The position numbers and the translations under genes were made by a program. Source: Nitrosopumilus sp. (GTDB lineage Archaea; Thermoproteota; Nitrososphaeria; Nitrososphaerales; Nitrosopumilaceae). Taken from it: 64,000 bases of DNA. A model generated the notes under the pieces. The model had not been told where the DNA came from. It saw only the letters and a list, made by a program, of their open reading frames with translations, and made no database searches. Positions 1 to 64,000 of the stretch are shown piece by piece. Each line of letters starts with the position of its first letter. The first letter of the stretch is position 1. The stretch is from positions 768,001 to 832,000 of the forward strand of contig OZ245003.1 of assembly GCA_965223425.1 (NCBI GenBank), written 5' to 3'.

Positions 1-2
1 CA

Positions 3-1181
3 AGGTCAGAGAGGTCAAAGAGGAGCGCAAAAAAGAAATGGCTCACAGCAGTAGTCGACCTGAAGACGAGACTGGTCATACACTATATAATCACCGATAA
101 GCGTCCAGACAACAGGGACATCTACCGCCTCGTCAAGATGGCCACCGTCGTGGCAGGTATGCCCACAGACATCATAACTGACTGCTACCTGGCATACAGG
201 CCCGCAATCCGAAGGCTTACCGGGGACATTGAAAAGCAGGGCGGGAAGCTGAACCACATACTGGTGCGCGCAAAGAACCAATCCGAGCTCCACTTTAAGC
301 CAAAAAAACCCACAAACGGCGTTCCCAACCACAACAACAGCATCGAGAGCGCATGGTCTACCATAAAGAGGAACATGGACATAATGTCCGGGTACGGGGA
401 GTACCATTCTGACCACGTTATCAGCTACAACATCATAAACCACAACTTTATCAAGCCGCATTCCTCCCTGAGAAAGTTCAGGGCAGTCAGGCAGGGACAG
501 GCAGACATGGTAAACATGACCCCGGCCATGGTGGGGGGATACCCAAAGTGGTTTGCCAACTTTAACGAGCTGCTCACAGAATCGTGGGGGTATGACAAGT
601 CGTTTATCTTCAAGCTGGGCCCGAAGATGCTGGACAGGCTCCGCGTCGGCATACGGGGCAGGAAGACTGTAGCCATAGCCGTCAAGGAGCGGACTGCAAA
701 AAGCATGGTTGCAAAGATAGACAGGAAGCTTCAGACAGAGTGCGGCTTTGAATACGTGCCGGGGAGAAGGGAGTGGCGGCGCGAGATACCGTCGATTATG
801 AACATGAACAGGAGGCGCGAGGACAATATGGGTGCGGTAATGCCGATGCAGACATTTGAGGTGTGCAACAGGTGCGGACTGGCAGCACTCACCATGCAGA
901 CCGTGGTTGAGCTCATCGGGTACAGGAAATCCAACGGCAGGATGATCACGCAGCCAAACTGCCACGGGTGCAGGGCCAAACTCTCCAAGAACCCGAAACG
1001 CCGGACTGGCCGGAACCGCAAAAAAATGACTGAAAAGGTAACAGTTCGAGTTTCTGAAGTTGCATGCGTAAAACACATCAAAATCACAGATTTTACATCC
1101 AATTTAGGCACGGCACTCCAGAAATCCGAATTGTTACCTGAAAAGTCGGTCCTTTTGGGCATCCAGAAGAGACTTGACTGA
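3..1181 (+). CDS. IS6-like DDE transposase with long C-terminal extension (5' end outside window)
   Basis: Frame open from the window start (..KWLTAVVDLKTRLVIHY..); DDE-type motifs IITDCYLAY, NNSIESAWSTIK, HNFIKPHSSL; C-terminal CNRC..CHGC. Confidence 0.7.
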   Translation, partial: RSERSKRSAKKKWLTAVVDLKTRLVIHYIITDKRPDNRDIYRLVKMATVVAGMPTDIITDCYLAYRPAIRRLTGDIEKQGGKLNHILVRAKNQSELHFKPKKPTNGVPNHNNSIESAWSTIKRNMDIMSGYGEYHSDHVISYNIINHNFIKPHSSLRKFRAVRQGQADMVNMTPAMVGGYPKWFANFNELLTESWGYDKSFIFKLGPKMLDRLRVGIRGRKTVAIAVKERTAKSMVAKIDRKLQTECGFEYVPGRREWRREIPSIMNMNRRREDNMGAVMPMQTFEVCNRCGLAALTMQTVVELIGYRKSNGRMITQPNCHGCRAKLSKNPKRRTGRNRKKMTEKVTVRVSEVACVKHIKITDFTSNLGTALQKSELLPEKSVLLGIQKRLD

Positions 1182-1209
1182 TGATCACAAAAATTTAACA
1201 GCAGGGTCT

Positions 1210-1379
1210 GCGGATCACTTTTGAACAGCAGGCCAAAGGGCGGATCACTTTTGAACAGCCATACTGCATTGGCCGGAACCGGCAATTCCGAATCGGGAGA
1301 AGATCTGAACAGCTCACTTTTGACCAACAAGAACCATAGATCACCTATTTTTACCAGAGCCCCAAAATCTTCCAGAACC
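1210..1379 (+). repeat. Right end of the IS: subterminal direct repeats and terminal IR
   Basis: GCGGATCACTTTTGAACAGC at 1210 and 1240. End CCAAAATCTTCCAGAACC (1362-1379) is identical to 2734-2751. Confidence 0.7.
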
Positions 1380-1460
1380 TATAGTTGTCGCTGATTCAAG
1401 GTGATCGACTCAAAAACAGCTAGCCGCATGACTTACCAAACTTACCTTTTTCTTTTTTTG

Positions 1461-1531
1461 TGGACCTGTCGGGAATCGAACCCGGACCTTAAAGTTCTGA
1501 AGTTTAAATGCAACCATTACACCACAGGCCC
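1461..1531 (-). tRNA. tRNA-like gene: Ala-type acceptor stem (G3:U70, A73), CAG anticodon, short variable loop; possibly pseudo
   Basis: GGGCCTG TG GTGT AATGGTT GCAT T TAAAC TTCAGAA CTTTA AGGT CCGGG TTCGATT CCCGA CAGGTCC A folds as a cloverleaf with C31:C39 and C49:A65 mismatches. Confidence 0.75.
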
Positions 1532-1681
1532 ACAATCTTTTTAATGTGGTATACAATAATAATATTGAGTTCTGAGTTTTAAAAAAAAATGCCAATTACA
1601 CCGGCCTTTTTTCTTTTTTCCGTAAATCAACAGGCTTTACAGATATTTAGATTTATAACCCAAGATTTTGAAGAAAATTAG

Positions 1682-2455
1682 ATGAATCTGATATTTGGCT
1701 TGATTCCTGTTTTTGTTTTGTTGTCTGCTATGGCGTTCCCTGTGGTTGGTAATGCAGAATCAGACGGAACCATACCCTCCTGGATCAAGGATATGGTATT
1801 ACTTTGGGGCAATAATGAAATTAATGATACTGAGTTCATTCAAAGCTTACAATAGACCTTATGCGTAATCGACTAAGAATTCAAAATCAAATTGGTTTAC
1901 TAAGGTAAAAATCATCTAGCAATATTAGTTTGATCGATTACGCATAAGGTCTAATATTTGATTAAGCTAGGAATATTAACAATTCCTGAATCAAAAGAAG
2001 TTCCTGCTGCAGCATCTGAATTAATTGATTCGCAGGAAAGGAAGATTGCAAATTTAGAAGAAGAAATAAAAAAATTAAAATCTAAAGAGCAATCACAAAT
2101 TACAGAACCTGTTAAACCGAATAAAAAATTTGATTCAAAAGTAATTGCTGATTTTAATCGTTTTTATCACGAGTTTTTTGAAGCATTCAATGGTTTGTAT
2201 TCTGCATGTCAAAAAGTGAATGATGTAGCCAGTTATTCTGAATATGTTGTGTTATTGTATGAAATTGACAATGCGTTGGTAGTAGAAGTTGGTTATGGTC
2301 TTGAGGGTGTTATAAATAAAATGGTGGATCTCTTGGAATTTTTAGTGTCAGCTGGTTATGATGACAGTTCAATAGGTAGTAAAATGCGTGCTTTGGATAG
2401 TATTAATTCAAAATTTTTTGCTTGCGCGACTGATCTTGGGAAGAGATATGGATAG
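1682..2455 (+). pseudogene. Secreted protein with thaumarchaeal IPxWIK..W domain, split by a MITE
   Basis: Signal peptide plus IPSWIKDMVLLWGNNEINDTEFIQSLQ | YLIKLGIL. Removing the MITE and one TSD (102 bp) restores a 223-aa ORF. Confidence 0.85.
1854..1952. mobile_element. 99-bp MITE, 19-bp perfect TIR, 3-bp TSD AAT (IS5-like)
   Basis: AGACCTTATGCGTAATCGA ... TCGATTACGCATAAGGTCT, with AAT on both sides. Confidence 0.9.
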
Positions 2456-2496
2456 TAAATCAAAACAGGAGAGATTCATAATGGATATGGAGAGAC

Positions 2497-2694
2497 TTGG
2501 CTGTTAAAGAATATGCTGCAGCTGTATTCATATCTCTTGTTGCTACAATAGTTACTTTTTGGATTACATTAGGACTCGTAGTATTCACCATAGATAACAC
2601 GGTGTATGGTGGCCTTATTGTAGCTGTAGCAACTAGCATTATGTTTTTTGGAATGCTGTATTATATCATAATGGATATAGAGAAGAAGAAGTAA
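2497..2694 (+). CDS. Small two-TM membrane protein
   Basis: Two hydrophobic stretches, basic C-terminus. Confidence 0.55.
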   Translation: MAVKEYAAAVFISLVATIVTFWITLGLVVFTIDNTVYGGLIVAVATSIMFFGMLYYIIMDIEKKK

Positions 2695-2704
2695 GCCAAT
2701 GAGA

Positions 2705-2751
2705 GGTTCTGGTAAATTCTAGTGATCTGATCACCAAAATCTTCCAGAACC
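2705..2751. mobile_element. 47-bp minimal IS6-type MITE
   Basis: GGTTCTGG...CCAGAACC; exact reverse-complement copy at 34829-34875. Confidence 0.8.
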
Positions 2752-2902
2752 ATCGAGTGTTCCGCAATGACGAAGATCGAGGTGAAAGTACGTGTAACGG
2801 CGAATTAGGCAACAACTTCGAAAAACTGTGATTATGATTCCTTTTATAACCATTAATTTTTTGCCAAGATTGGTTTTTTTAGAACTTTGATTCATCAAAA
2901 GC

Positions 2903-3547
2903 ATGGCAATGCCTATGGACTATGACGGTTTGAGAACTGACGATGCATCCGAGCGGACTGACAATGTTGATGAATATAGACGAACCTGCATTGACTTTAT
3001 CGAGGATATCTCCCATGACTATGAATCTTGGGTTGATTATTACAAATTACCTGAGGATGAAGACAAAAGAAGGCGAGCAGGTATTCGTGCTACCATCACA
3101 AGAACAAATGAATGGATTGCCAAGGTAGCTCAATCAATTCAAGCAGTAGATGTTGTCATGAATGATGGAATTCAAAAGATGGCAGAATCTACTGCTGGCA
3201 AGCCCTTGGAAGTTGGAGTTTTTATAAATCACCAGTCTAGCTATGCTGAAACAAAACCTGGAATCATAGATGTTAATGTCAAAGCAAGCGGAAGGGAGGG
3301 AAGAAAAATGAAACTAGGATTTCATTTTAAGGATGATCGATTTAGAATAGAATCTACTTGTGGTGCGTATCTGGATGAAAATAATCTGCCCACTGGAGAA
3401 TTTGAAATGATGGATATACATCTGAAGCTCCATGCTGAAAATGCTAAGCAACGCGATGTTATTTCATTTACAGTAACTGTTAGTGAAGTTGAAAATGATG
3501 TTGAAATTGATAGAAGGGGACTTTCAACAATAGTTCATTTGGTGTGA
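2903..3547 (+). CDS. Hypothetical protein (214 aa)
   Basis: ATG-started ORF with host-like composition; no recognised motif. Confidence 0.7.
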   Translation: MAMPMDYDGLRTDDASERTDNVDEYRRTCIDFIEDISHDYESWVDYYKLPEDEDKRRRAGIRATITRTNEWIAKVAQSIQAVDVVMNDGIQKMAESTAGKPLEVGVFINHQSSYAETKPGIIDVNVKASGREGRKMKLGFHFKDDRFRIESTCGAYLDENNLPTGEFEMMDIHLKLHAENAKQRDVISFTVTVSEVENDVEIDRRGLSTIVHLV

Positions 3548-3813
3548 CTTGACGCACAATATCTTCTTCAAGACACTCGATAAAGTTTCCAGTGTTTTCC
3601 AATTTGACCGAATTGATTTCTTCTAACTGTAATAATGGACAACGCGCCGCAGCACAGGACAAGCATTGCACAGGAATTCCTGGTACCCGAACAACAAACG
3701 ATTGCGTCAGTCCTGTCGGGAGTCGATGCATTGAATTATTATATGATATTTTTGTTGGGCTTGGGTTTGCACATAGGATTTACAACCATGAAAACTCCAC
3801 ATCTTACTTACTG

Positions 3814-4742
3814 TCACGCAAAAGGTTTGGAATATCCAGAAATGTATGCCTGTCCATTCTGGTTCTCTATTATCTTGATAGCAGGAGTGTTCATAATTGT
3901 CAGTGCTGAGGAGTGATGGATTGAAAGAATGATGTCTTGCAGCTCGTGATCCTTTTCCATCTCAGTTATTTTCAATCCTGTATTTTGGCATGCCGGCATT
4001 GGAATATGTCTTGAATGTGATTTGGTCAGGTTTTGATCCGTTAAGGAACGTATGATGTTTTGGATTTTTTTCTCGGCTGTATTACGGTTGGACTCCAATT
4101 CATCCTTGAACATAGAACCTGACAAATATTCGGCAGCGAGCTCCTTGGACCAAGATATTGCTTTTTTGCAGTTTTCGATCAGCGACGGAGGGTAGCCAGA
4201 TATGATCGGCCCCCATATGTTGATTTTGCTTCTGTCCTGTTTCATCTCCTTATTTGCATGGTAAAATTCCGACACAATCCCGGATGCTGGCAATCCATTT
4301 ATCTGCGGATCAATGGGGCCCAAACTGGATTGTTTGCCCATCAGGATTTCCTTGCATGCACATGCAATAATGGTTCCACCAGACATGGCAAGCTGGGGGA
4401 CTATTGCCCGCATATCTCCTTGAAATTTTTGATTGATATAGTCTATCAGCGATTCCGTAGCTGCGATATCACCTCCTGGTGTATGCAATATTATATCAAG
4501 GCCTTTTGAGACATCCAATCCCCGTATGGCATTCATGAATCCGTTTTTGTCATTGTCATTAATCGACATTAATGGAGCGATACTTTTCACCGGCTTTTGT
4601 AACCAACCGAATAGTACAGTATAGTGTTTCTTCCAGTCTTGTCGGATATTTTTGTCAGATACCTTCTTCGGATTATATCATACTGAGTGTCTGGAATCTT
4701 TTGTTCTTGTATCTCTCTTTGAATTTCGCTGAAGCTTGGCAT
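3814..4742 (-). pseudogene. SDH/Clp-fold (S49-like) serine protease, 1-nt frameshift near 4607
   Basis: LHTPGGD, AMSGGT, SLGPIDPQ, SHSRHI. The N-terminus MPSFSEIQ..TGRNTILYYS(G)WLQKP is in another frame (one G missing). Confidence 0.85.
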
Positions 4743-4750
4743 TGTCTTTC

Positions 4751-4888
4751 TTAAGAATGAGAGCTTAGACTCAGATAGCTTACGTCCAATTCCTCCTCAT
4801 CATTGTACGTACGATTTTTGTAGTATTTTTCGGATTCTGCCCGGATTTCAAGATCTGTTTCTTTCTCCAATCTGTATGATTTTTCCAT
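4751..4888 (-). CDS. Small acidic peptide immediately upstream of the protease
   Basis: 45-aa ATG ORF ending 8 nt before the protease start. Confidence 0.4.
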   Translation of the reverse strand: MEKSYRLEKETDLEIRAESEKYYKNRTYNDEEELDVSYLSLSSHS

Positions 4889-4912
4889 AATGTAAAAAGT
4901 ATTTCTTACTAT

Positions 4913-6216
4913 CAGTAGTTGGGATTGTACCGTTCCAAAACAGCCCACAAATCACCCGGTAGGCGGTGGTGGCCACCTGACATACACACATGCTGCAAAC
5001 ACGCGGATCATCCTGTTTAAAACACCGGCAAGTGTCACATGATATCTTTGTCTGCCCACCGTGCGACGCAGGCCTATCCAGATGTTGTTTATCACCAGTG
5101 ACAAGACAAACAAAAGCATCCGTACGGAGGGGTTCCTGCTGGCAGTGCGCGCGCGTACGCTCTTTGCAGACCTGTACCCCGTTTCAATTCCCCAACGTTT
5201 TTTGTACTGCTCTGGGATGTACTTGACAACGTCCCTTTCATTCTCGCATGGCAGCGACGTTGCAAATGCGCGATACCTGTCAAACATGGTGCCGTCTTTT
5301 TTCCTGGCGTCATCCCTGATCAGAACCAGGTTGAACGTGAACTTCTCGGAGCCTGATTTTATGGTGTACCTGGAGACATCACCGCGCTTTCCTTGGGCGT
5401 GCTGTACAATGGCGCGCTTGATGCCGGCATTCTTTTTTGCCGGCATGATAAAATGCCTGTGAAGCGATCTGACAGTCCGCATCACGTCTGTTGCGTAAAA
5501 CTCCCTGTCAAAAGGTAGAGGCAGATTCCAAGGTGCAGCTTGGAGCACTTTTTGATGGTTTTACGCACGAACTCGCCGTTGGATGTACCCCGGGTGACCG
5601 GACTGAAGCACAGGTTGGCCTCCTTGCCGCCCTGCACTATCTTGGATGTCATGTATGACTCAAACCTGTACGTTCCTGACTCGTATTTTGACTGTATGAG
5701 GTGTTTGAGGTCGGGGTTTTTGTCATGGTGCGGAATCTTGTGCTTGTCTATTGCAGCTACCGTTGTTTCGTTGCTGATGCGTCGCCTCATGCTGCGGCAT
5801 GCCGTGTTGACCGTATCATGCATCATCTGGTCGCAGAAGCGGTTCATCTTGTCCTGCTTTATGATGCGCAGCTTTTTGAGCAGCCAGCTGCCCGACGGCA
5901 TGCGGATGCCGGGAGAGCCGAGATCGCGTGCGCCGTTGGCGTATCCGTTGGAGCTGGCCATGACCAGAAGCATGTGCGCTGCATCCCTGAGGCTGTACAG
6001 CGTGTTGTGTCTTGTGCCAAAGGCAAGGTTCAGGTGTTGCAGTGCGGACTGGAAGATTTTAAATCCCTTGATGTCTTGATTCTGTTGGTGTGTTTGCCCA
6101 TCTTTTTCGTACATGTTAAGGTGGGTGAGCATGCCTTGTATTTGGATCTGGTTGATCGTGTTTTGTTCTCAAAATGATCAGTTTGGGCTATCCAAAATGT
6201 ACAATCCCAACTACTG
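4913..6216 (-). mobile_element. ISH3-family IS, copy 1 (transposase frameshifted: 6132-5482 and 5548-4952)
   Basis: 18-bp TIR CAGTAGTTGGGATTGTAC, 5-bp TSD ACTAT; motifs AAID, DREFY, YKKRWGIETGY. Confidence 0.92.
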
Positions 6217-6449
6217 ACTATAAATAAAGATTGATTTGAGTGTTCTGTTTTGACACGTAGTTATTCTTCATGTAATATTGATTTGTTAATTCATTGTCTC
6301 GAGCAGGCGGATCAGTAAACTACACATTAATTCTGTCCATCAGTAACAACTCATTGCAACTCTAACGTGACTAATAGTGAATTCACCAGAAAAGATTATC
6401 CATGTATGTTTCATATGTTTTCATAATACGACTCTAGGAATTGTTTAGA

Positions 6450-7511
6450 TTAAATCTCTATTTTACGCATAACTTTAATAAATTCTAAGAATAACTCCTC
6501 TAGCGTGGGTGTCAGGTACACCCCATCAAGACCATTCTTGTGACCCATTAGCTTCTCTGCTATGTTATAGTTTACACTGTTGTTCAATTTCAGTATGGTA
6601 TTGAATCTTTTTCTAAATCCATGATCTGCCTGCACATCATAGCGTTTGTCTTGTTTGTATCTTGTTATTCCGCTACTTGATAGCATTCTGTATATGACAG
6701 AGCGCACGCCGCTCCATCCAAGCTGTTTTTGCGTCGTTGTTTTACATGTTGTAAAGATAGGAGTGTCATCATAAAAAGACTCGCCATTTCGCCTGCGAAG
6801 ATCATGGTATTGTTTTAGCATCCGTGATGCTTGTGGAGTAAGAAATGTCCAATACTCTTCTATGTGATCTGCATAAAGCAGAACACCAATGCATCCGTGC
6901 GGCATCTTTCTTATGTGTCTGACCAACAAATCATGATCAAAGACTCCTATTCTAGCACCTGTTGATGCAAGAAAGTGAATTAGGGCCTTGTTTCTAATGT
7001 TTTTTGTGCTAGACAATAATATTTTGATCTCATCGGCGGTGCATGCTCTCAGGTTTTGGGTCTTTTGTTTTTGTGGGAACATCTTGTGTATTATGTTCCA
7101 GTTGAGGTTGATTCCATTCATTACACAAAAGTGCTTTATCCCACGAAACAATGACGGTAGTGTGTTTGGATTTGTTGTCTGTTTTAGATCTATCAAATAA
7201 TCTTCCAACAGGCGTTGTAGTTTCAGAGTAGGAATATGTAAAAGCTGATCCGAGGAATTTTTCTCCGTAAATTTCATGAATTGGTTCAGATGCGATGTAT
7301 AGTTCATTTTTGTGTATTTTGAATGTATTGATTCTTCAAACAATATCTGACTTCTCTGGAGGTTTGATTTTAGGGTCATTAGTTCATTATTTGCTTGCAC
7401 AATCAATATTTTTGTGCAAGTGTTTACAGATGTGGATGTTTTATTTTCATATCCTAGATCAATCTTCCCAGAAGTATCAATTTTTCCCTTGAACTGCAAC
7501 AGGTAATTCAT
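6450..7511 (-). CDS. Tyrosine recombinase/integrase (true start may be ~40 codons downstream)
   Basis: Catalytic set ASTGAR, HGFRK, LMGH, GVY. Confidence 0.9.
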   Translation of the reverse strand: MNYLLQFKGKIDTSGKIDLGYENKTSTSVNTCTKILIVQANNELMTLKSNLQRSQILFEESIHSKYTKMNYTSHLNQFMKFTEKNSSDQLLHIPTLKLQRLLEDYLIDLKQTTNPNTLPSLFRGIKHFCVMNGINLNWNIIHKMFPQKQKTQNLRACTADEIKILLSSTKNIRNKALIHFLASTGARIGVFDHDLLVRHIRKMPHGCIGVLLYADHIEEYWTFLTPQASRMLKQYHDLRRRNGESFYDDTPIFTTCKTTTQKQLGWSGVRSVIYRMLSSSGITRYKQDKRYDVQADHGFRKRFNTILKLNNSVNYNIAEKLMGHKNGLDGVYLTPTLEELFLEFIKVMRKIEI

Positions 7512-7612
7512 GATTCTACAGATTCTAGGCGTATGTGATTCTTTGTGGTAGAAAGTTTCTCCTCTTGATAATCTCTATGAAGTACTTCTGGGAAGACTTG
7601 ACTAATAATGCC

Positions 7613-7826
7613 GTGAGTACGACCATACAAAAAAAAAACGTATGCTGTGGTAATAACCAAAGATCTTGAAGAAGGAGGATTTGTCGGTGCGTGTGATGAG
7701 ATGCACGCAGTCTCAGAAGGAGAGACATTTGGGGAGATAATGGAAAACATGAAGGAGGCATTAGAGCTGGCAGCTGAGGAGTGCGGAAGTCCAACTGACT
7801 TTAACATGCTCATAATAGAACAATAG
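7613..7826 (+). pseudogene. hicB: HicB-family antitoxin; A10 run puts the likely start out of frame
   Basis: YAVVITKDLEEGGFVGACDEMHAVSEGETFGEIMENMKEALEL. Confidence 0.75.
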
Positions 7827-8061
7827 TGTCAAAGTTTCCAAGGATATCAGGCAATCAAATGACAAGATATCTGCAAAACAAAGGATTTGTCATAACCCAA
7901 AGAAAAGAAAGTCATATAACGCTAAGAAATAGAAACGTCGTTACCGTTGTACTGTAGGCAATAAAAAATTGAGGATTAGAACTCAGTTTTCTATATTGGT
8001 ATATGCCAACATAAGTAAAGAAAAATTTGTTGATGATTACGAGAATAGATTGATAACATAA
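7826..8061 (+). pseudogene. hicA: HicA-family toxin, frameshifted
   Basis: MSKFPRISG..KGFVITQRKESH..VTVV then a frameshift to VGNKKLRIRT..; GSH motif altered to ESH. Confidence 0.75.
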
Positions 8062-8202
8062 AATCTACAAAAAATACCGACATTGCAAGTGTCACGTACC
8101 CATAACCCCCCCCTCCTGTTGGGCCTTCTTCAATCACTGATACTGCGCAACGGACAAAAAATAATTAACATTTTAAGGGCACTAAAAAAACAGCCATACA
8201 TA

Positions 8203-9546
8203 ATGATCAAAAAAAAGAAGTTTCTCATTGTTGGTGGAGGCGGTCGCGAATGCGCGTTTGCGACCAGGCTTGCCGAAGATACGCAGCTGTATGCAGTCAT
8301 GCCGCACGAGAACACAATCATCGCAGATTGCACCAGACGATCAGGGGGGGCATACGTGGTAGGCGATGCAGACGACCCGCAAACGGTGGTAAACTTTGCA
8401 AAAAAACATGCCATTGACTATGCCTTTATCAATTCGGACAGGCCTCTGGCCAACGGAGTCGTCGATGCCCTTCTCGAAAACGACTTCAAAGCCATCGGGG
8501 GGACAAAAAATGCAACGCGAATTGAATGGGACAAGGTATACTCCATACAGATGATGCAAAAAGTATGTCCAGAGTTTACCCCCTTTTACAGAGCAGTCTC
8601 AAATGTAGGAGAGATAAACAACGCACTCTCTGAGTTTGAATCAAGGGGACTTGATGCGGTGGTAAAACCGCAGGGGCTTACGGGCGGCAAGGGTGTCAAG
8701 GTTATGCCAGAACACCTATCGACATACAAGGACTGCGCCGATTACGCCTCCTTTCTTATTGCCAAAAACCCCGGCGAGAAGGTTCTGCTGGTGGAAAAAC
8801 TAGAGGGGATAGAATTTACTGTCATGGGAATAACTGACGGTGAGAGACTGGTGGCATCTCCTGCAAGCTATGACTATCCGTTTAGATGTGAAGATGACCG
8901 TGGGGCTGGAACCGGCGGCATGGGCTGCTTTACTGACTCGGAGAAAAAACTCCCATTTATGAACGACGAGGATCTGGATGACTGCAGGTTCATAATGCAG
9001 AGAATAATCGACGAGATGAGATCAGAGGACCTGTTTTTTAACGGCGTCCTCAACGGGGGATTCTTCAAAACACGCGACGGCATAAAGTTCATGGAGTTCA
9101 ACGGACGCTTTGGCGACCCGGAGGGATTAAACATTCTCAGCGTTCTTGAAGGGTCCTTCTCCGGACTGTTGATGCGCCTCTGGGACAAGACGCTGTCTGA
9201 GGACAACGTGTCCTTTCTCAAAAAGGCAAGCGTTGTGAAATATATGGTGGCAAAAGAGTATCCGGATGAAAGCGACGATGCAACCTCCTTTGCAATGGAT
9301 GAAAAAGACATAGAGGAGCTCGGCGTAACAATATTCCTTGCATCATGCATAAGGACGGGGGAACACCAATATACAACGCTCAAAAAGTCGCGGGTCGTGG
9401 CATTTTGCGCAGTTGCAGACAGCATAGAGGCAGCATCGTCTGTCATAGACACGGCAATCGATGCCCATTTCCACGGGGAACTGGAGTACCGACGCGATAT
9501 CGGATCCCCCAAGAGCTTGGAAAAATTGCAAAACGCACTGAGTTAA
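8203..9546 (+). CDS. purD: Phosphoribosylamine-glycine ligase
   Basis: LIVGGGGRECA, VVKPQGLTGGKGV, GTGGMG, EFNGRFGDPE, YRRDIG. Confidence 0.9.
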   Translation: MIKKKKFLIVGGGGRECAFATRLAEDTQLYAVMPHENTIIADCTRRSGGAYVVGDADDPQTVVNFAKKHAIDYAFINSDRPLANGVVDALLENDFKAIGGTKNATRIEWDKVYSIQMMQKVCPEFTPFYRAVSNVGEINNALSEFESRGLDAVVKPQGLTGGKGVKVMPEHLSTYKDCADYASFLIAKNPGEKVLLVEKLEGIEFTVMGITDGERLVASPASYDYPFRCEDDRGAGTGGMGCFTDSEKKLPFMNDEDLDDCRFIMQRIIDEMRSEDLFFNGVLNGGFFKTRDGIKFMEFNGRFGDPEGLNILSVLEGSFSGLLMRLWDKTLSEDNVSFLKKASVVKYMVAKEYPDESDDATSFAMDEKDIEELGVTIFLASCIRTGEHQYTTLKKSRVVAFCAVADSIEAASSVIDTAIDAHFHGELEYRRDIGSPKSLEKLQNALS

Positions 9547-9721
9547 ATCCCTTATTTCAAAAAAAAAAACAGGCCAGAAATCAAACCAATGTATCCTGTA
9601 GATGTATCGCACTAGCGGCAACCTGATGCATAATCGATCAAGCTGATACCTCTGGATGATTCTACCATGTAAACACAGTTTGCTTTTGAATCTTCACTGA
9701 TTACGCCTAATCCGCACTGAA

Positions 9722-10051
9722 TTAGTTGGAGCTAGAGTCTAATGTAACTTCGACTGTCACTCTCTTCTCTTTTGCCCGTTCTTCTCCTGGATACTTTAAC
9801 TCAGAAATTTTTTTACTCAATTCATCATCTGTCACAACTTTTGCTTTTCCTGATAAGACCAAATCATTATGTTTTATTTTCACTTCTGGATTTGTTACAA
9901 CATTTTTGAACCAGTCGCCGTCTGGCCTGTGTCTTGAAAAATAGATTTTCCCATCATAATTTACTGCACGAAGCATGACAGAGTGCCGTTTTCCGGTCTT
10001 TCTTCCCTTTGTAGTGAGAATTGGACAAAATAATTTCTCCTTTATTTCCAT
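9722..10051 (-). CDS. F420-dependent nitroreductase (DDN-like) split-barrel protein
   Basis: LTTKGRKTGK..DWFKN..NPEV. Confidence 0.75.
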   Translation of the reverse strand: MEIKEKLFCPILTTKGRKTGKRHSVMLRAVNYDGKIYFSRHRPDGDWFKNVVTNPEVKIKHNDLVLSGKAKVVTDDELSKKISELKYPGEERAKEKRVTVEVTLDSSSN

Positions 10052-10141
10052 GCGTGATTTTTTCCTGTCAAGTAATTTAACCTCATTGCTAGAAATTTCT
10101 GATATTTGGTATGATAAGCAAATCCGAACATTTGAAGATAC

Positions 10142-10594
10142 ATGTCCGTAAAACTAGAAGGAATGCCTACGCACCTGGCTACTGCAGACACATTTACTGG
10201 AAAAAAAGTCATAGATAGAGAAGGAATAGAGTATGGTAAAGTCAAACACATACACATCAATCAAGATACCCTCACTGTATCTGGTGTTACAATCCATCAT
10301 GGATTCAACAAAGACTATTTTCTTTCAGAAGACTACATAGACAAGTTTTCTAAAGAAACACTGCTTCTTAGTCGACCCCCTGTTAGAACTGGAGTTCCAG
10401 TAGTGGATATTGATCGCCATAAAATTGGTAAAGTAAAACGACTACACAGACATCCTGATACCAATGAATTGGAGTCAATCGAAGTCACTGCCGGTCTTAG
10501 GCATTCTAAGATCCTCTCTAAATCCGAAATTTGGGGAATAGGAGAAAAAGTCATTTTACGAATGACCAAAGAAGAATTCAAGAATATTGAATAA
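10142..10594 (+). CDS. Tandem PRC-barrel protein
   Basis: GKKVIDREGIEYGKVK and GVPVVDIDRHKIGKVK. Confidence 0.8.
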   Translation: MSVKLEGMPTHLATADTFTGKKVIDREGIEYGKVKHIHINQDTLTVSGVTIHHGFNKDYFLSEDYIDKFSKETLLLSRPPVRTGVPVVDIDRHKIGKVKRLHRHPDTNELESIEVTAGLRHSKILSKSEIWGIGEKVILRMTKEEFKNIE

Positions 10595-10633
10595 TTTCTT
10601 TCAGACTTCTTTTTTCAAAATAACATTTTTTGG

Positions 10634-10732
10634 TTAACCTGTTTTTTTAGTACATGTCGTACAAACAGGAATTCCTTCCCGGACTGTTATTTCTACGTTT
10701 GATGAGTGACATTTCTGGCAAAGCCCTTTCAT
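10634..10732 (-). CDS. Small CxxC..CxxC zinc-finger peptide
   Basis: MKGLCQKCHSSNVEITVREGIPVCTTC. Confidence 0.55.
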   Translation of the reverse strand: MKGLCQKCHSSNVEITVREGIPVCTTCTKKTG

Positions 10733-10802
10733 AAAGTAAATTCTCAAATCACTCTTTAAATTTTTTATGAGTGTGGCCAAATCAATACTTAGCAATTTAT
10801 AA

Positions 10803-11819
10803 TTGACAAGTGCGATCAATGTGTTGTATTCGATAGAAACAAAGTCTCTCACAAAATCTTTTGGTGATGTAGTTGCAGTTGACGATATTTCTTTTTCAGT
10901 TCAAAAAGGTGAGATCTTTGGATTTTTGGGACCTAACGGTGCTGGAAAAAGTACCACAATGATGATCCTTACAACATTGCTAAAACCAACATCCGGTCAA
11001 GCCTTGATCTCCGAATTTGATGTAGCGACAAATGCAAAACAAGTCCGAGAAAATATTGGATATGTGCAGCAAGAGACAACTGTTGATGAATATCTAACTG
11101 GACGGGAAAATCTTTTGCTACAAGCAAAACTCAATCACATCCCAAAGGACGAAATGAGCAAGAGAATTGATGAAGTTTTGGATCTAATTGAGCTTGGTGA
11201 CAAGCAAGATGAGCCTGTAGTTACATACTCTGGTGGCATGAGAAAACGCCTGGATATTGCCTGTGGTTTCTTACATCGACCAAAAGTGTTGTTTCTTGAC
11301 GAGCCTACTGTAGGCTTGGATATTCAAACTCGTAGAAAAATTTGGGAATATATCAAAAAAATTCATGATGCGTTTGAGATGACCATATTCCTCACAACTC
11401 ACTATATGGAGGAGGCAGATCAACTCTGTGACCGAATTGGGATAATTGACGGTGGAAAAATTCAGGTGATTGACTCTCCAGAGAATATGAAAAATGCAAT
11501 GGGCAACGAAGTCATTTCACTAGTTTTTGAAGGCAAAAACCGTGACTCTTTCTTATCTGAGCTTCAAAAAATTGAATTTGTAAACAAAATTAATGAAGAT
11601 GGCTCTAAACTTACTTTGTTTGCATCAAACGGAACCGAAGTTATTCCAAAAGTTTTTCAAATCTCATCTGAACTGGATACCAAAATCACTTCTATCTCTC
11701 TTACACAGCCAACACTTGATGACGTGTTCATATCGTACACCGGACATGAAATTAGAGACGATGATTCTGGTTTTAATCGAAAACGTGAACATGCAAAGAT
11801 GACGAGGTTACGTGCATGA
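10803..11819 (+). CDS. ABC transporter ATP-binding protein (DrrA-like)
   Basis: GPNGAGKST, YSGGM, LFLDEP. Confidence 0.95.
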   Translation: MTSAINVLYSIETKSLTKSFGDVVAVDDISFSVQKGEIFGFLGPNGAGKSTTMMILTTLLKPTSGQALISEFDVATNAKQVRENIGYVQQETTVDEYLTGRENLLLQAKLNHIPKDEMSKRIDEVLDLIELGDKQDEPVVTYSGGMRKRLDIACGFLHRPKVLFLDEPTVGLDIQTRRKIWEYIKKIHDAFEMTIFLTTHYMEEADQLCDRIGIIDGGKIQVIDSPENMKNAMGNEVISLVFEGKNRDSFLSELQKIEFVNKINEDGSKLTLFASNGTEVIPKVFQISSELDTKITSISLTQPTLDDVFISYTGHEIRDDDSGFNRKREHAKMTRLRA

Positions 11820-12601
11820 ATCCTCTGATGTATGATACCTATACAATTTTTTGGAGGGAACTAAAGCGATACAAAAAATCACGAAGTGGGGTTCTAATTA
11901 GGCTGATTCAACCTGCAATTTGGATCATAGTAATTGGAAATACTTTTTCAGGAACTCAGCCATTAATCCAGTCCGTTGGATTTGAAGGAGAATACATCGA
12001 GTTTATGGCACCTGGCGTCATTATTCTTACTGCAATTTTTACTAGCATTTTTGGTGGCGTCAATACGTTATGGGATAGACGATATGGTTTTATGAACAAG
12101 GCATTGACTTCTCCAATTTCCCGTTCTGCAATCGCTCTGGGAAAAATGTCTGCAATTTCCTTGATTGCAGCTCTGCAGGCTAGCTTGATTTTAGGAATTG
12201 CTTTGGCAATTGGCGTTACTTTTCCAAACCCAATTATGATTGCACCAATTATGGCAATTGTTATCTTGTTTTCATTGGGATTCTCCGGGATTTCTGTACT
12301 GGTTGCAGCAACTGCAAAGTCCCAAGAAACCTTTTGGGGCATGATCAATTTTCTTGGAATGCCGTTGTTTATGCTAAGCCCTGCATTATTCCCATTGGAG
12401 TTACTACCTGGTTGGTTGGCCGCAATAGCAAAGCTGAATCCGGTTACTTACACAGTTTTGCTGGTAAGGGAGATGATGACTGGGATCTCTGAAGGTGGGG
12501 TTCCAATACTGCTCAGCCTTGGAATCATCTTTGCATTTGTGCTTGTAATGGTTGGCCTGACAAGCTATGTGTTTACGCGTGAAGTAAACAAGCCATTTTG
12601 A
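11816..12601 (+). CDS. ABC-2 permease
   Basis: Six TM segments, NPVTY; overlaps the ATPase stop. Confidence 0.92.
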   Translation: MNPLMYDTYTIFWRELKRYKKSRSGVLIRLIQPAIWIIVIGNTFSGTQPLIQSVGFEGEYIEFMAPGVIILTAIFTSIFGGVNTLWDRRYGFMNKALTSPISRSAIALGKMSAISLIAALQASLILGIALAIGVTFPNPIMIAPIMAIVILFSLGFSGISVLVAATAKSQETFWGMINFLGMPLFMLSPALFPLELLPGWLAAIAKLNPVTYTVLLVREMMTGISEGGVPILLSLGIIFAFVLVMVGLTSYVFTREVNKPF

Positions 12602-12672
12602 CAGAAAATTGACAAAAATTGTAACATTTGCAAACTCTTGTTATGTTTCTCTAATTTTATCACCATAATCTG

Positions 12673-14247
12673 TTGAAATTAATCCTTGGAATAATGGCAT
12701 TTTCCGTACTGCTGCTAGCTAGCCCGTTTTCTCAAAGTTCACTTGGATTGGGAGGCTATGATCTTATCTCTGAATGGGGCTCATTTGGAATAGTGGAACC
12801 CGGCCATTTTTCACATCCACAATTTATTGCAGTGGGAGGTGATGGTAGCATCTATGTCGGTGATTTTGGAAACAAACGCGTCCAAAAATTCTCAAGCAAT
12901 GGTGAATACATTACTGAATGGGGTAAAAGCGGAAAACAGTCCGGAGAATTTCATTATCCCTCAGGGATTGCGATACATGGCGATTCTGTTTTTGTTGCAG
13001 ACCGTGACCTAAATAGAATTCAAAAGTTTTCAACTGATGGAGAATTTGTTACCGAATGGGGTGAAAAAGGAACCCATGAAGGCCAATTTCGATTTCCAAA
13101 TGGAATTGCCGTAAATAATGGAACTGTGTATGTTGTTGATACTGGCAATTACCGAATTCAAGCGTTTTCAACTGATGGAGAATTTATTTCATCATTTGGT
13201 TCTAGCGGACTAGGGGAAGGACAGTTACTAACTGCTATTGGAATTGATATTGATTCGGATGGAACTGTCTATGTTGCTGATAGAGGCAATGGCAAAATTG
13301 AAAAGTTTACTGCTAACGGTGAGTTTATCGAGTCGTTAAAATTTGATTCACACGATTACACCTTTTCCCCTGAAGCAATAGCAATTGATCCTAATGGTGA
13401 AATGTTTGTTGTTAATGCCGGAAATAATAGAATTTTACACTTGTCTCAGGATTCTAATTTGTTTCTAAATTACATTGAACGATTGGGACCCTATCCTGAT
13501 TCGTTTGATGTTATCACTGACCTGACAATTGGACCTAATGGCGAACTGTTTGTTGTGGATTCTCTAAAACATAAAATCCAATCTTTTAAAACACCGTTTT
13601 ACGTAGAACCTGAAATTGTTGCCTTTGTAGAGGTTCCTGTAGTCGAAGATCCCCCAGAAGATCAAACAAAGCCTGAAATCATTGCACCAATTTCATTGGA
13701 AGTTGAGGCCGAAGATATGCTAACTACTGTGTCTTATGGTAAGGCAACTGCAACTGATGCCAGTGGCATCAAAGAAATCATCAATAATGCCCCTGAAGCA
13801 TTTCCTCCTGGTATCACAAACATAATTTGGATTGCATTTGATAACGCAGGACATTCTTCTAACGTATACCAGACAATTAATGTAAAGACATGCGGTAAGG
13901 CATACTCTGATTATAATCTCATTGAAGGAACTCAAGGATATGATGTAATTAATGGTACGGATGGTGATGATCTAATCTTTGGATTGGCAGGAAATGATCT
14001 TATTTTTGGCGGTTTGGGAAATGACTGCATCTTTGGCGGTTTTGGCAATGATACCATCTTTGGCGGCCCTGGCAATGATGTCATCTTTGGCAATGATGGA
14101 AATGACACAATAAACGGAGGCTTTGGAATTGATCTACTTTATGCAGGTCCTGGATCTGATGAACTAGATGGCAACTATGATCATGATCGATGCTATACTT
14201 CAGATGCCAACGGCGATCTGCTGTTAAACTGTGAAGAAAAATTCTAA
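12673..14247 (+). CDS. Secreted NHL-repeat protein with HYR-like domain and RTX (GGxGND) calcium-binding repeats
   Basis: Repeated F..P.GIA/V.D..N.RIQKF units; GGLGND, GGFGND, GGPGND. Confidence 0.88.
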   Translation: MKLILGIMAFSVLLLASPFSQSSLGLGGYDLISEWGSFGIVEPGHFSHPQFIAVGGDGSIYVGDFGNKRVQKFSSNGEYITEWGKSGKQSGEFHYPSGIAIHGDSVFVADRDLNRIQKFSTDGEFVTEWGEKGTHEGQFRFPNGIAVNNGTVYVVDTGNYRIQAFSTDGEFISSFGSSGLGEGQLLTAIGIDIDSDGTVYVADRGNGKIEKFTANGEFIESLKFDSHDYTFSPEAIAIDPNGEMFVVNAGNNRILHLSQDSNLFLNYIERLGPYPDSFDVITDLTIGPNGELFVVDSLKHKIQSFKTPFYVEPEIVAFVEVPVVEDPPEDQTKPEIIAPISLEVEAEDMLTTVSYGKATATDASGIKEIINNAPEAFPPGITNIIWIAFDNAGHSSNVYQTINVKTCGKAYSDYNLIEGTQGYDVINGTDGDDLIFGLAGNDLIFGGLGNDCIFGGFGNDTIFGGPGNDVIFGNDGNDTINGGFGIDLLYAGPGSDELDGNYDHDRCYTSDANGDLLLNCEEKF

Positions 14248-14312
14248 TCTATATAGTTGACCATACTATATGTTTGCTAACTGTAAATAAATTTCAAAAT
14301 AACGTATCCCTA

Positions 14313-15857
14313 ATGAGAACAAAAATAACATCACTGCTGATGATTGCAACCTTGGTTGCTATCGCACCGCCATTAAACGCAAATGCTGAATCAATGCCCG
14401 AAACACCTCAAGCAAATTTAGACTATAACCTAGTTGGAGCTGGTGCAACGTTTCCATTCCCATTAATTGATTTGTGGAGAGTTGAATACAACAAAATTTA
14501 CGACAACGTAAATCTGAACTACCAATCAATTGGAAGTGGCGGTGGAATTAAGCAACACATTGAAAGAACCGTAAATTTTGCAGCCTCAGATAAACCAATG
14601 AGTGAAGCCGAAATAGAGCTAGCTTCTGGAACACTACACATTCCTGAATCAGTTGGAGGTGTAGTTTTAGTGTACAACGTTCCTGAAGTTCCAAACAAGG
14701 GTCTTAAGCTAACTGCTGATGTCGTAGCTGGAATCTTTTTGGGAGATATTACAAAATGGAACGATCCTGCCATAGTTGCAGAAAACCCAAGATTGAACCT
14801 GCCTGACAAAGACATAGTTACTGCACACAGATCAGACGGCTCTGGAACCACTTTCATATTCACAGATTATCTATCTGTAGTCAGCCCTACGTGGGATGAA
14901 CAGATAGGTAAAGGAAAATCTATTCCATGGCCTTCTGGTCTTGCTGCTGCAGGAAATGAAGGTGTTGCCGGCATCGTAAAGTCTACTGAATATGCAATTG
15001 GATACATTGAACTTGCTTATGCATTCCAAACAGGAATGAGTTATGCATATATTCAAAACGCTGAAAAATCTGCATTCATTGAACCATCATTGGACAGCAT
15101 TTCTGCTGCATCTAGTGGTGTTGCTGACACTTTACCTGCAGCTGAAGACAGCTGGGTTGGAGTGTCACTAGTCAATGCACCAGGTTCTGATTCCTACCCA
15201 ATTGCTAGTTTCACATACCTACTTGTGTATGATGATCTAAAACCGGTAACAAAAAGCAAAGAACAAGCAAAAGCCATAATCCATCTAATTAATTGGATGA
15301 TTACTGATGGTCAGGAATTCTCACCAAGTTTGCTATATGTCCCACTTGCCGATAAGGTAACAAAACTTGGACAAGCAGGATTAAAACAAGTAACATATGG
15401 CGGTGAAGTTCTTTGGGGTGCAAAAGCATCTGCAGATTCAGGAAATATGCCAGAGATGACACAGCAAACTGTAAATGAAGAAAACGGAGGTTGCCTAATT
15501 GCAACTGCAACATATGGTTCTGAAATGGCGCCACAAGTTCAGTTGTTAAGAGAAATTCGTGATAACCAGCTAATGAATACCGCATTTGGCATGTCATTTA
15601 TGGCCGGATTCAATCAGTTGTACTATTCATTCTCGCCACACATTGCTGACATGGAAAGAGAAAGTCCAGCGTTCAAGGAAATGGTAAAGATCGGAATAAC
15701 CCCGTTGCTATCATCCTTGTCCATCATGGAATATGCCGAGTCAGACTCTGAAGTGCTAGGATATGGCATCGGTGCAATTCTGATGAATCTTGGAATGTAC
15801 TTTGCAGCACCGGCTATGTTGTTTTACAGAATAGCAAAGAGAATAAGGCATTCTTGA
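14313..15857 (+). CDS. pstS: Phosphate-binding protein PstS with CFI-box-CTERM anchor
   Basis: GAGATFP, YQSIGSGGG, HRSDGSGTT; C-terminal GGCLIATATYGSEMAPQVQLLRE. Confidence 0.95.
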   Translation: MRTKITSLLMIATLVAIAPPLNANAESMPETPQANLDYNLVGAGATFPFPLIDLWRVEYNKIYDNVNLNYQSIGSGGGIKQHIERTVNFAASDKPMSEAEIELASGTLHIPESVGGVVLVYNVPEVPNKGLKLTADVVAGIFLGDITKWNDPAIVAENPRLNLPDKDIVTAHRSDGSGTTFIFTDYLSVVSPTWDEQIGKGKSIPWPSGLAAAGNEGVAGIVKSTEYAIGYIELAYAFQTGMSYAYIQNAEKSAFIEPSLDSISAASSGVADTLPAAEDSWVGVSLVNAPGSDSYPIASFTYLLVYDDLKPVTKSKEQAKAIIHLINWMITDGQEFSPSLLYVPLADKVTKLGQAGLKQVTYGGEVLWGAKASADSGNMPEMTQQTVNEENGGCLIATATYGSEMAPQVQLLREIRDNQLMNTAFGMSFMAGFNQLYYSFSPHIADMERESPAFKEMVKIGITPLLSSLSIMEYAESDSEVLGYGIGAILMNLGMYFAAPAMLFYRIAKRIRHS

Positions 15858-15886
15858 TCTACGCCATTTTTTATTTATTTTTGAGA

Positions 15887-17134
15887 TCAACTAGTGGTTC
15901 TGATCAAATCTCGGTTCTGTGAAGTTATCGGGAGTTGACCCCTATAACTCGACTTTGACATATCGACTATTCGGACTACCAATGGTGTGCTGGGTTCCGT
16001 CATCGCCGGCTCAAAAGTGCCGGACTGCGCTTCACATATGTCATCTCTACTACCCCTAAACCTGGGGGGCAGCTTGCGTGATATGTTGTTCATGGCAGCG
16101 ACAATATCCCTGTCCATAAACAAACCGCAATTATTACACGACAGTTTACGATGTTGTTGTTGCATGTCCTCTTGGAGTCTCTTTCCGCATTGCGGACACT
16201 GCGTGCTCGTGTTTCTTGGGTCTACTGTCTCGACTGGAGGTAGCCCGACCCATTGGGCTTTGTATTCTATTTGGCGTTGCAGCTCGTAGAATTGCCACCC
16301 GTTCAATCTGCGCCTGTACTTGTTGCCTTGACTGTTTCCTTTTCGGTACAATTTTCTTATTCCTTTCAGGTTTTCCATGACGATTGCAGTCTTGTTTTTG
16401 ACTGCGTTGTCTACTATATCCTTTGAGATTCTGTGGATGTACTGCCTTGCTCTGTCAGTCAGTCTTCTCTGTCTTTCCTTGTAGAACTGATTTTTCTTCC
16501 TGCGGTCATTTCTGTGGAAGCCTGCCCTGGCGTGTATTGTGTTCTCCTTTATGGATAACAGCTTGTTTGTCTTGTAGACTGTCACCCCTTCCTCGTTCCC
16601 ACACGTCACATTTCTTAGGTTTCTGTCTATTCCGACTTTCTTGGTGCACTCTATCTCTTGTACTTTTTTTGAAACACAAAGACTGATGTTGAGGGCAGTC
16701 AGTGAAAACGAGCGCACCGTCAGGGCGGGATCAGACAGGATTTTTTGGGTGTGATCGTTGAGTAAAATGTTGATTGGGTTATGTTTCTTGTATGGGATTG
16801 TTAGTAGTGCACCGTTGTGTTTTATGCCGTAACAGTTTGTCATAAAGGGATTTTTGACTATTGGATCTCTTATTCTGACACCTCGTTTGACTGATTGTTT
16901 TCTGTTTGATAATATGCCTGCAGCTTTTGATATTGCACATATCTTGTATGTTGATAAAATGTCATAGTTACGCAATTCGTGATAACATAACATGGACAGC
17001 CTCTTCATATTGTGAGTGTCTTCTTTCAACCCTATCTTGATGCAATGATTGGCCATCTTTGTGAATGTAGCCGCCATATCCATTAGGTCAGAGTTCGGCG
17101 CATATTTCTGTGATATTGGCTTTATCGCCTTCAG
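15887..17134 (-). CDS. tnpB: TnpB RNA-guided nuclease (start uncertain: CTG 17134 or ATG 17083)
   Basis: RuvC VGIDRNL / IVMENL / DRDIVAAMN, zinc finger CPQC..CNNC. The ORF runs through the TIR and stops in the flank. Confidence 0.92.
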   Translation of the reverse strand: MKAIKPISQKYAPNSDLMDMAATFTKMANHCIKIGLKEDTHNMKRLSMLCYHELRNYDILSTYKICAISKAAGILSNRKQSVKRGVRIRDPIVKNPFMTNCYGIKHNGALLTIPYKKHNPINILLNDHTQKILSDPALTVRSFSLTALNISLCVSKKVQEIECTKKVGIDRNLRNVTCGNEEGVTVYKTNKLLSIKENTIHARAGFHRNDRRKKNQFYKERQRRLTDRARQYIHRISKDIVDNAVKNKTAIVMENLKGIRKLYRKGNSQGNKYRRRLNGWQFYELQRQIEYKAQWVGLPPVETVDPRNTSTQCPQCGKRLQEDMQQQHRKLSCNNCGLFMDRDIVAAMNNISRKLPPRFRGSRDDICEAQSGTFEPAMTEPSTPLVVRIVDMSKSSYRGQLPITSQNRDLIRTTS

Positions 17135-17251
17135 CGAATATCTTGCGGTTTGGAGGCTTATACATTTTGGGAATTGACATATAACCCCCGATAACTTCAC
17201 AGACGTTATACGAAATCTTTTCTGTATCCTGTGATGTATCGTTACTGTTGG

Positions 17252-17370
17252 GCCTGAGAGTTGAATGGTTACTGTCATGTACAAGGGCGTTTCACAGACT
17301 AACTCAAAGTGAGCGGAAAACAAAATACCACACAGATGATGGTGAATGGGAGCATTCCGCAGAATCAGGC
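17252..17370 (+). ncRNA. Candidate IS110 bridge RNA core
   Basis: Outer stem GCCTGA/TCAGGC encloses two internal loops, one with TTCACAG (target flank plus core) and one with ATGGGAG (donor end plus core). Confidence 0.72.
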
Positions 17371-17396
17371 AATTTGATCAGAAAGGAGGTGATAAT

Positions 17397-18471
17397 ATGA
17401 TCAGCATAGGAATTGACGTTCACAAAAACAGGTGCGTTGCAACAGTAAAAAAAGATACCAGAAAAAAGCTGGAACAGTCAAGCTTTGAGAACACCACACG
17501 TGGAATAACGGGTTTTATCAGACACGTCAAAAAGACATACGGCAAAGACATGCAAGCAGTGTGCGAATCAACTGCCAACTACTGGATTAGACTGCATGAC
17601 ACACTGGAGGATAACGGCATTGATACTGTTCTTGCACACCCTGCAAAGACCAAGATAATAGCACAGGCAAAACTCAAAAACGACAAGCTCGATTCAGACG
17701 TATTGGCAGACCTGCTAAGATCTGACATGGTGTACGAGTCATTTGTACCAGAAAAATACTATCGGGACCTGCGCAGTCTGGTAAGAACAAGACTGAATCG
17801 CGTACACAGTGTCTCAAAACACAAAAACATGATTTATGCAATACTTGCAAAATACGACTACACCCAACCGACAATAAAGACATTCTCACAGAAAGGAATC
17901 AGATGGCTGCATGAAATCAGTCTGACAGAAGTTGACAGGATGGCAATGGACGCATATCTTGAAAACATTGAGATGAATCAAAAACAGATTGACACATTTG
18001 AGACAAAGATTGCCGCAATTAGCAACGAGGATGAAAGGGCAAGACTAGTCATGACAATGCCTGGAATAAGCTATGTCACGGCACTGACAATAATATCCGA
18101 GATAGTTGACATTAACAGATTTGCAACAGCAGAGAAACTCGTCTCATATGCGGGACTTGCACCATCGCACAGGGACAGCGGAGAGACGCAAAAAGGAGGC
18201 GGCGGAATAACAAAACGTGGTTCTGCATGGCTGCGCAATGCAGGTGGAGGCTGCAAACACCACGATACGATTTGATCCAAGGATGGAATCATTTTATTCA
18301 AGAATCGCAAAGAGAAGAAGAAAACAAAAGGCAAGAATAGCAGCTGCAAGGCAGATGATGCTTGAGATAATCTGGCACATGCTAACAAACATGGAGGAAT
18401 ACCGCACACAGAATCACGAGTTGACGCAAAGAAAGTATAAGAAGATGCAAGACAAATCAGAAACATCCTGA
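17397..18471 (+). pseudogene. IS110 recombinase, frameshift near 18243
   Basis: IGIDVHK, AVCESTANYW, KNDKLDS, GLAPSHRDSG; strong SD AGGAGGTG; C-terminus (VEAA..RIAAARQM) in another frame. Confidence 0.9.
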
Positions 18472-18611
18472 TTCAGCAAAGCACACTGAGAATGGCCCGC
18501 AGTAGGATAAGGGACGATTTCGTATGGGAGAACCCAAATCTCTATAGAACTATATTCTTCGCATAAAATATGATGATATCCTAGATAACTCCATTTTTAC
18601 GTTCAACAAAT

Positions 18612-19589
18612 GTGGGACATGTAAAGTTCAAACAAAAAAAGCCGAAAAGACGTTCAATTTCTGATAAAATCTTCAAAGTTGGCGCAACTGTAGCAGGCGT
18701 TTACGTTTTAGTGATGATTGTATTGTTAGCCTTTCAATTACTCTCTGAATCATATCCTGTTTGGGAAGAAGAAGGCTTGGGATTCATCTCCGGTACTGAC
18801 TGGAATGCAGTGGAAGGACGTGAGTCTTTTGGTGCTTTGCCTTATATTTTGGGAACGCTAGTTACTGCGGCTCTGGCAATGGTGATAGGCGTTCCGCTAA
18901 GTCTTGGCATTGCAATGTTTATCTCAGATGCTCCTGCAAAGATTGGCGGCCCGTTAGGATTTCTAGTTGAACTTTTAGCTGCGGTTCCAAGCGTAATTTA
19001 TGGACTTTGGGGTCTTTTTGTTTTTAGAATTTATTTTAAGGATTGGATTGAGGTTCCACTTCACAACGCGTTTGGTGATTCTATTTGGTTGTTTTCTGGC
19101 ACTCCTTTTGGTTTAGACATTATCACCGCAAGTGTCATTTTAGCTATAATGATCATTCCGACAGTTTCAGCAGTATCTCGTGAAATAATGAAGGCAGTTC
19201 CTCAACAACAAAAAGAAGCTGCATACATGTTGGGTGCAACAAAGTGGGAGATGTTCAAACTCGCGGTATTTCCATATTCTAAAACCGGTTTGATTGGTGC
19301 GTCAATTCTTGGATTGGGCAGAGCTGTTGGCGAAACTATGGCCGTAACAATGTTGATTGGAAATGCTACGGGTCTTTCAGCAATTCCATCCTCCTTATTC
19401 AAACCAAGTCAAACCATGTCTAGTATTATTGCAAATGAGTTTGTTGAAGCATCTCCTGCATCGTTACATCTTCCTGCATTGATTGCTGTTGCGTTGGTCT
19501 TGCTACTCATTGCAATTGCAATCAATGTTGTAGCTCACATTTTAGTAACTAGAATGCTCAAGGTAAAGGAGGGTGCTATTAACAATTGA
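18612..19589 (+). CDS. pstC: Phosphate ABC permease PstC
   Basis: ELLAAVPSVIYGLWG, GRAVGETMAV. Confidence 0.95.
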   Translation: MGHVKFKQKKPKRRSISDKIFKVGATVAGVYVLVMIVLLAFQLLSESYPVWEEEGLGFISGTDWNAVEGRESFGALPYILGTLVTAALAMVIGVPLSLGIAMFISDAPAKIGGPLGFLVELLAAVPSVIYGLWGLFVFRIYFKDWIEVPLHNAFGDSIWLFSGTPFGLDIITASVILAIMIIPTVSAVSREIMKAVPQQQKEAAYMLGATKWEMFKLAVFPYSKTGLIGASILGLGRAVGETMAVTMLIGNATGLSAIPSSLFKPSQTMSSIIANEFVEASPASLHLPALIAVALVLLLIAIAINVVAHILVTRMLKVKEGAINN

Positions 19590-20518
19590 CCACTACGCCA
19601 GAAAAACGCCGTGAATACCGTGCCTTATTCAAACAAAATGTCGAGAGACGACTTGTTGTTGACAAAGTTGTTCGAATCATAGTTTTCGCATGTGTGATAA
19701 TTGCAATTGTTCCCTTGGGCAGCATTCTTGTTGAAGTTTTCAAAAACGGTATAACTGCAATCAGTTATGAATTTCTAACTGAAACTCCTGGTTCTATTGG
19801 TTCTGGTGAAGGTGGGATTGGACCTGCAATTCAAGGCACTTTGATAATAATTGGACTTTCCAGCCTGATTGGAGTCCCGATAGGTGTTATGTCTGGAATC
19901 TTTCTATCTGAATACGGCGACAACAAACTTGCAAGATCAATTCGTTTCTTCAATGACGTATTCATGGAATTCCCGTCAATTGTTCTTGGAATATTCGCAT
20001 TCTTAGTAATTGTGTTGATTCTTGGACATTTCTCAGTGTGGGCTGGTGCTTTTGCATTGTCATTAATCATGTTCCCTATCGTTGCTAGAACTACCGAAGA
20101 ATCCCTCAAAATGGTTCCTGTAACTTATCGTGAGGCTGGAACTGCTTTGGGCCTCAAAAAATGGGTGATTACTTTTAGAATTGTAATCTCAGCTGCCAAA
20201 AATGGAATGATCACTGGAATTTTACTTTCTGTATCTAGAATAGGTGGCGAAACTGCACCTTTAATCATGACTATCCTGGGCAGCAGTCAATTCTTTAGCA
20301 GTATGGATGTGCCCATGGATGCTCTTCCTTTGAGAATTTGGAGACTTTCTCTGTTGCCATATGATAGTGCACAACTTCAAGGATGGGGAGCTGCACTGGT
20401 TCTGATCTTTATCATTCTGGGAATTAACCTCGCAGTTAGATACTTCTTTGCAAACAAGAAGGGAAAGAATGGACTATTCGGACAATTAATTAAGAAAGGA
20501 GTTAAAAATAGAAATTGA
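19586..20518 (+). CDS. pstA: Phosphate ABC permease PstA
   Basis: [18 protein letters not shown]. Confidence 0.95.
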
Positions 20519-21345
20519 TAGCGTTGAGTGCCAAACCATCTAACATGAACACGCAAGTAATATCTGATCCTCCTCCGACTGGTTCTGAAAAATACAAAAT
20601 GATTGCAGAAAATGTTACTGTCAGTTATGATGGAATTGAGGCAGTCAAAAATGTAACAATGAAGTTCAAGGAAAAATCAGTCACTGCTTTAATCGGGCCT
20701 TCTGGTTGTGGAAAAACCACTTTCCTTAGATGTCTTAACAGAATGCATGATATGACGAAAAACGCAAGAGTTGATGGGAAAGTTATGATTGATGAGATTG
20801 ATCTTTATGACAAGTCAATTGATCCGATTTATCACAGAAGAAAAGTTGGTATGGTTTTTCAAAAACCAAATCCATTCCCAACGATGTCCATTCATGATAA
20901 TGTCACCGCAGGTTTGAAACTAAACGGAGTTAGGGATAAAAAAATTCTCAATGAAATTGTTGAAGATTCGCTAAAGATGGCATATCTTTGGGATGAAGTA
21001 AAACACGATTTGAAAAAATCAGCAATTGAATTGTCTGGTGGCCAACAGCAGCGTCTCTGTATTGCAAGAGCATTGGCAATTCAGCCTGAAGTTTTACTTA
21101 TGGATGAACCTGCATCTGCACTTGATCCAATTGCAACTCAGAAAATTGAAGAAACAATTACAGAGTTGAAAAAAGAATATACAATAATTATCGTAACTCA
21201 TAACATGCAACAAGCGGTCCGTGTCTCCGATTATACCGGATTTATGTACCTGGGTGATTTAATTGAATTCAGAGAAACAACGAAAATTTTTACAGATCCT
21301 AAAAATGAGTTAACTGCAAAATATGTTCAGGGCCAGTTCGGATAA
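20515..21345 (+). CDS. pstB: Phosphate ABC ATPase PstB
   Basis: [29 protein letters not shown]. Confidence 0.96.
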
Positions 21346-22005
21346 ATGGCTCGATTAATTGATTCTCCTTTACAGGAACTCTCAACCATTATGACCAAGA
21401 TGGGAGACATGGTTATTGAGTGTGTTTCTCTTGCTATTGACTCGTATCTTAGCGGAACAAACACAAAAGATAAAGTTCTAGACATATCTAATTCAGTACG
21501 TTTAAAATATTTTGAAGTTGAAGACTTGACATTTAACATGCTTTTAAAATATCAACCTGTTGCAGATGATTTTAGATTAATTCGCTCGTCAACTGAAATC
21601 TCTTACGCATTTTCAAGATTTAGTAGATATGCATATGACATTACACTTGTACGTGATTTGTTTGGTGATGTTTCTGAATGTACCAATGATTCGCTAATTG
21701 AATCTACTAAAAAAGTAAAACATATGATCAAAGAAGCAGTATTATCATTTGCTGAACTGGATGTGAGAAAGGCAATCCAAATACGTGAAGATGAAAAAAT
21801 AGTTGATAAAATCTACAAGGAACGGCTACTACAACTAATCGAATCAAATAATACAAAATGTGCGCTAGCTGAGGCCCTATTGTTGAGATATTTAGAACGA
21901 ATTGGAGATCATGCCGTATTCATGAGTGATGCCATCAACTACATCGTTACTGGAAAACACAGACCAAGCGAAGAACGAATCGTTTCTCACACAAAGCAGG
22001 ATTAG
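21346..22005 (+). CDS. phoU: PhoU regulator
   Basis: QPVADDFR, RYLERIGDHA. Confidence 0.93.
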   Translation: MARLIDSPLQELSTIMTKMGDMVIECVSLAIDSYLSGTNTKDKVLDISNSVRLKYFEVEDLTFNMLLKYQPVADDFRLIRSSTEISYAFSRFSRYAYDITLVRDLFGDVSECTNDSLIESTKKVKHMIKEAVLSFAELDVRKAIQIREDEKIVDKIYKERLLQLIESNNTKCALAEALLLRYLERIGDHAVFMSDAINYIVTGKHRPSEERIVSHTKQD

Positions 22006-22052
22006 TCAATATCTTGGTTTTTATTCCAGCAAAAACCTGCTGAAATATTCAA

Positions 22053-23138
22053 ATGGATATTTTACAACTAATTCAAGCTAATCTTCTAACTCCGATAATC
22101 CTGTTCTTTTTGTTTGGAATCATCGCTGCCAGAATAAAATCTGATTTAAAAATTCCTGAAGCAATTTCAGAATTCTTGCCAATCTATCTTCTTGCGGCAA
22201 TCGGACTTCATGGAGGAATAGAGATGCGGAATACTGGATTTGAGAACATGCTAATTCCTATGTTGGCCGCAATTGGACTTTCACTTTTGTTTACTCTGAA
22301 TCATTATCAGATTCTACGCAGATTGGGAAAATTCAATCTCTTTGACTCTTATGCACTAGCATCAACATACGGCGCAGTAGGTGCTGTTACATTTTCTGTT
22401 GGATTGTCTTTTCTCAAGAACCAGGGTGTAACGTCTGAAGGATATCTTGCGGCAATTCTTGCAGTATTAGAACCAGTGGCATTTATCATGGCAATATTTT
22501 TGACAAACATGGCAGTCTCAAAACAAATTCGTGCAAAAAAGCAATCATTCTCAAAGGATGATGTCTCTAATATTGATGTAGGAATGCAAGAAAGCAAAAC
22601 AAAACTTTCCCAAGTACTGCACGAGTCCATCACTGGTAAGGCAATAGTTATTCTGCTTGGGAGCATTGTTATTGGCTACATTATTGGGGAGGATGGGTTC
22701 AGCTCAATTCAAATTGTATTTGATGAGATGTTTGTAGGCGCCATTGTTATCTTTATGATAGAGATGGGAATTATTGCTGGTCAGCGGTTAGATGACATCA
22801 AAAAAGTTGGTGTTTTCCTTACTGCTTTTGCCATAATTGTGCCTACATTTAATGGCATTATTGGGGTTTTGGTGGCAACCGGATTGGGTTTGAGTCTTGG
22901 CGGCGCAGTAATGTTCGGATTGCTTTTGGCTAGCGCATCATTTATTGCAGCACCTGCAGTATTGCGTCATGCAATTCCCGAAGCAAAACCAAGCCTTTAC
23001 ATTACATCTGCGTTAGGAATTACATTCCCTTACAACATTATTGTGCTGTTACCAATCATGTTTACCATTTCATCTATTGTGCATAATGCAGAGGGATCGA
23101 TAGACTTATTCCATTATGTGGCGAAGAATTGGATATGA
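22053..23138 (+). CDS. sbtA: Na+-dependent bicarbonate transporter SbtA
   Basis: SDLKIPE, YLLAAIGLHGG, ASASFIAAPA, LGITFPYN. Confidence 0.9.
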   Translation: MDILQLIQANLLTPIILFFLFGIIAARIKSDLKIPEAISEFLPIYLLAAIGLHGGIEMRNTGFENMLIPMLAAIGLSLLFTLNHYQILRRLGKFNLFDSYALASTYGAVGAVTFSVGLSFLKNQGVTSEGYLAAILAVLEPVAFIMAIFLTNMAVSKQIRAKKQSFSKDDVSNIDVGMQESKTKLSQVLHESITGKAIVILLGSIVIGYIIGEDGFSSIQIVFDEMFVGAIVIFMIEMGIIAGQRLDDIKKVGVFLTAFAIIVPTFNGIIGVLVATGLGLSLGGAVMFGLLLASASFIAAPAVLRHAIPEAKPSLYITSALGITFPYNIIVLLPIMFTISSIVHNAEGSIDLFHYVAKNWI

Positions 23139-23437
23139 AACTTTACAACGTAAAATTGCTTACCGTTACCTGTGAAATTCTTGCGCAAAAAAACATTATT
23201 AAAATTCTAAAAAAACATGAAATCACTGGATATACTACTTATGAAGTAGAAGGAAACGGAGCACGCGGCCTGCGCGGACAGGGATTTAAAAATGAAAAAA
23301 ATGTCAAAGTTGAAGTAATTATGAGAGAAGAAAAACTATCTGATGTTATTGAGGAGATTTCAAGAACAATGTTTGCCAATTTTGCCATAGTGCTTTATGT
23401 GAGTGATGTCGGCGTGGTACGCACTGAAAAATTTTAG
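23129..23437 (+). CDS. sbtB: PII-like SbtB
   Basis: TGYTTYEVEGNGARG, C-terminal VVRTEKF; follows sbtA. Confidence 0.85.
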   Translation: MDMKLYNVKLLTVTCEILAQKNIIKILKKHEITGYTTYEVEGNGARGLRGQGFKNEKNVKVEVIMREEKLSDVIEEISRTMFANFAIVLYVSDVGVVRTEKF

Positions 23438-23733
23438 CAGCACGTATCGTCTGAACATAAAACTGGAAGTTTCTTGCTTGTCTTTGTGACATTTGATATT
23501 AGTTCAGACAGCTGGTTGTTTGAAATTGTATACATTGCCTTTTTTCCTTCGTCTCTTGATTTGACAATTCCACATTTCTTCAATGTTTTTAGATGATGTG
23601 AAACTAGGGGTTGGTCTTTTTTTAACCTCTCAACAAAATCATTGACACATAGTTCCTTGTTTTTTTGCAATAACTCTAAAATCTCAAATCTGGTCTCGTC
23701 ACAGATGCACTTTAAGAGACTGACTCCGTTCAT
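23434..23733 (-). CDS. arsR: ArsR-family regulator
   Basis: DETRFEIL, ELCV, VSHHLKTL, terminal CC. Confidence 0.88.
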   Translation of the reverse strand: MNGVSLLKCICDETRFEILELLQKNKELCVNDFVERLKKDQPLVSHHLKTLKKCGIVKSRDEGKKAMYTISNNQLSELISNVTKTSKKLPVLCSDDTCC

Positions 23734-23774
23734 ATCAATTTAAATTTATATAAACTAGTATTTATGTCATTGTT

Positions 23775-24185
23775 GTGACTGATGCCCAAAACGTCTTGTT
23801 TGTATGCGTAGAGAATGCAGGACGCAGCCAGATGGCTGAGGCATTTTTCAAAAAATATGCTCCTGCAAAATTTAATGTCTCAAGTGCTGGAACAACCCCG
23901 TCATCTGAACCAAACCCCTTGGTTGTCAAAGTTATGCGGGAGGTTGGAATTGAATTAGGTGAACAGCATCCAAAATTGCTGTCTGCTGACATGGCTGAGA
24001 CTTTGCTCAAAACAATCAACATGGGCTGCATGGATAAAGAATCCTGCCCTTCATTGTTTGTTAAGGGTGTGCCTGATTGGAATATTTCTGATCCGAAAGA
24101 AAAGACAATTGATGAAATACGGCACATTCGTGATCAAGTTAAGACCAAAGTGATGAATCTCATTGCATCACTTGAGGAAAAATAA
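23775..24185 (+). CDS. arsC: Arsenate reductase (LMW-PTP fold)
   Basis: FVCVENAGRSQMAE, MGC..SCP, DP. Confidence 0.88.
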   Translation: MTDAQNVLFVCVENAGRSQMAEAFFKKYAPAKFNVSSAGTTPSSEPNPLVVKVMREVGIELGEQHPKLLSADMAETLLKTINMGCMDKESCPSLFVKGVPDWNISDPKEKTIDEIRHIRDQVKTKVMNLIASLEEK

Positions 24186-24865
24186 TGCCTTATTCAAACT
24201 TGCAAATTTTTGCCGTAGAGTTGATTGGAACCTTTATTCTTGTAACTTTTGCTACAGGCTCAATCGTTTATGATGCTGAAGTATTTGATGGAAAATTAGG
24301 AATGCCGTTTGCAGCTCTTGCGCCCTTTGTTGCGTTACTTGTTGGAGTTTATTCATTTGGAAAGATTTCTTTGGCTCATTTTAATCCCGCAGTGACTATC
24401 GGCTATTACATCACAGGACACATCACAAAAGTTCAAGCTGTGTATTATTTTGCAGCAGAAATTATTGGTGCGTTGTTGGGTTCGTTTTTTGTTTTAAACT
24501 TTATTGGAGAAAAAGCGAATCTTGGAGCAAATGCGCCGAATTATGACTTTTCATTATTTTTGATATTCCCAGTTGAAGTGTTGGCTTCTGCAATGCTTAT
24601 GGGCGTTATCTTTTGTGTTGTTTATACAAAAGGCTTGAAGGGATTTAGCGGCGTTGCAATTGGTGGAATTGTTGGCCTGGATATTTTATTTTTAGCATTT
24701 ATCTCAGGGGCATCAATGAATCCTGCTCGGGCACTTGCCCCTGCTTTGCTCTCTGGGGCGTCAAGTGATCTGTGGCTATATTGGACTGCACCTTTTGTGG
24801 GTACGGTCATTGTTGGATTTTTGTTTCGGAAAAAATTTCAGGCACAAAGACAGGCAAAAGTATAG
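24185..24865 (+). CDS. MIP/aquaporin channel (likely arsenite efflux by context)
   Basis: HFNPAVT and SMNPAR. Confidence 0.9.
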   Translation: MPYSNLQIFAVELIGTFILVTFATGSIVYDAEVFDGKLGMPFAALAPFVALLVGVYSFGKISLAHFNPAVTIGYYITGHITKVQAVYYFAAEIIGALLGSFFVLNFIGEKANLGANAPNYDFSLFLIFPVEVLASAMLMGVIFCVVYTKGLKGFSGVAIGGIVGLDILFLAFISGASMNPARALAPALLSGASSDLWLYWTAPFVGTVIVGFLFRKKFQAQRQAKV

Positions 24866-25068
24866 GTCTACAGGTTCTACATAGATTTACCTGATCTAAC
24901 AGCTAAGCGAAATGTAAACAGAATATTCATTTTGTTTTGTTGTTAAACACAATTTGAGTCACATTCCATTGTTCTATTCCTATTTTTTGTCCAATTTTTA
25001 GTACATTTCGCTTAGCGGTTCTGTGAAGTTATAGGCACCTGAAAATATGAATTTTCTCTGAATTGAAA

Positions 25069-25965
25069 TCATGCATGCTGATTCAATGAGGCGTTTTGTA
25101 TGATGGTTTTCCACTTGTTAGAACCATCCACTAGTATTCCTGCCATCTCTGCTGGAGTCTTCTTTTCAATACCGCCATGCTTTTTTGAGAAATTATAGAA
25201 TGTCTGGAATCCGTCAAACAACTGGGCTTCTTTAAACATTGGTCTTACATTTTCAGTACCTTTGGTATCTGCTACAAACTGGGTAATCATGAATCTGGTC
25301 TCATGGTCAAGCATGGAGTATTGTAGTTTCATATTGCCCTTAATTTTCATAAAGATTTCATCAGTACGCCAAGTTTCTGATACTCTTGGAACTATGCCTT
25401 TGACATAATCTGCTACCGTTTTAGAGTATTTTTCAATCCAGCCATAGACTGCTCTGTATGATACCTTGATTTCCTCCTGCTCAAAACAGTCTGCAATATC
25501 TCTAACTGACATTCCTGAAAAATACATCTGTAATGCTCTGGTGATCACGGTATTACTGTAACGCATTTTTTCAAATCCAAAATTTGCTGTAAATCCCCTT
25601 TTACAGTCATTGCACTTGAATTTTTGAAGACTGCCTGATTTGTTTTTCTTGATTCCTTTTTTGATAATATTACCTGAATCACAGAACTTGCACACCTTGA
25701 CTAGTGATCCCTCAATTATGCGGAATGTCTGTTCTTGCCCCTCATTGTTTCTGATTAGCTCCAAAACTGTCTTGATGTGCTTGCAGTCTGATTTTCTTTT
25801 GGTGTGATCCGGGCAATCACAAATTAATCCATTGCTTGTCTTTGAGACAATATAATGAATCTGTGGTATGCTTTGAGATCTTACGCTAAATCTTTCTGGA
25901 CTGAACTGCACTGCGCAGTTTGGTAACTCCATCATTTGTGTTGCTCTTTGGGTTCGTGTATTCAT
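25069..25965 (-). pseudogene. IS6-like transposase (SWIM + Zn ribbon + HTH + DDE) with internal deletion
   Basis: CDCPD..CKH, CKFC..CNDC, WRTDE. Jumps from MFKEAQ to LFDGFQTFYNF, losing the 2nd D and E region. End GGTTCTGTGAAGTTAT at 25017. Confidence 0.8.
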
Positions 25966-26195
25966 GCGTGATGCACCTCAAAAATTAAAATAGAACAAAG
26001 AGAATCAAATAATGGCTCAGATGTCACGGCTCTAATCATCTGCGACATCATGATTGGATACTGAGCCTCAATTTTCATCATTGCCATTTCTTGTCGCATA
26101 TACTGTATTATCCGTATGCTTATTTAATTGTTACTAATATCCGTATGCATTAATAACCGATCGCTTAATATAGTGAAAGATGTTTTGAGATAATA

Positions 26196-26363
26196 ATGAC
26201 CCGATGGAAAAAAGATGAAACAAATTTTTTGGTAAAACTTTCTGATGATGGCCGACATAGTACGATCTGTCGAATACCAAAACCGATCTTAAAACTCCTA
26301 AATAATCCTAATGCAATCAGGTTCGTAATTGAAGGGAAAAAAATCGTGATTAAAACGGATTGA
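26196..26363 (+). CDS. Small AbrB-like DNA-binding protein divergent from the transposase
   Basis: MTRWKKDETNFLVKLSDDGRHSTICRIPKPILKLLNNPNAIRFVIEGKKIVIK (55 aa; below the ORF-track cut-off). Confidence 0.7.
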   Translation: MTRWKKDETNFLVKLSDDGRHSTICRIPKPILKLLNNPNAIRFVIEGKKIVIKTD

Positions 26364-26548
26364 ATAAAATGACAAATCAAACTCCAGCTAAGCGAAATGT
26401 ACCTCAAATCTGACACTAGATCAGCGGTTTGAACCTGCACATGAGAAGCGATTTCCTTAATCATAGTACATTTCGCTTAGCTGTCTAAAGACCGTTTCCT
26501 TTAGTCTTTGATGCTCGTAGGATTGGTGATGATGTCATCTAATCTTGA

Positions 26549-26948
26549 GTGAAATGTAGCCATTTCACGTCCCTATGTGATGAGATTTTGGCCTCAAATG
26601 ATCATATCTATTTTGTATCCTCAGTAACCAAAAATGGGAGAGCAATCGAGTCCAAATTTCGCAATGATAGAATCATTACAAATATGTCAAAACAAGAAAT
26701 TGAAATGTTCTTTATGCAAAGAACCCTTCAAATCTCGCTTGGTAGAGAATTTGATGATTTGATTGGCCCGCTTGATTTTATTACCGTACAACGAGAGACT
26801 CTTAGAATTTGCCTTTCCTTATTCTGCAGGGAACATTTTAGTCATGTGTGACCTGGATGTTATTCCGAGATATCTTGCTAAAAAGATTTTATTTTTGCTT
26901 CGAGACTTTGACTGGAGACAAAGTAATACCCTTATGCATAATGCCTGA
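26549..26948 (+). pseudogene. Thaumarchaeal roadblock-like (DUF6659-type) protein, frameshifted
   Basis: ..MFFMQRTLQISLGREFDDLIGPLDF.. continues in another frame as EFAFPYSAGNILV. Confidence 0.65.
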
Positions 26949-27664
26949 CGAAAGCTGTCGTAAACGCGGTTTTCCTACAAGCGGTTATTTGAAATGCACA
27001 ACTTGTAATACAATATTTCAAAATATTTGCATTCAATGCAATGAAAAAGCATTGCCTCGATTTCATAACTGTAATAAAACGTTATCAGCTGTTTATGTTA
27101 GCGTAAACTGTTTTTCACATATTTGCTGTAAATCATTTGGGATGTTTTTTCAGATCTAAAATAATTGGGGTTGTCTATGCGCAAAATAAAACGTGAAAAA
27201 CGTGGAGGTGGTGAAGCTGAAATTCTACGACGCGGGAAATTCGCCGATGGTGTATTATTTTGCCCTTGTTGCGATGATCTTAGCAACACGCTCAAGTAAC
27301 AATATAATTTCTATACAGTTTGCAGAAAATAACTATGATTGTGTTTTATTGAATTTTGTGTTAGCATATCTGATGAATGCCGCATCCTTCCTTGAGCATG
27401 ACAATTCTTCGTTTTCAAAACTATTGTTGTCAAAAGAAGTAGCATACATTATTAAGCAAATTGTAAGACTCCGCCCAGACAGTTTGTCTACAATGCGATG
27501 ATGGGAAGAATGCCAAAAAGGCGCAATGGTTGAAACCCTTCAACGCAGTCCTAATTGTCGGTGCAAAATTAAAAAACGCCAATGTCTAACCCCTGTTTCT
27601 AGATTATGCCTAAAAAATTACTATAATTTGGTCTTTTACGAATAATAATAACCCAGTTTAGACT

Positions 27665-28945
27665 ATGGTGTTGACAAACTCCAAGCTGTTCTCAGATGCT
27701 AAAAAAGTAATTCCTTCAGGCGTCAATAGCCCTGTTAGATACTTTGAACCATATCCGTTCTTTACAAAAAAATCCAACGGTGCATACATTTGGGATGCAG
27801 ACAATAACCGTTACATCGATTATTGTAATGGTTATGGCGCACTGCTTTTAGGACATCGAAGAAAAGAGATCATTGAGGCTGTATCAAATCAACTCTCAAA
27901 GGGAACTCTTTATTGCACTCCAACTGAGGCTGAAATAAAACTATCAAAGTTAATCATTGGAAACTTTCCATCTGTTGACAAAGTTAGATTGGTAAACACT
28001 GGCGGTGAGGCTACAATGACTGCAATTAGACTGGCTCGTGGCTATACAAAAAAGAAGAAAATTATAAAATTTGAGGGATGCTATCATGGTGCACATGATT
28101 CTGTACTTGTAAAGGCAGGTTCAGGTTCTGCACATAACGGAATCTCTGTTTCTGATGGTGGATTAGATGAAGTTTCAAAAAATACGCTGGTTGTTCAGTA
28201 CAATAACATCGAAGATTTGGAAGAAACAATCAGAAAAAACAAAGACATTGCAGGAGTTATTGTTGAACCTATTCTAGCTAACATGGGGTTAATCTTGCCT
28301 GAAAAGAACTTTCTTTCTGATTTGAGAAAAATTACTAAACAAAACAACATCCCATTGATCTTCGATGAGGTAATTACTGGATTCAGAGTAGCCCCTGGTG
28401 GCGCACAAGAACATTTTGGAATTAAACCTGATATTACTACAATGGCTAAAGCGCTAAGTAATGGATTTACAATAGCTGCCGTTGGTGGAAGAAAAGACAT
28501 TATGGATCTGCTTTCTCCGGGAGGCAAAGTCTACCAAGCAAGCACTTTTGCTGGAAATCCGATATCTGTCAGTGCCGCAATTAGCTCAATTAAGACAATC
28601 AATAAAATAAAAAACCGGCTTTACTCTAAACTTGAAAGATTCAATCTGCTCTTTACTACTGCTCTAGATGACATGGCAACAGACATGAAAATTCCCCATC
28701 AAATCAACTTTACAGCCTCAATGTTCCAGATTTTCTTTACAAACAAACCTGTTGTTGATTATGCCACATCTAAAAATGCAAACGCCAAGAAATTCCAAAA
28801 AATGTTCCAAACCTTGTTGAAAAAAGGAATATTCATTGCCCCCTCACAGTTTGAAGTCGTTTTTCTCTCTGATGCTCACAATGAAAACGATCTAAACAAA
28901 ACCCTTGATGCCTATCATGCCGCATTAAAGTCGGTGAAAAATTGA
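27665..28945 (+). CDS. hemL: Glutamate-1-semialdehyde aminomutase
   Basis: GVNSPVR, FEGCYHG, FDEVITGFR. Confidence 0.96.
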   Translation: MVLTNSKLFSDAKKVIPSGVNSPVRYFEPYPFFTKKSNGAYIWDADNNRYIDYCNGYGALLLGHRRKEIIEAVSNQLSKGTLYCTPTEAEIKLSKLIIGNFPSVDKVRLVNTGGEATMTAIRLARGYTKKKKIIKFEGCYHGAHDSVLVKAGSGSAHNGISVSDGGLDEVSKNTLVVQYNNIEDLEETIRKNKDIAGVIVEPILANMGLILPEKNFLSDLRKITKQNNIPLIFDEVITGFRVAPGGAQEHFGIKPDITTMAKALSNGFTIAAVGGRKDIMDLLSPGGKVYQASTFAGNPISVSAAISSIKTINKIKNRLYSKLERFNLLFTTALDDMATDMKIPHQINFTASMFQIFFTNKPVVDYATSKNANAKKFQKMFQTLLKKGIFIAPSQFEVVFLSDAHNENDLNKTLDAYHAALKSVKN

Positions 28946-29877
28946 AGTACGTGGTAGGTTCAAGAGGAAGTCAGCTGTCTGTCGCACAGACAAACTGGGT
29001 TATCTCTGAACTAAAAAAAACAACTCCTGATTCAGAATGTGAAATTAAAAGCATCGCGACAAAGGGAGATACTGATAGCAGACCCTTATTTACAATAGAT
29101 CAAAAAGGAATTTTTGAAAAAGAGATTGATAGGGCAGTTGCGCAAAAAGAGGTTGATTTTGCTGTTCATAGTCTCAAAGATGTGCCATCGCAACTAGATG
29201 ATGATCTCACTTTGGCTTGCATTCCAAAACGTGAAGCAGTCAATGATGTCTTTATTTCTTCAAATGGTGCAACGCTGGAGGCGATCAAGCCAGGCGCCGT
29301 GATTGGTACAAGCTCGCTTCGTCGTGCAGTTCAAGTAACTCGAAAAAGATCTGATGTTACTGTAAAACCAATACGAGGAAACATTGAAACTAGAATCAAA
29401 AAAGCGTCTGGAGAAAACTATGATGCAGTAGTGCTTGCTCAAGCGGGAATCTCTAGATTGGGGGTTGATGTAAACTTCTCCTCATTATCGACTGATGATT
29501 TTCTGCCTTCTCCTGGCCAGGGTGCAATCGCTATTGTTGCAAGAACAGATGATTCTCAAACAATCTCCATGCTAAAAAAAATCGAGGATGCTGACTCTAG
29601 ATTAGAAATTGAAGCAGAACGTGCTCTGTCTGATTTTGTTGATTCGGGATGCAGATTTCCAGTTGGCGCATATGCAAAATCAAATGGCTCTGAAATGACT
29701 CTGTCTGCGGTTGCATTTTCTGTAGATGGAAAAAAATCATTAAAAGTGCACAAAACAGGAGACAAAAATGATCCTAAATCCCTTGGTAAAAGTGCTGGAG
29801 AGGAACTTTGTGAAAACGGTGTAAATGATCTTGCATTAAATTGGAGAGAAAAAGTGGAGGAGTGGAATAAGACATGA
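28942..29877 (+). CDS. hemC: Porphobilinogen deaminase
   Basis: GSRGSQLS, AVHSLKD, GTSSLRR, GCRFPVG. Confidence 0.96.
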   Translation: MKYVVGSRGSQLSVAQTNWVISELKKTTPDSECEIKSIATKGDTDSRPLFTIDQKGIFEKEIDRAVAQKEVDFAVHSLKDVPSQLDDDLTLACIPKREAVNDVFISSNGATLEAIKPGAVIGTSSLRRAVQVTRKRSDVTVKPIRGNIETRIKKASGENYDAVVLAQAGISRLGVDVNFSSLSTDDFLPSPGQGAIAIVARTDDSQTISMLKKIEDADSRLEIEAERALSDFVDSGCRFPVGAYAKSNGSEMTLSAVAFSVDGKKSLKVHKTGDKNDPKSLGKSAGEELCENGVNDLALNWREKVEEWNKT

Positions 29878-30614
29878 CAGGAAAAGTGTATCTTGTTGGG
29901 GCTGGACCTGGAGACAGTAAACTAATCACATTACGGGCAGTTGAGCTGCTCAAAAAGGCTGACGTTGTTTTGTATGACAGACTGGTAAGCAAAAAAATTA
30001 TTTCCATGATTCCAAAACCTACAAAAAAAGTCCATGTCGGACGAGCAGTAGGGGATGACACTGCTCATCAGAACACAACTAATGATTTGATGGTAAGTTA
30101 TGCAAAATCTAAAAAAAATATAGTTCGACTAAAGGGCGGTGATCCAATAATCTTTGGTCGTGGTGGAGAAGAGGCAGAATTTCTCAAAGAAAATAAGATA
30201 AAATATGAGATTGTTCCCGGAATCACCTCTGGAATTGGCTCGGCAACTTATGCTGGAATTCCTCTCACTCATAGAAAACACGCTTCATCGGTGGTCTTTG
30301 TTACCGGACATGAGGATCCTGAAAAGAAAAATGAGATTGTAAAATGGAAAAGACTTGCAAAATCCGTAGACACCATTGTGATAATGATGGGGCTATCAAG
30401 AATTGATATTATCTGTAAGCAACTTGTATCTGGTGGAATGGACAAAAACACGCCTGTGGCAGTCATTCAAAACGGCACAACTCCTGAGCAGAAAATGATT
30501 AAAGGAACAGTGACAAACATCGCAAAAAAAATAAAAGCAAATAAAATTACACCTCCTACCAATATCATAATTGGTAAGGTTGTTGATTTGTCAGACACTG
30601 TTGGATGGAAATAA
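29874..30614 (+). CDS. cobA: Uroporphyrinogen-III C-methyltransferase
   Basis: LVGAGPGD, RLKGGDP, GRGGEE. Confidence 0.95.
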   Translation: MTGKVYLVGAGPGDSKLITLRAVELLKKADVVLYDRLVSKKIISMIPKPTKKVHVGRAVGDDTAHQNTTNDLMVSYAKSKKNIVRLKGGDPIIFGRGGEEAEFLKENKIKYEIVPGITSGIGSATYAGIPLTHRKHASSVVFVTGHEDPEKKNEIVKWKRLAKSVDTIVIMMGLSRIDIICKQLVSGGMDKNTPVAVIQNGTTPEQKMIKGTVTNIAKKIKANKITPPTNIIIGKVVDLSDTVGWK

Positions 30615-31423
30615 TGATGATGATGCTTGAAGGAAAGACCATAGCAATCACTCGGTCAAAAGATGATGCCACTGAATTTGTTGAACTTGCTCAGCAAAGT
30701 GGCGCAACGCCAGTACCATTGCCCACAATTGAGCTTGTAAGCAAAGGCGAAAAAATTGTTGACGAATTTTTAGGATCAATGGAACAGTACAATCCTGACT
30801 ACTCTGTATTTATGAGCTCAAAAGCAGTCAAACTGCTGTTTGATACTGCTGCCAAACAAGTTGGAAAACTAGGGAAATTACAATTGGCAGTTGCAAATAC
30901 TGCAGTCATGTCTGTTGGGCCAAAGACTACTGTTGCCCTTGAAGCTGAAGGAATCAAAGTGAATCATCAGCCTACGACGTTCTCATCAGTTGGAGTTGGT
31001 GAGGAATTTACAAAAATTAACGCTGTTGGAAAAAAGGCAATTGTTCCACGTAGCGGTGCATCGACTCCTTTTCTCAAAGAGCTTCTAAGCAAGATTGGAA
31101 TTGTTGTGTTGGAAGTTCACTTGTATGATGTTTGTACTTTCAGAGACACAACCCAGTGGAATGGATTCAGGGAATTATTTTCACAAGACAAAGTGGATGG
31201 TGTCGTGTTTACCAGCGCATCTTCTGTTCGTGGATTCTTTGATATAATGTCAAAAGATTATGATGAAGAAATCTTGCTTGATAATCTTGCAAAACTGTCT
31301 GTTGTGTCTATTGGCCCATTTACTTCAGGAGAATTAAAAAAATTCAATATCAAAAACACTGTCGCAGAAGTTCATACTGTCACAGGCGCCTTTGATGCTA
31401 TGAAAAATACTCTGACAGCCTGA
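30605..31423 (+). CDS. hemD: Uroporphyrinogen-III synthase
   Basis: IAITRS, VGPKT, FTSASSV, SIGPFT. Confidence 0.92.
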   Translation: MEIMMMMLEGKTIAITRSKDDATEFVELAQQSGATPVPLPTIELVSKGEKIVDEFLGSMEQYNPDYSVFMSSKAVKLLFDTAAKQVGKLGKLQLAVANTAVMSVGPKTTVALEAEGIKVNHQPTTFSSVGVGEEFTKINAVGKKAIVPRSGASTPFLKELLSKIGIVVLEVHLYDVCTFRDTTQWNGFRELFSQDKVDGVVFTSASSVRGFFDIMSKDYDEEILLDNLAKLSVVSIGPFTSGELKKFNIKNTVAEVHTVTGAFDAMKNTLTA

Positions 31424-31550
31424 TTTTGCAAATCCTATCTTCTCTGTAATCCTCTCGATATTGGATCTCTGGAGATCTTTGGCAAAATGATACTCCATTA
31501 TTCAACATCTCCCAAATATCTATGCAAGTAAGTCAAGACATTTTTGTGTC

Positions 31551-32385
31551 TTGCAAGAGCTTCTAATCTGGTTTGATTTGTTAGGCTGTTTTCTAGTAGG
31601 TAATCTAAAATGTTTGCTAGTTCATCACGGACACAAGTTTGATCCATCAATTAAAGACAGAGTTCTGATGCTGTCAATGTACTACAGAATGTACACAACA
31701 CACGATATGTTGGGAATGATATTTGACCTGAACAAGTCAAATGTGGTGCGAGATATCAGATATTTGGAGCCCGCAGTAAAACAGTCAATCCCGATTCCCG
31801 CCAAAAAGTATGCAGGTTCAAAAAAGATCAGCGGCATGCAGCAACTCCAAGAGTTCTTCCCAGAACTAATTGCAATCACAGACGGTACAGAGCAGCCAAT
31901 ACCGAGGCCAAAAAACAAACGCAAACGTAAAACACGCTATTCAGGCAAAAAGAAAGATCACACAGTACAAAACCAGATTACGATAAATCTTGACGGAACC
32001 ATAACTCACAAACCTGCACATTCACCCGGATGTCGCCACGGTTACAAAATTTACAAATCAAAACATCCGACATTCTGAAGAGCTGTTAAACTTATGACCT
32101 TGGATATTTGGGGATTGAAAAGGACCCTCCAAAACAGACCAGCATTTTGCCATACAGAAAAAAGAAAGGAAAAAAGCTAACTGATTCTCAGAAAGAGCGG
32201 AACAAATCTCAAGCTAAAATTAGAATCAGGATAGAGAGCATGTCATTGCACAAATCAAAAAATTCAGAATTGGTGCAGATACGTTTAGGAACAGATTGTG
32301 TCGTTATGACACCATTAGCGAGATAGTTTGCGGAATTGTTAATTTCAAGATACGGTGGAAGCAAAAGCTTGCTGTGATTCCATAA
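31551..32385 (+). pseudogene. IS5-family (ISL2-like) transposase remnant
   Basis: DGTEQPIPRP, YSGKKK.HT, RIRIEHV..KKFRI; broken by a stop and frameshifts. Confidence 0.82.
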
Positions 32386-32426
32386 AATCAAAAACTATCG
32401 AGTGAAAGATGGGATTTTGATTGTAA

Positions 32427-32687
32427 TTGCGCAACTCATCTATAGTTAATAACCTGTATTTGCTGATAGAAAGTGTGAGTCAGACGCATGACGATGCAAA
32501 AATATTATACAAAGGCACTATTGAGGATGATTTGTTGATTATGGATGTTGAAGTTACAACAAAACCTACAAAAATAAATGAATCTGACAAGATATTTTCA
32601 TTAGGAATTCCGGATAATGAATCCATAGAAGACTTTGAAGAAGATATGGAACAATTAACTCGTAATAGTAACAAAGACTTTGAGTGA
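32427..32687 (+). CDS. Acidic hypothetical protein, probable antitoxin
   Basis: Stop overlaps the start of the PemK gene; start uncertain. Confidence 0.5.
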   Translation: MRNSSIVNNLYLLIESVSQTHDDAKILYKGTIEDDLLIMDVEVTTKPTKINESDKIFSLGIPDNESIEDFEEDMEQLTRNSNKDFE

Positions 32688-33058
32688 CAAAATTGATTGA
32701 TCTGAATGATGTGCATCCAAAAGATATCATTTTAGCCGATCCGGAATATCCTGATCAAAAAGAGAGAAAAGTCAGGCCCTTGCTAGTAATTTCGAAATCC
32801 CATTTTCAACAAAATTCTGGATACTGTGTTTGTGTTGGACTAACTTCTAATAAAAATAACGACCCCTATGCAATTCCATATGGGATGGAAGATGTTCGGA
32901 TTGGAAGATTAAACCGTGATGGAAATATCATGTGCAAACGCTTCGTAACTTTGCGAAGTGATAAAGTTAAAGAGAAGATTGGAACACAAATCAAAGATGA
33001 AATTTACCAAAGAGTCATAGCAAAAATTGAGGATGAAATAATTGAAACACATCCATAA
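32684..33058 (+). CDS. PemK/MazF-family toxin
   Basis: DIILAD..YPD..RKVRPLLVIS..VGLTS. Confidence 0.82.
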   Translation: MTKLIDLNDVHPKDIILADPEYPDQKERKVRPLLVISKSHFQQNSGYCVCVGLTSNKNNDPYAIPYGMEDVRIGRLNRDGNIMCKRFVTLRSDKVKEKIGTQIKDEIYQRVIAKIEDEIIETHP

Positions 33059-33092
33059 AAGAGTCCATTATGATGGAGATGGTGTATGAGCC

Positions 33093-33530
33093 ATGACAGA
33101 GAGTGGTACTCGTAATTCTTTTGAGATAATCAAAGAACCATGGAATCTGTATCAAATTTCTGATAATTCTTTTCTTAGGGCTAGAACTATACTCAAAAAA
33201 ATTGAACGGATTACAAATGATAATAAAAATATTTTTGGGATTGACGCACAAACTATAACTGCAGTTGATGTGGATTCTTCTTTGAGAGAAACTCCATCTG
33301 TAAAGCCTGTATCCAAACACGAACTAGAGAGGTATGTTGAAGAAGACGATATGAATTATGATACATTGTTTCAAGAAGCTACTCAATATAGGTTAGATGA
33401 TGGGACAAAAATCAAGATTTTCACTAGTATAACAAAAATATCTAGAACGAGCCTGAGAGATGCCAGAGGTGATCCTGTCTACAATACAATCTTTTCATCA
33501 GGTGTAAAGATAGAATCTCCTGATCAATAG
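33093..33530 (+). CDS. Hypothetical protein with internal two-fold repeat
   Basis: FEIIKEPWNLYQISDNS resembles YDTLFQEATQYRLDDGT; GDPVY. Confidence 0.7.
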   Translation: MTESGTRNSFEIIKEPWNLYQISDNSFLRARTILKKIERITNDNKNIFGIDAQTITAVDVDSSLRETPSVKPVSKHELERYVEEDDMNYDTLFQEATQYRLDDGTKIKIFTSITKISRTSLRDARGDPVYNTIFSSGVKIESPDQ

Positions 33531-33763
33531 TCAAGTCCTGATAAAAAATTATGTTTATCAGCTAGTGACAAAAAACTCCAACTAGAATATATAATTAGCA
33601 CCATAAAATCTTCAGTTCTATTGTACGGAAAGTCAGTCCGCCCAGAATTCGAAGAACGATAACGGACTATTTTAGACTGCATCGATCACGAAAAATCATG
33701 CAAAAAAGACTGACAGAACAGTCCAGGCAGTACCTGATCAGACAGCACAAGAATGGAGCAATG

Positions 33764-33964
33764 GGTTCTGGTAAATTCTAGTGATCTGATAGGGGTTGTC
33801 GCCAAATTCACATCAAGCTGCCACCACCACCACCACCACAACATTCCGCCTTGCGGCACAGAACCCACACCTCCCTGATCAATATGCGTGAAAAATTACC
33901 AAATTAGATCATTTGGTCGAATTTGGCGACAACCCCGATCTGATCACTCAAATTTACCAGAACC
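33764..33964. mobile_element. 47-bp-type MITE interrupted by a ~145-bp MITE (33792-33936)
   Basis: Outer GGTTCTGGTAAATT/AATTTACCAGAACC; inner TIR GGGGTTGTCGCCAAATTC; GATCTGAT duplicated. Confidence 0.8.
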
Positions 33965-34219
33965 ACTTGCAGTTTCCGGGATGTTTGCCGGATCCTGTGT
34001 TTTTGTTGTTGGTTTTTCTAATTTTACTCGCTGTTTCATTTTATCAACCTCCATGTTGATCTGTTTTTTGTTGTTTGCAGTGTCCGCATGCTGTATTTTC
34101 TGAAAAAATATTTTCCTGAACTGTTTTTTTGCCTTGTCCCACATGTATGCAGGATTGGCATTTGGTTTGCGCCAATACAGAACGGGTTTGAACCATTTGT
34201 TCTGTCAGGAAAAAACGTT

Positions 34220-34491
34220 TCAGTCATTGCCGTATACTGACTTGTGGTCGCATACCCTGAGAAACTCTATCGTATCACTACTCCAGTCAATGTTGTATAT
34301 TACTCTGTATTTGTTTCCAATATTGTATGCAAATACCCTTTTGCCTTGTTTGTATCTCCCCAACCAGCCGGATTTTCAGAGTTTCTCAGTTCTTGTATTG
34401 CCTGATTTATCCTTTGCTTGGTTTGAGTGTCAAGGTTTTTGTATTGTTTTTTGAATTTGGTTTCTGTCTTGATTTCCCATCGGATTGCCAT
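34220..34491 (-). pseudogene. RelE/ParE-family toxin, 1-nt frameshift
   Basis: WEIKTETKFKKQYKNLD.. then in another frame YNIGNKYRVIY..LRVCDHKSVY. Confidence 0.8.
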
Positions 34492-34493
34492 AC

Positions 34494-34625
34494 TTACTCG
34501 TTGAGCCACTTGATGAATTCATCTGAAGTTTTGAATGTTTTCTTGTCATCGTCATTTGCATAGAACTCATCAATATCTGCAATCTCTTCAGGAGTCAGAT
34601 CATCGGCTTGCTTTGTTTCATACAT
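34494..34625 (-). CDS. Small acidic antitoxin
   Basis: MYETKQADDLTPEEIADIDEF..FKTSDEFIKWLNE, ending 2 nt before the toxin start. Confidence 0.7.
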   Translation of the reverse strand: MYETKQADDLTPEEIADIDEFYANDDDKKTFKTSDEFIKWLNE

Positions 34626-34828
34626 GTCCTTTCTGTTTTCTGCATCCTAAAAAATGTTAGGAGTCAAGAATTCCTGCGAGTTCCCGCCTTATCTTCTTGA
34701 GTGCCTTTTTGTGCCTTCTTAGGCGCATAGTCCTGCGCGACTCCCAGGATTCTCCACGCGTCATGTATTATCTTGGCGGGGTGTTTTGTCATGGCATCGG
34801 AGATTATCAAGCGCGCCATACTGTAACA

Positions 34829-34875
34829 GGTTCTGGAAGATTTTGGTGATCAGATCACTAGAATTTACCAGAACC
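34829..34875. mobile_element. 47-bp minimal MITE
   Basis: Exact reverse complement of 2705-2751. Confidence 0.82.
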
Positions 34876-34982
34876 TCCAGAACCATGTCGCAGGAGATGT
34901 CGATTCAGATCGTATGAATCTTGACTCCCCTGTCTCTTAAAACCAGATTTGTCCAAGCCAATGACGATGCTTTAGAACAACC

Positions 34983-35415
34983 ATGCTATCTGATAACGGC
35001 TCGTGTTTTGTAGGACAAAACGGCAGGAAAAAAGCAAAAGAAAAGGGAACATGGGTGCCTACTCTCTTTGAGGAGGAACTGCTTGCGCGTGACATTATCC
35101 TGATAAACCCCAGGCCGTACCGCCCGCAAGGCCCATACGGGTACAGGGGTTGTTCCATCACCACAACTACGACGAGGTGGTTATCATGTGTTCAAACAAA
35201 CGGCAAATTGGAGTGCTTCCACAGGAGCCTAGAAGATAAGATATGGTACTATGACAGTCTGAGGGAATACGTTGACTTGCAATGAGAGAAGACTGCACTT
35301 TTCACTGGACATTGACAACTGTGAGACGCCGCTCATGGCCTTTAGAAACAAAAAAGTATCAGAAGCGATCAGGAAAGGTGATCCAAAATGGATGGAGAGG
35401 GATGCCGATGACTAG
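34983..35415 (+). pseudogene. Integrase-core (IS481/IS3-like) transposase fragment with 66-bp insertion
   Basis: LSDNGSCF, RPYRPQ|TNGKLE.FHRSL. Confidence 0.75.
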
Positions 35416-35678
35416 CGGATCGACTTTCCATATATATTACAAATAACAATAATTGCAGTTGCAATTGCACCTGCTAGAAACAAATTAACTTTCAATTCAT
35501 GATTTTTTGAAACACATTTCCAAATCATATCTTTGTCTATGGGTTCTTTTGTAATTGCTATTGCAAAACATCTAGCCTCACAAGGTTCTGTATGGCTAAT
35601 GCCTAGAATTTAGCTCTAGCTATTTAGCTATGCCTATTTTTCCTCATGTATTTATAATATAACGGGGTTATTTTCCTC

Positions 35679-37079
35679 ATGGCAACTGAAAACCTTGACA
35701 TGGACTATTCAAAATATGATTTTAAAGACTCTACAGAAATGTATGTTCACCTTAGCAAGAAAGGTCTGAGTAAGGAAACTGTAATTGGTATCAGTAAAAT
35801 GAAAGATGAGCCACAGTGGATGCTTGATTTTAGATTACGTTCTTATGAAATTTTTATGCAAAAACCAATGCCAACCTGGGGTGGAGATCTTAGCGTAATT
35901 GACTTCCAAAATATTTACTATTATGCAAAAGCATCTGAGAAGACAGAAAAGAACTGGGATGATGTTCCAGAGGATGTCAAAAACACTTTTGATAAACTTG
36001 GAATTCCAGAAGCTGAAAAGAAATTCTTAGCAGGTGTCGGTGCACAATACGAATCTGAGGTTGTGTATCACAATTTGAGAGAAGACCTGCAAAAACAAGG
36101 CGTCTTGTTTTTAGATACTGACTCAGCTCTAAAGGAACAGCCCGAAATTTTTAAGAAATATTTTGGTAAGATTATTCCTCCAGAGGATAACAAATTTGCG
36201 GCGCTAAACAGTGCAGTATGGAGTGGCGGCTCATTCATCTATGTTCCGCCGGGCGTCAAAGTTGACATGCCACTGCAAGCATACTTTAGAATTAACGCAG
36301 AAAACATTGGCCAATTTGAAAGAACGCTGATCATTGTAGATGAAGGTGCAGAAGTGCATTACATTGAAGGATGTACTGCCCCTGTTTACTCTTCGGAATC
36401 ACTTCATTCTGCCGTTGTAGAACTAGTTGCACATAAAGATGCAAAATTAAGATACACAACTATTCAAAACTGGAGTAACGATGTTTACAATCTTGTAACC
36501 AAACGTGCCTATGCATATGAAGGCGCAGCAGTCGAATGGATTGATGGAAACATTGGAAGCAAGCTAACCATGAAATATCCTGGCGTCTATCTTATGGGCG
36601 AAAGGGCATATGGTGAGACACTGTCTATTGCCTTTGCAGGTAAAGGACAACACCAAGATACGGGCGCAAAAATGGTTCATCTTGCACCAAACACCACGTC
36701 AAAGATTACCTCAAAGTCAGTTAGCAGACTAGATGGACGTTCCACTTACAGAGGATTAATCAATGTAGCAAAAGGCGCCACAAATGTAAAATCCACTGTA
36801 AGATGCGATGCATTGCTCTTAGATGACACGTCAAAGACTGACACCTATCCATACATGGAAATCAATCAAGAAGACGCGACAATCACCCATGAAGCAACAG
36901 TTGGCAAGATTGGCGATGAGCAAATCTTCTATCTCATGAGCAGAGGATTTAACGAAGAAGAGGCATTATCGTTAATTGTAAATGGCTTCATGGAGCCATT
37001 CACAAAAGAATTGCCAATGGAATATGCCGTTGAATTAAACAGACTCATCAAGCTGGAAATGGATGATTCAGTGGGATAG
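35679..37079 (+). CDS. sufB: Fe-S assembly SufB
   Basis: [31 protein letters not shown]. Confidence 0.97.
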
Positions 37080-37104
37080 ACTCCCAATCTCATTTTGATT
37101 AACA

Positions 37105-38505
37105 ATGTCTCAAGAAACCCTGTCAAAACTTGATAAAAGCCACATCGATGAGATCTCTTCGTCAAGAAACGAACCTGGTTGGCTAAAAGACTACAGAACT
37201 GATTCCCTATCTGTATATGATAGCCTTCCAATCGAGATGTCTCCTCTTTACAACAAATACACCGATGCAAAAAAGATGGATCCTGAAAAAGTCTCCTTAT
37301 CTACATCAACTACAGAAACAGTCCCGAGTTTTCTTGAGAAAAGGCTGGGCGAGCTAGAAAATGAGATGTGCATTATTCAAATCGGAACCAACATACACAA
37401 AATCAACATCTCTGATGAGCTGAAATCCCAAGGGCTCGTAGTCTCTTCCATATCTGATGCAATTCAAAACAATCCTGAACTTGTAAAAAAGGCACTTGAA
37501 TCTTCAAATTCAAAAGATGACAAGTTTACAGCATTAAACAATGCTGCCTTTAACTCAGGAATGTTTATCCACATTCCACGTAATCTTGTAGTTGACAAAC
37601 CAATCCATCTCTTGACATGCCTGTCTGAGGACGGCCTTTCCACAATTTCCAGAAACGTAATTTTTGCTGATGAGAGCAGCAAAGCTACGATTGTACAGGA
37701 ACTGTATTCCCCAAATACTGATTCACAACAGGCATATCTTGAATTGCTGCATACCAATCTTGCAGCAAATGCGCAATTGGATATTACTACTTTACAAATG
37801 ATGGATCAGCATGCAGTAAACTTTTCAACAAGACGAACAGACTTGGCACAAGATGCCAAAGTAAACTGGTATTCTGGGCTGTTTGGCTCCATGCTGTCCA
37901 GATACAAGATTGATTATTTCTTGAACAGCCCCGGTGCATCATCCAATGACTCTGAAGTAATCTTTGGAAATAACGATCAATCGTTTGATATTCAAACTAA
38001 CGTGAACCATGAAGATCGTGAAACGGAAGGAAGAGTAGTAGAAAAATCAATACTTCGAGACAAATCCAAATCCCTTTTCAAAGGAATGATTAGAATCAAA
38101 GAAAACGCATCAAAATCAAACTCATTTCTGTCTGGCCGCTCTATTCTTTTGGATAAAGATGCAAAATCTGACGCAATCCCCGGATTGGAGATTTTCACAA
38201 ATGACGTAAAGGCCACACATTCTGCATCTGTTGCCCAAATTGATGAAGAACAGATCTTCTATCTCAACAGCAGATGTCTTAGTCATGAAGAGGCTGAAAG
38301 AACAATTGTTGAGGGCTTCTTAGAGCCACTTTCTAGAAAAATGTCTTTTCAGGTACGAGCTTGGATTGCATATCTTATTGAATCTAAATGGGACAACCGC
38401 GAACTGACAATCAACACTGATGAGGAATTAGCAAAATTAGTTGAAGTTGAAGAGACACGCTATAACGAAGACTCTGAAATCGAGCAGCACTACAAGTATC
38501 GGTGA
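37105..38505 (+). CDS. sufD: SufD
   Basis: PGLEIFTNDVKATHSA, FYLNSR. Confidence 0.93.
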   Translation: MSQETLSKLDKSHIDEISSSRNEPGWLKDYRTDSLSVYDSLPIEMSPLYNKYTDAKKMDPEKVSLSTSTTETVPSFLEKRLGELENEMCIIQIGTNIHKINISDELKSQGLVVSSISDAIQNNPELVKKALESSNSKDDKFTALNNAAFNSGMFIHIPRNLVVDKPIHLLTCLSEDGLSTISRNVIFADESSKATIVQELYSPNTDSQQAYLELLHTNLAANAQLDITTLQMMDQHAVNFSTRRTDLAQDAKVNWYSGLFGSMLSRYKIDYFLNSPGASSNDSEVIFGNNDQSFDIQTNVNHEDRETEGRVVEKSILRDKSKSLFKGMIRIKENASKSNSFLSGRSILLDKDAKSDAIPGLEIFTNDVKATHSASVAQIDEEQIFYLNSRCLSHEEAERTIVEGFLEPLSRKMSFQVRAWIAYLIESKWDNRELTINTDEELAKLVEVEETRYNEDSEIEQHYKYR

Positions 38506-38819
38506 TCTTTCTGGCTGAATGGATAAAGGCTTGCAGTCTAGAGCAGGTAAAAGAAGGCCAACTTTTTGGTTTTACACACGATGAAAAGAGAATCCTCATA
38601 GCTAATCTCAAAGGAAAAATTCATGCCACTGATCTTATTTGTACTCACGCTGATGCAGATCTTTCCACTGGGTTTCTCAGTGAAGAGGGCATAAGATGTC
38701 CATTGCATCTCTCTGTTTTTAACTTGGAGAATGGAAAGCCGCAGAATCTTCCAGCTGAAACACCTCTTACAGTATACAATGTTAAAATAGACGACAAGGA
38801 AATTTACGTGGAGATTTAA
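38502..38819 (+). CDS. Rieske-type ferredoxin
   Basis: CTH..CPLH. Confidence 0.92.
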   Translation: MIFLAEWIKACSLEQVKEGQLFGFTHDEKRILIANLKGKIHATDLICTHADADLSTGFLSEEGIRCPLHLSVFNLENGKPQNLPAETPLTVYNVKIDDKEIYVEI

Positions 38820-38822
38820 GAC

Positions 38823-40067
38823 ATGCAAAGCACGCAATCTATTTTTGAAAATCTGAAAAAAGACTTTCCAATACTGCAAAGAACCGTAAGGGATAACAAA
38901 CCCCTTGTTTACCTTGATAATGCATCTACAACACAAAAACCAAACCAGGTTATTGACTCCATTAGTGCTTATTATCGAAACTGTAATGCTAACATTCACC
39001 GAGCAGTTTATGCCCTAGCTGAAGAGGCCACTGAGGCATATGAAAAAACCCGTGACAAAACTGCAAATTTTGTCAACATCAAAGACAGGCGGGAAATTAT
39101 CTTTGTTAGGGGAACTACTGAGGCAATCAATCTTGTTGCGTATGCGTGGGGAAGACCCCACATCAAAGAAGGCGACATTGTTGTGACTACTGAATATGAA
39201 CATCACAGCAACATTGTACCGTGGCAGCTTCTCACTCAAGAGAAGGGTGCAAAATTAGAATACATTGGAATGGATGATAACGGGGAGTTAATTTTAGATG
39301 ATCTTGACAAATATCTTGCGACAGGCAAAGTCAAACTCGTAACCTTTAGTTTAATGTCAAATGTTCTTGGAACGATTACGGACGCTGCCAAAATTATTGA
39401 AAAATGCAAAGCAGCAGGCGTTCTGACTTTGGTTGACGGTGCTCAGGCAGTTCCTCACATGAGAGTTGATCTTGAAGAACTGGGATGCGACTTTTTCGCA
39501 TTTTCTGGGCATAAAATGCTAGGCCCGACAGGAATTGGTGTTTTGTGGGTTAGAAAACCAGTCTTAGAAACTATGAGTCCGTTTCATGGCGGCGGTGACA
39601 TGATTAGAGAGGTCCACAAGTATGAGACCACTTGGAATGATTTGCCATACAAATTTGAAGCAGGAACCCCCAATATTGCTGATGTCGTAGGACTTGGCGC
39701 TGCCATTGACTATCTTGCAAACATTGGAATGGAAAATGTCCGGGAACATGAAATTGAATTAACAAAATATGCCATAGACAAACTATCTAAAGTCAAGGGG
39801 CTCCACATCTATGGCACAAAGGATCTTTCAAAACGTGGTGGCGTAATTTCATTTAATTTCGCAGATGTTCATCCTCATGATGTCGCACAGATTATTGACG
39901 AAGAGGGAATCGCGGTTCGTTCTGGTCACCATTGTGCACAGGTGTTGATGGAACGGCTAAACGTTGCTGCAACATCAAGGGCTAGTTTTTACATTTACAA
40001 TACTAAGGAAGATGTTGATGTTCTGATCAATTCATTAAACACCGTGGCAAGGGTGTTCAAATTATGA
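38823..40067 (+). CDS. sufS: Cysteine desulfurase SufS
   Basis: YLDNASTTQKP, FSGHKM, RSGHHCA. Confidence 0.96.
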   Translation: MQSTQSIFENLKKDFPILQRTVRDNKPLVYLDNASTTQKPNQVIDSISAYYRNCNANIHRAVYALAEEATEAYEKTRDKTANFVNIKDRREIIFVRGTTEAINLVAYAWGRPHIKEGDIVVTTEYEHHSNIVPWQLLTQEKGAKLEYIGMDDNGELILDDLDKYLATGKVKLVTFSLMSNVLGTITDAAKIIEKCKAAGVLTLVDGAQAVPHMRVDLEELGCDFFAFSGHKMLGPTGIGVLWVRKPVLETMSPFHGGGDMIREVHKYETTWNDLPYKFEAGTPNIADVVGLGAAIDYLANIGMENVREHEIELTKYAIDKLSKVKGLHIYGTKDLSKRGGVISFNFADVHPHDVAQIIDEEGIAVRSGHHCAQVLMERLNVAATSRASFYIYNTKEDVDVLINSLNTVARVFKL

Positions 40068-40507
40068 GTGGCAATGCTGACATTTATCATGAAATGATTG
40101 TTGATTATTCAAGAAATCCTGTAAACTATGGAAAGATTGAAGATCATGATGTAACTTTCCATGATTCAAATCCACTGTGTGGTGACAGTATTGACATTGA
40201 TATGAAAATTGATGATGACAAAGTCACTGATATCAAATTCCATGGAAAAGGATGCGCAATTTGCATGGCTTGCTCTTCTGTTTTAACTGAAATAACAAAA
40301 GGCAAAAATCTTGAAGAGGTAAGAAACTTGGAAAAAAACGACGTATTAAGTGAATTAGGCCTTGAGCATCTCCAAGCTGTTCGAATAAAATGTGCCCTGC
40401 TGTCTCTCAAAGTACTCAAATCTGCCCTTTACACCTATCTTGGAAAACATTTGAAAGATTCCCAAGATGTGGACAAACTAAAAGAAGAGGCAGCAAACCT
40501 GTACTAG
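40064..40507 (+). CDS. sufU: SufU/IscU scaffold
   Basis: NPLCGD, GCAIC, RIKCA. Confidence 0.92.
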   Translation: MSGNADIYHEMIVDYSRNPVNYGKIEDHDVTFHDSNPLCGDSIDIDMKIDDDKVTDIKFHGKGCAICMACSSVLTEITKGKNLEEVRNLEKNDVLSELGLEHLQAVRIKCALLSLKVLKSALYTYLGKHLKDSQDVDKLKEEAANLY

Positions 40508-40508
40508 C

Positions 40509-40856
40509 ATGAGTGATTATACTCCTACAACTCCAGTTGCACTCCAAATCAGAAAAATAATTTTTGAAAAATTCAATGATGTTGATGCTAGATTTTCAAA
40601 TGACGAAATTTTTGACATACTAAAACAAACTGGCGACATTAATCCCTCCTGGATAGTTGATGACGTTGAGTCTTTTTTCAATGATATCTGTGATTCGGGT
40701 CTTGTAAGAAACATTGCACAGAACTTTACCACAATTTGGCTAAAGCTATTTGATCCTGTTGAAAAGCTTCACTGCAATGCTTGTAATCAAGATATCCATC
40801 TTGGAATCTCCGAAGAGAGGGCCTGTCCTAACCCTTCCTGTAAATCTTCTATTTAG
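40509..40856 (+). CDS. Conserved-looking hypothetical protein, C-terminal Zn ribbon
   Basis: CNAC..CPNPSC. Confidence 0.75.
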   Translation: MSDYTPTTPVALQIRKIIFEKFNDVDARFSNDEIFDILKQTGDINPSWIVDDVESFFNDICDSGLVRNIAQNFTTIWLKLFDPVEKLHCNACNQDIHLGISEERACPNPSCKSSI

Positions 40857-42075
40857 TTCTGTATTTTTTTGCAGTTTCTTCAAGTGCGTTAATCATTGGT
40901 AATTTCTCCCCTGTAAGATAAAGTACCAGTGCCCCTCCTGCAGTACTAATGTGGTTGATTTTGCCTGCTAGTCCTTGTTGCCTTAATGCTGTAGTCAAGT
41001 GTCCCCCGCTTACAATTGTTGTTGCCATCGAGTTTGCAACTGCTTCAAGTAATTCTTTTGTCCCATAGCTGAAATTTTCTTTTTCAAAAAATCCTGCAGG
41101 TCCGCTGATAAACACTGTTCCTGCGCCAGAAATTAGTTTTGAGTAATACTCTATGGTTTTTGGACCTAAATCAAAAATTTTATCCCCTTTGCCAATTTCT
41201 CTTACGTCCATTTCTACCCTTTCTCCATCCTTGTCAATTGCAATATCTACTGGCGTTGCAAAAACGTCTGGATATTCTCCAATCAAAGCATGTGCTTTAG
41301 ATACTACCTCCTCTTCTCTTTTTATGCCAAGAGAGGATTTGATCCTGGCTTGTGCACGCATAAACACATTTCCGATTAATCCAGTTAAGAGAATGTGATC
41401 TGCACGACCATTCTGAATCAATAATTTGATTGCTTCAAGCCTATCTGGTATTTTTGCGCCTCCCAGTACAATAACGTGCGGTGCCTTGGCAACAGTCATT
41501 ATCTCATCTAGGTTTTGAACCTCTCTTTGAACAATCCTCCCTGCACATGCTGGCAAGACTTGCGGAAATCCAATAATTGATGGATGTGATCTGTGTGCGC
41601 TTGGAAATGAATCCAATACACAAAGATCAAATAATTTGGATAGACGGCTGACCATAATTGTTTTGGCAGCATTTTCTGGTGAAAACTCGTAATTTTCTTC
41701 AGCGCATAATCGGAGATTGTCCAAAAGTAGAATATCCCCGTCTTCTAGACTCTTGATTGCGTTTTGTGCAGCCTCCCCAATTACGTCTTCTACATATTTT
41801 ATTTTTTTATTCATTAATTTTTCAAGAACTTTTGCATGTTTGTCCATTCCAGTATAGTCCTTATTTCCGACTCTGCCTTGGTGTGAAGCTATCACTACTC
41901 TTGCATCTTTTAGTGACTCTAAAGTTTCAACTGCCTCTTCAATCCTTTTTGTACCCAAAATTTCCATTGTCTCTGGATCAATTGGACAATTCATGTCAAT
42001 TCTCAGAAAAACAGTCTTACCCTTTAGGTCAAAATCGTCTAATGTGAGTGCCTTCACGCCCTTTCTATTATGCAC
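40849..42075 (-). CDS. pgk: Phosphoglycerate kinase
   Basis: RIDMNCP, SHQGR, LGGAK, HISTAGGA. Confidence 0.95.
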   Translation of the reverse strand: MHNRKGVKALTLDDFDLKGKTVFLRIDMNCPIDPETMEILGTKRIEEAVETLESLKDARVVIASHQGRVGNKDYTGMDKHAKVLEKLMNKKIKYVEDVIGEAAQNAIKSLEDGDILLLDNLRLCAEENYEFSPENAAKTIMVSRLSKLFDLCVLDSFPSAHRSHPSIIGFPQVLPACAGRIVQREVQNLDEIMTVAKAPHVIVLGGAKIPDRLEAIKLLIQNGRADHILLTGLIGNVFMRAQARIKSSLGIKREEEVVSKAHALIGEYPDVFATPVDIAIDKDGERVEMDVREIGKGDKIFDLGPKTIEYYSKLISGAGTVFISGPAGFFEKENFSYGTKELLEAVANSMATTIVSGGHLTTALRQQGLAGKINHISTAGGALVLYLTGEKLPMINALEETAKKYRTK

Positions 42076-42197
42076 TTGGTTAAATTCTTTGAGCCGATCA
42101 GAATTATTTTCCTAAATCTTAATTCTAAACAATGATTTACAGTTTGAAAATTATCTATTAACAAAAATTAAAAGCTACGCCCCTGAGGCTTAATTAA

Positions 42198-42866
42198 TTG
42201 CAAAATTGGATTTTTGATATTAGGTCGCGTTCTTTCGTATTGTTAGTAATTTTGTTTTTAGTTCTTACTGCTCTTGTGTATTACAAAGTAACTGAAAGTT
42301 TTGATCAAAGTGTCGTCTCTTTCTTTTCTCAAAATATTGGAAATCCGACACTTGATACCGTTATGCAGTATATCACAGAAAGCGGTGACGTCTTTAACAT
42401 GATGGCATTTGGAATTTTGATGTTGATCATTCCAAAAACCCGCAGAGTTGGAATTACCTTGATGATTCTAATTGTACTTTCAACTCTTCTTACTGGGTAC
42501 ATCAAATGCGGAGTTGATAGAGACAGACCTGATTTTGAGTATGAAGGCACACCATTCCCTATTGAAGTTAGCCGTGACACATACGCATTGTTTTGTGAAG
42601 GCAGTTTTGAGGCTTCATATCCTTCTGGCCATGCAGCCCGAGCTATAATATTTGGAGTAATTCTGGGTTATGCTCTTTCAGAACGATTTCCTAGAGGCGC
42701 GTATCTGTTATTGCTATATCCTGCAATGATCTCGATTAGCAGAATCTATGTCTTACAACATTATCCTATGGATGTCATTGGAGGCACCGTTATTGGAGTA
42801 ATGCTTGCTGGAGTAATGGCAAAGAGAACAAAACTTTACAAAATTTTTGATAAATCAAAAACCTAA
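42198..42866 (+). CDS. PAP2-family phosphatase
   Basis: K..VDRDRP, YPSGH, SRIYVLQHYPMD. Confidence 0.92.
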   Translation: MQNWIFDIRSRSFVLLVILFLVLTALVYYKVTESFDQSVVSFFSQNIGNPTLDTVMQYITESGDVFNMMAFGILMLIIPKTRRVGITLMILIVLSTLLTGYIKCGVDRDRPDFEYEGTPFPIEVSRDTYALFCEGSFEASYPSGHAARAIIFGVILGYALSERFPRGAYLLLLYPAMISISRIYVLQHYPMDVIGGTVIGVMLAGVMAKRTKLYKIFDKSKT

Positions 42867-43166
42867 TTCTGTCAGTGCAGTGTTGCTTATCAAAACTATT
42901 GCATAATGTTCATCATCGTGATGATATGTCCAATATCTGACATCTCTGACTTCATTTTTTTGTCTTAACCCATGTGTTACTCCAGTTGTCACAGTGTATC
43001 CAATTCTTTTTGCAATTTTTGACTCTTTTGGCATCAAAACCCTGTATCCCCCTTTCTTGTTTTTAAACCCCAGGTTAACCATGTCCTCAACTGCATTTGA
43101 TGCGTCTTTTTCGTCTTTTAGTTCATATATTTTTGATATTGGCAAATCCCTTGGATGAAAATCCAT
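42855..43166 (-). CDS. Hypothetical protein
   Basis: 103-aa ATG ORF with host composition. Confidence 0.7.
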   Translation of the reverse strand: MDFHPRDLPISKIYELKDEKDASNAVEDMVNLGFKNKKGGYRVLMPKESKIAKRIGYTVTTGVTHGLRQKNEVRDVRYWTYHHDDEHYAIVLISNTALTELGF

Positions 43167-43290
43167 ACTTTTAATGAGATCTCTTAGCTAATATTTTTTA
43201 AAAAATGATTTCGGCGATCAAGATTAGTTAATTTTCTTAACTGGTAAGTCAACTACTGATTATATCTATAATTTAACCGATTCGTTTGTT

Positions 43291-44232
43291 TTGATTGAAT
43301 CGTTGGCATCATTAGAAAAACTAGTAGTTCAACTACGACACAAAAAGCAAGAAGCAACAAAGCTTAGAAAAAAAACTGAAAAACAGCTAAAAGAAGTCCG
43401 TTCTACCGAAAGACGTTCTTCTTCTGGTTTGAATACCATATCCAGAAAAATAGAATCTGAGCGCGACGATGTTTCTGATGTATCGACTGCTCTAAATCAA
43501 AAAAATTCGCAACTCGAAAGTATTGAAAGATTGGTAGCAGCAGCACAAGCCCGCTTAACCCGAGAAAAAGAGACAGTAGAGCAGGCAGAACAAGAAATTG
43601 AATTTGCTGAAAATCCTGAAGAAAAACAGAATGCCGAAATTAGGTTGCGTTCCTTAAATGATCATATCCAAGAATTAATCTCTGAAATCAAAAGTAGACA
43701 AAAAACCGCTAAAAAAATTGCAGAAGATGTTGCTAAATTTGATGATATCAAATCAAAGATTTCCTCAAAAATAAAAAAACAATCACAATCAAAGCCATCA
43801 TTACGTGAGACGATGAATACTAGTCACAAGGCTGCTGAGAAATTTGTCAAACGACTAGAATCAAAAACAAGGGCAGAGGAATCTGCAAAAAAAGCATTAG
43901 ACAAAGTATCTGCACAATTCCAAGAACTATTGGATAAAAAACGTGAGGCTGCTAAAAAGGCAGCAGCAGCTAAAAAGATAGCTGCTAAGAGAAAGACGGC
44001 AAAACGTAAAGCCACTAAGAAAAAGGCAGCAGCAGCTAAAAAGATAGCTGCTAAGAGAAAGACGGCAAAACGTAAAGCCACTAAGAAAAAGGCAGCAGCA
44101 GCTAAAAAGAGACCAGCAAAGAAAAAGGCAGCAGCAGCTAAAAAGAGACCAGCAAAGAAAAAGGCAGCAGCAGCTAAAAAGAGACCAGCAAAGAAAAAGG
44201 CAGCAGCAGCTAAAAAGAAATCTAAACGATAA
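43291..44232 (+). CDS. Coiled-coil protein with Lys/Ala-rich (H1-like) tail
   Basis: Heptad-rich N-terminus; KKAAAAKK repeats. Confidence 0.85.
   Translation: MIESLASLEKLVVQLRHKKQEATKLRKKTEKQLKEVRSTERRSSSGLNTISRKIESERDDVSDVSTALNQKNSQLESIERLVAAAQARLTREKETVEQAEQEIEFAENPEEKQNAEIRLRSLNDHIQELISEIKSRQKTAKKIAEDVAKFDDIKSKISSKIKKQSQSKPSLRETMNTSHKAAEKFVKRLESKTRAEESAKKALDKVSAQFQELLDKKREAAKKAAAAKKIAAKRKTAKRKATKKKAAAAKKIAAKRKTAKRKATKKKAAAAKKRPAKKKAAAAKKRPAKKKAAAAKKRPAKKKAAAAKKKSKR
43954..44217 (+). repeat. Coding tandem repeats: 66 bp x2, then 36 bp x3.7
   Basis: Identical DNA units encoding KKAAAAKKIAAKRKTAKRKATK and KKAAAAKKRPAK. Confidence 0.92.
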
Positions 44233-44300
44233 TCATTTAAAAAATAATTAACGTAAAGTTAATTCTTAAATTGGAAAAATAATTAAAATAATAATGGAAA

Positions 44301-44630
44301 TTATTGAGGATTAACTTCCATTTGACCAAATTTACCTTTTGTTAAGGATACTTCTCCTTTGAATTCGCTGGTATACCCATTTGTAATGACAACTACATCT
44401 CCAACATTTACTGTCTCAATGTCGTCACCCCACAATGTCAGTTTCATTTGGTCATCTTCTGTTTCGCCATCAGCTATTACTGCATCGCAGACCTCAACTG
44501 TTCCTCCACTTCTGAGACTTACAGTTCTTGGGTCTCCTTTGCTTTTAACATCGGCTTTTGCATTAATTCCACTTCGCATTTTTTTTACTTGTGAAATTGG
44601 TATGAATTCTGCCATGTGTCTTTGAATCAA
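44301..44630 (-). CDS. ssb: Single OB-fold ssDNA-binding protein
   Basis: MKLTLWG, GDVVVITNGY, GKFG. Confidence 0.85.
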   Translation of the reverse strand: MIQRHMAEFIPISQVKKMRSGINAKADVKSKGDPRTVSLRSGGTVEVCDAVIADGETEDDQMKLTLWGDDIETVNVGDVVVITNGYTSEFKGEVSLTKGKFGQMEVNPQ

Positions 44631-44903
44631 ATTTGCACGATTATAAGCTTTGTTAAAAATTTACACTGGTAAATCTCCGAGTGTTTTCAAAGGCCTGTTA
44701 AATTAGAGTGTTGGAGTGTTAAATTCAGTAGTTGGGATTGTACATTTTGGATAGCCCAAACTGATCATTTTGAGAGCAAAACACGATCAACCAGATCCAA
44801 ATACAAAGCATGTTCACCCACCTTGACTTGTGTAGAAAAGATGGGCAAACACACCAACAGAACCAAGATATCAAGGAATTTAAAATCTTCCAGTCCGCAC
44901 TGC

Positions 44904-46526
44904 GGCGTGTGGGATCCTAAAAGTAGTTCACCCCCCTGCTACTTGGTTTCATATTCCTCCTTGCCACAACACGCCCGGTGGTTAACATCAGTAGATGGAA
45001 ATGTGCTCCTTTTGAGCCCAGCCAAAACACGTTGTCAGATACATCAACCATCTTCGAACATACCGATCTATTAGCAAGGTGCGCTTGCTCACCTATGTGC
45101 TACTAAAACAAAAAGACGGACAGGCGCACCGAAGAGAGATGGGAACAAGGCTACTTAATACCTTGTCAAGCATACTTGCCTCTGCAGGAATCGGGTTCTC
45201 CTCCAGGTACAACGCAAAATACGGCATGCGGCACCTGGTTGCGATGCTAGCTGAGATGTGCGCCTCAGGCACCACTGCCGAGGCTGCCGCAGCAAATCTT
45301 GAGGGCCACAAGGACATGCCGTCTGCCAGGTGGCTCCGCGACATGATAAAGACTGTCAGTAAGGACAATGCAGAAAAGGCCTGCAACGAGATGCTCAGAC
45401 GCACCGTAAGGATTGCAGGGAGAGGAGGGGAGGGGGGAATGGCCCGGGCAGGCCCCATGCTGGTGGCAATCGACAAGCACCTGATACCCAGACACGACAG
45501 GAACAACATGCTGCACCTGGTATACTCCAAAATAAAAGGCGGCACCAACAGGTTTGAGTGCTATGCCACAATGCAGGCAGTGGCCGGATCCATAAATGCC
45601 GTGCTTGACTGCGTTCCCGTCACCAGGGACTGCTCTGATGTCGATTTCGTGCGCAGGTTCGTCAATACGTTGCGCAAATGCCGGGTGAAGGCCAGGCTGC
45701 TGCTCATGGACCGCGAGTTTTACTCCACTGATGTCATGCTGGCACTAAACGAATCTCACAGCAAGTTCCTGATGCCTGCAGTCAAAAACGCCGGAATCAA
45801 GAGGGCCGTCACGGATTACCACAACGGCAGGATCGGGGCAGTCTCAAGGTATACGATGCGAAACAGCAAGAAGAGAGAGGTAACATTTACGCTGATCATC
45901 AGACCGTCCAAAAAGTACGATGATGCAGATGCGGCCGTGACAGACAGGTACGTAGTCTTTGCCACCAGCCTTCCTGCCAGACGCGTCATGATGGAGCTGT
46001 CAGTACTGCCAGACGAGTACAGGTACAGGTGGGGGATAGAGACGGGGTACCGGCAGGTCGAGCAGGTCCGGCCCAGGACATACAGCCGTGACCACCTGTT
46101 CCGGATGATGATGTTTTACGTCGCGTTGTTTGTGCACAACATGTGGGCCATAGAGCGGCACCGTGCTGCCGTGCCGCCGGGCAGGATGACATTAAGGATA
46201 GTGATCAGCGCAGCTGCTGCCGTGGCTGTTCTGCAGGAAACTGTGGGTGTTGGAGTGCCATACGATCCTGGAGGCCAGGGATAGGGACACATTTCCATGT
46301 ACTGAACATAGGTGTTGCATAACTTGGATTCTAGGCACGAAATTTACCCAACTTTTGACTGGCTTAGGCGTGTTATGCAACAAACTAGTGCTCAGGGCTT
46401 GTGTATTTTCCTAACCTTTTCTTCCAGACCCACACACCCTTGTTTCCAGTGACAGTAAGGTCGGTGCGCCTGTTCTTTATCGACCTTACATACTCGGAGA
46501 AGGGGTGAACTACTTTTTGTACAAGA
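44904..46526. mobile_element. ~300-bp non-coding element with 16-bp subterminal IRs, itself split by a second IS
   Basis: AAAAGTAGTTCACCCC (44919) and GGGGTGAACTACTTTT (46502). Confidence 0.6.
44989..46304 (+). mobile_element. Second ISH3-family IS with intact transposase (45079-46284)
   Basis: TIR CAGTAGATGGAAATGTG / CACATTTCCATGTACTG, TSD AACAT; VAID, MDREFY, YRYRWGIETGY. Confidence 0.92.
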
Positions 46527-47553
46527 CAAAATACGAGTCAGGAACGTACAGGTTTGAGTCATACATGACATCCAAGATAGTGCAGGGCGGCAAGGAGGCC
46601 AACCTGTGCTTCAGTCCGGTCACCCGGGGTACATCCAACGGCGAGTTCGTGCGTAAAACCATCAAAAAGTGCTCCAAGCTGCACCTTGGAATCAATCTTT
46701 ACCTTCTTGACAGGGAGTTTTACGCAACAGACGTGATGCGGACTGTCAGATCGCTTCACAGGCATTTTATCATGCCGGCAAAAAAGAATGCCGGCATCAA
46801 GCGCGCCATTGTACAGCACGCCCAAGGAAAGCGCGGTGATGTCTCTAGGTACACCATAAAATCAGGATCCGAAAAGTTCACGTTCAACCTAGTTCTGATC
46901 AGGGATGACGCCAGGAAAAAAGACGGCACCATGTTTGACAGGTATCGCGCATTTGCAACGTCGCTGCCATGCGAGAATGAAAGGGACGTTGTCAAGTACA
47001 TCCCAGAACAGTACAAAAAACGGTGGGGAATTGAAACGGGGTACAGGTCTGCAAAGAGCATACGCCCGCACACTGCCAGCAGGAACCCCTCCGTACGGAT
47101 GCTTTTGTTTGTCTTGTCACTGGTGATAAACAACATCTGGATAGGCCTGCGTCGCACGGCGGGCAGAAAAGGCTATCATGTGACACTTGCCGGTGTTTTA
47201 AACAGGATGATCCACGCGTTTGTAACATGTGTGTATGCTAGGTGGCCACCGCCTATCGGGTGACTGGCGGGCTGTTCTGGAACGGTACAATCCCAACTAC
47301 TGTTTGAATTAAGGTAAACATGAAACGTGACAAGAGCATATCTAGACGATTCAGATGTGATGACTATTCTGGTATATGTCCATGAGAACATGATATAGAA
47401 AAAAGATCAGAAGCACGTCTTGACAAGATAATTCGGTTCATACAACAATCTTATCATAATGCTAGAACATAAGAAAAATCGCTTCGTTCCTGATATGATG
47501 GTGTTAGTTATGATCAGAAAGGGAACCCATGCATTTCCGACAGAATTTTTAAA

Positions 47554-48585
47554 TTGATGTGGTGTAAAGATTGCATGTTGAAGAAGACAGTAAAATTTAC
47601 TTTTATAGATCTCTTTGCAGGAATAGGTGGAATGCGAATTGCATTCGAATCTGTGGGGGGTAAGTGTGTATATTCTTCAGAATTAGACAAGTTTTCCAAA
47701 CATACTTACAAAACCAATTTTGGAGAAACACCTGACGGAGACATTACTCAGGTTGATGAAAATAGTATTCCAAATCATGACGTACTTGTGGCGGGATTCC
47801 CATGTCAACCATTTTCTATTGCAGGGGTAAGCCGCAAAAATTCCCTAGGTAAACCGCATGGATTCGAGGACAAGATACAGGGCACTATGTTTTTTCACAT
47901 ATGCAGAATTTTGCGAATCAAACGACCTTCTGCATTTGTTCTAGAAAATGTAAAAAATCTCAAATGCCACAACAATGGAAAAACATTTGACATAATTAAG
48001 ACAAAATTATCAGAGTTAGGATATGAAATACACGATAAAATAATGAATTCCGGTGGAGTTGTTCCACAAAAAAGAGATAGGTTGTTTCTAATAGGTCTAA
48101 AAAAGACTAAATTTTCTGCACAAAGTTTTGAATTTCCACATGTACCTGAAAATAATATGGTTTTGAAAGATATACTTGAGAAGAAAGTTGACAAAAAATA
48201 CACGCTTCCAAATGGAACATGGCGCGCTGTGCAACGTCACGCAAATCGTCACAAAAAAGCAGGAAATGGATTTGGATATAATCTTGCAGATGTTAACAAA
48301 CCTTCCAAAACTTTAACTGCTAGATATTATAAGGATGGGGCAGAAATATTGATAGGTCAGAAAAATAAAAACCCTAGAAAACTTACACCTAGAGAATGTG
48401 CCAGACTCATGGGTTTTCCAGAAGACTTTGATATTCCTGTGTCGGATAATCAAGCATACAAACAATTTGGGAATTCTGTTGTAGTTCCATTGGTCACAAC
48501 AATAGCATACAATTTATCAATTATCCTGACCAAACGTCCAATTCTCATAAAGTACACCAAAAGAAAAAGAAAGGCGGCAAGATAA
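47554..48585 (+). CDS. C5-cytosine methyltransferase, Dcm/EcoRII-like (DrmMII-like)
   Basis: DLFAGIGG, GFPCQPFS, ENV, QKRDR, ARYYKDGAEILI, QFGNSV. Confidence 0.93.
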   Translation: MMWCKDCMLKKTVKFTFIDLFAGIGGMRIAFESVGGKCVYSSELDKFSKHTYKTNFGETPDGDITQVDENSIPNHDVLVAGFPCQPFSIAGVSRKNSLGKPHGFEDKIQGTMFFHICRILRIKRPSAFVLENVKNLKCHNNGKTFDIIKTKLSELGYEIHDKIMNSGGVVPQKRDRLFLIGLKKTKFSAQSFEFPHVPENNMVLKDILEKKVDKKYTLPNGTWRAVQRHANRHKKAGNGFGYNLADVNKPSKTLTARYYKDGAEILIGQKNKNPRKLTPRECARLMGFPEDFDIPVSDNQAYKQFGNSVVVPLVTTIAYNLSIILTKRPILIKYTKRKRKAAR

Positions 48586-48586
48586 A

Positions 48587-51500
48587 TTGGATCTTTCAGA
48601 TCACAATGATCAAACCTTTGTATCTTGTAGTGGTTCTGTAAGATATCATATCATAAAATCCATGTTTCAAGATTTACTAGGGCCCAAAATGGGACCTGGA
48701 GAAATAATTGAAAATCCATACGATCAATACGTGCTAGGAATTTTAAAATCCAATTATATTGCTGTACAATCAGATCAAGAATTAGATCCATTCGATAAAA
48801 TAAATTATGGGAATGTAAAATCAGAAAAACAACTTGATTCCACTGACGATCCTGATGATGAATTTATTGTAGATGCGGATCTTAATCTTAAACAGGGAGC
48901 ACGCTCTATGGGATTATCGTTTGTGATTAAAGGTAAGGTTCCACGGATAAAAATTTGTTGCACATGGGGCCGTTATCAAAGAATAGATGGACTTCCAAGA
49001 TCAATATGGAAAAGAATTCCAAACTTTTTCATCTCCCAAATAATTGACGCCACAAACAACCAAATAATCAAACCAGAAGAAACTACTTTACAAAAATACA
49101 TTTCAAAGCAAGGAATAGAAATACACATTAGATCTTCACAGATTTCAATTCCAGAGAATAGTTGGAATGTATCTATATTTATTGTGAACAATACTCCGTT
49201 TAAAGAAAATCAGGAATTAGTTCATTATATATTCCAGCCACAGATACGTGTGTTGTGTGATGCAGAGACTGAAATCAAAGATTTAAAAAAACACCACACA
49301 TCATCAGATGTGCAAAAGGACGATCTACTCTTCTCGGACAAAACTGGTAAAGGACGTGGTCATCTGTGTGGGGCAGTATGGAGAGATATAGACCCCGAAT
49401 GTTATGACGAAAATGGCAAAAGTTTTTCTGATTTCTCTTGGCCAGATGCCACTTCTTCAAAAATACCAAAGGATGTAATCGAAGAATTCAAAAAGTCAGA
49501 CATAAGAACAGAATATCTTCCAGTTTATACTATCTTACAACCAGATCTTGGCAATTCAAATAATTTTAATGCATCAAGACTTGCCCAAATGTGGGAACCT
49601 AATGAAATCAAAAATTATCTGGGTGGCATTGTTAGAAGTTATAGAGAGTGGATCAATGACGAAAAGAAATCTATCAACAACTCTGAATCCACAAAACTCC
49701 AAGAGTATGCCAAAATGAATCTTGATGTTTGTGAAAAAACGGCTCAAAGAATAGAAGATGGAATAACTTTATTGTTGGATGATGAAAGAGCTCGTCTAGC
49801 GTTTTGTTTTATGAATCAGGTCATGTCTGACAAGAGAAGGTGGGACAATCGTAATGAAAAAGAGAGACAATCTCTACAATGGTATGAGTTTCAAATGGGA
49901 TTTATTCTTCAATCACTTACAGGTGTTTTGCCTGGCAATCAAGACAAAGGGACATGCGATGTATTATGGTTTCCAACAGGAGGTGGAAAAACTGAAGCAT
50001 ATATTGGAATAATGATCTTCACTTTCGCCTATAGAAGATTGTTTGACTTGGAAGAATTTCAAACTGACGGAGGAGTGTCTGTAATCTCAAGATATACGCT
50101 TAGACTGCTAACAATTCAGCAGTTTACTAGAACCATCAGTGCAATATTGGCAGCTGACGTACTTAGAATTAAGAACTGGAAGCCAGAATCTGCAGTTTTC
50201 AATGATCAAAATCTGATAAAAACGTATGAGACAGGAAGAATGTGGGGATCCAGCAGGTTTTCATTGGGAGTATGGATAGGTGATCTAACTCCAAATAAAT
50301 TTGAAAAACAGGGCACAAGGCACACTGACATATTAAATGCAGAAGGTATGCTACGAGCTGAATCTGTACGAAGACGGGAGTCACAGTCCACTGGAGAACC
50401 TGCCCAGATCATGGAATGTCCATGCTGTGGAAACATACTGGGAATGTCATCAAAAAAAGAATCAGGTATGGAAAATATGAAAAAAATCACATGGATTATT
50501 AAAACAGATAAAACTATAGAGGATTTGAAAGCAATACCAGATGCGAAATTCAACACTAGCATCATAAAACTAATGACAAAAAATGGTAGCGCCAAGGAAT
50601 TCTTTGAAATTAATTTAGATGCGGAGGGTATGCGATATGTGTGCTTTACTGCAAACATATGCAGTACTAGTGGAGGATCATTGACGGATAATAATATAGA
50701 CGAATGGTGGAAACATCATACGACTAGTGCGTTGGGATATACTGGAGGTGAAGATCCGCTCCAAAGCACTCGTGCATCTAGACCTGGATATTTTTTTCTA
50801 TACAGAGATGGAGAAAACCGCCCATATGATTTTGCAATACACTGCACTAACAGGGATTGTGAGATAAACAAGACAGAGTGGTTCGAAGATATTACTCCAG
50901 ATAGTGTATCGTCAATTGCACATCCATTCAAAAAACATAAAAAACCAAACCATTCAATATTCCCTCCCATTCCTGCATATATCATTGATGAGCAGATATA
51001 CTCTAGATGTCCCACAGTGGTAATAGCTACCGTGGACAAGTTTGCACGCCTTCCTTTTGAACCTCGTGCATCGGCTCTTTTTGGAAACGTAGATTATCAT
51101 GATAAATGGAAGGGATTCGGTCGTGGAAATCCTAATGACGGCAGTGGTAGGGATGTGAAAAAATTTCTGCCTCCGTCATTGTTCATACAGGACGAACTTC
51201 ATCTGATAGAAGGGCCTCTGGGCAGCATGGTGGGAATATATGAGATAGCCGTAGATATTTTATCCTCAAACGAACAGTTTACACCAAAGTATATTGCATC
51301 TACTGCAACAATTAAGGAAGCTGAAAGTCAGGTTGGAACAATATACCGGAGAAAGGTTAGAATTTTCCCACCCTTGGCAGTCTCATATGGCAATAATTAT
51401 TTTAGCACAATTGAGGAAGATCCATCATGTTTACGTGAGAGTTATGGTAGACTGTATATTGGAATACTTGCGCCCAAAGGGACACTTGTGGTACCTGTAA

Positions 51501-53035
51501 AAGTCTGGGCGTCAGTACTCAGTTCCGTACATAGAATCAAAAACAATCCTGAACTTTTTGGACTAGACGAGGAATATAAAAAATCAGCAAGTTCCGTAAC
51601 CTTCAAGGAATTTGTTGACGACAAAACCGATTGGTACAGTACTCTAGTAGGATATTTTAATGCACTCAAGGAGCTCTCTATTGCCCGCAACCTGTACAGC
51701 GGCGATATCCTACGAGATGTAAAAAGATCAAGCTCGCTCGTACTCTCATCTGTACAGCACAGAGGAATTGATAATAAAATAAAAACATCATTGCATTATG
51801 TTCCAATAGAGATCAATACGCGCATGTGTATTTTTGCAGTATCAGTATTCTGTGCAAATAGGAAAGGTAGTATTTCATTGGCTCTTTATGAAAACAACGA
51901 GTTAACAAACGAACCTGGAAAATTATTATCTGTGATGAGAAAAAATGATGAGAAAAAACAAGTCAAAGAAGATGAAAATGAATTTCTATTGGATGTTCCA
52001 ATAGATGTTTCCAAAGGCAAGATAATATGGGTTGCCTTATTTCCTTATTCAGATGATACACGCTTTCATTTGGGTGAAAGCAAGATAAAAAGCCGTACCG
52101 CTTCAATCAAACTTGGTGCAGAAACAATACAATTTCCAAAAGAACACCAAAAGTCTGAAGAGAGTAGTATAACCATCAAGATTGGATTAAAAACAGAACC
52201 AAGAAGTGTTGATGATGCGGGGGTAGTGGAATTATCAAGCTCTACTGAATCGCATGAATTACCCAACATCATGAAAAAGCTCGAAACACCTCATTCAGTA
52301 GACTGTCTTTTTACAACATCCATGTTTGGTACTGGAATGGATGTGGACAGATTGGGACTCATGGTTGTCATGGGGCAGCCAAAATCAACATCAAGTTATA
52401 TTCAGTCCACGGGACGAGTTGGAAGGAAATGTCCGGGTCTAGTTGTTACGTGGCTCAGAGCTGGTAGAGTCAGAGATCTTAGTCATTATGAGGATTTTAT
52501 AGGATATCATAGGGCAATACATCGTTATGTAGAACCAATAAGTGCAGCTCCTTTTTCAGAACAAACGATGGATCTTTGTACAGGACCTGTATCTGTTGCG
52601 GTACTAAGAAACGCAAGAAGCATATCTGGATCGAAGGTGCAAGAGCAATGGCGGGATCATGATAATGGTCCTCCGTTCATGAGACTGCATGAAAATGATG
52701 ATGAGATTCATACATTGAAAAAAATATTTTTAAAAAGATGTCTATCAGAAAACATCTCAGAAGCTAGACGAATTGATCCGAGCCAAGCAGAAAACATTAT
52801 TGAACGAAGCATAGGCAAGTGGCAGAGAACTTCCAAAAACATCTCACAAGAGGGAGATGAACTCGTTTACGACGAATCCACCATGAATAAAAAAGTCGAA
52901 AAAAATGTAGTTCTTGGCACTGTCCAGCATAATATAGCCGGAAAAAGCATAGTATACAAAAACACGAGATCATCTTTGCGTACAGTGGAATCAACTTTTA
53001 CTATTGGAGATGTGGGATGGGTAGAAGACAGTTAA
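48587..53035 (+). CDS. drmA: DISARM DrmA-like SF2 helicase
   Basis: WFPTGGGKTEAY, RYTLRLLTIQQF, ATVDKFA, IQDELHLI.GPLG, GMDVDRLGLM, YIQSTGRVGR. Confidence 0.88.
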   Translation: MDLSDHNDQTFVSCSGSVRYHIIKSMFQDLLGPKMGPGEIIENPYDQYVLGILKSNYIAVQSDQELDPFDKINYGNVKSEKQLDSTDDPDDEFIVDADLNLKQGARSMGLSFVIKGKVPRIKICCTWGRYQRIDGLPRSIWKRIPNFFISQIIDATNNQIIKPEETTLQKYISKQGIEIHIRSSQISIPENSWNVSIFIVNNTPFKENQELVHYIFQPQIRVLCDAETEIKDLKKHHTSSDVQKDDLLFSDKTGKGRGHLCGAVWRDIDPECYDENGKSFSDFSWPDATSSKIPKDVIEEFKKSDIRTEYLPVYTILQPDLGNSNNFNASRLAQMWEPNEIKNYLGGIVRSYREWINDEKKSINNSESTKLQEYAKMNLDVCEKTAQRIEDGITLLLDDERARLAFCFMNQVMSDKRRWDNRNEKERQSLQWYEFQMGFILQSLTGVLPGNQDKGTCDVLWFPTGGGKTEAYIGIMIFTFAYRRLFDLEEFQTDGGVSVISRYTLRLLTIQQFTRTISAILAADVLRIKNWKPESAVFNDQNLIKTYETGRMWGSSRFSLGVWIGDLTPNKFEKQGTRHTDILNAEGMLRAESVRRRESQSTGEPAQIMECPCCGNILGMSSKKESGMENMKKITWIIKTDKTIEDLKAIPDAKFNTSIIKLMTKNGSAKEFFEINLDAEGMRYVCFTANICSTSGGSLTDNNIDEWWKHHTTSALGYTGGEDPLQSTRASRPGYFFLYRDGENRPYDFAIHCTNRDCEINKTEWFEDITPDSVSSIAHPFKKHKKPNHSIFPPIPAYIIDEQIYSRCPTVVIATVDKFARLPFEPRASALFGNVDYHDKWKGFGRGNPNDGSGRDVKKFLPPSLFIQDELHLIEGPLGSMVGIYEIAVDILSSNEQFTPKYIASTATIKEAESQVGTIYRRKVRIFPPLAVSYGNNYFSTIEEDPSCLRESYGRLYIGILAPKGTLVVPVKVWASVLSSVHRIKNNPELFGLDEEYKKSASSVTFKEFVDDKTDWYSTLVGYFNALKELSIARNLYSGDILRDVKRSSSLVLSSVQHRGIDNKIKTSLHYVPIEINTRMCIFAVSVFCANRKGSISLALYENNELTNEPGKLLSVMRKNDEKKQVKEDENEFLLDVPIDVSKGKIIWVALFPYSDDTRFHLGESKIKSRTASIKLGAETIQFPKEHQKSEESSITIKIGLKTEPRSVDDAGVVELSSSTESHELPNIMKKLETPHSVDCLFTTSMFGTGMDVDRLGLMVVMGQPKSTSSYIQSTGRVGRKCPGLVVTWLRAGRVRDLSHYEDFIGYHRAIHRYVEPISAAPFSEQTMDLCTGPVSVAVLRNARSISGSKVQEQWRDHDNGPPFMRLHENDDEIHTLKKIFLKRCLSENISEARRIDPSQAENIIERSIGKWQRTSKNISQEGDELVYDESTMNKKVEKNVVLGTVQHNIAGKSIVYKNTRSSLRTVESTFTIGDVGWVEDS

Positions 53036-54963
53036 GACCATCTCAATACGTCACCACATATGGAAGCGGTGCACTTATTGCATTACCGGACGGTCATGTC
53101 GTCATACCAACAATAAAGAAAATTGTTACAGATCTGAAAAGACATAACGCTTTTAACGTTGCAGACGATCTAGGCCGGTTCGGACTAGATAAATTTAGAA
53201 TAATGGATGAAAAAATGGAAAAAATTTTGGGACGGTACACAAATGAACAAATGTCAATAAAGATATTCGCACTTCCAACAAACGCAGATTTAGGAAAACC
53301 TGACAAGGAACCTCTTTTCAAAGCAGATATCTTTCCAAAATGGTCAGTGTGCTATCAACATTCTGACACTCCGATTCTCTCAAAGTTAATACAGAAAGGA
53401 GAACGTCCAAGCATCAGGTGTCCATTTTGTGAGGCGGACGGAAAGGATCCTCGCAGAGGTACGTCTGTCAGATTCATTCAAGCATGTAAAGCAGGACATA
53501 TGGACGATATAGATTGGAAGAAAGCAGTTCATATGGGAACAAAATGTTCGGGGGATGTTTTTCTCTGGCATGAAACCGGTAACAGTATGAATTTTTCCAT
53601 AAGCTGTTATGGCTATTATGATCGTTCTGGATTTCATCAGACTAAATGTGGTTCAACTGTAGACTATTTTACGTTAAAAAGTAGATCACAAAATAATGCC
53701 CTCCTATGTAGTGGAGTATTCCAAGAAGGAGGGAAGAAAAGATGTGAAGAGAATTCTAGAATAATTTTAAAAAATGCAAGTAATCTTAGAATATCAGAAA
53801 TCATTTCATCGGTTTATATTCCAAATATTCCGGGATATCTTTATGAATCTCTCTCCCCATACGCTCAAGTGCTTGATCGTTTTTATGATAAACAATTCAC
53901 GAAAGAGGAACTTGTTGAGTTTCTCAGAACTAGAAGGAATCGTTACAAAATTCCTCTTGATGTGATACGTGATGTGGATGAGGCATCAATAGAGGAGATT
54001 AAGGAATTACTAGACAACATGTGTTTGGTGATGGAACGCCAGACTGAAACGATTGATGTTAATGAAGCAATTGACAAGGAATTAGAAAGTCTGTTAAAAG
54101 CATCTGTAGAGGGATATCCTCCACAACAAAACAGTATGCCAACAAAATTTCATGTGGAGAACACGGACAACATTGTAATTGATTCTGAAGAGTTCGGACT
54201 CAGATTTAAAATCACACCCATAAGATTGCTCTATGTAACAAAAGTACAGGCAGGATACTATAGGGAAGTAGAAAGTACGGAGGAAGACGAGGATCTACAA
54301 GTTACAATTAGACATACTGGAAATCTAGTAAGAAACTACTATGACGAAGATGGATCTTTGGGTTCAAAAACCAGATGGTTCATAGGAAATCAGCCTCGAG
54401 GAGAAGGATTGTTCATCCAGACATGTGACACTAATTCTGAGAAACATCATGATCCACTTGATGGAAAAATCACCCCTGAAATAGACTCTTGGAAAAAATT
54501 ATTTGATAAATATTCAGAAAATGAAAAAGAAGAACGACGTAGAACCAATCCAAGATTTGTCTGGTGGCATTCGTTATCACACAAAATAATAAACCGTCTT
54601 GCGATAGATTCAGGATTTTCTGCCAGCAGTATGGGTGAACGAGTTTATTGCAGATGGAATAACTCCAAAAATATTTTTGAGAGTGGCATACTTTTATACA
54701 CTGCACAGACAGGGGGAGATGGTACTTTGGGCGGATTAACCAGTCTTGCGCGACAGTTTGAGAACATCCTCAAGAACATATCTGACGAGATCAAATCGTG
54801 TTCAAACGATCCCATATGCTATGAAAGGAAACACACCAAACGAAGAGCTAACGGTGCTGCATGTCATGCTTGCATGTTAATTTCTGAGACTTCATGTGAA
54901 TTATACAATAAATTTTTGGATAGAAGACTGGTCATGGAGATCATGAAGCATGGTAGTGTCTAG
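53017..54963 (+). CDS. drmB: DrmB-like DUF1998 protein
   Basis: LRPSQYVTTYGSGA, C..GHMDD, HSLSH, DGTLGGL, CSNDPIC, AACHAC..SETSC. Confidence 0.88.
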   Translation: MGRRQLRPSQYVTTYGSGALIALPDGHVVIPTIKKIVTDLKRHNAFNVADDLGRFGLDKFRIMDEKMEKILGRYTNEQMSIKIFALPTNADLGKPDKEPLFKADIFPKWSVCYQHSDTPILSKLIQKGERPSIRCPFCEADGKDPRRGTSVRFIQACKAGHMDDIDWKKAVHMGTKCSGDVFLWHETGNSMNFSISCYGYYDRSGFHQTKCGSTVDYFTLKSRSQNNALLCSGVFQEGGKKRCEENSRIILKNASNLRISEIISSVYIPNIPGYLYESLSPYAQVLDRFYDKQFTKEELVEFLRTRRNRYKIPLDVIRDVDEASIEEIKELLDNMCLVMERQTETIDVNEAIDKELESLLKASVEGYPPQQNSMPTKFHVENTDNIVIDSEEFGLRFKITPIRLLYVTKVQAGYYREVESTEEDEDLQVTIRHTGNLVRNYYDEDGSLGSKTRWFIGNQPRGEGLFIQTCDTNSEKHHDPLDGKITPEIDSWKKLFDKYSENEKEERRRTNPRFVWWHSLSHKIINRLAIDSGFSASSMGERVYCRWNNSKNIFESGILLYTAQTGGDGTLGGLTSLARQFENILKNISDEIKSCSNDPICYERKHTKRRANGAACHACMLISETSCELYNKFLDRRLVMEIMKHGSV

Positions 54964-55471
54964 AGGATTTGTAGACACGGTAGCTGTATCAGGCAATATA
55001 TGGTCCAGCCACGAGGCACTTGATGCCAAAACCCTCATTTTTGAATCGTTAAGAAAGGCCAAAACCAGCATCCAAATTTCAATTTTTTCCCTAGGCAAAA
55101 GAAATACAGAAACAGAGGAATTTTTTCAGATAATAGAAGACAAGTTAAAATCAAAAAGAACAGTTCAGTTTCTTGTCAATGATGTCAACGGTAAATTGGT
55201 GGGAAAATTTGCAAGAAGTAGATTGAACGATCTGACAAAATATCCTAATTTTGATCTTCAGAATTTTGTCTCAAAAAATAACGTTAGTCTTCATGCAAAA
55301 ATAATTGTAATAGACAGAAAGTTTGTCTTGGTTGGATCTGCAAATCTTTCTTATCATGGAATGTTTTCTAATTATGAAATAATACTAAAAGTCACAGGAA
55401 ACGCAGTGGCAGACATAGCAAATCTTATTGACAAGCTTGCAGTTGGAATAAAAAGCGGTGAAAAATTATAG
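54950..55471 (+). CDS. drmC: DrmC-like phospholipase D nuclease
   Basis: LHAKIIVID..GSANLS..NYE. Confidence 0.85.
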   Translation: MVVSRGFVDTVAVSGNIWSSHEALDAKTLIFESLRKAKTSIQISIFSLGKRNTETEEFFQIIEDKLKSKRTVQFLVNDVNGKLVGKFARSRLNDLTKYPNFDLQNFVSKNNVSLHAKIIVIDRKFVLVGSANLSYHGMFSNYEIILKVTGNAVADIANLIDKLAVGIKSGEKL

Positions 55472-55476
55472 TTGGG

Positions 55477-56895
55477 ATGACTTCAGACATAGAACAGAAA
55501 CTTATACGCGAACTAATCCCAAAATTCAACAAAGACATTATTGCAAAAATTTTGCATGATACACAAATGAGAAGTGATGATATGGAATTATATTCTCCAT
55601 CGCAATATGATCGAAAAATACAGATTCCAAGTTTAAAGGGTAATTACTGCTTCCGAATAAGACTTAAACTTCCAGTACAAATATTCATGCCAAAAGCAGC
55701 ATCAATTTTATCAGGCATCATCGTTAGTCATCGCTATAGCGAAAAATTCCCTACGGCGTTTGTTGCAACTTATATTGTCAATTTGAATCATTTCACATTA
55801 CTACGTCTTTTTGGTGAGAACGCAGATTTTTTTCCAGAAAGAAACAACCATGTTTATGAAGATTCGTGCAGAAAATTTGTTTATAAGGATAGAATTCCAT
55901 CAGAATTATCCAGTCTGAATTTTTTAGAGATGCGCAACATGAAAAAAGTAAATATGACTGTGGAGGAAATATCCGTTGCTAAGAAATGTTTTGAATTCTC
56001 ATACTGGAAAATACCGTCAGTGTATATGAATAACGAATATTCCACAATGCATAATTTTATCTATAACAATTCTCAGAAAATCTTCGGCATTTATAGAGTA
56101 TTCAAAACCATCTTCATGGTAGAAAAAATCAAGGAAAGAACTAGATATTGGGATTTCAAACCCCATGGTTTTAATTATCGCGATGCGGAGGGAATATTTC
56201 TAGCAGAGAATGACGCCAAACTGATTAATCGAAAAATATCTTTGATTGTTTCCGAACCTACTGCATCAAAACTAAAGGAGGGCGATATCGTCAATGCAAT
56301 ATTGGTGTTCCCAGAGAGAATCAAAGGAATACATAGTTCAAAATGCATACTTGCTGGCACTATAGGGAACAAAATTTCAAAAATGGACTATCGTGCCATC
56401 ATATCTATAATTTTTTATAAAATAAACCAAGAGATTTCAGAGACAAGCAAGCTTGTTGAATCTTTGACAATCGATGAATTGAAATCAAAGGTAAACAACA
56501 TGATTGAAACAAATAAAATGTTATTTGATTCGGGATGGTGTGATCTTGAATCAGATTTTTCAGAATCAATCGACAAAATGTATCCGTATCTGTTCAAATT
56601 CGAGGATCGGATGTACTTTATCCCTCCTGTCTTACTAGGATATCTAGTTGAGAAAGATGTCTCCATTACAGAAGAAAAACAAGTAATGATGGACATTATA
56701 AGACTTGTCAATATGATAGAGACCAAAGATGGCACTATGAATAAGACAAAAATAAATAAAATGGATTTACGTACATCGGAATTTGCCGACCGCCTACAAA
56801 AATCAAAAATCTTTACACATAACTGGCAACCATTTCTTTCAGATCTTCCTCGTTTAGCAAACAGGATGGTTTACTCTAGAATAATCTCTCAGTAG
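55477..56895 (+). CDS. Hypothetical protein (472 aa), last gene of the operon
   Basis: Starts 5 nt after drmC; no recognised motif. Confidence 0.8.
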   Translation: MTSDIEQKLIRELIPKFNKDIIAKILHDTQMRSDDMELYSPSQYDRKIQIPSLKGNYCFRIRLKLPVQIFMPKAASILSGIIVSHRYSEKFPTAFVATYIVNLNHFTLLRLFGENADFFPERNNHVYEDSCRKFVYKDRIPSELSSLNFLEMRNMKKVNMTVEEISVAKKCFEFSYWKIPSVYMNNEYSTMHNFIYNNSQKIFGIYRVFKTIFMVEKIKERTRYWDFKPHGFNYRDAEGIFLAENDAKLINRKISLIVSEPTASKLKEGDIVNAILVFPERIKGIHSSKCILAGTIGNKISKMDYRAIISIIFYKINQEISETSKLVESLTIDELKSKVNNMIETNKMLFDSGWCDLESDFSESIDKMYPYLFKFEDRMYFIPPVLLGYLVEKDVSITEEKQVMMDIIRLVNMIETKDGTMNKTKINKMDLRTSEFADRLQKSKIFTHNWQPFLSDLPRLANRMVYSRIISQ

Positions 56896-57135
56896 TCAAA
56901 CGTAGACAATATTGGAAGTTTCCATGCATGGTAGATTTTGTCAAGGCGTCAAAAACAGTGTAAGACAGTCACACTCTAGGCGATTTCCAGTTATGAGAAG
57001 ATCCACATTCAAGTCCATATAGTCATAACTACACAGAATCCAAAAACATATTTTCATATCTTCATATCTTCCAGCCGTTATTCCAACAATCCCAATTTGA
57101 TAATTCGATGATCTAAATTTACCAGATTGAACATA

Positions 57136-58436
57136 CAGTAGTTGGGATTGTACCGTTCCAAAACAGCCCACAAATCACCCGGTAGGCGGCGGCCACCTAG
57201 CATACACATATTCTGCAAACACGCGGATCATCCTGTTTAAAACACCGGCAAGCGTCACATGATATCTTTGTCTGCCCACCGTGCGACGCAGGCCTATCCA
57301 GATGTTGTTTATCACCAGTGACAAGACAAACAAAAGCATCCGTACGGAGGGGTTCCTGCTGGCAGTGCGCGCGCGTACGCTCTTTGCAGACCTGTACCCC
57401 GTTTCAATTCCCCAACGTTTTTTGTACTGCTCTGGGATGTACTTGACAACGTCCCTTTCATTCTCGCATGGCAGCGACGTTGCAAATGCGCGATACCTGT
57501 CAAACATGGTGCCGTCTTTTTTCCCGGCGTCATCCCTGATCAGAACCAGGTTGAACGTGAACTTTTCGGAGCCTGATTTTATGGTGTACCTAGAGACATC
57601 GCCGCGCTTTCCTTGGGCGTGCTGTACAATGGCGCGCTTGATGCCGGCATTCTTTTTTGCCGGCATGATAAAATGCCTGTGAAGCGATCTGACAGTCCGC
57701 ATCACGTCTGTTGCGTAAAACTCCCTGTCAAAAGGTAGAGGCCGATTCCAAGGTGCAGCTTGGAGCACTTTTTGATGGTTTTACGCACGAACTCGCCGTT
57801 GGATGTACCCCGGGTGACCGGACTGAAGCACAGGTTGGCCTCCTTGCCGCCCTGCACTATCTTGGATGTCATGTATGACTCAAACCTGTACGTTCCTGAC
57901 TCGTATTTTGACTGTATGAGGTGTTTGAGGTCGGGGTTTTTGTCATGGTGCGGAATCTTGTGCTTGTCTATTGCAGCCACTGCCGTTTCGTTGCTGATGC
58001 GTCGCCTCATGCTGCGGCATGCCGTGTTGACCGTATCATGCATCATCTGGTCGCAGAAACAGCTCATCTTGTCCTGCTTTATGATGCGCAGCTTTTTGAG
58101 CAGCCAGCTGCCCGACGGCATGCGGATGCCGGGAGAGCCGAGATCGCGTGCGCCGTTGGCGTATCCGTTGGAGCTGGCCATGACCAGAAGCATGTGCGCT
58201 GCATCCCTGAGGCCGTACAGCGTGTTGTGTCTTGTGCCAAAGGCAAGGTTCAGGCGCTGCAGTGCGGACTGGAAGATTTTAAACCCCCTGATGTCTTGAT
58301 TCTGTTGGTGTGTTTGCCCATCTTTTTCGTACATGTTAAGGTGGGTGAGCATGCCTTGTATTTGGATCTGGTTGATCGTGTTTTGTTCTCAAAATGATCA
58401 GTTTGGGCTATCCAAAATGTACAATCCCAACTACTG
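57136..58436 (-). mobile_element. ISH3-family IS, copy 3 (same frameshift as copy 1)
   Basis: Same TIRs; near-identical to 4913-6216; flanks ACATA/GTCTG, so no TSD. Confidence 0.92.
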
Positions 58437-58619
58437 GTCTGATTTGATGTCCGAGCTATCTCTTATTTTAGATTGATTAAACCGTAGTATTTTCATTCAT
58501 AATACCCACATTTGTCATATCAAAATTTATGAATTTTGGATTGTGATTATATATACTTGAACCAGCAAAATCTTGGTTCTAAGGTAGTCTTTTTATTGGA
58601 TAAAACCGCATTATATGGT

Positions 58620-58683
58620 AGCGAGTAAGTCCACTTGTCGTGCCGCAAGGCGTAGGATTTATCCGAGGACAGGCGGCTTTGCT
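58620..58683 (+). ncRNA. Candidate DUF3800-associated structured RNA
   Basis: Nested stems AGCGAG/TTTGCT and GTCC/GGAC, GCC-GCAA-GGC tetraloop, GGA-TTTA-TCC; TTTTAT about 25-29 nt upstream. Confidence 0.6.
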
Positions 58684-58689
58684 TTCTAA

Positions 58690-59457
58690 TCAAGATAATC
58701 TGAATGAGCCGTCTGCTATAAAATTTGGTTTGAGTAAATCTCTGTATGTCGAATCATTATGTTTTAACGCAAGATGAAATGCGCCTGCAATAAAATCACT
58801 TGCCCATATTCCCGGCGTTTTCAACGAATCAGTGTCACGAAAAGTAATCTGTCCGCCACAATCCTTTACATTTTTGTCAGAATTAGCCGCGTATGCATCA
58901 TGCATGTCTTTATTGAATGCCTTTGTTTGACCGTGATTCAATCGTCCACGATCATAAATGACTTGTGGGGCAATCAAAGTGGAAATATTTGGTAATATAT
59001 TGTCAAACAATGATTTCTTGAAAAGAATATTTCCAATATTTTCAGCAGTACATGTTTTATCTTGAATATCTGTTTTTTTGAGAATTCCTGCAAAGATACC
59101 GTCGGATTTATCAAGTATTGCTCTTGCAGTTTTATTTCGCACAGTAGAATAATTTGGTGCCCAGTCTATTTCAATTTCATCCGTTGAATATCCTAATTTT
59201 AATAATGCAGGAGTGGGATAGAATTTGATTTCCTTTAATTTTGATGGGTATAGATTGTCCTTATGTAATTCCAACAATAGTTTATGGAGATGTTTGTTTA
59301 GTTTTTTAGATTTCTTGCAATAGCAAAATCCCATAATAAAAAATGGATGTTTTCTATTATGCTCAAGTTTTCGCATACCTGCATTGCCTGATTCATCTAC
59401 ATAGATTATCTCATGTCTGGTTTTACGTCTGCTAGAAAATTTAGATATGTTATTCAT
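58690..59457 (-). CDS. DUF3800 protein
   Basis: IYVDESG, EIKF, YD, DS..PGIWASDFIAG. Confidence 0.85.
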   Translation of the reverse strand: MNNISKFSSRRKTRHEIIYVDESGNAGMRKLEHNRKHPFFIMGFCYCKKSKKLNKHLHKLLLELHKDNLYPSKLKEIKFYPTPALLKLGYSTDEIEIDWAPNYSTVRNKTARAILDKSDGIFAGILKKTDIQDKTCTAENIGNILFKKSLFDNILPNISTLIAPQVIYDRGRLNHGQTKAFNKDMHDAYAANSDKNVKDCGGQITFRDTDSLKTPGIWASDFIAGAFHLALKHNDSTYRDLLKPNFIADGSFRLS

Positions 59458-60620
59458 GATTTCTTAATACTTACCTTCTCTAGTAATTTTATACAAGAAC
59501 AAATCTCATCTGCAGCAAACCATATCTCTTCAGCCGTATTGAATCTGCCACAGCCAATACGTATGGAGGAGTGAGCCTGCTCCTCACTTAGACCCAGTGC
59601 AAGTAAGACATGCGATGGCTCTACTGTCTGGGTCGTACATGCAGAGCCCGCCGAAATTGCAAGTTTTTCAGATACGGAGTTGATTATCGCCTTGCCGTCA
59701 ATTCCTTCAAATCGGACATTGAGATTGTGAACCAGTCTGCTTGCAAAATCACCATTTATCTCTGCACCTACTGTATCCAATTTAGCAAACATCTGTCCCA
59801 TCCATGTTTTAAATTTGATATTCTCTGCATCCATTTCTTTTTGTGCAATCTCTACTGCCTTTGCAAATCCTACAATTCCAGGAACATTGAGGGTGCCTGA
59901 GCGAATGTTTCTCTCCTGTCCTCCGCCATGAATGATTGGCTCAAGTTTTACTCGCGGCATAACACTCCTAACATACAGCGCACCGATTCCCTTGGGACCG
60001 TAAATCTTATGAGATGAAAACGACATCAAGTCAATGTTCATCTGTTGCACATCAATTCTAACATGCCCTACAGCTTGTGCGGCATCTGTATGAAACAAGA
60101 CATTATTCTCATGAGCTATTCTGCCAATCCCTGCAATGTCTTGTATGGTTCCAATCTCATTGTTTGCAAACATTACAGATATCAAAGCAGTCTCATCAGT
60201 TATCACATTCTTTAATTCCTCCAGACTTATCATTCCGGATTCATCTACTGGCAGATACGTCACCTTGTACCCTTGTGATTCTAGATACCGTGCAGTGTCC
60301 AGTATCGCCTTGTGTTCTGTAACACATGTAATCAGATGTTTGCCACTGCTTTTCTCCATGACTCCAGTCAGTGCAAGATTATCAGATTCTGTAGCTCCTG
60401 ATGTAAAGATGATATCATCTGCGTGTGCATTAATCGCATCGGCAATTTTTTCTCGCGATTTGGACACTGCAACTGATGCGTCATGTCCTTTAGAATGATC
60501 AAGGCTTGATGCATTGCCAAAGTTTTCCGTAAAGTATGGCAGCATCTCTTCTAATACGCGTGGGTCTACAGGCGTGGTTGCGTGATAGTCCAAATAAATT
60601 GGAAAATTAATCTCTGGCAT
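59454..60620 (-). CDS. dndA: DndA/IscS-type cysteine desulfurase
   Basis: YLDYHATTP, SSHKIYGPKG, SAGSAC; follows dndE. Confidence 0.88.
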   Translation of the reverse strand: MPEINFPIYLDYHATTPVDPRVLEEMLPYFTENFGNASSLDHSKGHDASVAVSKSREKIADAINAHADDIIFTSGATESDNLALTGVMEKSSGKHLITCVTEHKAILDTARYLESQGYKVTYLPVDESGMISLEELKNVITDETALISVMFANNEIGTIQDIAGIGRIAHENNVLFHTDAAQAVGHVRIDVQQMNIDLMSFSSHKIYGPKGIGALYVRSVMPRVKLEPIIHGGGQERNIRSGTLNVPGIVGFAKAVEIAQKEMDAENIKFKTWMGQMFAKLDTVGAEINGDFASRLVHNLNVRFEGIDGKAIINSVSEKLAISAGSACTTQTVEPSHVLLALGLSEEQAHSSIRIGCGRFNTAEEIWFAADEICSCIKLLEKVSIKKS

Positions 60621-60719
60621 TTTCTATACTTCCATCATGCACTTTGTCAATAGAATTCAATATGGATAGTTCTTGAATCGCATTTTGAAATGATTCATGA
60701 GGCTTGATTGATTTTATCT

Positions 60720-61091
60720 TCAATTTCCTCTTGCCTCCTTTACCAATTCATAAAAGTCTGACAGATCGTCGACTCGTTGTCTGAGTGAGAGAATTCCCCG
60801 GTTCAAGTGCGCACGCATCTGATCATCCAAATATTCTGCATCCAGTCCATCCTTTCTCAGTCGGTTTATCAGCAGTGCAAGATATATCGGCTTGTGCTTG
60901 CCAAACAATACTTCGGCAGTAAAGTCAGAGCCATCTTTGTTATACTCGTCCGGATTTGGAATTCCTCTCTGTCGTAAAGACAGACACAGTCCAAATCTTG
61001 CCAGTATGTTTGGCGTAAGACCAGTACTGCTTCGCATGTTACCTAGCAGTTTTGTGCTGCGCGTGCTTATCTTAATTCCGTATGTCTTCAA
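60720..61091 (-). CDS. dndE: DNA phosphorothioation protein DndE
   Basis: TGLTPNILARFGLCLSL, AHLNRG. Confidence 0.92.
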   Translation of the reverse strand: MKTYGIKISTRSTKLLGNMRSSTGLTPNILARFGLCLSLRQRGIPNPDEYNKDGSDFTAEVLFGKHKPIYLALLINRLRKDGLDAEYLDDQMRAHLNRGILSLRQRVDDLSDFYELVKEARGN

Positions 61092-63072
61092 CTATATCTC
61101 CTCCAAAATATCTGTCATTGATTTCAGTCTTGCCACGCTCAGGATCATACTGTATTGTCATTGATTTTGAGATGTATGGTTCGAGTTTCCTATAGTAAGA
61201 TGTAGTGATCTCAGAGTTTGTAGAAAGTATTATTGTCTGGTGTGATGCAGACGGATAAAAGTTATCAACAAGTTTGTCTCGGTGTTCCACGTCAAGCCGT
61301 GCAAGCGGCGTGTCTATGATAAATGGAAGTGGCCTATCAGAAGTCTTTGCAAGACCCCATACTATGGCAGTAGCATACATCTGCAGCTCACCACTAGATA
61401 ACACGTCCTTTGTTATCTCATCATCGTTTTTCTTGTACAGTTTTACCTCAAATGTTTCCCGGTTGATTGATATTTTCTCGATAAAGTTTTTCTTGTGAAA
61501 TAATCTCTTTATTCCTTCCAGAATGTATCCTTCTAGCAGTTCTATCTTTTTGCCCCGTAGCTGCATTGCATATTCATCCAAGGCGTCTTGTATCTTGGGA
61601 CCCAACTCAAGGCCTGCCAGTCTCCTACTGTCCATGGTTCTCTTTGCAAGGTTCTGTCGTATCTTTGAGTTTAGTATTACAATCATGGATTTTTCCTGTG
61701 ATTCTAGCTCCGTCAGGTGGTTCAGTTCTGCCTCGAGCTCACCTATATGGCGGCTTGTCTTTTTTAGTTCCGAAAAGACCGGCCCGATTTCATCTTGTTT
61801 GGGCGATACGTCAAGTGCAGATTGGATGTCCTTGAGTGACTTTATCGCTTCACTGTGTTCTTTTGAATATTTTTCTATCTGGGATATTCCTATATCTTGT
61901 ATTTTATCAATTAATTGAATTATGTCGTTCATGTCATTTGTAGAAAAATTAAACAGTGTGTCATCTGCATTTGGTATTGAGTGTAATCTTTGTGCAAAGA
62001 CCTCCTTTAATGTATCGGCATCTTTTGTGCAGAGATCTGTTGATTCCAATATGCCATCAAAATTTTTTCCCAGTATGTTTTTTGCAAAGCTTCCCTCGAT
62101 TCTCTTTTGATCCATTCCTATCTCTTCTTTTAATTCCTTCATCTCTTGTGGAATGATTGTAAATGGCAGTGTGTCAGCACAAATGTTTCGTATCTGCTTC
62201 TCCATTGATTCCAGACCAGCTTCCGTCTTTGTCTTTTGAATCATCAACTCTTCGCGCTTTTGTGCAAACATGCCGCCAAGCTTTGAGAACTGTTCCTCTT
62301 GAACATCAAGTTGTCTCTGAAGGCCGTTTATCTCGGCCTTGAGGTATGTCTGCTTTTCATGGTAAGTGTCAATCTTTTTTTCTGCCTCTTGTTTTTCCTG
62401 CGTCTTTTGTTCAATGTCATCAAGAATTTTCCTAGTCTCACCGTCAGAGTCGCGCAACATGTACAGACCCATGTCGTCATGAAGCTGTTTTACCAAGTCC
62501 AAACCAAGCAGTGTATCAAAGGATGATCTGATGTGTTCTCCCTCATCTCCAGAATCTGCAATGGATTGGATCTTTTCACCATCAAAAAAGAAGAGATTTG
62601 TAATTCCTTTTGGCAATAGCTGGTCAATGAAGAGCTGCCATTCAGATTCTTCTATCGAATCCAAATTTGCATAATCGCTATCAGTTGGTGTCTTTTTTCT
62701 GACAGTCAACGTCTCTTGTATCTTGCCGGAATTGTTCTGCCACATGCGAATCACCTGATACTGGGTGATTGCCCCATCGTGTGCATACTGAAATTCGACC
62801 ACAATGGATGCCTCTTCAGCTGACTTTTTCGTGCCTGCATACCTGTGAAATGACTTTAGAATTATCTCAGAATATTGTTTTTGGGAGATCTTTTGTGCAA
62901 ACGACCTCTGACCATACAGGCACAGCATGATTGATTCAAATAATGTGGTCTTGCCTGCACCGTTTCTGCCGCCGCAAAGAATTATGGGTCTGTCTTCAGA
63001 TACTGCAAAGTCAAACTCGTTGCGGCCCCCGTACGTACCAAAGTCATTAAGTGTTATTTTCTTTAAAAGCAT
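61072..63072 (-). CDS. dndD: DndD SMC-like ATPase
   Basis: GRNGAGKTT, FFFDGEKI, LSSGE, IIDTPLARLD, ASHQTIILST. Confidence 0.95.
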   Translation of the reverse strand: MLLKKITLNDFGTYGGRNEFDFAVSEDRPIILCGGRNGAGKTTLFESIMLCLYGQRSFAQKISQKQYSEIILKSFHRYAGTKKSAEEASIVVEFQYAHDGAITQYQVIRMWQNNSGKIQETLTVRKKTPTDSDYANLDSIEESEWQLFIDQLLPKGITNLFFFDGEKIQSIADSGDEGEHIRSSFDTLLGLDLVKQLHDDMGLYMLRDSDGETRKILDDIEQKTQEKQEAEKKIDTYHEKQTYLKAEINGLQRQLDVQEEQFSKLGGMFAQKREELMIQKTKTEAGLESMEKQIRNICADTLPFTIIPQEMKELKEEIGMDQKRIEGSFAKNILGKNFDGILESTDLCTKDADTLKEVFAQRLHSIPNADDTLFNFSTNDMNDIIQLIDKIQDIGISQIEKYSKEHSEAIKSLKDIQSALDVSPKQDEIGPVFSELKKTSRHIGELEAELNHLTELESQEKSMIVILNSKIRQNLAKRTMDSRRLAGLELGPKIQDALDEYAMQLRGKKIELLEGYILEGIKRLFHKKNFIEKISINRETFEVKLYKKNDDEITKDVLSSGELQMYATAIVWGLAKTSDRPLPFIIDTPLARLDVEHRDKLVDNFYPSASHQTIILSTNSEITTSYYRKLEPYISKSMTIQYDPERGKTEINDRYFGGDIVEDIRN

Positions 63073-64000
63073 TGGGCTTTACCTCCTCTTCTTCGCCTCT
63101 TTTCTTATACAATTCCTGCATGATCTCAACTGAATCCTCACGCCATTCCTTTGTCATCTCTTTTTTAATTCTGCCAAATATCTTGGCGTGCTGTCTTGCA
63201 CCTTGTGACTCAAATTCAACATTGAGAAGATTGCTGACTAGCTTGTAAGGAACCTTGTGATTCTCACATACCTTTTGCAATACCTCCTGTTCTGTCTCGC
63301 CAAAAGATCCAAGATCATCCTTTACTGACTCTAGCTTTATTCCAATTACATTCTCATAGATTTTGTATGCAGTGTTTTGCCAGTCTCCCTGCTCCATTCT
63401 CCAGATTCTCTGAATTTCATGAACTTCGTCTTGTGTTATTAATTCCATATCTGCATCAGGGCCATTCTTTTGAACTTCAAGCTGTCCACGCAAAAGTTTC
63501 GCTAAATACTGTTTTCTAAATTCCAATGTGTATGGTCCCGGCGTATAGTCGCTGCCGTCTTTTTTCAAATCCACTCTTCCAGATCGTCGGGTTATCTGTC
63601 GTATCTTTGGCCACTGTTCAGGATTCTGTGTTATCTTTAGCTCCTCGCGCAGCTCTACTAGCGTCTCCATCCATTCCTGACCGTTCTCAACTAGACTGTT
63701 CAATGATTTTTGTTTATCCACAACGGTACATGTCCAACAACCAAATCTTCCACTTCCACATGATGGAGTGCTAGTGTCAACTACCAAAGGACATTCACTT
63801 GCATTGGCATCCTGATATAACGCCAAAAGATCACGATTGTTTTCTCCCCAAGGATTTTTGTTTTGTAAAAGATAGTTCCATACATCCTGTGCGGTAAAAT
63901 CAACTAGTGGAGTATACACATAGGTCTGAGCAAACCTCTTATGATGAGAAAGCAGACTGTTTTCAATCTCTAATAAATTCATTGACTGCTGTCTTGTGGA
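63047..64000 (-). CDS. dndC: DndC (5' part outside window)
   Basis: ECPLVVDTSTPSCGSGRFGCWTCTVV, PGPYT. Confidence 0.95.
   Translation of the reverse strand, partial: STRQQSMNLLEIENSLLSHHKRFAQTYVYTPLVDFTAQDVWNYLLQNKNPWGENNRDLLALYQDANASECPLVVDTSTPSCGSGRFGCWTCTVVDKQKSLNSLVENGQEWMETLVELREELKITQNPEQWPKIRQITRRSGRVDLKKDGSDYTPGPYTLEFRKQYLAKLLRGQLEVQKNGPDADMELITQDEVHEIQRIWRMEQGDWQNTAYKIYENVIGIKLESVKDDLGSFGETEQEVLQKVCENHKVPYKLVSNLLNVEFESQGARQHAKIFGRIKKEMTKEWREDSVEIMQELYKKRGEEEEVKPNAFKENNT

Follow-up and report, generated by a model that had tools for sequence, protein, structure and literature searches.

A tnpB transposon with IS6-like ends in Nitrosopumilus, its candidate omegaRNA and a one-sided motif beside its target duplication

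Anatomy of the element and its copies

What occupies the segment from 15905 to 18542 of the window, the 64,000-nucleotide stretch of Nitrosopumilus DNA analysed here? The region is best explained as a 1.29-kb non-autonomous transposon with tnpB as its sole gene and with the GG-starting inverted terminal repeats (TIRs) of an IS6-like SWIM-DDE family. Together with the target duplications (TSDs) and a nested insertion, its parts are:

15913-18534: tnpB element, from TIR to TIR, with an 8-bp TSD on either side
15905..15912 (+): TSD copy at the tnpB 3' end, CAAATCTC, by direct reading
15913..15938 (+): TIR at the tnpB 3' end, perfect over 20 nt and extending to ~24-26 nt with one mismatch
15887..17185 (-): tnpB reading frame, ~416 residues of it inside the element
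17187..17203 (-): TIR at the tnpB 5' end, inner 17 nt, with the IS110 lying between these and the remaining 4 nt
17204..18530 (+): IS110-family element nested in the TIR (Pfam DEDD_Tnp_IS110 and Transposase_20; NCBIfam IS110, 200 bits)
18531..18534 (-): TIR at the tnpB 5' end, outer 4 nt, GGTT on the minus strand, by direct reading
18535..18542 (+): TSD copy at the tnpB 5' end, CAAATCTC, by direct reading

An initial annotation had described a 20-bp TIR pair which becomes perfect once the IS110 is removed and is flanked by an exact 8-bp duplication, and direct reading and a pattern search agree with it: GGTTCTGTGAAGTTATCGGG lies at 15913-15932 on the plus strand, and its reverse complement is composed of 17187-17203 and 18531-18534, with 0 chance matches to the 20-mer expected (100 shuffles). 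The IS110 that splits the right TIR measures 1327 or 1328 bp, its boundary being ambiguous by one A. Compared with other copies it lacks 2 nt near 18242, which breaks the transposase frame; an AT is present behind 18242 in DNA contigs, and a second IS110 copy elsewhere occupies the identical TIR position. Nested insertions are common in this genome, affecting, besides the TIR with its IS110, two tnpB copies and one IS6-like element that harbor other ISs.

The only cargo, also as annotated, is a tnpB gene with RuvC and zinc motifs, the sole long frame between the TIRs and encoded on the minus strand. The usual stop codon, a TAA at 15935-15937 at which other copies end, reads CAA in the studied copy, so that the frame crosses the left TIR to 15887. 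The translation matches Pfam Cas12f1-like_TNB (2.6e-20), scores above the cut-off of NCBIfam NF040570 guided_TnpB (120.8 bits versus 100) and has distant matches to the solved ISDra2 TnpB at 7e-7. The motifs GIDRN, VMENL, CPQCG...CNNCG and DRDIVAAMN can be read in it, and the RuvC D-E-D residues and the CxxC...CxxC zinc finger are all present, the E, zinc-finger and second-D stretches aligning with solved Cas12f/TnpB chains and the first D being read by eye. Judged by its coding sequence, tnpB is under purifying selection, with dN/dS values of 0.06-0.28 and a frame of at least 395 codons retained in 38 of the 40 elements of uninterrupted length. With ~400 residues, the protein is a compact archaeal TnpB.

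The element has transposed repeatedly, through a mechanism in which 8 bp of the target become duplicated. Its own genome contains ~14 full-length copies plus fragments, a related Nitrosopumilus genome at least 30 loci, and other genera of Nitrosopumilaceae harbor diverged relatives that keep the TIR-tnpB layout at 45-60% protein identity; the layout is likewise maintained across subfamilies with dS above 1. What had been annotated for one copy recurs in others. TIRs of the GGTTCTGT type, 20-28 nt in length, bound 43/43 elements examined (a few have 1-3 substitutions in the terminal 8 nt), and the TSDs of these full-length elements are perfect over 8 bp in 26 and match at 7/8 positions in 3, a matching TSD being absent in 14. 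In one TSD-less pair the TSDs are reciprocally swapped, which indicates an inversion. Excluded from the 43 is an own-genome copy with a truncated 5' TIR (C1:654740), and dropped from the set of other genera is a locus with an AT-rich pair instead of a GG-type TIR (L127); two loci of an unpublished genome (L133 and L153, genome G078) are uncounted, though their pattern is alike. Empty alleles exist for three insertions, whose orthologous sites in the other genome are unoccupied and continuous; for the studied locus, two DNA runs contained no empty-site joint.

The 3' RNA and the T-T-R motif

Further features lie on the minus strand, at and beside the two ends of the element:

15913..16110 (-): candidate omegaRNA scaffold, from alignment, RNAalifold, pair counts and a depressed synonymous rate
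15890..15912 (-): predicted omegaRNA guide segment, from the geometry and the T-T-R asymmetry
18543..18545 (-): candidate TAM of the studied copy, ATA in tnpB orientation, with T at -2 and R at -1

By the evidence of the aligned copies, the last ~200 nt of the element encode a structured RNA that is conserved and shows compensatory changes at its base pairs (alignment, RNAalifold). The 50 predicted pairs are 98.9% paired, compared with 26-46% in slid controls, and 9 pairs carry compensatory changes; double-change cells number 44 versus 1-6 in slid controls, a value reached by 0/500 shuffles. A 20-nt core, ATAGTCGATATGTCAAAGTC, is invariant in the 22-sequence alignment. Where the scaffold overlaps the final ~60 codons of tnpB, most of the more diverged pairs have a synonymous rate 3-8 times lower than in the gene body. 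Folded as a single sequence, the 3' region does no better than shuffles (z = -0.33); it is covariation, not energy, that argues for the RNA. An Rfam scan of 15700-18700 returned no family at the tnpB 3' region (15913-16172) and sub-threshold chance matches elsewhere in that interval, to the CPEB3 ribozyme and UCA1; upstream of the IS6-like transposase discussed below, Rfam matches to C/D snoRNAs are all sub-threshold. Contigs of two RNA libraries from one sponge metatranscriptome study cover the RNA region and parts of tnpB, possibly through DNA carry-over, and lend weak support; they are contig-level data, uninformative on RNA ends, strand and level, and their missing cover of the IS110 and the flanks is not evidence.

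We infer that this RNA is the omegaRNA of the element, with a scaffold that ends with the TIR and a guide that is read from the adjoining DNA, and that would therefore begin with the 8-nt TSD. Read outward from the element, the predicted guide comprises the TSD copy GAGATTTG (minus strand), followed by the flank ATCAGAACC... The TIR at 15913..15938 doubles as the final portion of the candidate scaffold. In the IS1341 group and ISDra2, whose TnpB belongs to the same nuclease family (NCBIfam guided_TnpB) and which share the occurrence of non-autonomous copies, the omegaRNA likewise shares sequence with the 3' end of tnpB, and its guide comes from the flank, as predicted here.

Beyond the opposite end, the three bases directly upstream of the 5' TSD, in tnpB orientation, are T-T-R, with T at -3 in 31/43 elements, T at -2 in 41/43 and R at -1 in 42/43. 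The combination of T at -2 and R at -1 is found in 41/43 elements, with or without a matching TSD (binomial p 2e-29), and in 33/33 TSD-verified elements that bear the candidate omegaRNA, among them 4 short derivatives without tnpB; the ATA of the studied copy is a minority form that agrees with T-T-R at the last two positions. The mirrored motif is seen on the opposite side of 9/43 elements, against 7.4 expected, and of 5/33 in the TSD-verified omegaRNA-bearing set. Among TSD-verified elements from other genera (published genomes), 7/8 have the motif, and one distant homologue (36% identity) has TAT in place of T-R. A promoter explanation was rejected: the motif keeps a fixed register to the TSD, AT enrichment at positions -12 to -4 is no more than weak, and the tnpB-less derivatives share the motif.

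In the unoccupied site, the sequence that would serve as the guide is itself preceded, for nearly every copy, by T-T-R, and TTR is therefore the likely TAM; a guide starting with the TSD fits the asymmetry, which would be an indirect sign of TAM- and guide-dependent cleavage. The geometry predicted at the outset, in which the omegaRNA ends in the TIR, the guide starts with the TSD and the TAM lies on the opposite flank, matches this one-sidedness.

An IS6-like transposase as candidate partner

Which enzyme could mobilize the element? Y1 TnpA (PF01797) has 0 matches in the own genome, which is 99.99% complete, while the control was positive in 6/14 genomes. A different lead is found within the window, where, as the initial annotation had noticed and a pattern search reproduced, the first 16 nt of the TIR recur at 25017-25032, ~35 bp past the stop codon of a minus-strand transposase ORF:

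25017..25965 (-): decayed IS6-like element, with a TIR-like end at 25017-25040 and a SWIM-DDE transposase ORF at 25069-25965

Over its first ~30 nt, this end has 91-97% identity with those of tnpB subfamily copies in the own genome (C1:1781136 and 2433495). Because of an internal deletion, with ~67 residues of the DDE core missing, the ORF matches DDE_Tnp_IS240 weakly, at 20 bits, and a second TIR of this element was sought and not found. The same search beside most IS6-like transposase genes was negative, a single TIR being kept there, which leaves three two-TIR copies: L055:893-2862, L157:802-2656 and C1:256390-260474 of the own genome. These IS6-like SWIM-DDE elements have 8-bp TSDs and the same terminal sequence as the tnpB elements, the common termini extending over 18 nt in genome G001 and ~30 nt in the own genome. 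Their transposases match Pfam DDE_Tnp_IS240 (PF13610) at 1e-10 to 7e-14, with 52.7, 44.8 and 42.1 bits versus a cut-off of 27. The NCBIfam IS6 model NF033587 is the best match and its full profile is covered, but at 102.8 and 111.2 bits versus a cut-off of 125; IS1 and IS481 follow as next-best matches.

The ends read GGTTCTG..., with GG at positions 1-2 and G at position 7, and the TSDs measure 8 bp. The DDE_Tnp_IS240 domain, GG-starting TIRs with G7 and 8-bp TSDs are shared with IS6/IS26 as described by Harmer and Hall (2019, PMC6807381), whereas the transposase studied here adds an N-terminal SWIM-type CxC...CxH motif and a zinc ribbon and, being under the NCBIfam IS6 cut-off, is IS6-like only. 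The family membership of archaeal elements filed with IS6 is already doubted in PMC6807381.

The earlier proposal of a non-autonomous element served by an IS6-like enzyme has gained support, in that SWIM-DDE elements with matching ends exist, albeit below the NCBIfam IS6 cut-off, and we infer that such a transposase moves the tnpB element in trans. A point against this is that, in the own genome, the TIRs of intact-looking transposases agree with the tnpB TIR over its first 8-13 nt only. The transposase occurs in 12/19 tnpB-positive and 62/182 tnpB-negative genomes, many of these genomes being fragmented; as this enrichment is moderate and the genomes are interrelated rather than independent, we place little weight on the co-occurrence. 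Bacterial members of the IS26 type move replicatively, via cointegrates, leaving no empty donor site. If movement is replicative here, a benefit from TnpB must come from empty alleles in other chromosome copies or cells.

A possible role for TnpB in retention of the element

TnpB on TIR-bounded DDE transposons has been known since the work of Altae-Tran et al. (2023, PNAS, PMC10691335), which describes the branches DDE-1 to DDE-6, solo TnpBs included; the sharing of ends between solo TnpBs and transposase-bearing copies implies mobilization in trans there. Likewise, the elements studied here have inverted terminal repeats, a TnpB 3' end within 250 bp of the element end, and ends common to solo-tnpB and transposase-bearing copies. 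The DDE partners named are IS630 for DDE-6 (PMC10691335) and ISL2, IS630 and IS1031 in a 2026 review (PMC13565253); section 9 of the former and section 20 of the latter name neither an IS6-like/SWIM-DDE partner nor Nitrosopumilaceae, and these passages do not describe a variable 8-bp TSD as guide start together with a one-sided TTR. According to the review, IS200/IS605 elements lack TIRs and TSDs, end in hairpins, use a Y1 TnpA and integrate 3' of a fixed 4-5-nt target, which equals the TAM (PMC13565253), whereas the elements studied here have TIRs and 8-bp TSDs, no Y1 TnpA, and a candidate TAM separated from the element by the TSD. With Fanzor1 in eukaryotic TIR/TSD elements they have in common a TnpB-family nuclease on a TSD-making, cut-and-join DDE transposon. 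However, the 5' TSD of Fanzor elements is fixed (e.g. TA, TTAA) and part of the TAM, with the 3' TSD in the scaffold (PMC13565253), while the TSD studied here is variable, would form the first 8 nt of the guide, and leaves the TAM outside.

How could TnpB serve such an element? An empty allele matching the guide would be cut by TnpB, and the occupied allele would be spared, its junction offering ACC in the TAM position or merely 8 nt of guide match. Insertions would then be kept or spread, via TnpB-driven homing or retention, only if a TAM lay in the right place and orientation, a filter suggested by the near-universal, one-sided TTR. Such a filter would explain the oriented TTR in essentially all resident copies, including the short omegaRNA-only derivatives. 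We consider the explanation as a whole, a tnpB transposon with IS6-like ends moved in trans, an omegaRNA with a TSD-first guide, a TTR TAM and TnpB-driven retention, to be probable. That TnpB and omegaRNA act as a homing or retention module of an IS6-like transposon, with the TSD as guide seed and the TTR TAM filtering the surviving insertions, is a proposition whose chances we judge evenly balanced.

The one-sided TTR might instead be a target preference of the transposition machinery, for example of an asymmetric transpososome that reads the subterminal sequences of tnpB/omegaRNA elements, with TnpB uninvolved. The motif does directly border the staggered cut, at the place where a transposase touches its target, and the TIRs are identical for ~24 nt only, the subterminal sequences being unlike at the two ends. 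The evidence to set against this comes from nine elements with the same ends and no omegaRNA, of mixed TIR subfamilies, three of them complete and transposase-bearing. Around these, the motif is found on 4/18 sides, at the chance level of ~17% expected from composition: 5/9 lack it on both sides, L055 and L157 included, and 4/9, C1:256390 among them, have T-R on one side only; these four speak for a preference of the machinery. As this control set is small and mixed, a weak preference of the transposase is possible. Moreover, the motif survives across at least 6 TIR subfamilies that differ in inner TIR and subterminal sequence, RNA and TnpB being common to all, and we regard an origin in the transposition machinery as unlikely. 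A TAM-bound TnpB could also recruit or position the DDE transpososome, so that the motif would be imposed at insertion and not by later selection. The 33/33 frequency and exact register would be hard for weak selection to achieve, and the motif of the tnpB-less short derivatives is expected if TnpB acts in trans. Yet there is no precedent in section 9 of PMC10691335 or section 20 of PMC13565253, a new site can offer no match to the guide of a resident copy, the TAM adjoins the element end opposite the RNA-encoding one, and the data are equally compatible with post-insertion selection; site choice by TnpB seems to us quite improbable.

An ordinary tnpB element of the IS605/IS1341 type could have landed in a pre-existing MITE and been carried passively since, a course of events for which the frequent nested insertions in the own genome might speak. 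However, the stop-free tnpB frame opens within ~60 nt of one element end, reaches the inner edge of the TIR at the other and leaves no space for IS605-type hairpin ends, whose absence inside the TIRs agrees with the initial annotation. With the layout conserved at dS above 1 and in other genera (45-60% protein identity) and no Y1 TnpA found in the own genome, passive carriage is scarcely credible. Finally, TnpB may have ceased to be a nuclease and persist either as an inert passenger or, once domesticated, as an RNA-guided regulator. PMC10691335 describes TnpBs that are catalytically dead or exapted, and nothing specific favors such a fate here. Against it stand the D, E, D and CxxC...CxxC zinc-finger motifs of a multi-copy, mobile gene with dN/dS of 0.06-0.28, and loss of nuclease function is very improbable.

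Cas12 descends from TnpB, whose natural role is understood chiefly for IS605/IS607 elements, which excise without a scar. For DDE transposons, the 2026 review asks why OMEGA systems are rare on them and whether they help them at all (PMC13565253). Newly seen here is a strict, one-sided T-T-R next to a variable TSD, which is at chance around same-end elements without the omegaRNA. With dozens of independent insertions in several genera, the tnpB family is a data set provided by nature; the presumed TAM shows in it as a strict footprint on one side, beside the variable TSD, which makes the question of an OMEGA benefit testable. The family further supplies a compact TnpB whose candidate TAM is short and permissive and whose RNA scaffold is defined, and the short omegaRNA-only derivatives suggest that the RNA module is usable in trans. 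If TnpB-driven retention holds true, a nuclease would shape the insertion landscape of a transposon class for which its benefit was questioned.

The tnpB element and its copies

Read directly in the sequence, the window element has the architecture proposed in the initial annotation, a 20-bp terminal inverted repeat (TIR), an interrupted opposite copy and an 8-bp target-site duplication (TSD):

15905-15912 and 18535-18542: TSD CAAATCTC, flanking the whole element
15913-15932: TIR GGTTCTGTGAAGTTATCGGG
17187-17203 and 18531-18534: reverse complement of the TIR, split by a 1327/1328-bp insertion
17204-18530: the insertion, an IS110-family element (Pfam; NCBIfam, 200 bits)

No chance matches to the 20-mer are expected (100 shuffles). 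As had been claimed, tnpB, read on the minus strand, is the sole long frame that the repeats enclose; it matches Cas12f1-like_TNB (Pfam, 2.6e-20) and NCBIfam guided_TnpB (120.8 bits; cut-off 100). Its translation contains the RuvC and Zn motifs GIDRN, VMENL, CPQCG...CNNCG and DRD, the last three of which can be aligned with solved chains of Cas12f/TnpB. The heptamer that opens the TIR, GGTTCTG, lies also within the candidate guide flank (15896-15902), 10 bp from the element end, and may be there by chance or as the trace of an older end.

The genome containing the window (2.64 Mb, two contigs, 41% G+C), which its relatives place in the family Nitrosopumilaceae, holds the following tnpB copies:

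eight uninterrupted, 1291 bp, 96-97% identity
three split by further insertions, one of them the window copy
one truncated at one end
two of a diverged subfamily, 82-88% identity
several fragments

The related Nitrosopumilus genome G001 has at least 30 tnpB loci (76-94% protein identity). TIRs are kept at these loci, each starting with GGTTCTGT or, in a few copies, a close variant with 1-3 substitutions, and split beyond this shared start into at least six subfamilies. TSDs are likewise kept in other copies: among the 43 elements of both genomes, 26 have perfect 8-bp duplications, three match at 7/8 positions and 14 show no match. For three G001 insertions, empty orthologous sites, continuous and single-copy, are found in the window's genome, and in other genera of the family tnpB homologues at 45-60% identity also lie between GG..CTGT repeats with 8-bp TSDs. 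One pair among the copies with no TSD match, oppositely oriented on contig C1 of the window's genome (C1:1325308-1326598 and C1:1451399-1452689), has reciprocally exchanged TSDs (TAGAAACT, TTATGTTA), and this exact swap indicates a chromosomal inversion of about 126 kb by recombination between them. The element is almost certainly mobile by a DDE-type TIR/TSD mechanism.

Two larger segments, C1:1201385-1208237 (6.9 kb) and C1:1892824-1901882 (9.1 kb), have the same kind of TIRs and perfect 8-bp TSDs; they contain other insertion sequences, a methylase/HNH gene, a large Ig-domain protein and a TraG/VirD4-like ATPase, and may be composite or cargo-carrying transposons. The nested IS110 has a second full copy (99.2%; C1:2061324-2062650) at the same position in another GGTTCTGTCAAGTTATCGGG repeat, and a 14-nt remnant of its left end (C1:654726-654739) abuts a third tnpB copy; TIRs of this transposon family appear to be its target. 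The 5' non-coding region of the IS110 holds TTCACAGA (17291-17298), identical to the left flank plus core of the target, as would be expected of a bridge/seek-RNA guide. In the window copy, a 2-nt deletion near 18242, where DNA contigs of other copies read 'AT', breaks the transposase frame.

The IS6-like transposases

Several IS6-like transposases are encoded in the window's genome. They match DDE_Tnp_IS240 above the Pfam cut-off; their best match is the NCBIfam IS6 model, covered from end to end, yet at 103-111 bits against a cut-off of 125, and at the N-terminus they have a zinc ribbon and a SWIM-type motif, CxC...CxH. Elements that are complete, with a TIR at either end and 8-bp TSDs, are:

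L055:893-2862 (a locus in G001): 1970 bp, perfect 28-bp TIR, TSD CTATTGTG
L157:802-2656 (a locus in another genus): 1855 bp, TIR 19/20, TSD 8/8
C1:256390-260474: 4085 bp, TIR 16/16, TSD 7/8, another insertion sequence nested

The first 18 nt of the L055 TIR are common to one tnpB subfamily in G001. The recurrence of the first 16 nt of the window TIR at 25017 holds, adjoining the 3' end of a 298-residue SWIM/DDE ORF in which about 67 residues of the DDE core are missing relative to intact relatives; over about 30 nt, this decayed element matches (91-97%) the ends of the tnpB subfamily whose copies lie at 1781136 and 2433495 in the same genome. Y1 TnpA (PF01797) was not detectable in this genome, which is 99.99% complete. 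The shared ends, the 8-bp TSDs and the lack of Y1 TnpA support the initial interpretation as an IS6-like tnpB transposon mobilised in trans, and the IS6-like transposase is probably its partner. The transposase family is widespread, occurring in 74 of 201 sampled Nitrosopumilaceae genomes, namely in 12/19 with the tnpB clade versus 62/182 without it, a modest enrichment among genomes that are not independent.

Most IS6-like transposase genes have a single TIR, downstream of the stop codon; a matching upstream repeat was looked for at these genes and not found, homology between copies stopping near a C/D-box-sRNA-like motif. This motif recurs about 50 nt upstream of the start codon at several unrelated loci in two genomes. 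The genes and the motif lie at:

C1:917303-918405; window 25017-25965; L056-L060, L156, L158-L163, L166 (further loci): one-TIR transposase genes
L055:1245-1335; C1:~917190-917255, ~1686850 (minus), ~648293 (minus): C/D-box-like motif

It is ordered as terminal stem, RUGAUGA, CUGA, UGAUGA, CUGA and stem, and its C/D snoRNA matches in Rfam are sub-threshold only (E 0.19-0.55); if real, a C/D-box RNA borne on a transposon would be unusual. Many genomes of the family have one transposase copy of about 40% identity with an open frame, which may represent one-ended or domesticated forms. In the window, two copies (24900-25016 and 26387-26482) of an approximately 100-bp element with inverted ends (CAGCTAAGCGAAATGTA...TACATTTCGCTTAGC), a many-copy repeat in this genome, bracket the decayed transposase region.

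The nuclease gene, its RNA and an oriented motif

A stop-free frame of at least 395 codons is kept in 38 of 40 uninterrupted-length tnpB elements, and comparison of subfamilies yields dN/dS values of 0.06-0.28 for the gene body, at dS as high as 1.4. Across the 50 codons past the RuvC-III motif dS drops to 0.1-0.35, which indicates a second constraint there, on nucleotides. Aligned over their final 260 nt, 22 elements give a consensus structure of 50 pairs, nine with compensatory changes; 98.9% of cells are paired, versus 26-46% after the partners are shifted by 1-3 columns, and 44 cells carry double changes versus 1-6 in the slid controls, pairing values reached by none of 500 shuffles. All 22 sequences share an invariant 20-nt core, ATAGTCGATATGTCAAAGTC, whose spacing to the TIR differs by 0-70 nt among subfamilies. 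Nuclease gene and 3' RNA are thus maintained. Rfam has no model for this candidate omegaRNA (TnpB guide RNA). Contigs from two sponge metatranscriptome runs of one study cover the RNA region and parts of tnpB at 90-100% likeness. They are a weak hint, giving neither RNA ends nor strand, and DNA may be present in the libraries.

Some TIR/TSD elements are only 344-497 bp long; in these the omegaRNA region is retained and tnpB is mostly lost, save the last ~100 codons overlapping the RNA:

C1:1199933-1200276
G001:143852-144348, 803351-803738 and 870887-871264

In all four, TTG or TTA precedes the 5' TSD. They resemble guide-RNA-only MITEs and could use TnpB in trans.

When all 43 elements are placed in tnpB orientation, the triplet immediately before the 5' TSD reads:

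position -3: T in 31/43
position -2: T in 41/43
position -1: G or A in 42/43

T followed by a purine (T-R; binomial p = 2e-29, given local frequencies of 34% for T and 51% for purines) is oriented, the mirror image on the 3' side occurring in 9/43 versus 7.4 expected. Across these elements the TSD and the 3' flank have no notable conservation, and farther upstream there is weak A/T enrichment at positions -12 and -7 only. A second count, seeded by the RNA core instead of the gene and covering TSD-verified elements of the window's genome plus the initial 1.2 Mb of G001, the four short derivatives included, gave T-R in 33/33 (TTG 14, TTA 9, ATA 6, ATG 3, CTA 1) and the mirror motif in 5/33. In published genomes of other genera, two loci of the unpublished genome G078 being left out, T-R is present in 7/8 TSD-verified elements and missing only from the remotest homologue (36% identity).

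Origin and possible use of the motif

What could produce such a motif? A target preference of the transposase is an unlikely source: around nine TIR/TSD elements with similar ends and no RNA (three with transposase, the rest MITE-like or composite), a small control set, T-R occurs on 4/18 sides, and five of the nine lack it on both sides. We infer that the best explanation of a motif so strict, oriented and tied to the RNA is that TnpB activity determines which insertions are kept or spread; TnpB may alternatively direct insertion itself, the motif then reflecting TAM-guided targeting.

For retention, the RNA would be an omegaRNA whose scaffold stops where the transposon does, as is the case in TnpB systems already known, so that transcription into the 3' TSD copy and on into the flank would supply the guide (GAGATTTGATCAGAACC... 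in the window, minus strand). At an unoccupied site, the guide-matching sequence would be preceded by the 5' flank, placing TTR at the position of the target-adjacent motif (TAM). At an occupied site it would be preceded by ...ACAGAACC, and the 5' junction would present TTR followed by only 8 matching nucleotides. With no TTR before a full match there, TnpB would cut the empty allele and leave the element intact. Transposition of bacterial IS26-type members is replicative and leaves no empty donor; empty alleles would then have to be met on sister chromosomes, in other cells or after excision. Taken as a whole, with TIR/TSD element, IS6-like partner and omegaRNA/TAM role, we consider this mechanism rather likely.

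Classical tnpB elements (IS605, IS607, IS1341) are described in the relevant sections of PMC13565253 and PMC3119063 as without TIRs and TSDs, whereas the present element has both. TnpB on DDE transposons with inverted repeats is already published: Altae-Tran et al. (2023; PMC10691335) report, in the part consulted, six branches of TnpB associated with DDE transposases, each having inverted terminal repeats, and solo TnpBs with the same ends, interpreted as mobilised in trans. The partners named in these excerpts are IS630 (PMC10691335) and ISL2, IS630 and IS1031 (2026 review, PMC13565253). A full-text literature search found no paper linking TnpB to IS6-like elements or Nitrosopumilaceae, and no description of a variable TSD as guide start with the TAM beyond it; the sections consulted of a thaumarchaeal mobile-element survey (PMC6563490) do not mention a TnpB/IS6-like association. 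In Fanzor, according to the passage concerned in PMC13565253, a fixed TSD is part of the TAM; the TSD here is variable, and the geometry different. The oriented three-base motif beside the TSD is a new observation. The oriented TTR footprint, together with its internal control, makes the use of TnpB to DDE transposons directly testable.

Follow-up and report, generated by a model that had tools for sequence, protein, structure and literature searches.

An IS110-family insertion sequence of a Nitrosopumilaceae archaeon that probably uses a self-encoded bridge RNA to select the tips of IS6-type repeats

In the 64,000-nucleotide stretch of DNA from an ammonia-oxidising Nitrosopumilaceae archaeon analysed here (the window, G000:C1:768001-832000), an IS110-family element lies inside the terminal inverted repeat of another mobile element, which raises the question of how such a site is chosen. 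The most likely answer is that a bridge RNA guides, or guided until recently, this insertion sequence to the tips of IS6-type repeats. We put the probability that this IS110-family (DEDD + serine) insertion sequence picks its site with a self-encoded bridge (or seek) RNA at roughly nine in ten. The original prediction had described an RNA-guided element with one loop programmed for the GGTTCTGTGAA tip and a second loop programmed for its own ends, and this description is upheld by compensatory changes in the stems, by the covariation of guides with flanks and tips, and by copies at the same site. Insertion is site-specific, the RNA structure is conserved and the guides covary with target and donor; we infer that the RNA is made and bound, and likewise the chemistry and a circular intermediate. 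To our knowledge, all bridge and seek RNAs characterised so far come from bacterial elements. The element adds an archaeal case to a mechanism that was known from bacteria, and it leaves the known mechanism unchanged.

The element and the repeat that it splits

The element occupies positions 17201 to 18530 on the plus strand and splits the terminal inverted repeat at TTCAC-AG-AACC. Its borders were placed with the help of intact target sites and of the copies in the genome, two of them full and nine fragmentary, and its length of 1,330 bp counts the AG dinucleotide at both ends, whereas an intact target has one AG. The left flank ends with CCCGATAACTTCAC (17187-17200) and is followed by a left terminal extension of seven nucleotides, AGACGTT (AG core plus five nucleotides; 17201-17207, plus strand), and by the left subterminal inverted repeat ATACGAAATC (17208-17217, plus strand). 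At the other end, the right subterminal repeat GATTTCGTAT (18516-18525, plus strand) precedes the extension GGG (18526-18528), AG (18529-18530) and the right flank AACC (18531-18534). The junctions of the window copy thus read GATAACTTCAC / AG ACGTT on the left and TATGGG AG / AACC on the right. The subterminal repeats are perfect over 10 bp and were also recovered in homologues, and the extensions amount to 7 nt (AGACGTT) and 3 nt (GGG) when AG is counted once, at the left. No target duplication accompanies the insertion; each junction carries AG, of which an intact site has a single copy. The recombinase gene is flanked within the element by non-coding stretches of 196 nt upstream and 59 nt downstream. 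Both the split at TTCAC-AG-AACC and the 10-bp subterminal repeats had been predicted and can be read in the sequence, and every coordinate previously given for stems, loops and motifs was correct on re-reading.

The split repeat belongs to a tnpB-only element with IS6-type terminal repeats (15913-17200, minus strand), which measures 1,292 bp when the split tip at 18531-18534 is added. Its tnpB frame (15887-17191) matches the Cas12f1-like TNB family of Pfam and the NCBIfam model guided_TnpB (120.7 bits). The 8-bp target duplication CAAATCTC of this element is found at 15905-15912 and 18535-18542, and the genes around it are presumably pstS-like on one side and pstC-like on the other. The insertion point lies 4 bp from the tip of the right-hand repeat; comparison with the intact repeat GGTTCTGTGAAGTTATCGGG at 15913 gives an inner part of 14 nt (17187-17200, minus strand) and an outer part of 4 nt (18531-18534, GGTT on the minus strand). 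The locus therefore consists of layered mobile elements, with an RNA-guided recombinase element inside the end repeat of IS6-type elements that carry the gene of an RNA-guided nuclease, tnpB.

The target, which can also be written as TTCACAGAACCC, corresponds to the 11 bp at the outer end of an IS6-type terminal inverted repeat with the tip GGTTCTGTGAA, and a start with GGTTCTGT is, we assume, typical of IS6 repeats. A looser genome-wide scan revealed 65 repeat ends, 62 of them intact, which belong to tnpB elements of about 1.29 kb, to miniature elements of 85-140 bp and to others. Many 1,291-bp tnpB copies have 8-bp duplications, and five further pairs could be read from the flanks. Beside the repeat at 25017 lies a truncated gene (25069-25965, minus strand), for which the IS6 transposase model NF033587 is the best match in NCBIfam (E = 1.1e-19, 70.9 bits against a cut-off of 125) and whose match to DDE_Tnp_IS240 of Pfam is weak. 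The genome holds 12 matches to the IS6 transposase model, the best two of which span the whole model with 123.2 and 113 bits (cut-off 125). A complete autonomous IS6-like copy with both repeats could not be delimited in the genome, and a search around the IS6-like gene of L088 yielded no pair of inverted repeats. Together, the 8-bp duplications, the IS6-like gene at 25017 and the matches to the IS6 model suggest that the target repeat is common to an IS6-like family and its non-autonomous derivatives. The claim that the target is the terminal repeat of another transposon thus stands, but the tie to the tnpB element in particular does not, since the tip is also found on miniature and IS6-like copies.

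A BLAST search detected 11 pieces of the element in the genome, namely the window copy, a second full copy with 99.25% identity (10 differences in 1,330 bases) and nine fragments. Four of the five left junctions in this genome follow GATAA(C/G)TT(C/G)AC, the fifth belonging to a relic of 77% identity, and at the nine right junctions AACC comes next in seven cases and AAT in two. It had been suggested to collect the copies and test their flanks, and the same site was recovered at these four left and seven right junctions. As the flanks beyond the repeat differ from copy to copy, the copies represent separate insertions and not a segmental duplication. The same target motif is used by copies in other genomes (L039, L049 and L053). 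Within the window, the intact target TTCACAGAACC is present twice on the minus strand, at 15913-15923, the opposite end of the tnpB element whose tip is split, and at 25017-25027, the repeat beside the truncated IS6-like transposase gene; both had been named as free target sites, and both are intact. The count inside the window is not above chance (2 versus 1.46 expected with up to one mismatch; at least two were reached in 43 of 100 shuffles). Genome-wide, 48 free TT(C/G)ACAGAACC sites were counted (31 exact and 17 with the variant TTGAC), compared to about 1.3 sites expected for one such 11-mer from the base composition. Neither an empty-site joint nor a circle junction was seen in the contigs of four sequencing runs, although contigs are unable to reveal a circle, and none of the sequencing runs listed is recorded as RNA. 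Many loose contig ends in these runs fall at 17203 and correspond to free repeat copies.

Only 4 bp of the repeat are left at the old tip after insertion, and the end should thus no longer serve the transposase; the insertion may thereby immobilise the tnpB element. Whether such damage is the reason for the choice is a different matter, and the balance leans slightly towards a reading in which the repeat tip is simply a conserved, multi-copy and harmless landing site, comparable to the REP sequences used by other IS110-family elements, so that damage is incidental and no "weapon" has been selected. The 48 free tips, set against four left and nine right junctions of the subfamily, favour this safe-harbour explanation, as do the sister subfamilies, whose guides fall into at least 24 other classes and are directed at unrelated sequences, and the loci L039, L049 and L053, at which the motif is occupied with neither a tnpB gene nor a partner repeat nearby. 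On the other hand, the outer 4 bp are parted from the rest of the repeat by 1.3 kb, which should disable the end, and both insertions into complete tnpB elements are found at the same end, although these are two cases only. With 48 free tips and many unrelated sister targets, a safe harbour explains the choice of site as well as antagonism does.

Leader RNA and recombinase

The core of the putative bridge or seek RNA, in which an outer stem surrounds a target-binding and a donor-binding loop, was delimited by pairing counts and a covariance model to positions 17250-17370 on the plus strand, and it is predicted to lie inside the 196-nt leader upstream of the recombinase gene. The outer stem is formed by GCCUGA (17252-17257) and UCAGGC (17365-17370); loop 1 is closed by GAGUU (17258-17262) and AACUC (17301-17305), and loop 2 is closed by GCGGAA (17313-17318) and UUCCGC (17355-17360). 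The upstream regions of homologues align well, and the variable positions are exactly the loop strands. Five helices with 24 pairs were taken from the original prediction before they were scored on 15 homologous sequences; 96.1% of the cells are paired, and this value drops to 28-44% when the 3' partners are slid by one to three columns. Changes on both sides occur in nine of the 24 pairs, a number that was reached in one of 500 shuffles. The minimum-free-energy fold contains the same stems; however, its energy is no better than that of shuffled sequences (z = 0.20; 111 of 200 shuffles fold as well), and the structural support is thus derived from covariation and not from energy. Apart from a tRNA, no Rfam family reached its gathering score in the window, and all permissive Rfam matches in 17150-17450 were far below threshold. 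A covariance model built on a 117-position core (R1) matches G000:C1:785250-785369, which corresponds to window positions 17250-17369, with 132 bits. Using this model, the RNA was detected in 21 of the 151 Nitrosopumilaceae genomes searched, including that of the window, and in none of nine other genomes of the same genus, which indicates a patchy distribution.

Each loop of the window copy contains two guide strands. In loop 1, the 5' guide UGGUUACU (17266-17273, plus strand) is complementary to AG-AACC, an assignment that is based on homologues in which other guides match the right flanks. The 3' guide (17291-17299, plus strand) consists of UUCAC and AG, identical to TTCAC-AG and hence in the same sense as left flank and core, followed by a 2-nt extension, AC, which equals bases 3-4 of the element and resembles a handshake guide. 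In loop 2, the 3' guide AUGGG plus AG, followed by CA (17346-17354, plus strand), contains AUGGGAG (17346-17352), which is identical to the right end and core of the element at 18524-18530, and the 5' guide AACA (17319-17322, plus strand) is complementary to element bases 4-7 (CGTT) at three of four positions. In the proposed mechanism, the guides of loop 1 would read the target, with the 3' strand recognising the left flank and core and the 5' strand the core and right flank. In loop 2, the 3' strand AUGGG-AG would recognise the right end of the element, and the 4-nt 5' guide the left-end bases 4-7. A circle junction TATGGG-AG-ACGTTAT would then recombine with the target TTCAC-AG-AACC, resulting in an insertion without duplication.

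The recombinase is encoded in two frames. The first part (17397-18275, plus strand; 292 amino acids) runs into an out-of-frame tail after WLRNA and was recognised by Pfam and NCBIfam models, and the C-terminal part (18243-18471, plus strand) continues in the +1 frame, as AT is missing after 18242 in comparison to in-frame homologues. The region 17397-18272 matches DEDD_Tnp_IS110 (PF01548, 84.9 bits) and Transposase_20 (PF02371, 75.6 bits), and the recombinase reaches 200.4 bits with NF033542 of NCBIfam, for which the cut-off is 140. The catalytic residues D, E, D, D and S, as listed in the accessible part of PMC11208158, are all conserved, with GID, CES, DKLDSD and DSG aligning with the IS621 chain 8wt6_A. 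Related solved structures are those of IS621 and ISCro4, the best match being the IS621 transposase (E = 1.1e-13). Matching plasmid proteins are 22-37% identical and annotated only as IS110 family, and close relatives of the protein are found on contigs of Nitrosopumilus or Nitrosopumilaceae.

The predicted frameshift of the recombinase is real in the sense that the frame breaks near 18242 through the same two-nucleotide loss in both full copies, which lack the bases AT after 18242 and whose last residues, about 75 in number, are out of frame. When 18 rows were compared at this site, 13 were in frame, two (the full copies of this genome) lacked two bases, and the remaining three, all from one other genome, lacked one base at the same place. 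A full-length in-frame copy of the subfamily was not found in this genome, the in-frame pieces being 5'-truncated fragments, and contigs of three sequencing runs carry the AT form at 18242. The shared frameshift suggests that the element is probably not autonomous at present, and because the frameshifted form is found at two different sites, it either moved in trans or the change arose twice.

Relation to IS1111 and IS621

According to the available text of the bacterial studies, the bridge or seek RNA mechanism has been shown experimentally in bacteria (PMC11208160, PMC11208158, PMC11187229), and the two groups concerned differ in their ends and in their guides. In IS1111 members, the subterminal repeats are followed outwards by 7 bp at the left end and 3 bp at the right end (Siddiquee et al. 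2024, PMC11187229), and the repeats are usually 11-13 bp long, with a range of 7-17 bp (PMC11208160, PMC11187229). Many of them have multi-loop donor sites (Durrant et al. 2024, PMC11208160), and "a few", of which ISMtsp17 is named, have an upstream non-coding region (PMC11187229). The subterminal repeats of the IS110 group are described as only 2-3 bp long, with the RNA gene in a long left end (PMC11208160), and IS621 has the core CT and its left donor in the right end (PMC11208160, PMC11208158). A reversed guide order is given as the feature that separates IS1111-family from IS110-family seekRNAs (PMC11187229).

As judged from its sequence, the element belongs by ends and guide order to the IS1111 type, with an RNA gene that appears to have moved upstream. 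It resembles the IS1111 seekRNA elements (ISEc11 and others), as far as these are covered by the accessible part of PMC11187229, in its DEDD recombinase, its 7-nt and 3-nt extensions, the lack of a target duplication, the position of the top-strand complement first in the RNA and the natural reprogramming among relatives. In contrast to almost all IS1111 members described there, the RNA gene is located upstream and not downstream; in addition, the RNA is a simple one with two internal loops, the repeat measures 10 bp instead of 11-13 bp, and the host is an archaeon. ISMtsp17 is comparable as an IS1111-type element with a long upstream non-coding region, as judged by the one sentence devoted to it in PMC11187229.

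The original prediction had filed the element under the IS621 type, which fits poorly: the reversed guide order, the AG core, the 7-nt and 3-nt extensions and the 10-bp repeats all agree with IS1111. With IS621, as described in the available parts of PMC11208160 and PMC11208158, the element shares a predicted leader RNA in which a target loop is followed by a donor loop and both strands would be read around a 2-nt core, as well as the conserved catalytic residues; relative to the gene, however, the guide order in each loop is reversed, the core is AG and not CT, and the repeats are 10 bp and not 2-3 bp long. It is therefore improbable that the element is an IS621-type (IS110-group) bridge-RNA element rather than an IS1111-type one. 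The RNA gene upstream of the recombinase gene, the two simple internal loops with the target loop first and the IS621 transposase as the best solved-structure match (E = 1.1e-13) would all agree with such an assignment, but the guide order is reversed, the core reads AG in gene orientation, and the 10-bp subterminal repeats with their extensions of 7 nt and 3 nt, as well as a top-strand complement that precedes the matching guide, are IS1111 features in the accessible text of PMC11187229. A presentation of the element as a mirror image of IS621 was considered as a novelty and dropped, as the reversal is already described there for IS1111 versus IS110.

The IS1111-type element thus joins features that are used to tell the IS1111 and IS110 groups apart, and the clade to which it belongs combines IS1111 ends and guide order with an upstream two-loop RNA gene. 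It is conceivable, though unlikely, that this Nitrosopumilaceae clade is a living intermediate between IS1111 and IS110 and that flips of the interior across the 10-bp repeats were the route of divergence. Such a flip across the subterminal repeats would lead in one step to the polarity of IS621, in which the core is CT and the left-flank guide comes first. The flipped form was seen once, on a contig counted as both L063 and L094, where GGTT-CT-CCC precedes repeat and leader; 43 further RNA matches, read by eye, contained no more flipped isomers. If the clade were such an intermediate, the frameshifted copies that multiplied in two genomes would have been moved in trans by the RNA and protein of other copies.

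A precedent for the type of target exists in bacteria: Partridge and Hall are said to have described, in 2003, IS4321 and IS5075 inside the terminal repeats of Tn21-family transposons. Like these, the present element is of the IS1111 type and targets a site inside the terminal inverted repeat of another transposon; unlike there, the target is an IS6-type tip in an archaeon, and the carriers hold tnpB and not a Tn3-type transposase. A published description of the element or its target was not found in the literature collection searched, but the phylogenies and tables of PMC11187229 and PMC11208160 may list archaeal members or members with an upstream RNA.

Guides, flanks and tips among relatives

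The variable loop strands of the homologues allow a comparison of each guide with the DNA next to its own element. In most diverged loci, the ends could not be found automatically from the longest inverted repeat. For the more diverged loci, the left end was placed by eye at a conserved tip motif, independently of the guide, and a repeat-guided search located the right ends in some loci only. Across 31 distinct loci, an average of 4.42 of the five bases before the core in the 3' guide of loop 1 agree with the adjoining left flank, and all five do so in 19 loci; in 918 cross-comparisons of loci with different guides, the average is 1.70. When each of the 25 guide classes was represented by a single locus, agreement reached 108 of 125 positions, and 100,000 permutations of the flanks never gave a value as high; these statistics rest on relatives, which are not independent samples. 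The unpublished genome G077 contributed one locus only, which is inside the RNA, left-flank and donor-guide counts, and the conclusions hold without it: when it is left out, 103 of 120 positions agree, again with no permutation in 100,000 as high. Poor left-flank fits were obtained for L118 and L121 (2/5) and for L097 and L059 (3/5). The 2-nt extension after the core in the 3' guide equals element bases 3-4 in 23 of the 31 loci, and the extension classes AC, AU and CC go with AGAC, AGAT and AGCC tips; the extension occupies the same position as the handshake guide of IS621 in the available description. With at least 24 natural guide classes, this one genome family offers a comparative data set for guide length, register and handshake bases, and the archaeal clade is a source of compact recombinases from mesophilic archaea.

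The donor side behaves in a similar way. The 3' guide of loop 2 is nearly invariant in the alignments, and the 5' guide, compared with element bases 4-7 in 11 guide classes, is complementary at 38 of 44 positions, a value that none of 100,000 permutations reached. This second donor guide had been called weak, which is true of the window copy with its three matches in four positions; it is a 4-nt strand at a fixed position, however, and covaries with the left tip. It is highly improbable that the site is chosen by the protein, or that the matches in the loops are left over from flanking DNA captured in the past, with no RNA acting as a guide. The energy of the fold is indeed unremarkable, but in 25 classes guide and flank vary in step, compensatory changes preserve the stems, the donor guides covary with the element tips, and the family mechanism has been shown experimentally in bacteria in the parts available of PMC11208160, PMC11208158 and PMC11187229.

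The agreement of guides with flanks also extends to the right side, where the 5' guide of loop 1 is the exact reverse complement of core and flank over 8 nt in L046 (six nucleotides plus the core) and over 7 nt each in L044, L050 and L041 (five plus the core). The match of L106 is contiguous and perfect, L042 and L122 have one mismatch each, and poor fits were observed for L059, L100 and L103. In the subfamily of the window element, the guide GGGUU-A-CU fits AG-AACCC only with one unpaired A; this fit holds in all five subfamily loci for which both flanks are available, and an ungapped alignment matches at 2-4 of 6 positions. Flipped-out guide bases have been reported for IS621, according to the accessible part of PMC11208158. 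At occupied sites, AACC is followed by C in six of seven cases, versus 16 of the 48 free sites (binomial P = 0.007), and this excess suggests that the guide reads one base past the repeat. The preference for C is in keeping with the G that opens the GGGUU guide; the window copy itself reads UGGUU-A-CU at this place.

Carrier element and its genomic surroundings

The tnpB-only element into which the IS110-family element (window 17201-18530, plus strand) has inserted occupies window 15913-17200 and resumes for four nucleotides at 18531-18534. It has IS6-type terminal inverted repeats and is bordered by 8-bp target duplications. About a dozen tnpB-only elements of approximately 1,291 bp show the same type of terminal repeats and target duplications at their edges, further copies on the window's own contig (G000:C1) being located, for example, at 134372-135662, 1259858-1261148 and 1984056-1985346. 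The transposon carrying TnpB seems to be non-autonomous and of the DDE type, not of the IS200/IS605 or IS607 type. In the tnpB-only elements, the 3' end of the open frame reads through the terminal repeat. The tnpB element with its inserted IS lies between a gene that, based on translation motifs, we take to be pstS-like and presumed pstC-, pstA- and pstB-like genes on the other side (window 14274-15857 and 18612-21345).

IS110-family groups and the recombinase frameshift

G000:C1 contains 26 matches to PF01548 (DEDD_Tnp_IS110). At least three other IS110-family groups are present in this genome, some of which have long leaders of their own, and an insert of about 1.13 kb recurs within several copies of these groups. 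An unrelated multi-copy repeat with GTATGGCAGAATCCGC is found at 22 sites on G000:C1 (e.g., 106683, 126914 and 330363); the likeness of GTATGGCAGAATCCGC to the right junction of the IS110 element is due to chance.

The recombinase gene is frameshifted at an identical spot, GCAATGG (window 18242; homologous loci L039, L053 and L054), in two genomes. Two nucleotides are missing there in both full copies of the window's genome and one nucleotide is missing in three copies of the other genome; the frameshifted form occupies several sites in each of them.

Apparently rearranged tips and guide-flank disagreements

The homologous loci L063 and L094 are one contig, in which a copy near the contig end differs about 60 to 75 nt upstream of the RNA. 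Here, GGTT-CT-CCC, which reads as the right tip plus right flank in reverse complement, is joined at the subterminal repeat to a normal leader. An inversion of the element's interior, with the two 10-bp subterminal repeats as its end points, would yield this arrangement. The polarity of this copy is IS621-like, and 43 further RNA matches yielded no second case.

At two other loci, L041 and L128, the first 110 nt or so of one copy are directly followed by a full copy, and the partial copy ends exactly with its own loop-1 3' guide plus AG. It seems that the DNA of the guide served as a half-target (self-targeting), or that a nested insertion was later trimmed.

The flanks of the second full copy in the window's genome (G000:C1:2061324-2062653) and of the copies at L049 and L142/L154 suit the guide of another copy better than their own; the disagreements include a flank that reads TTGAC, whereas the copy's own guide reads UUCAC. 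These pairings hint that the RNA may act in trans, or that a mismatch at position -3 may be tolerated.
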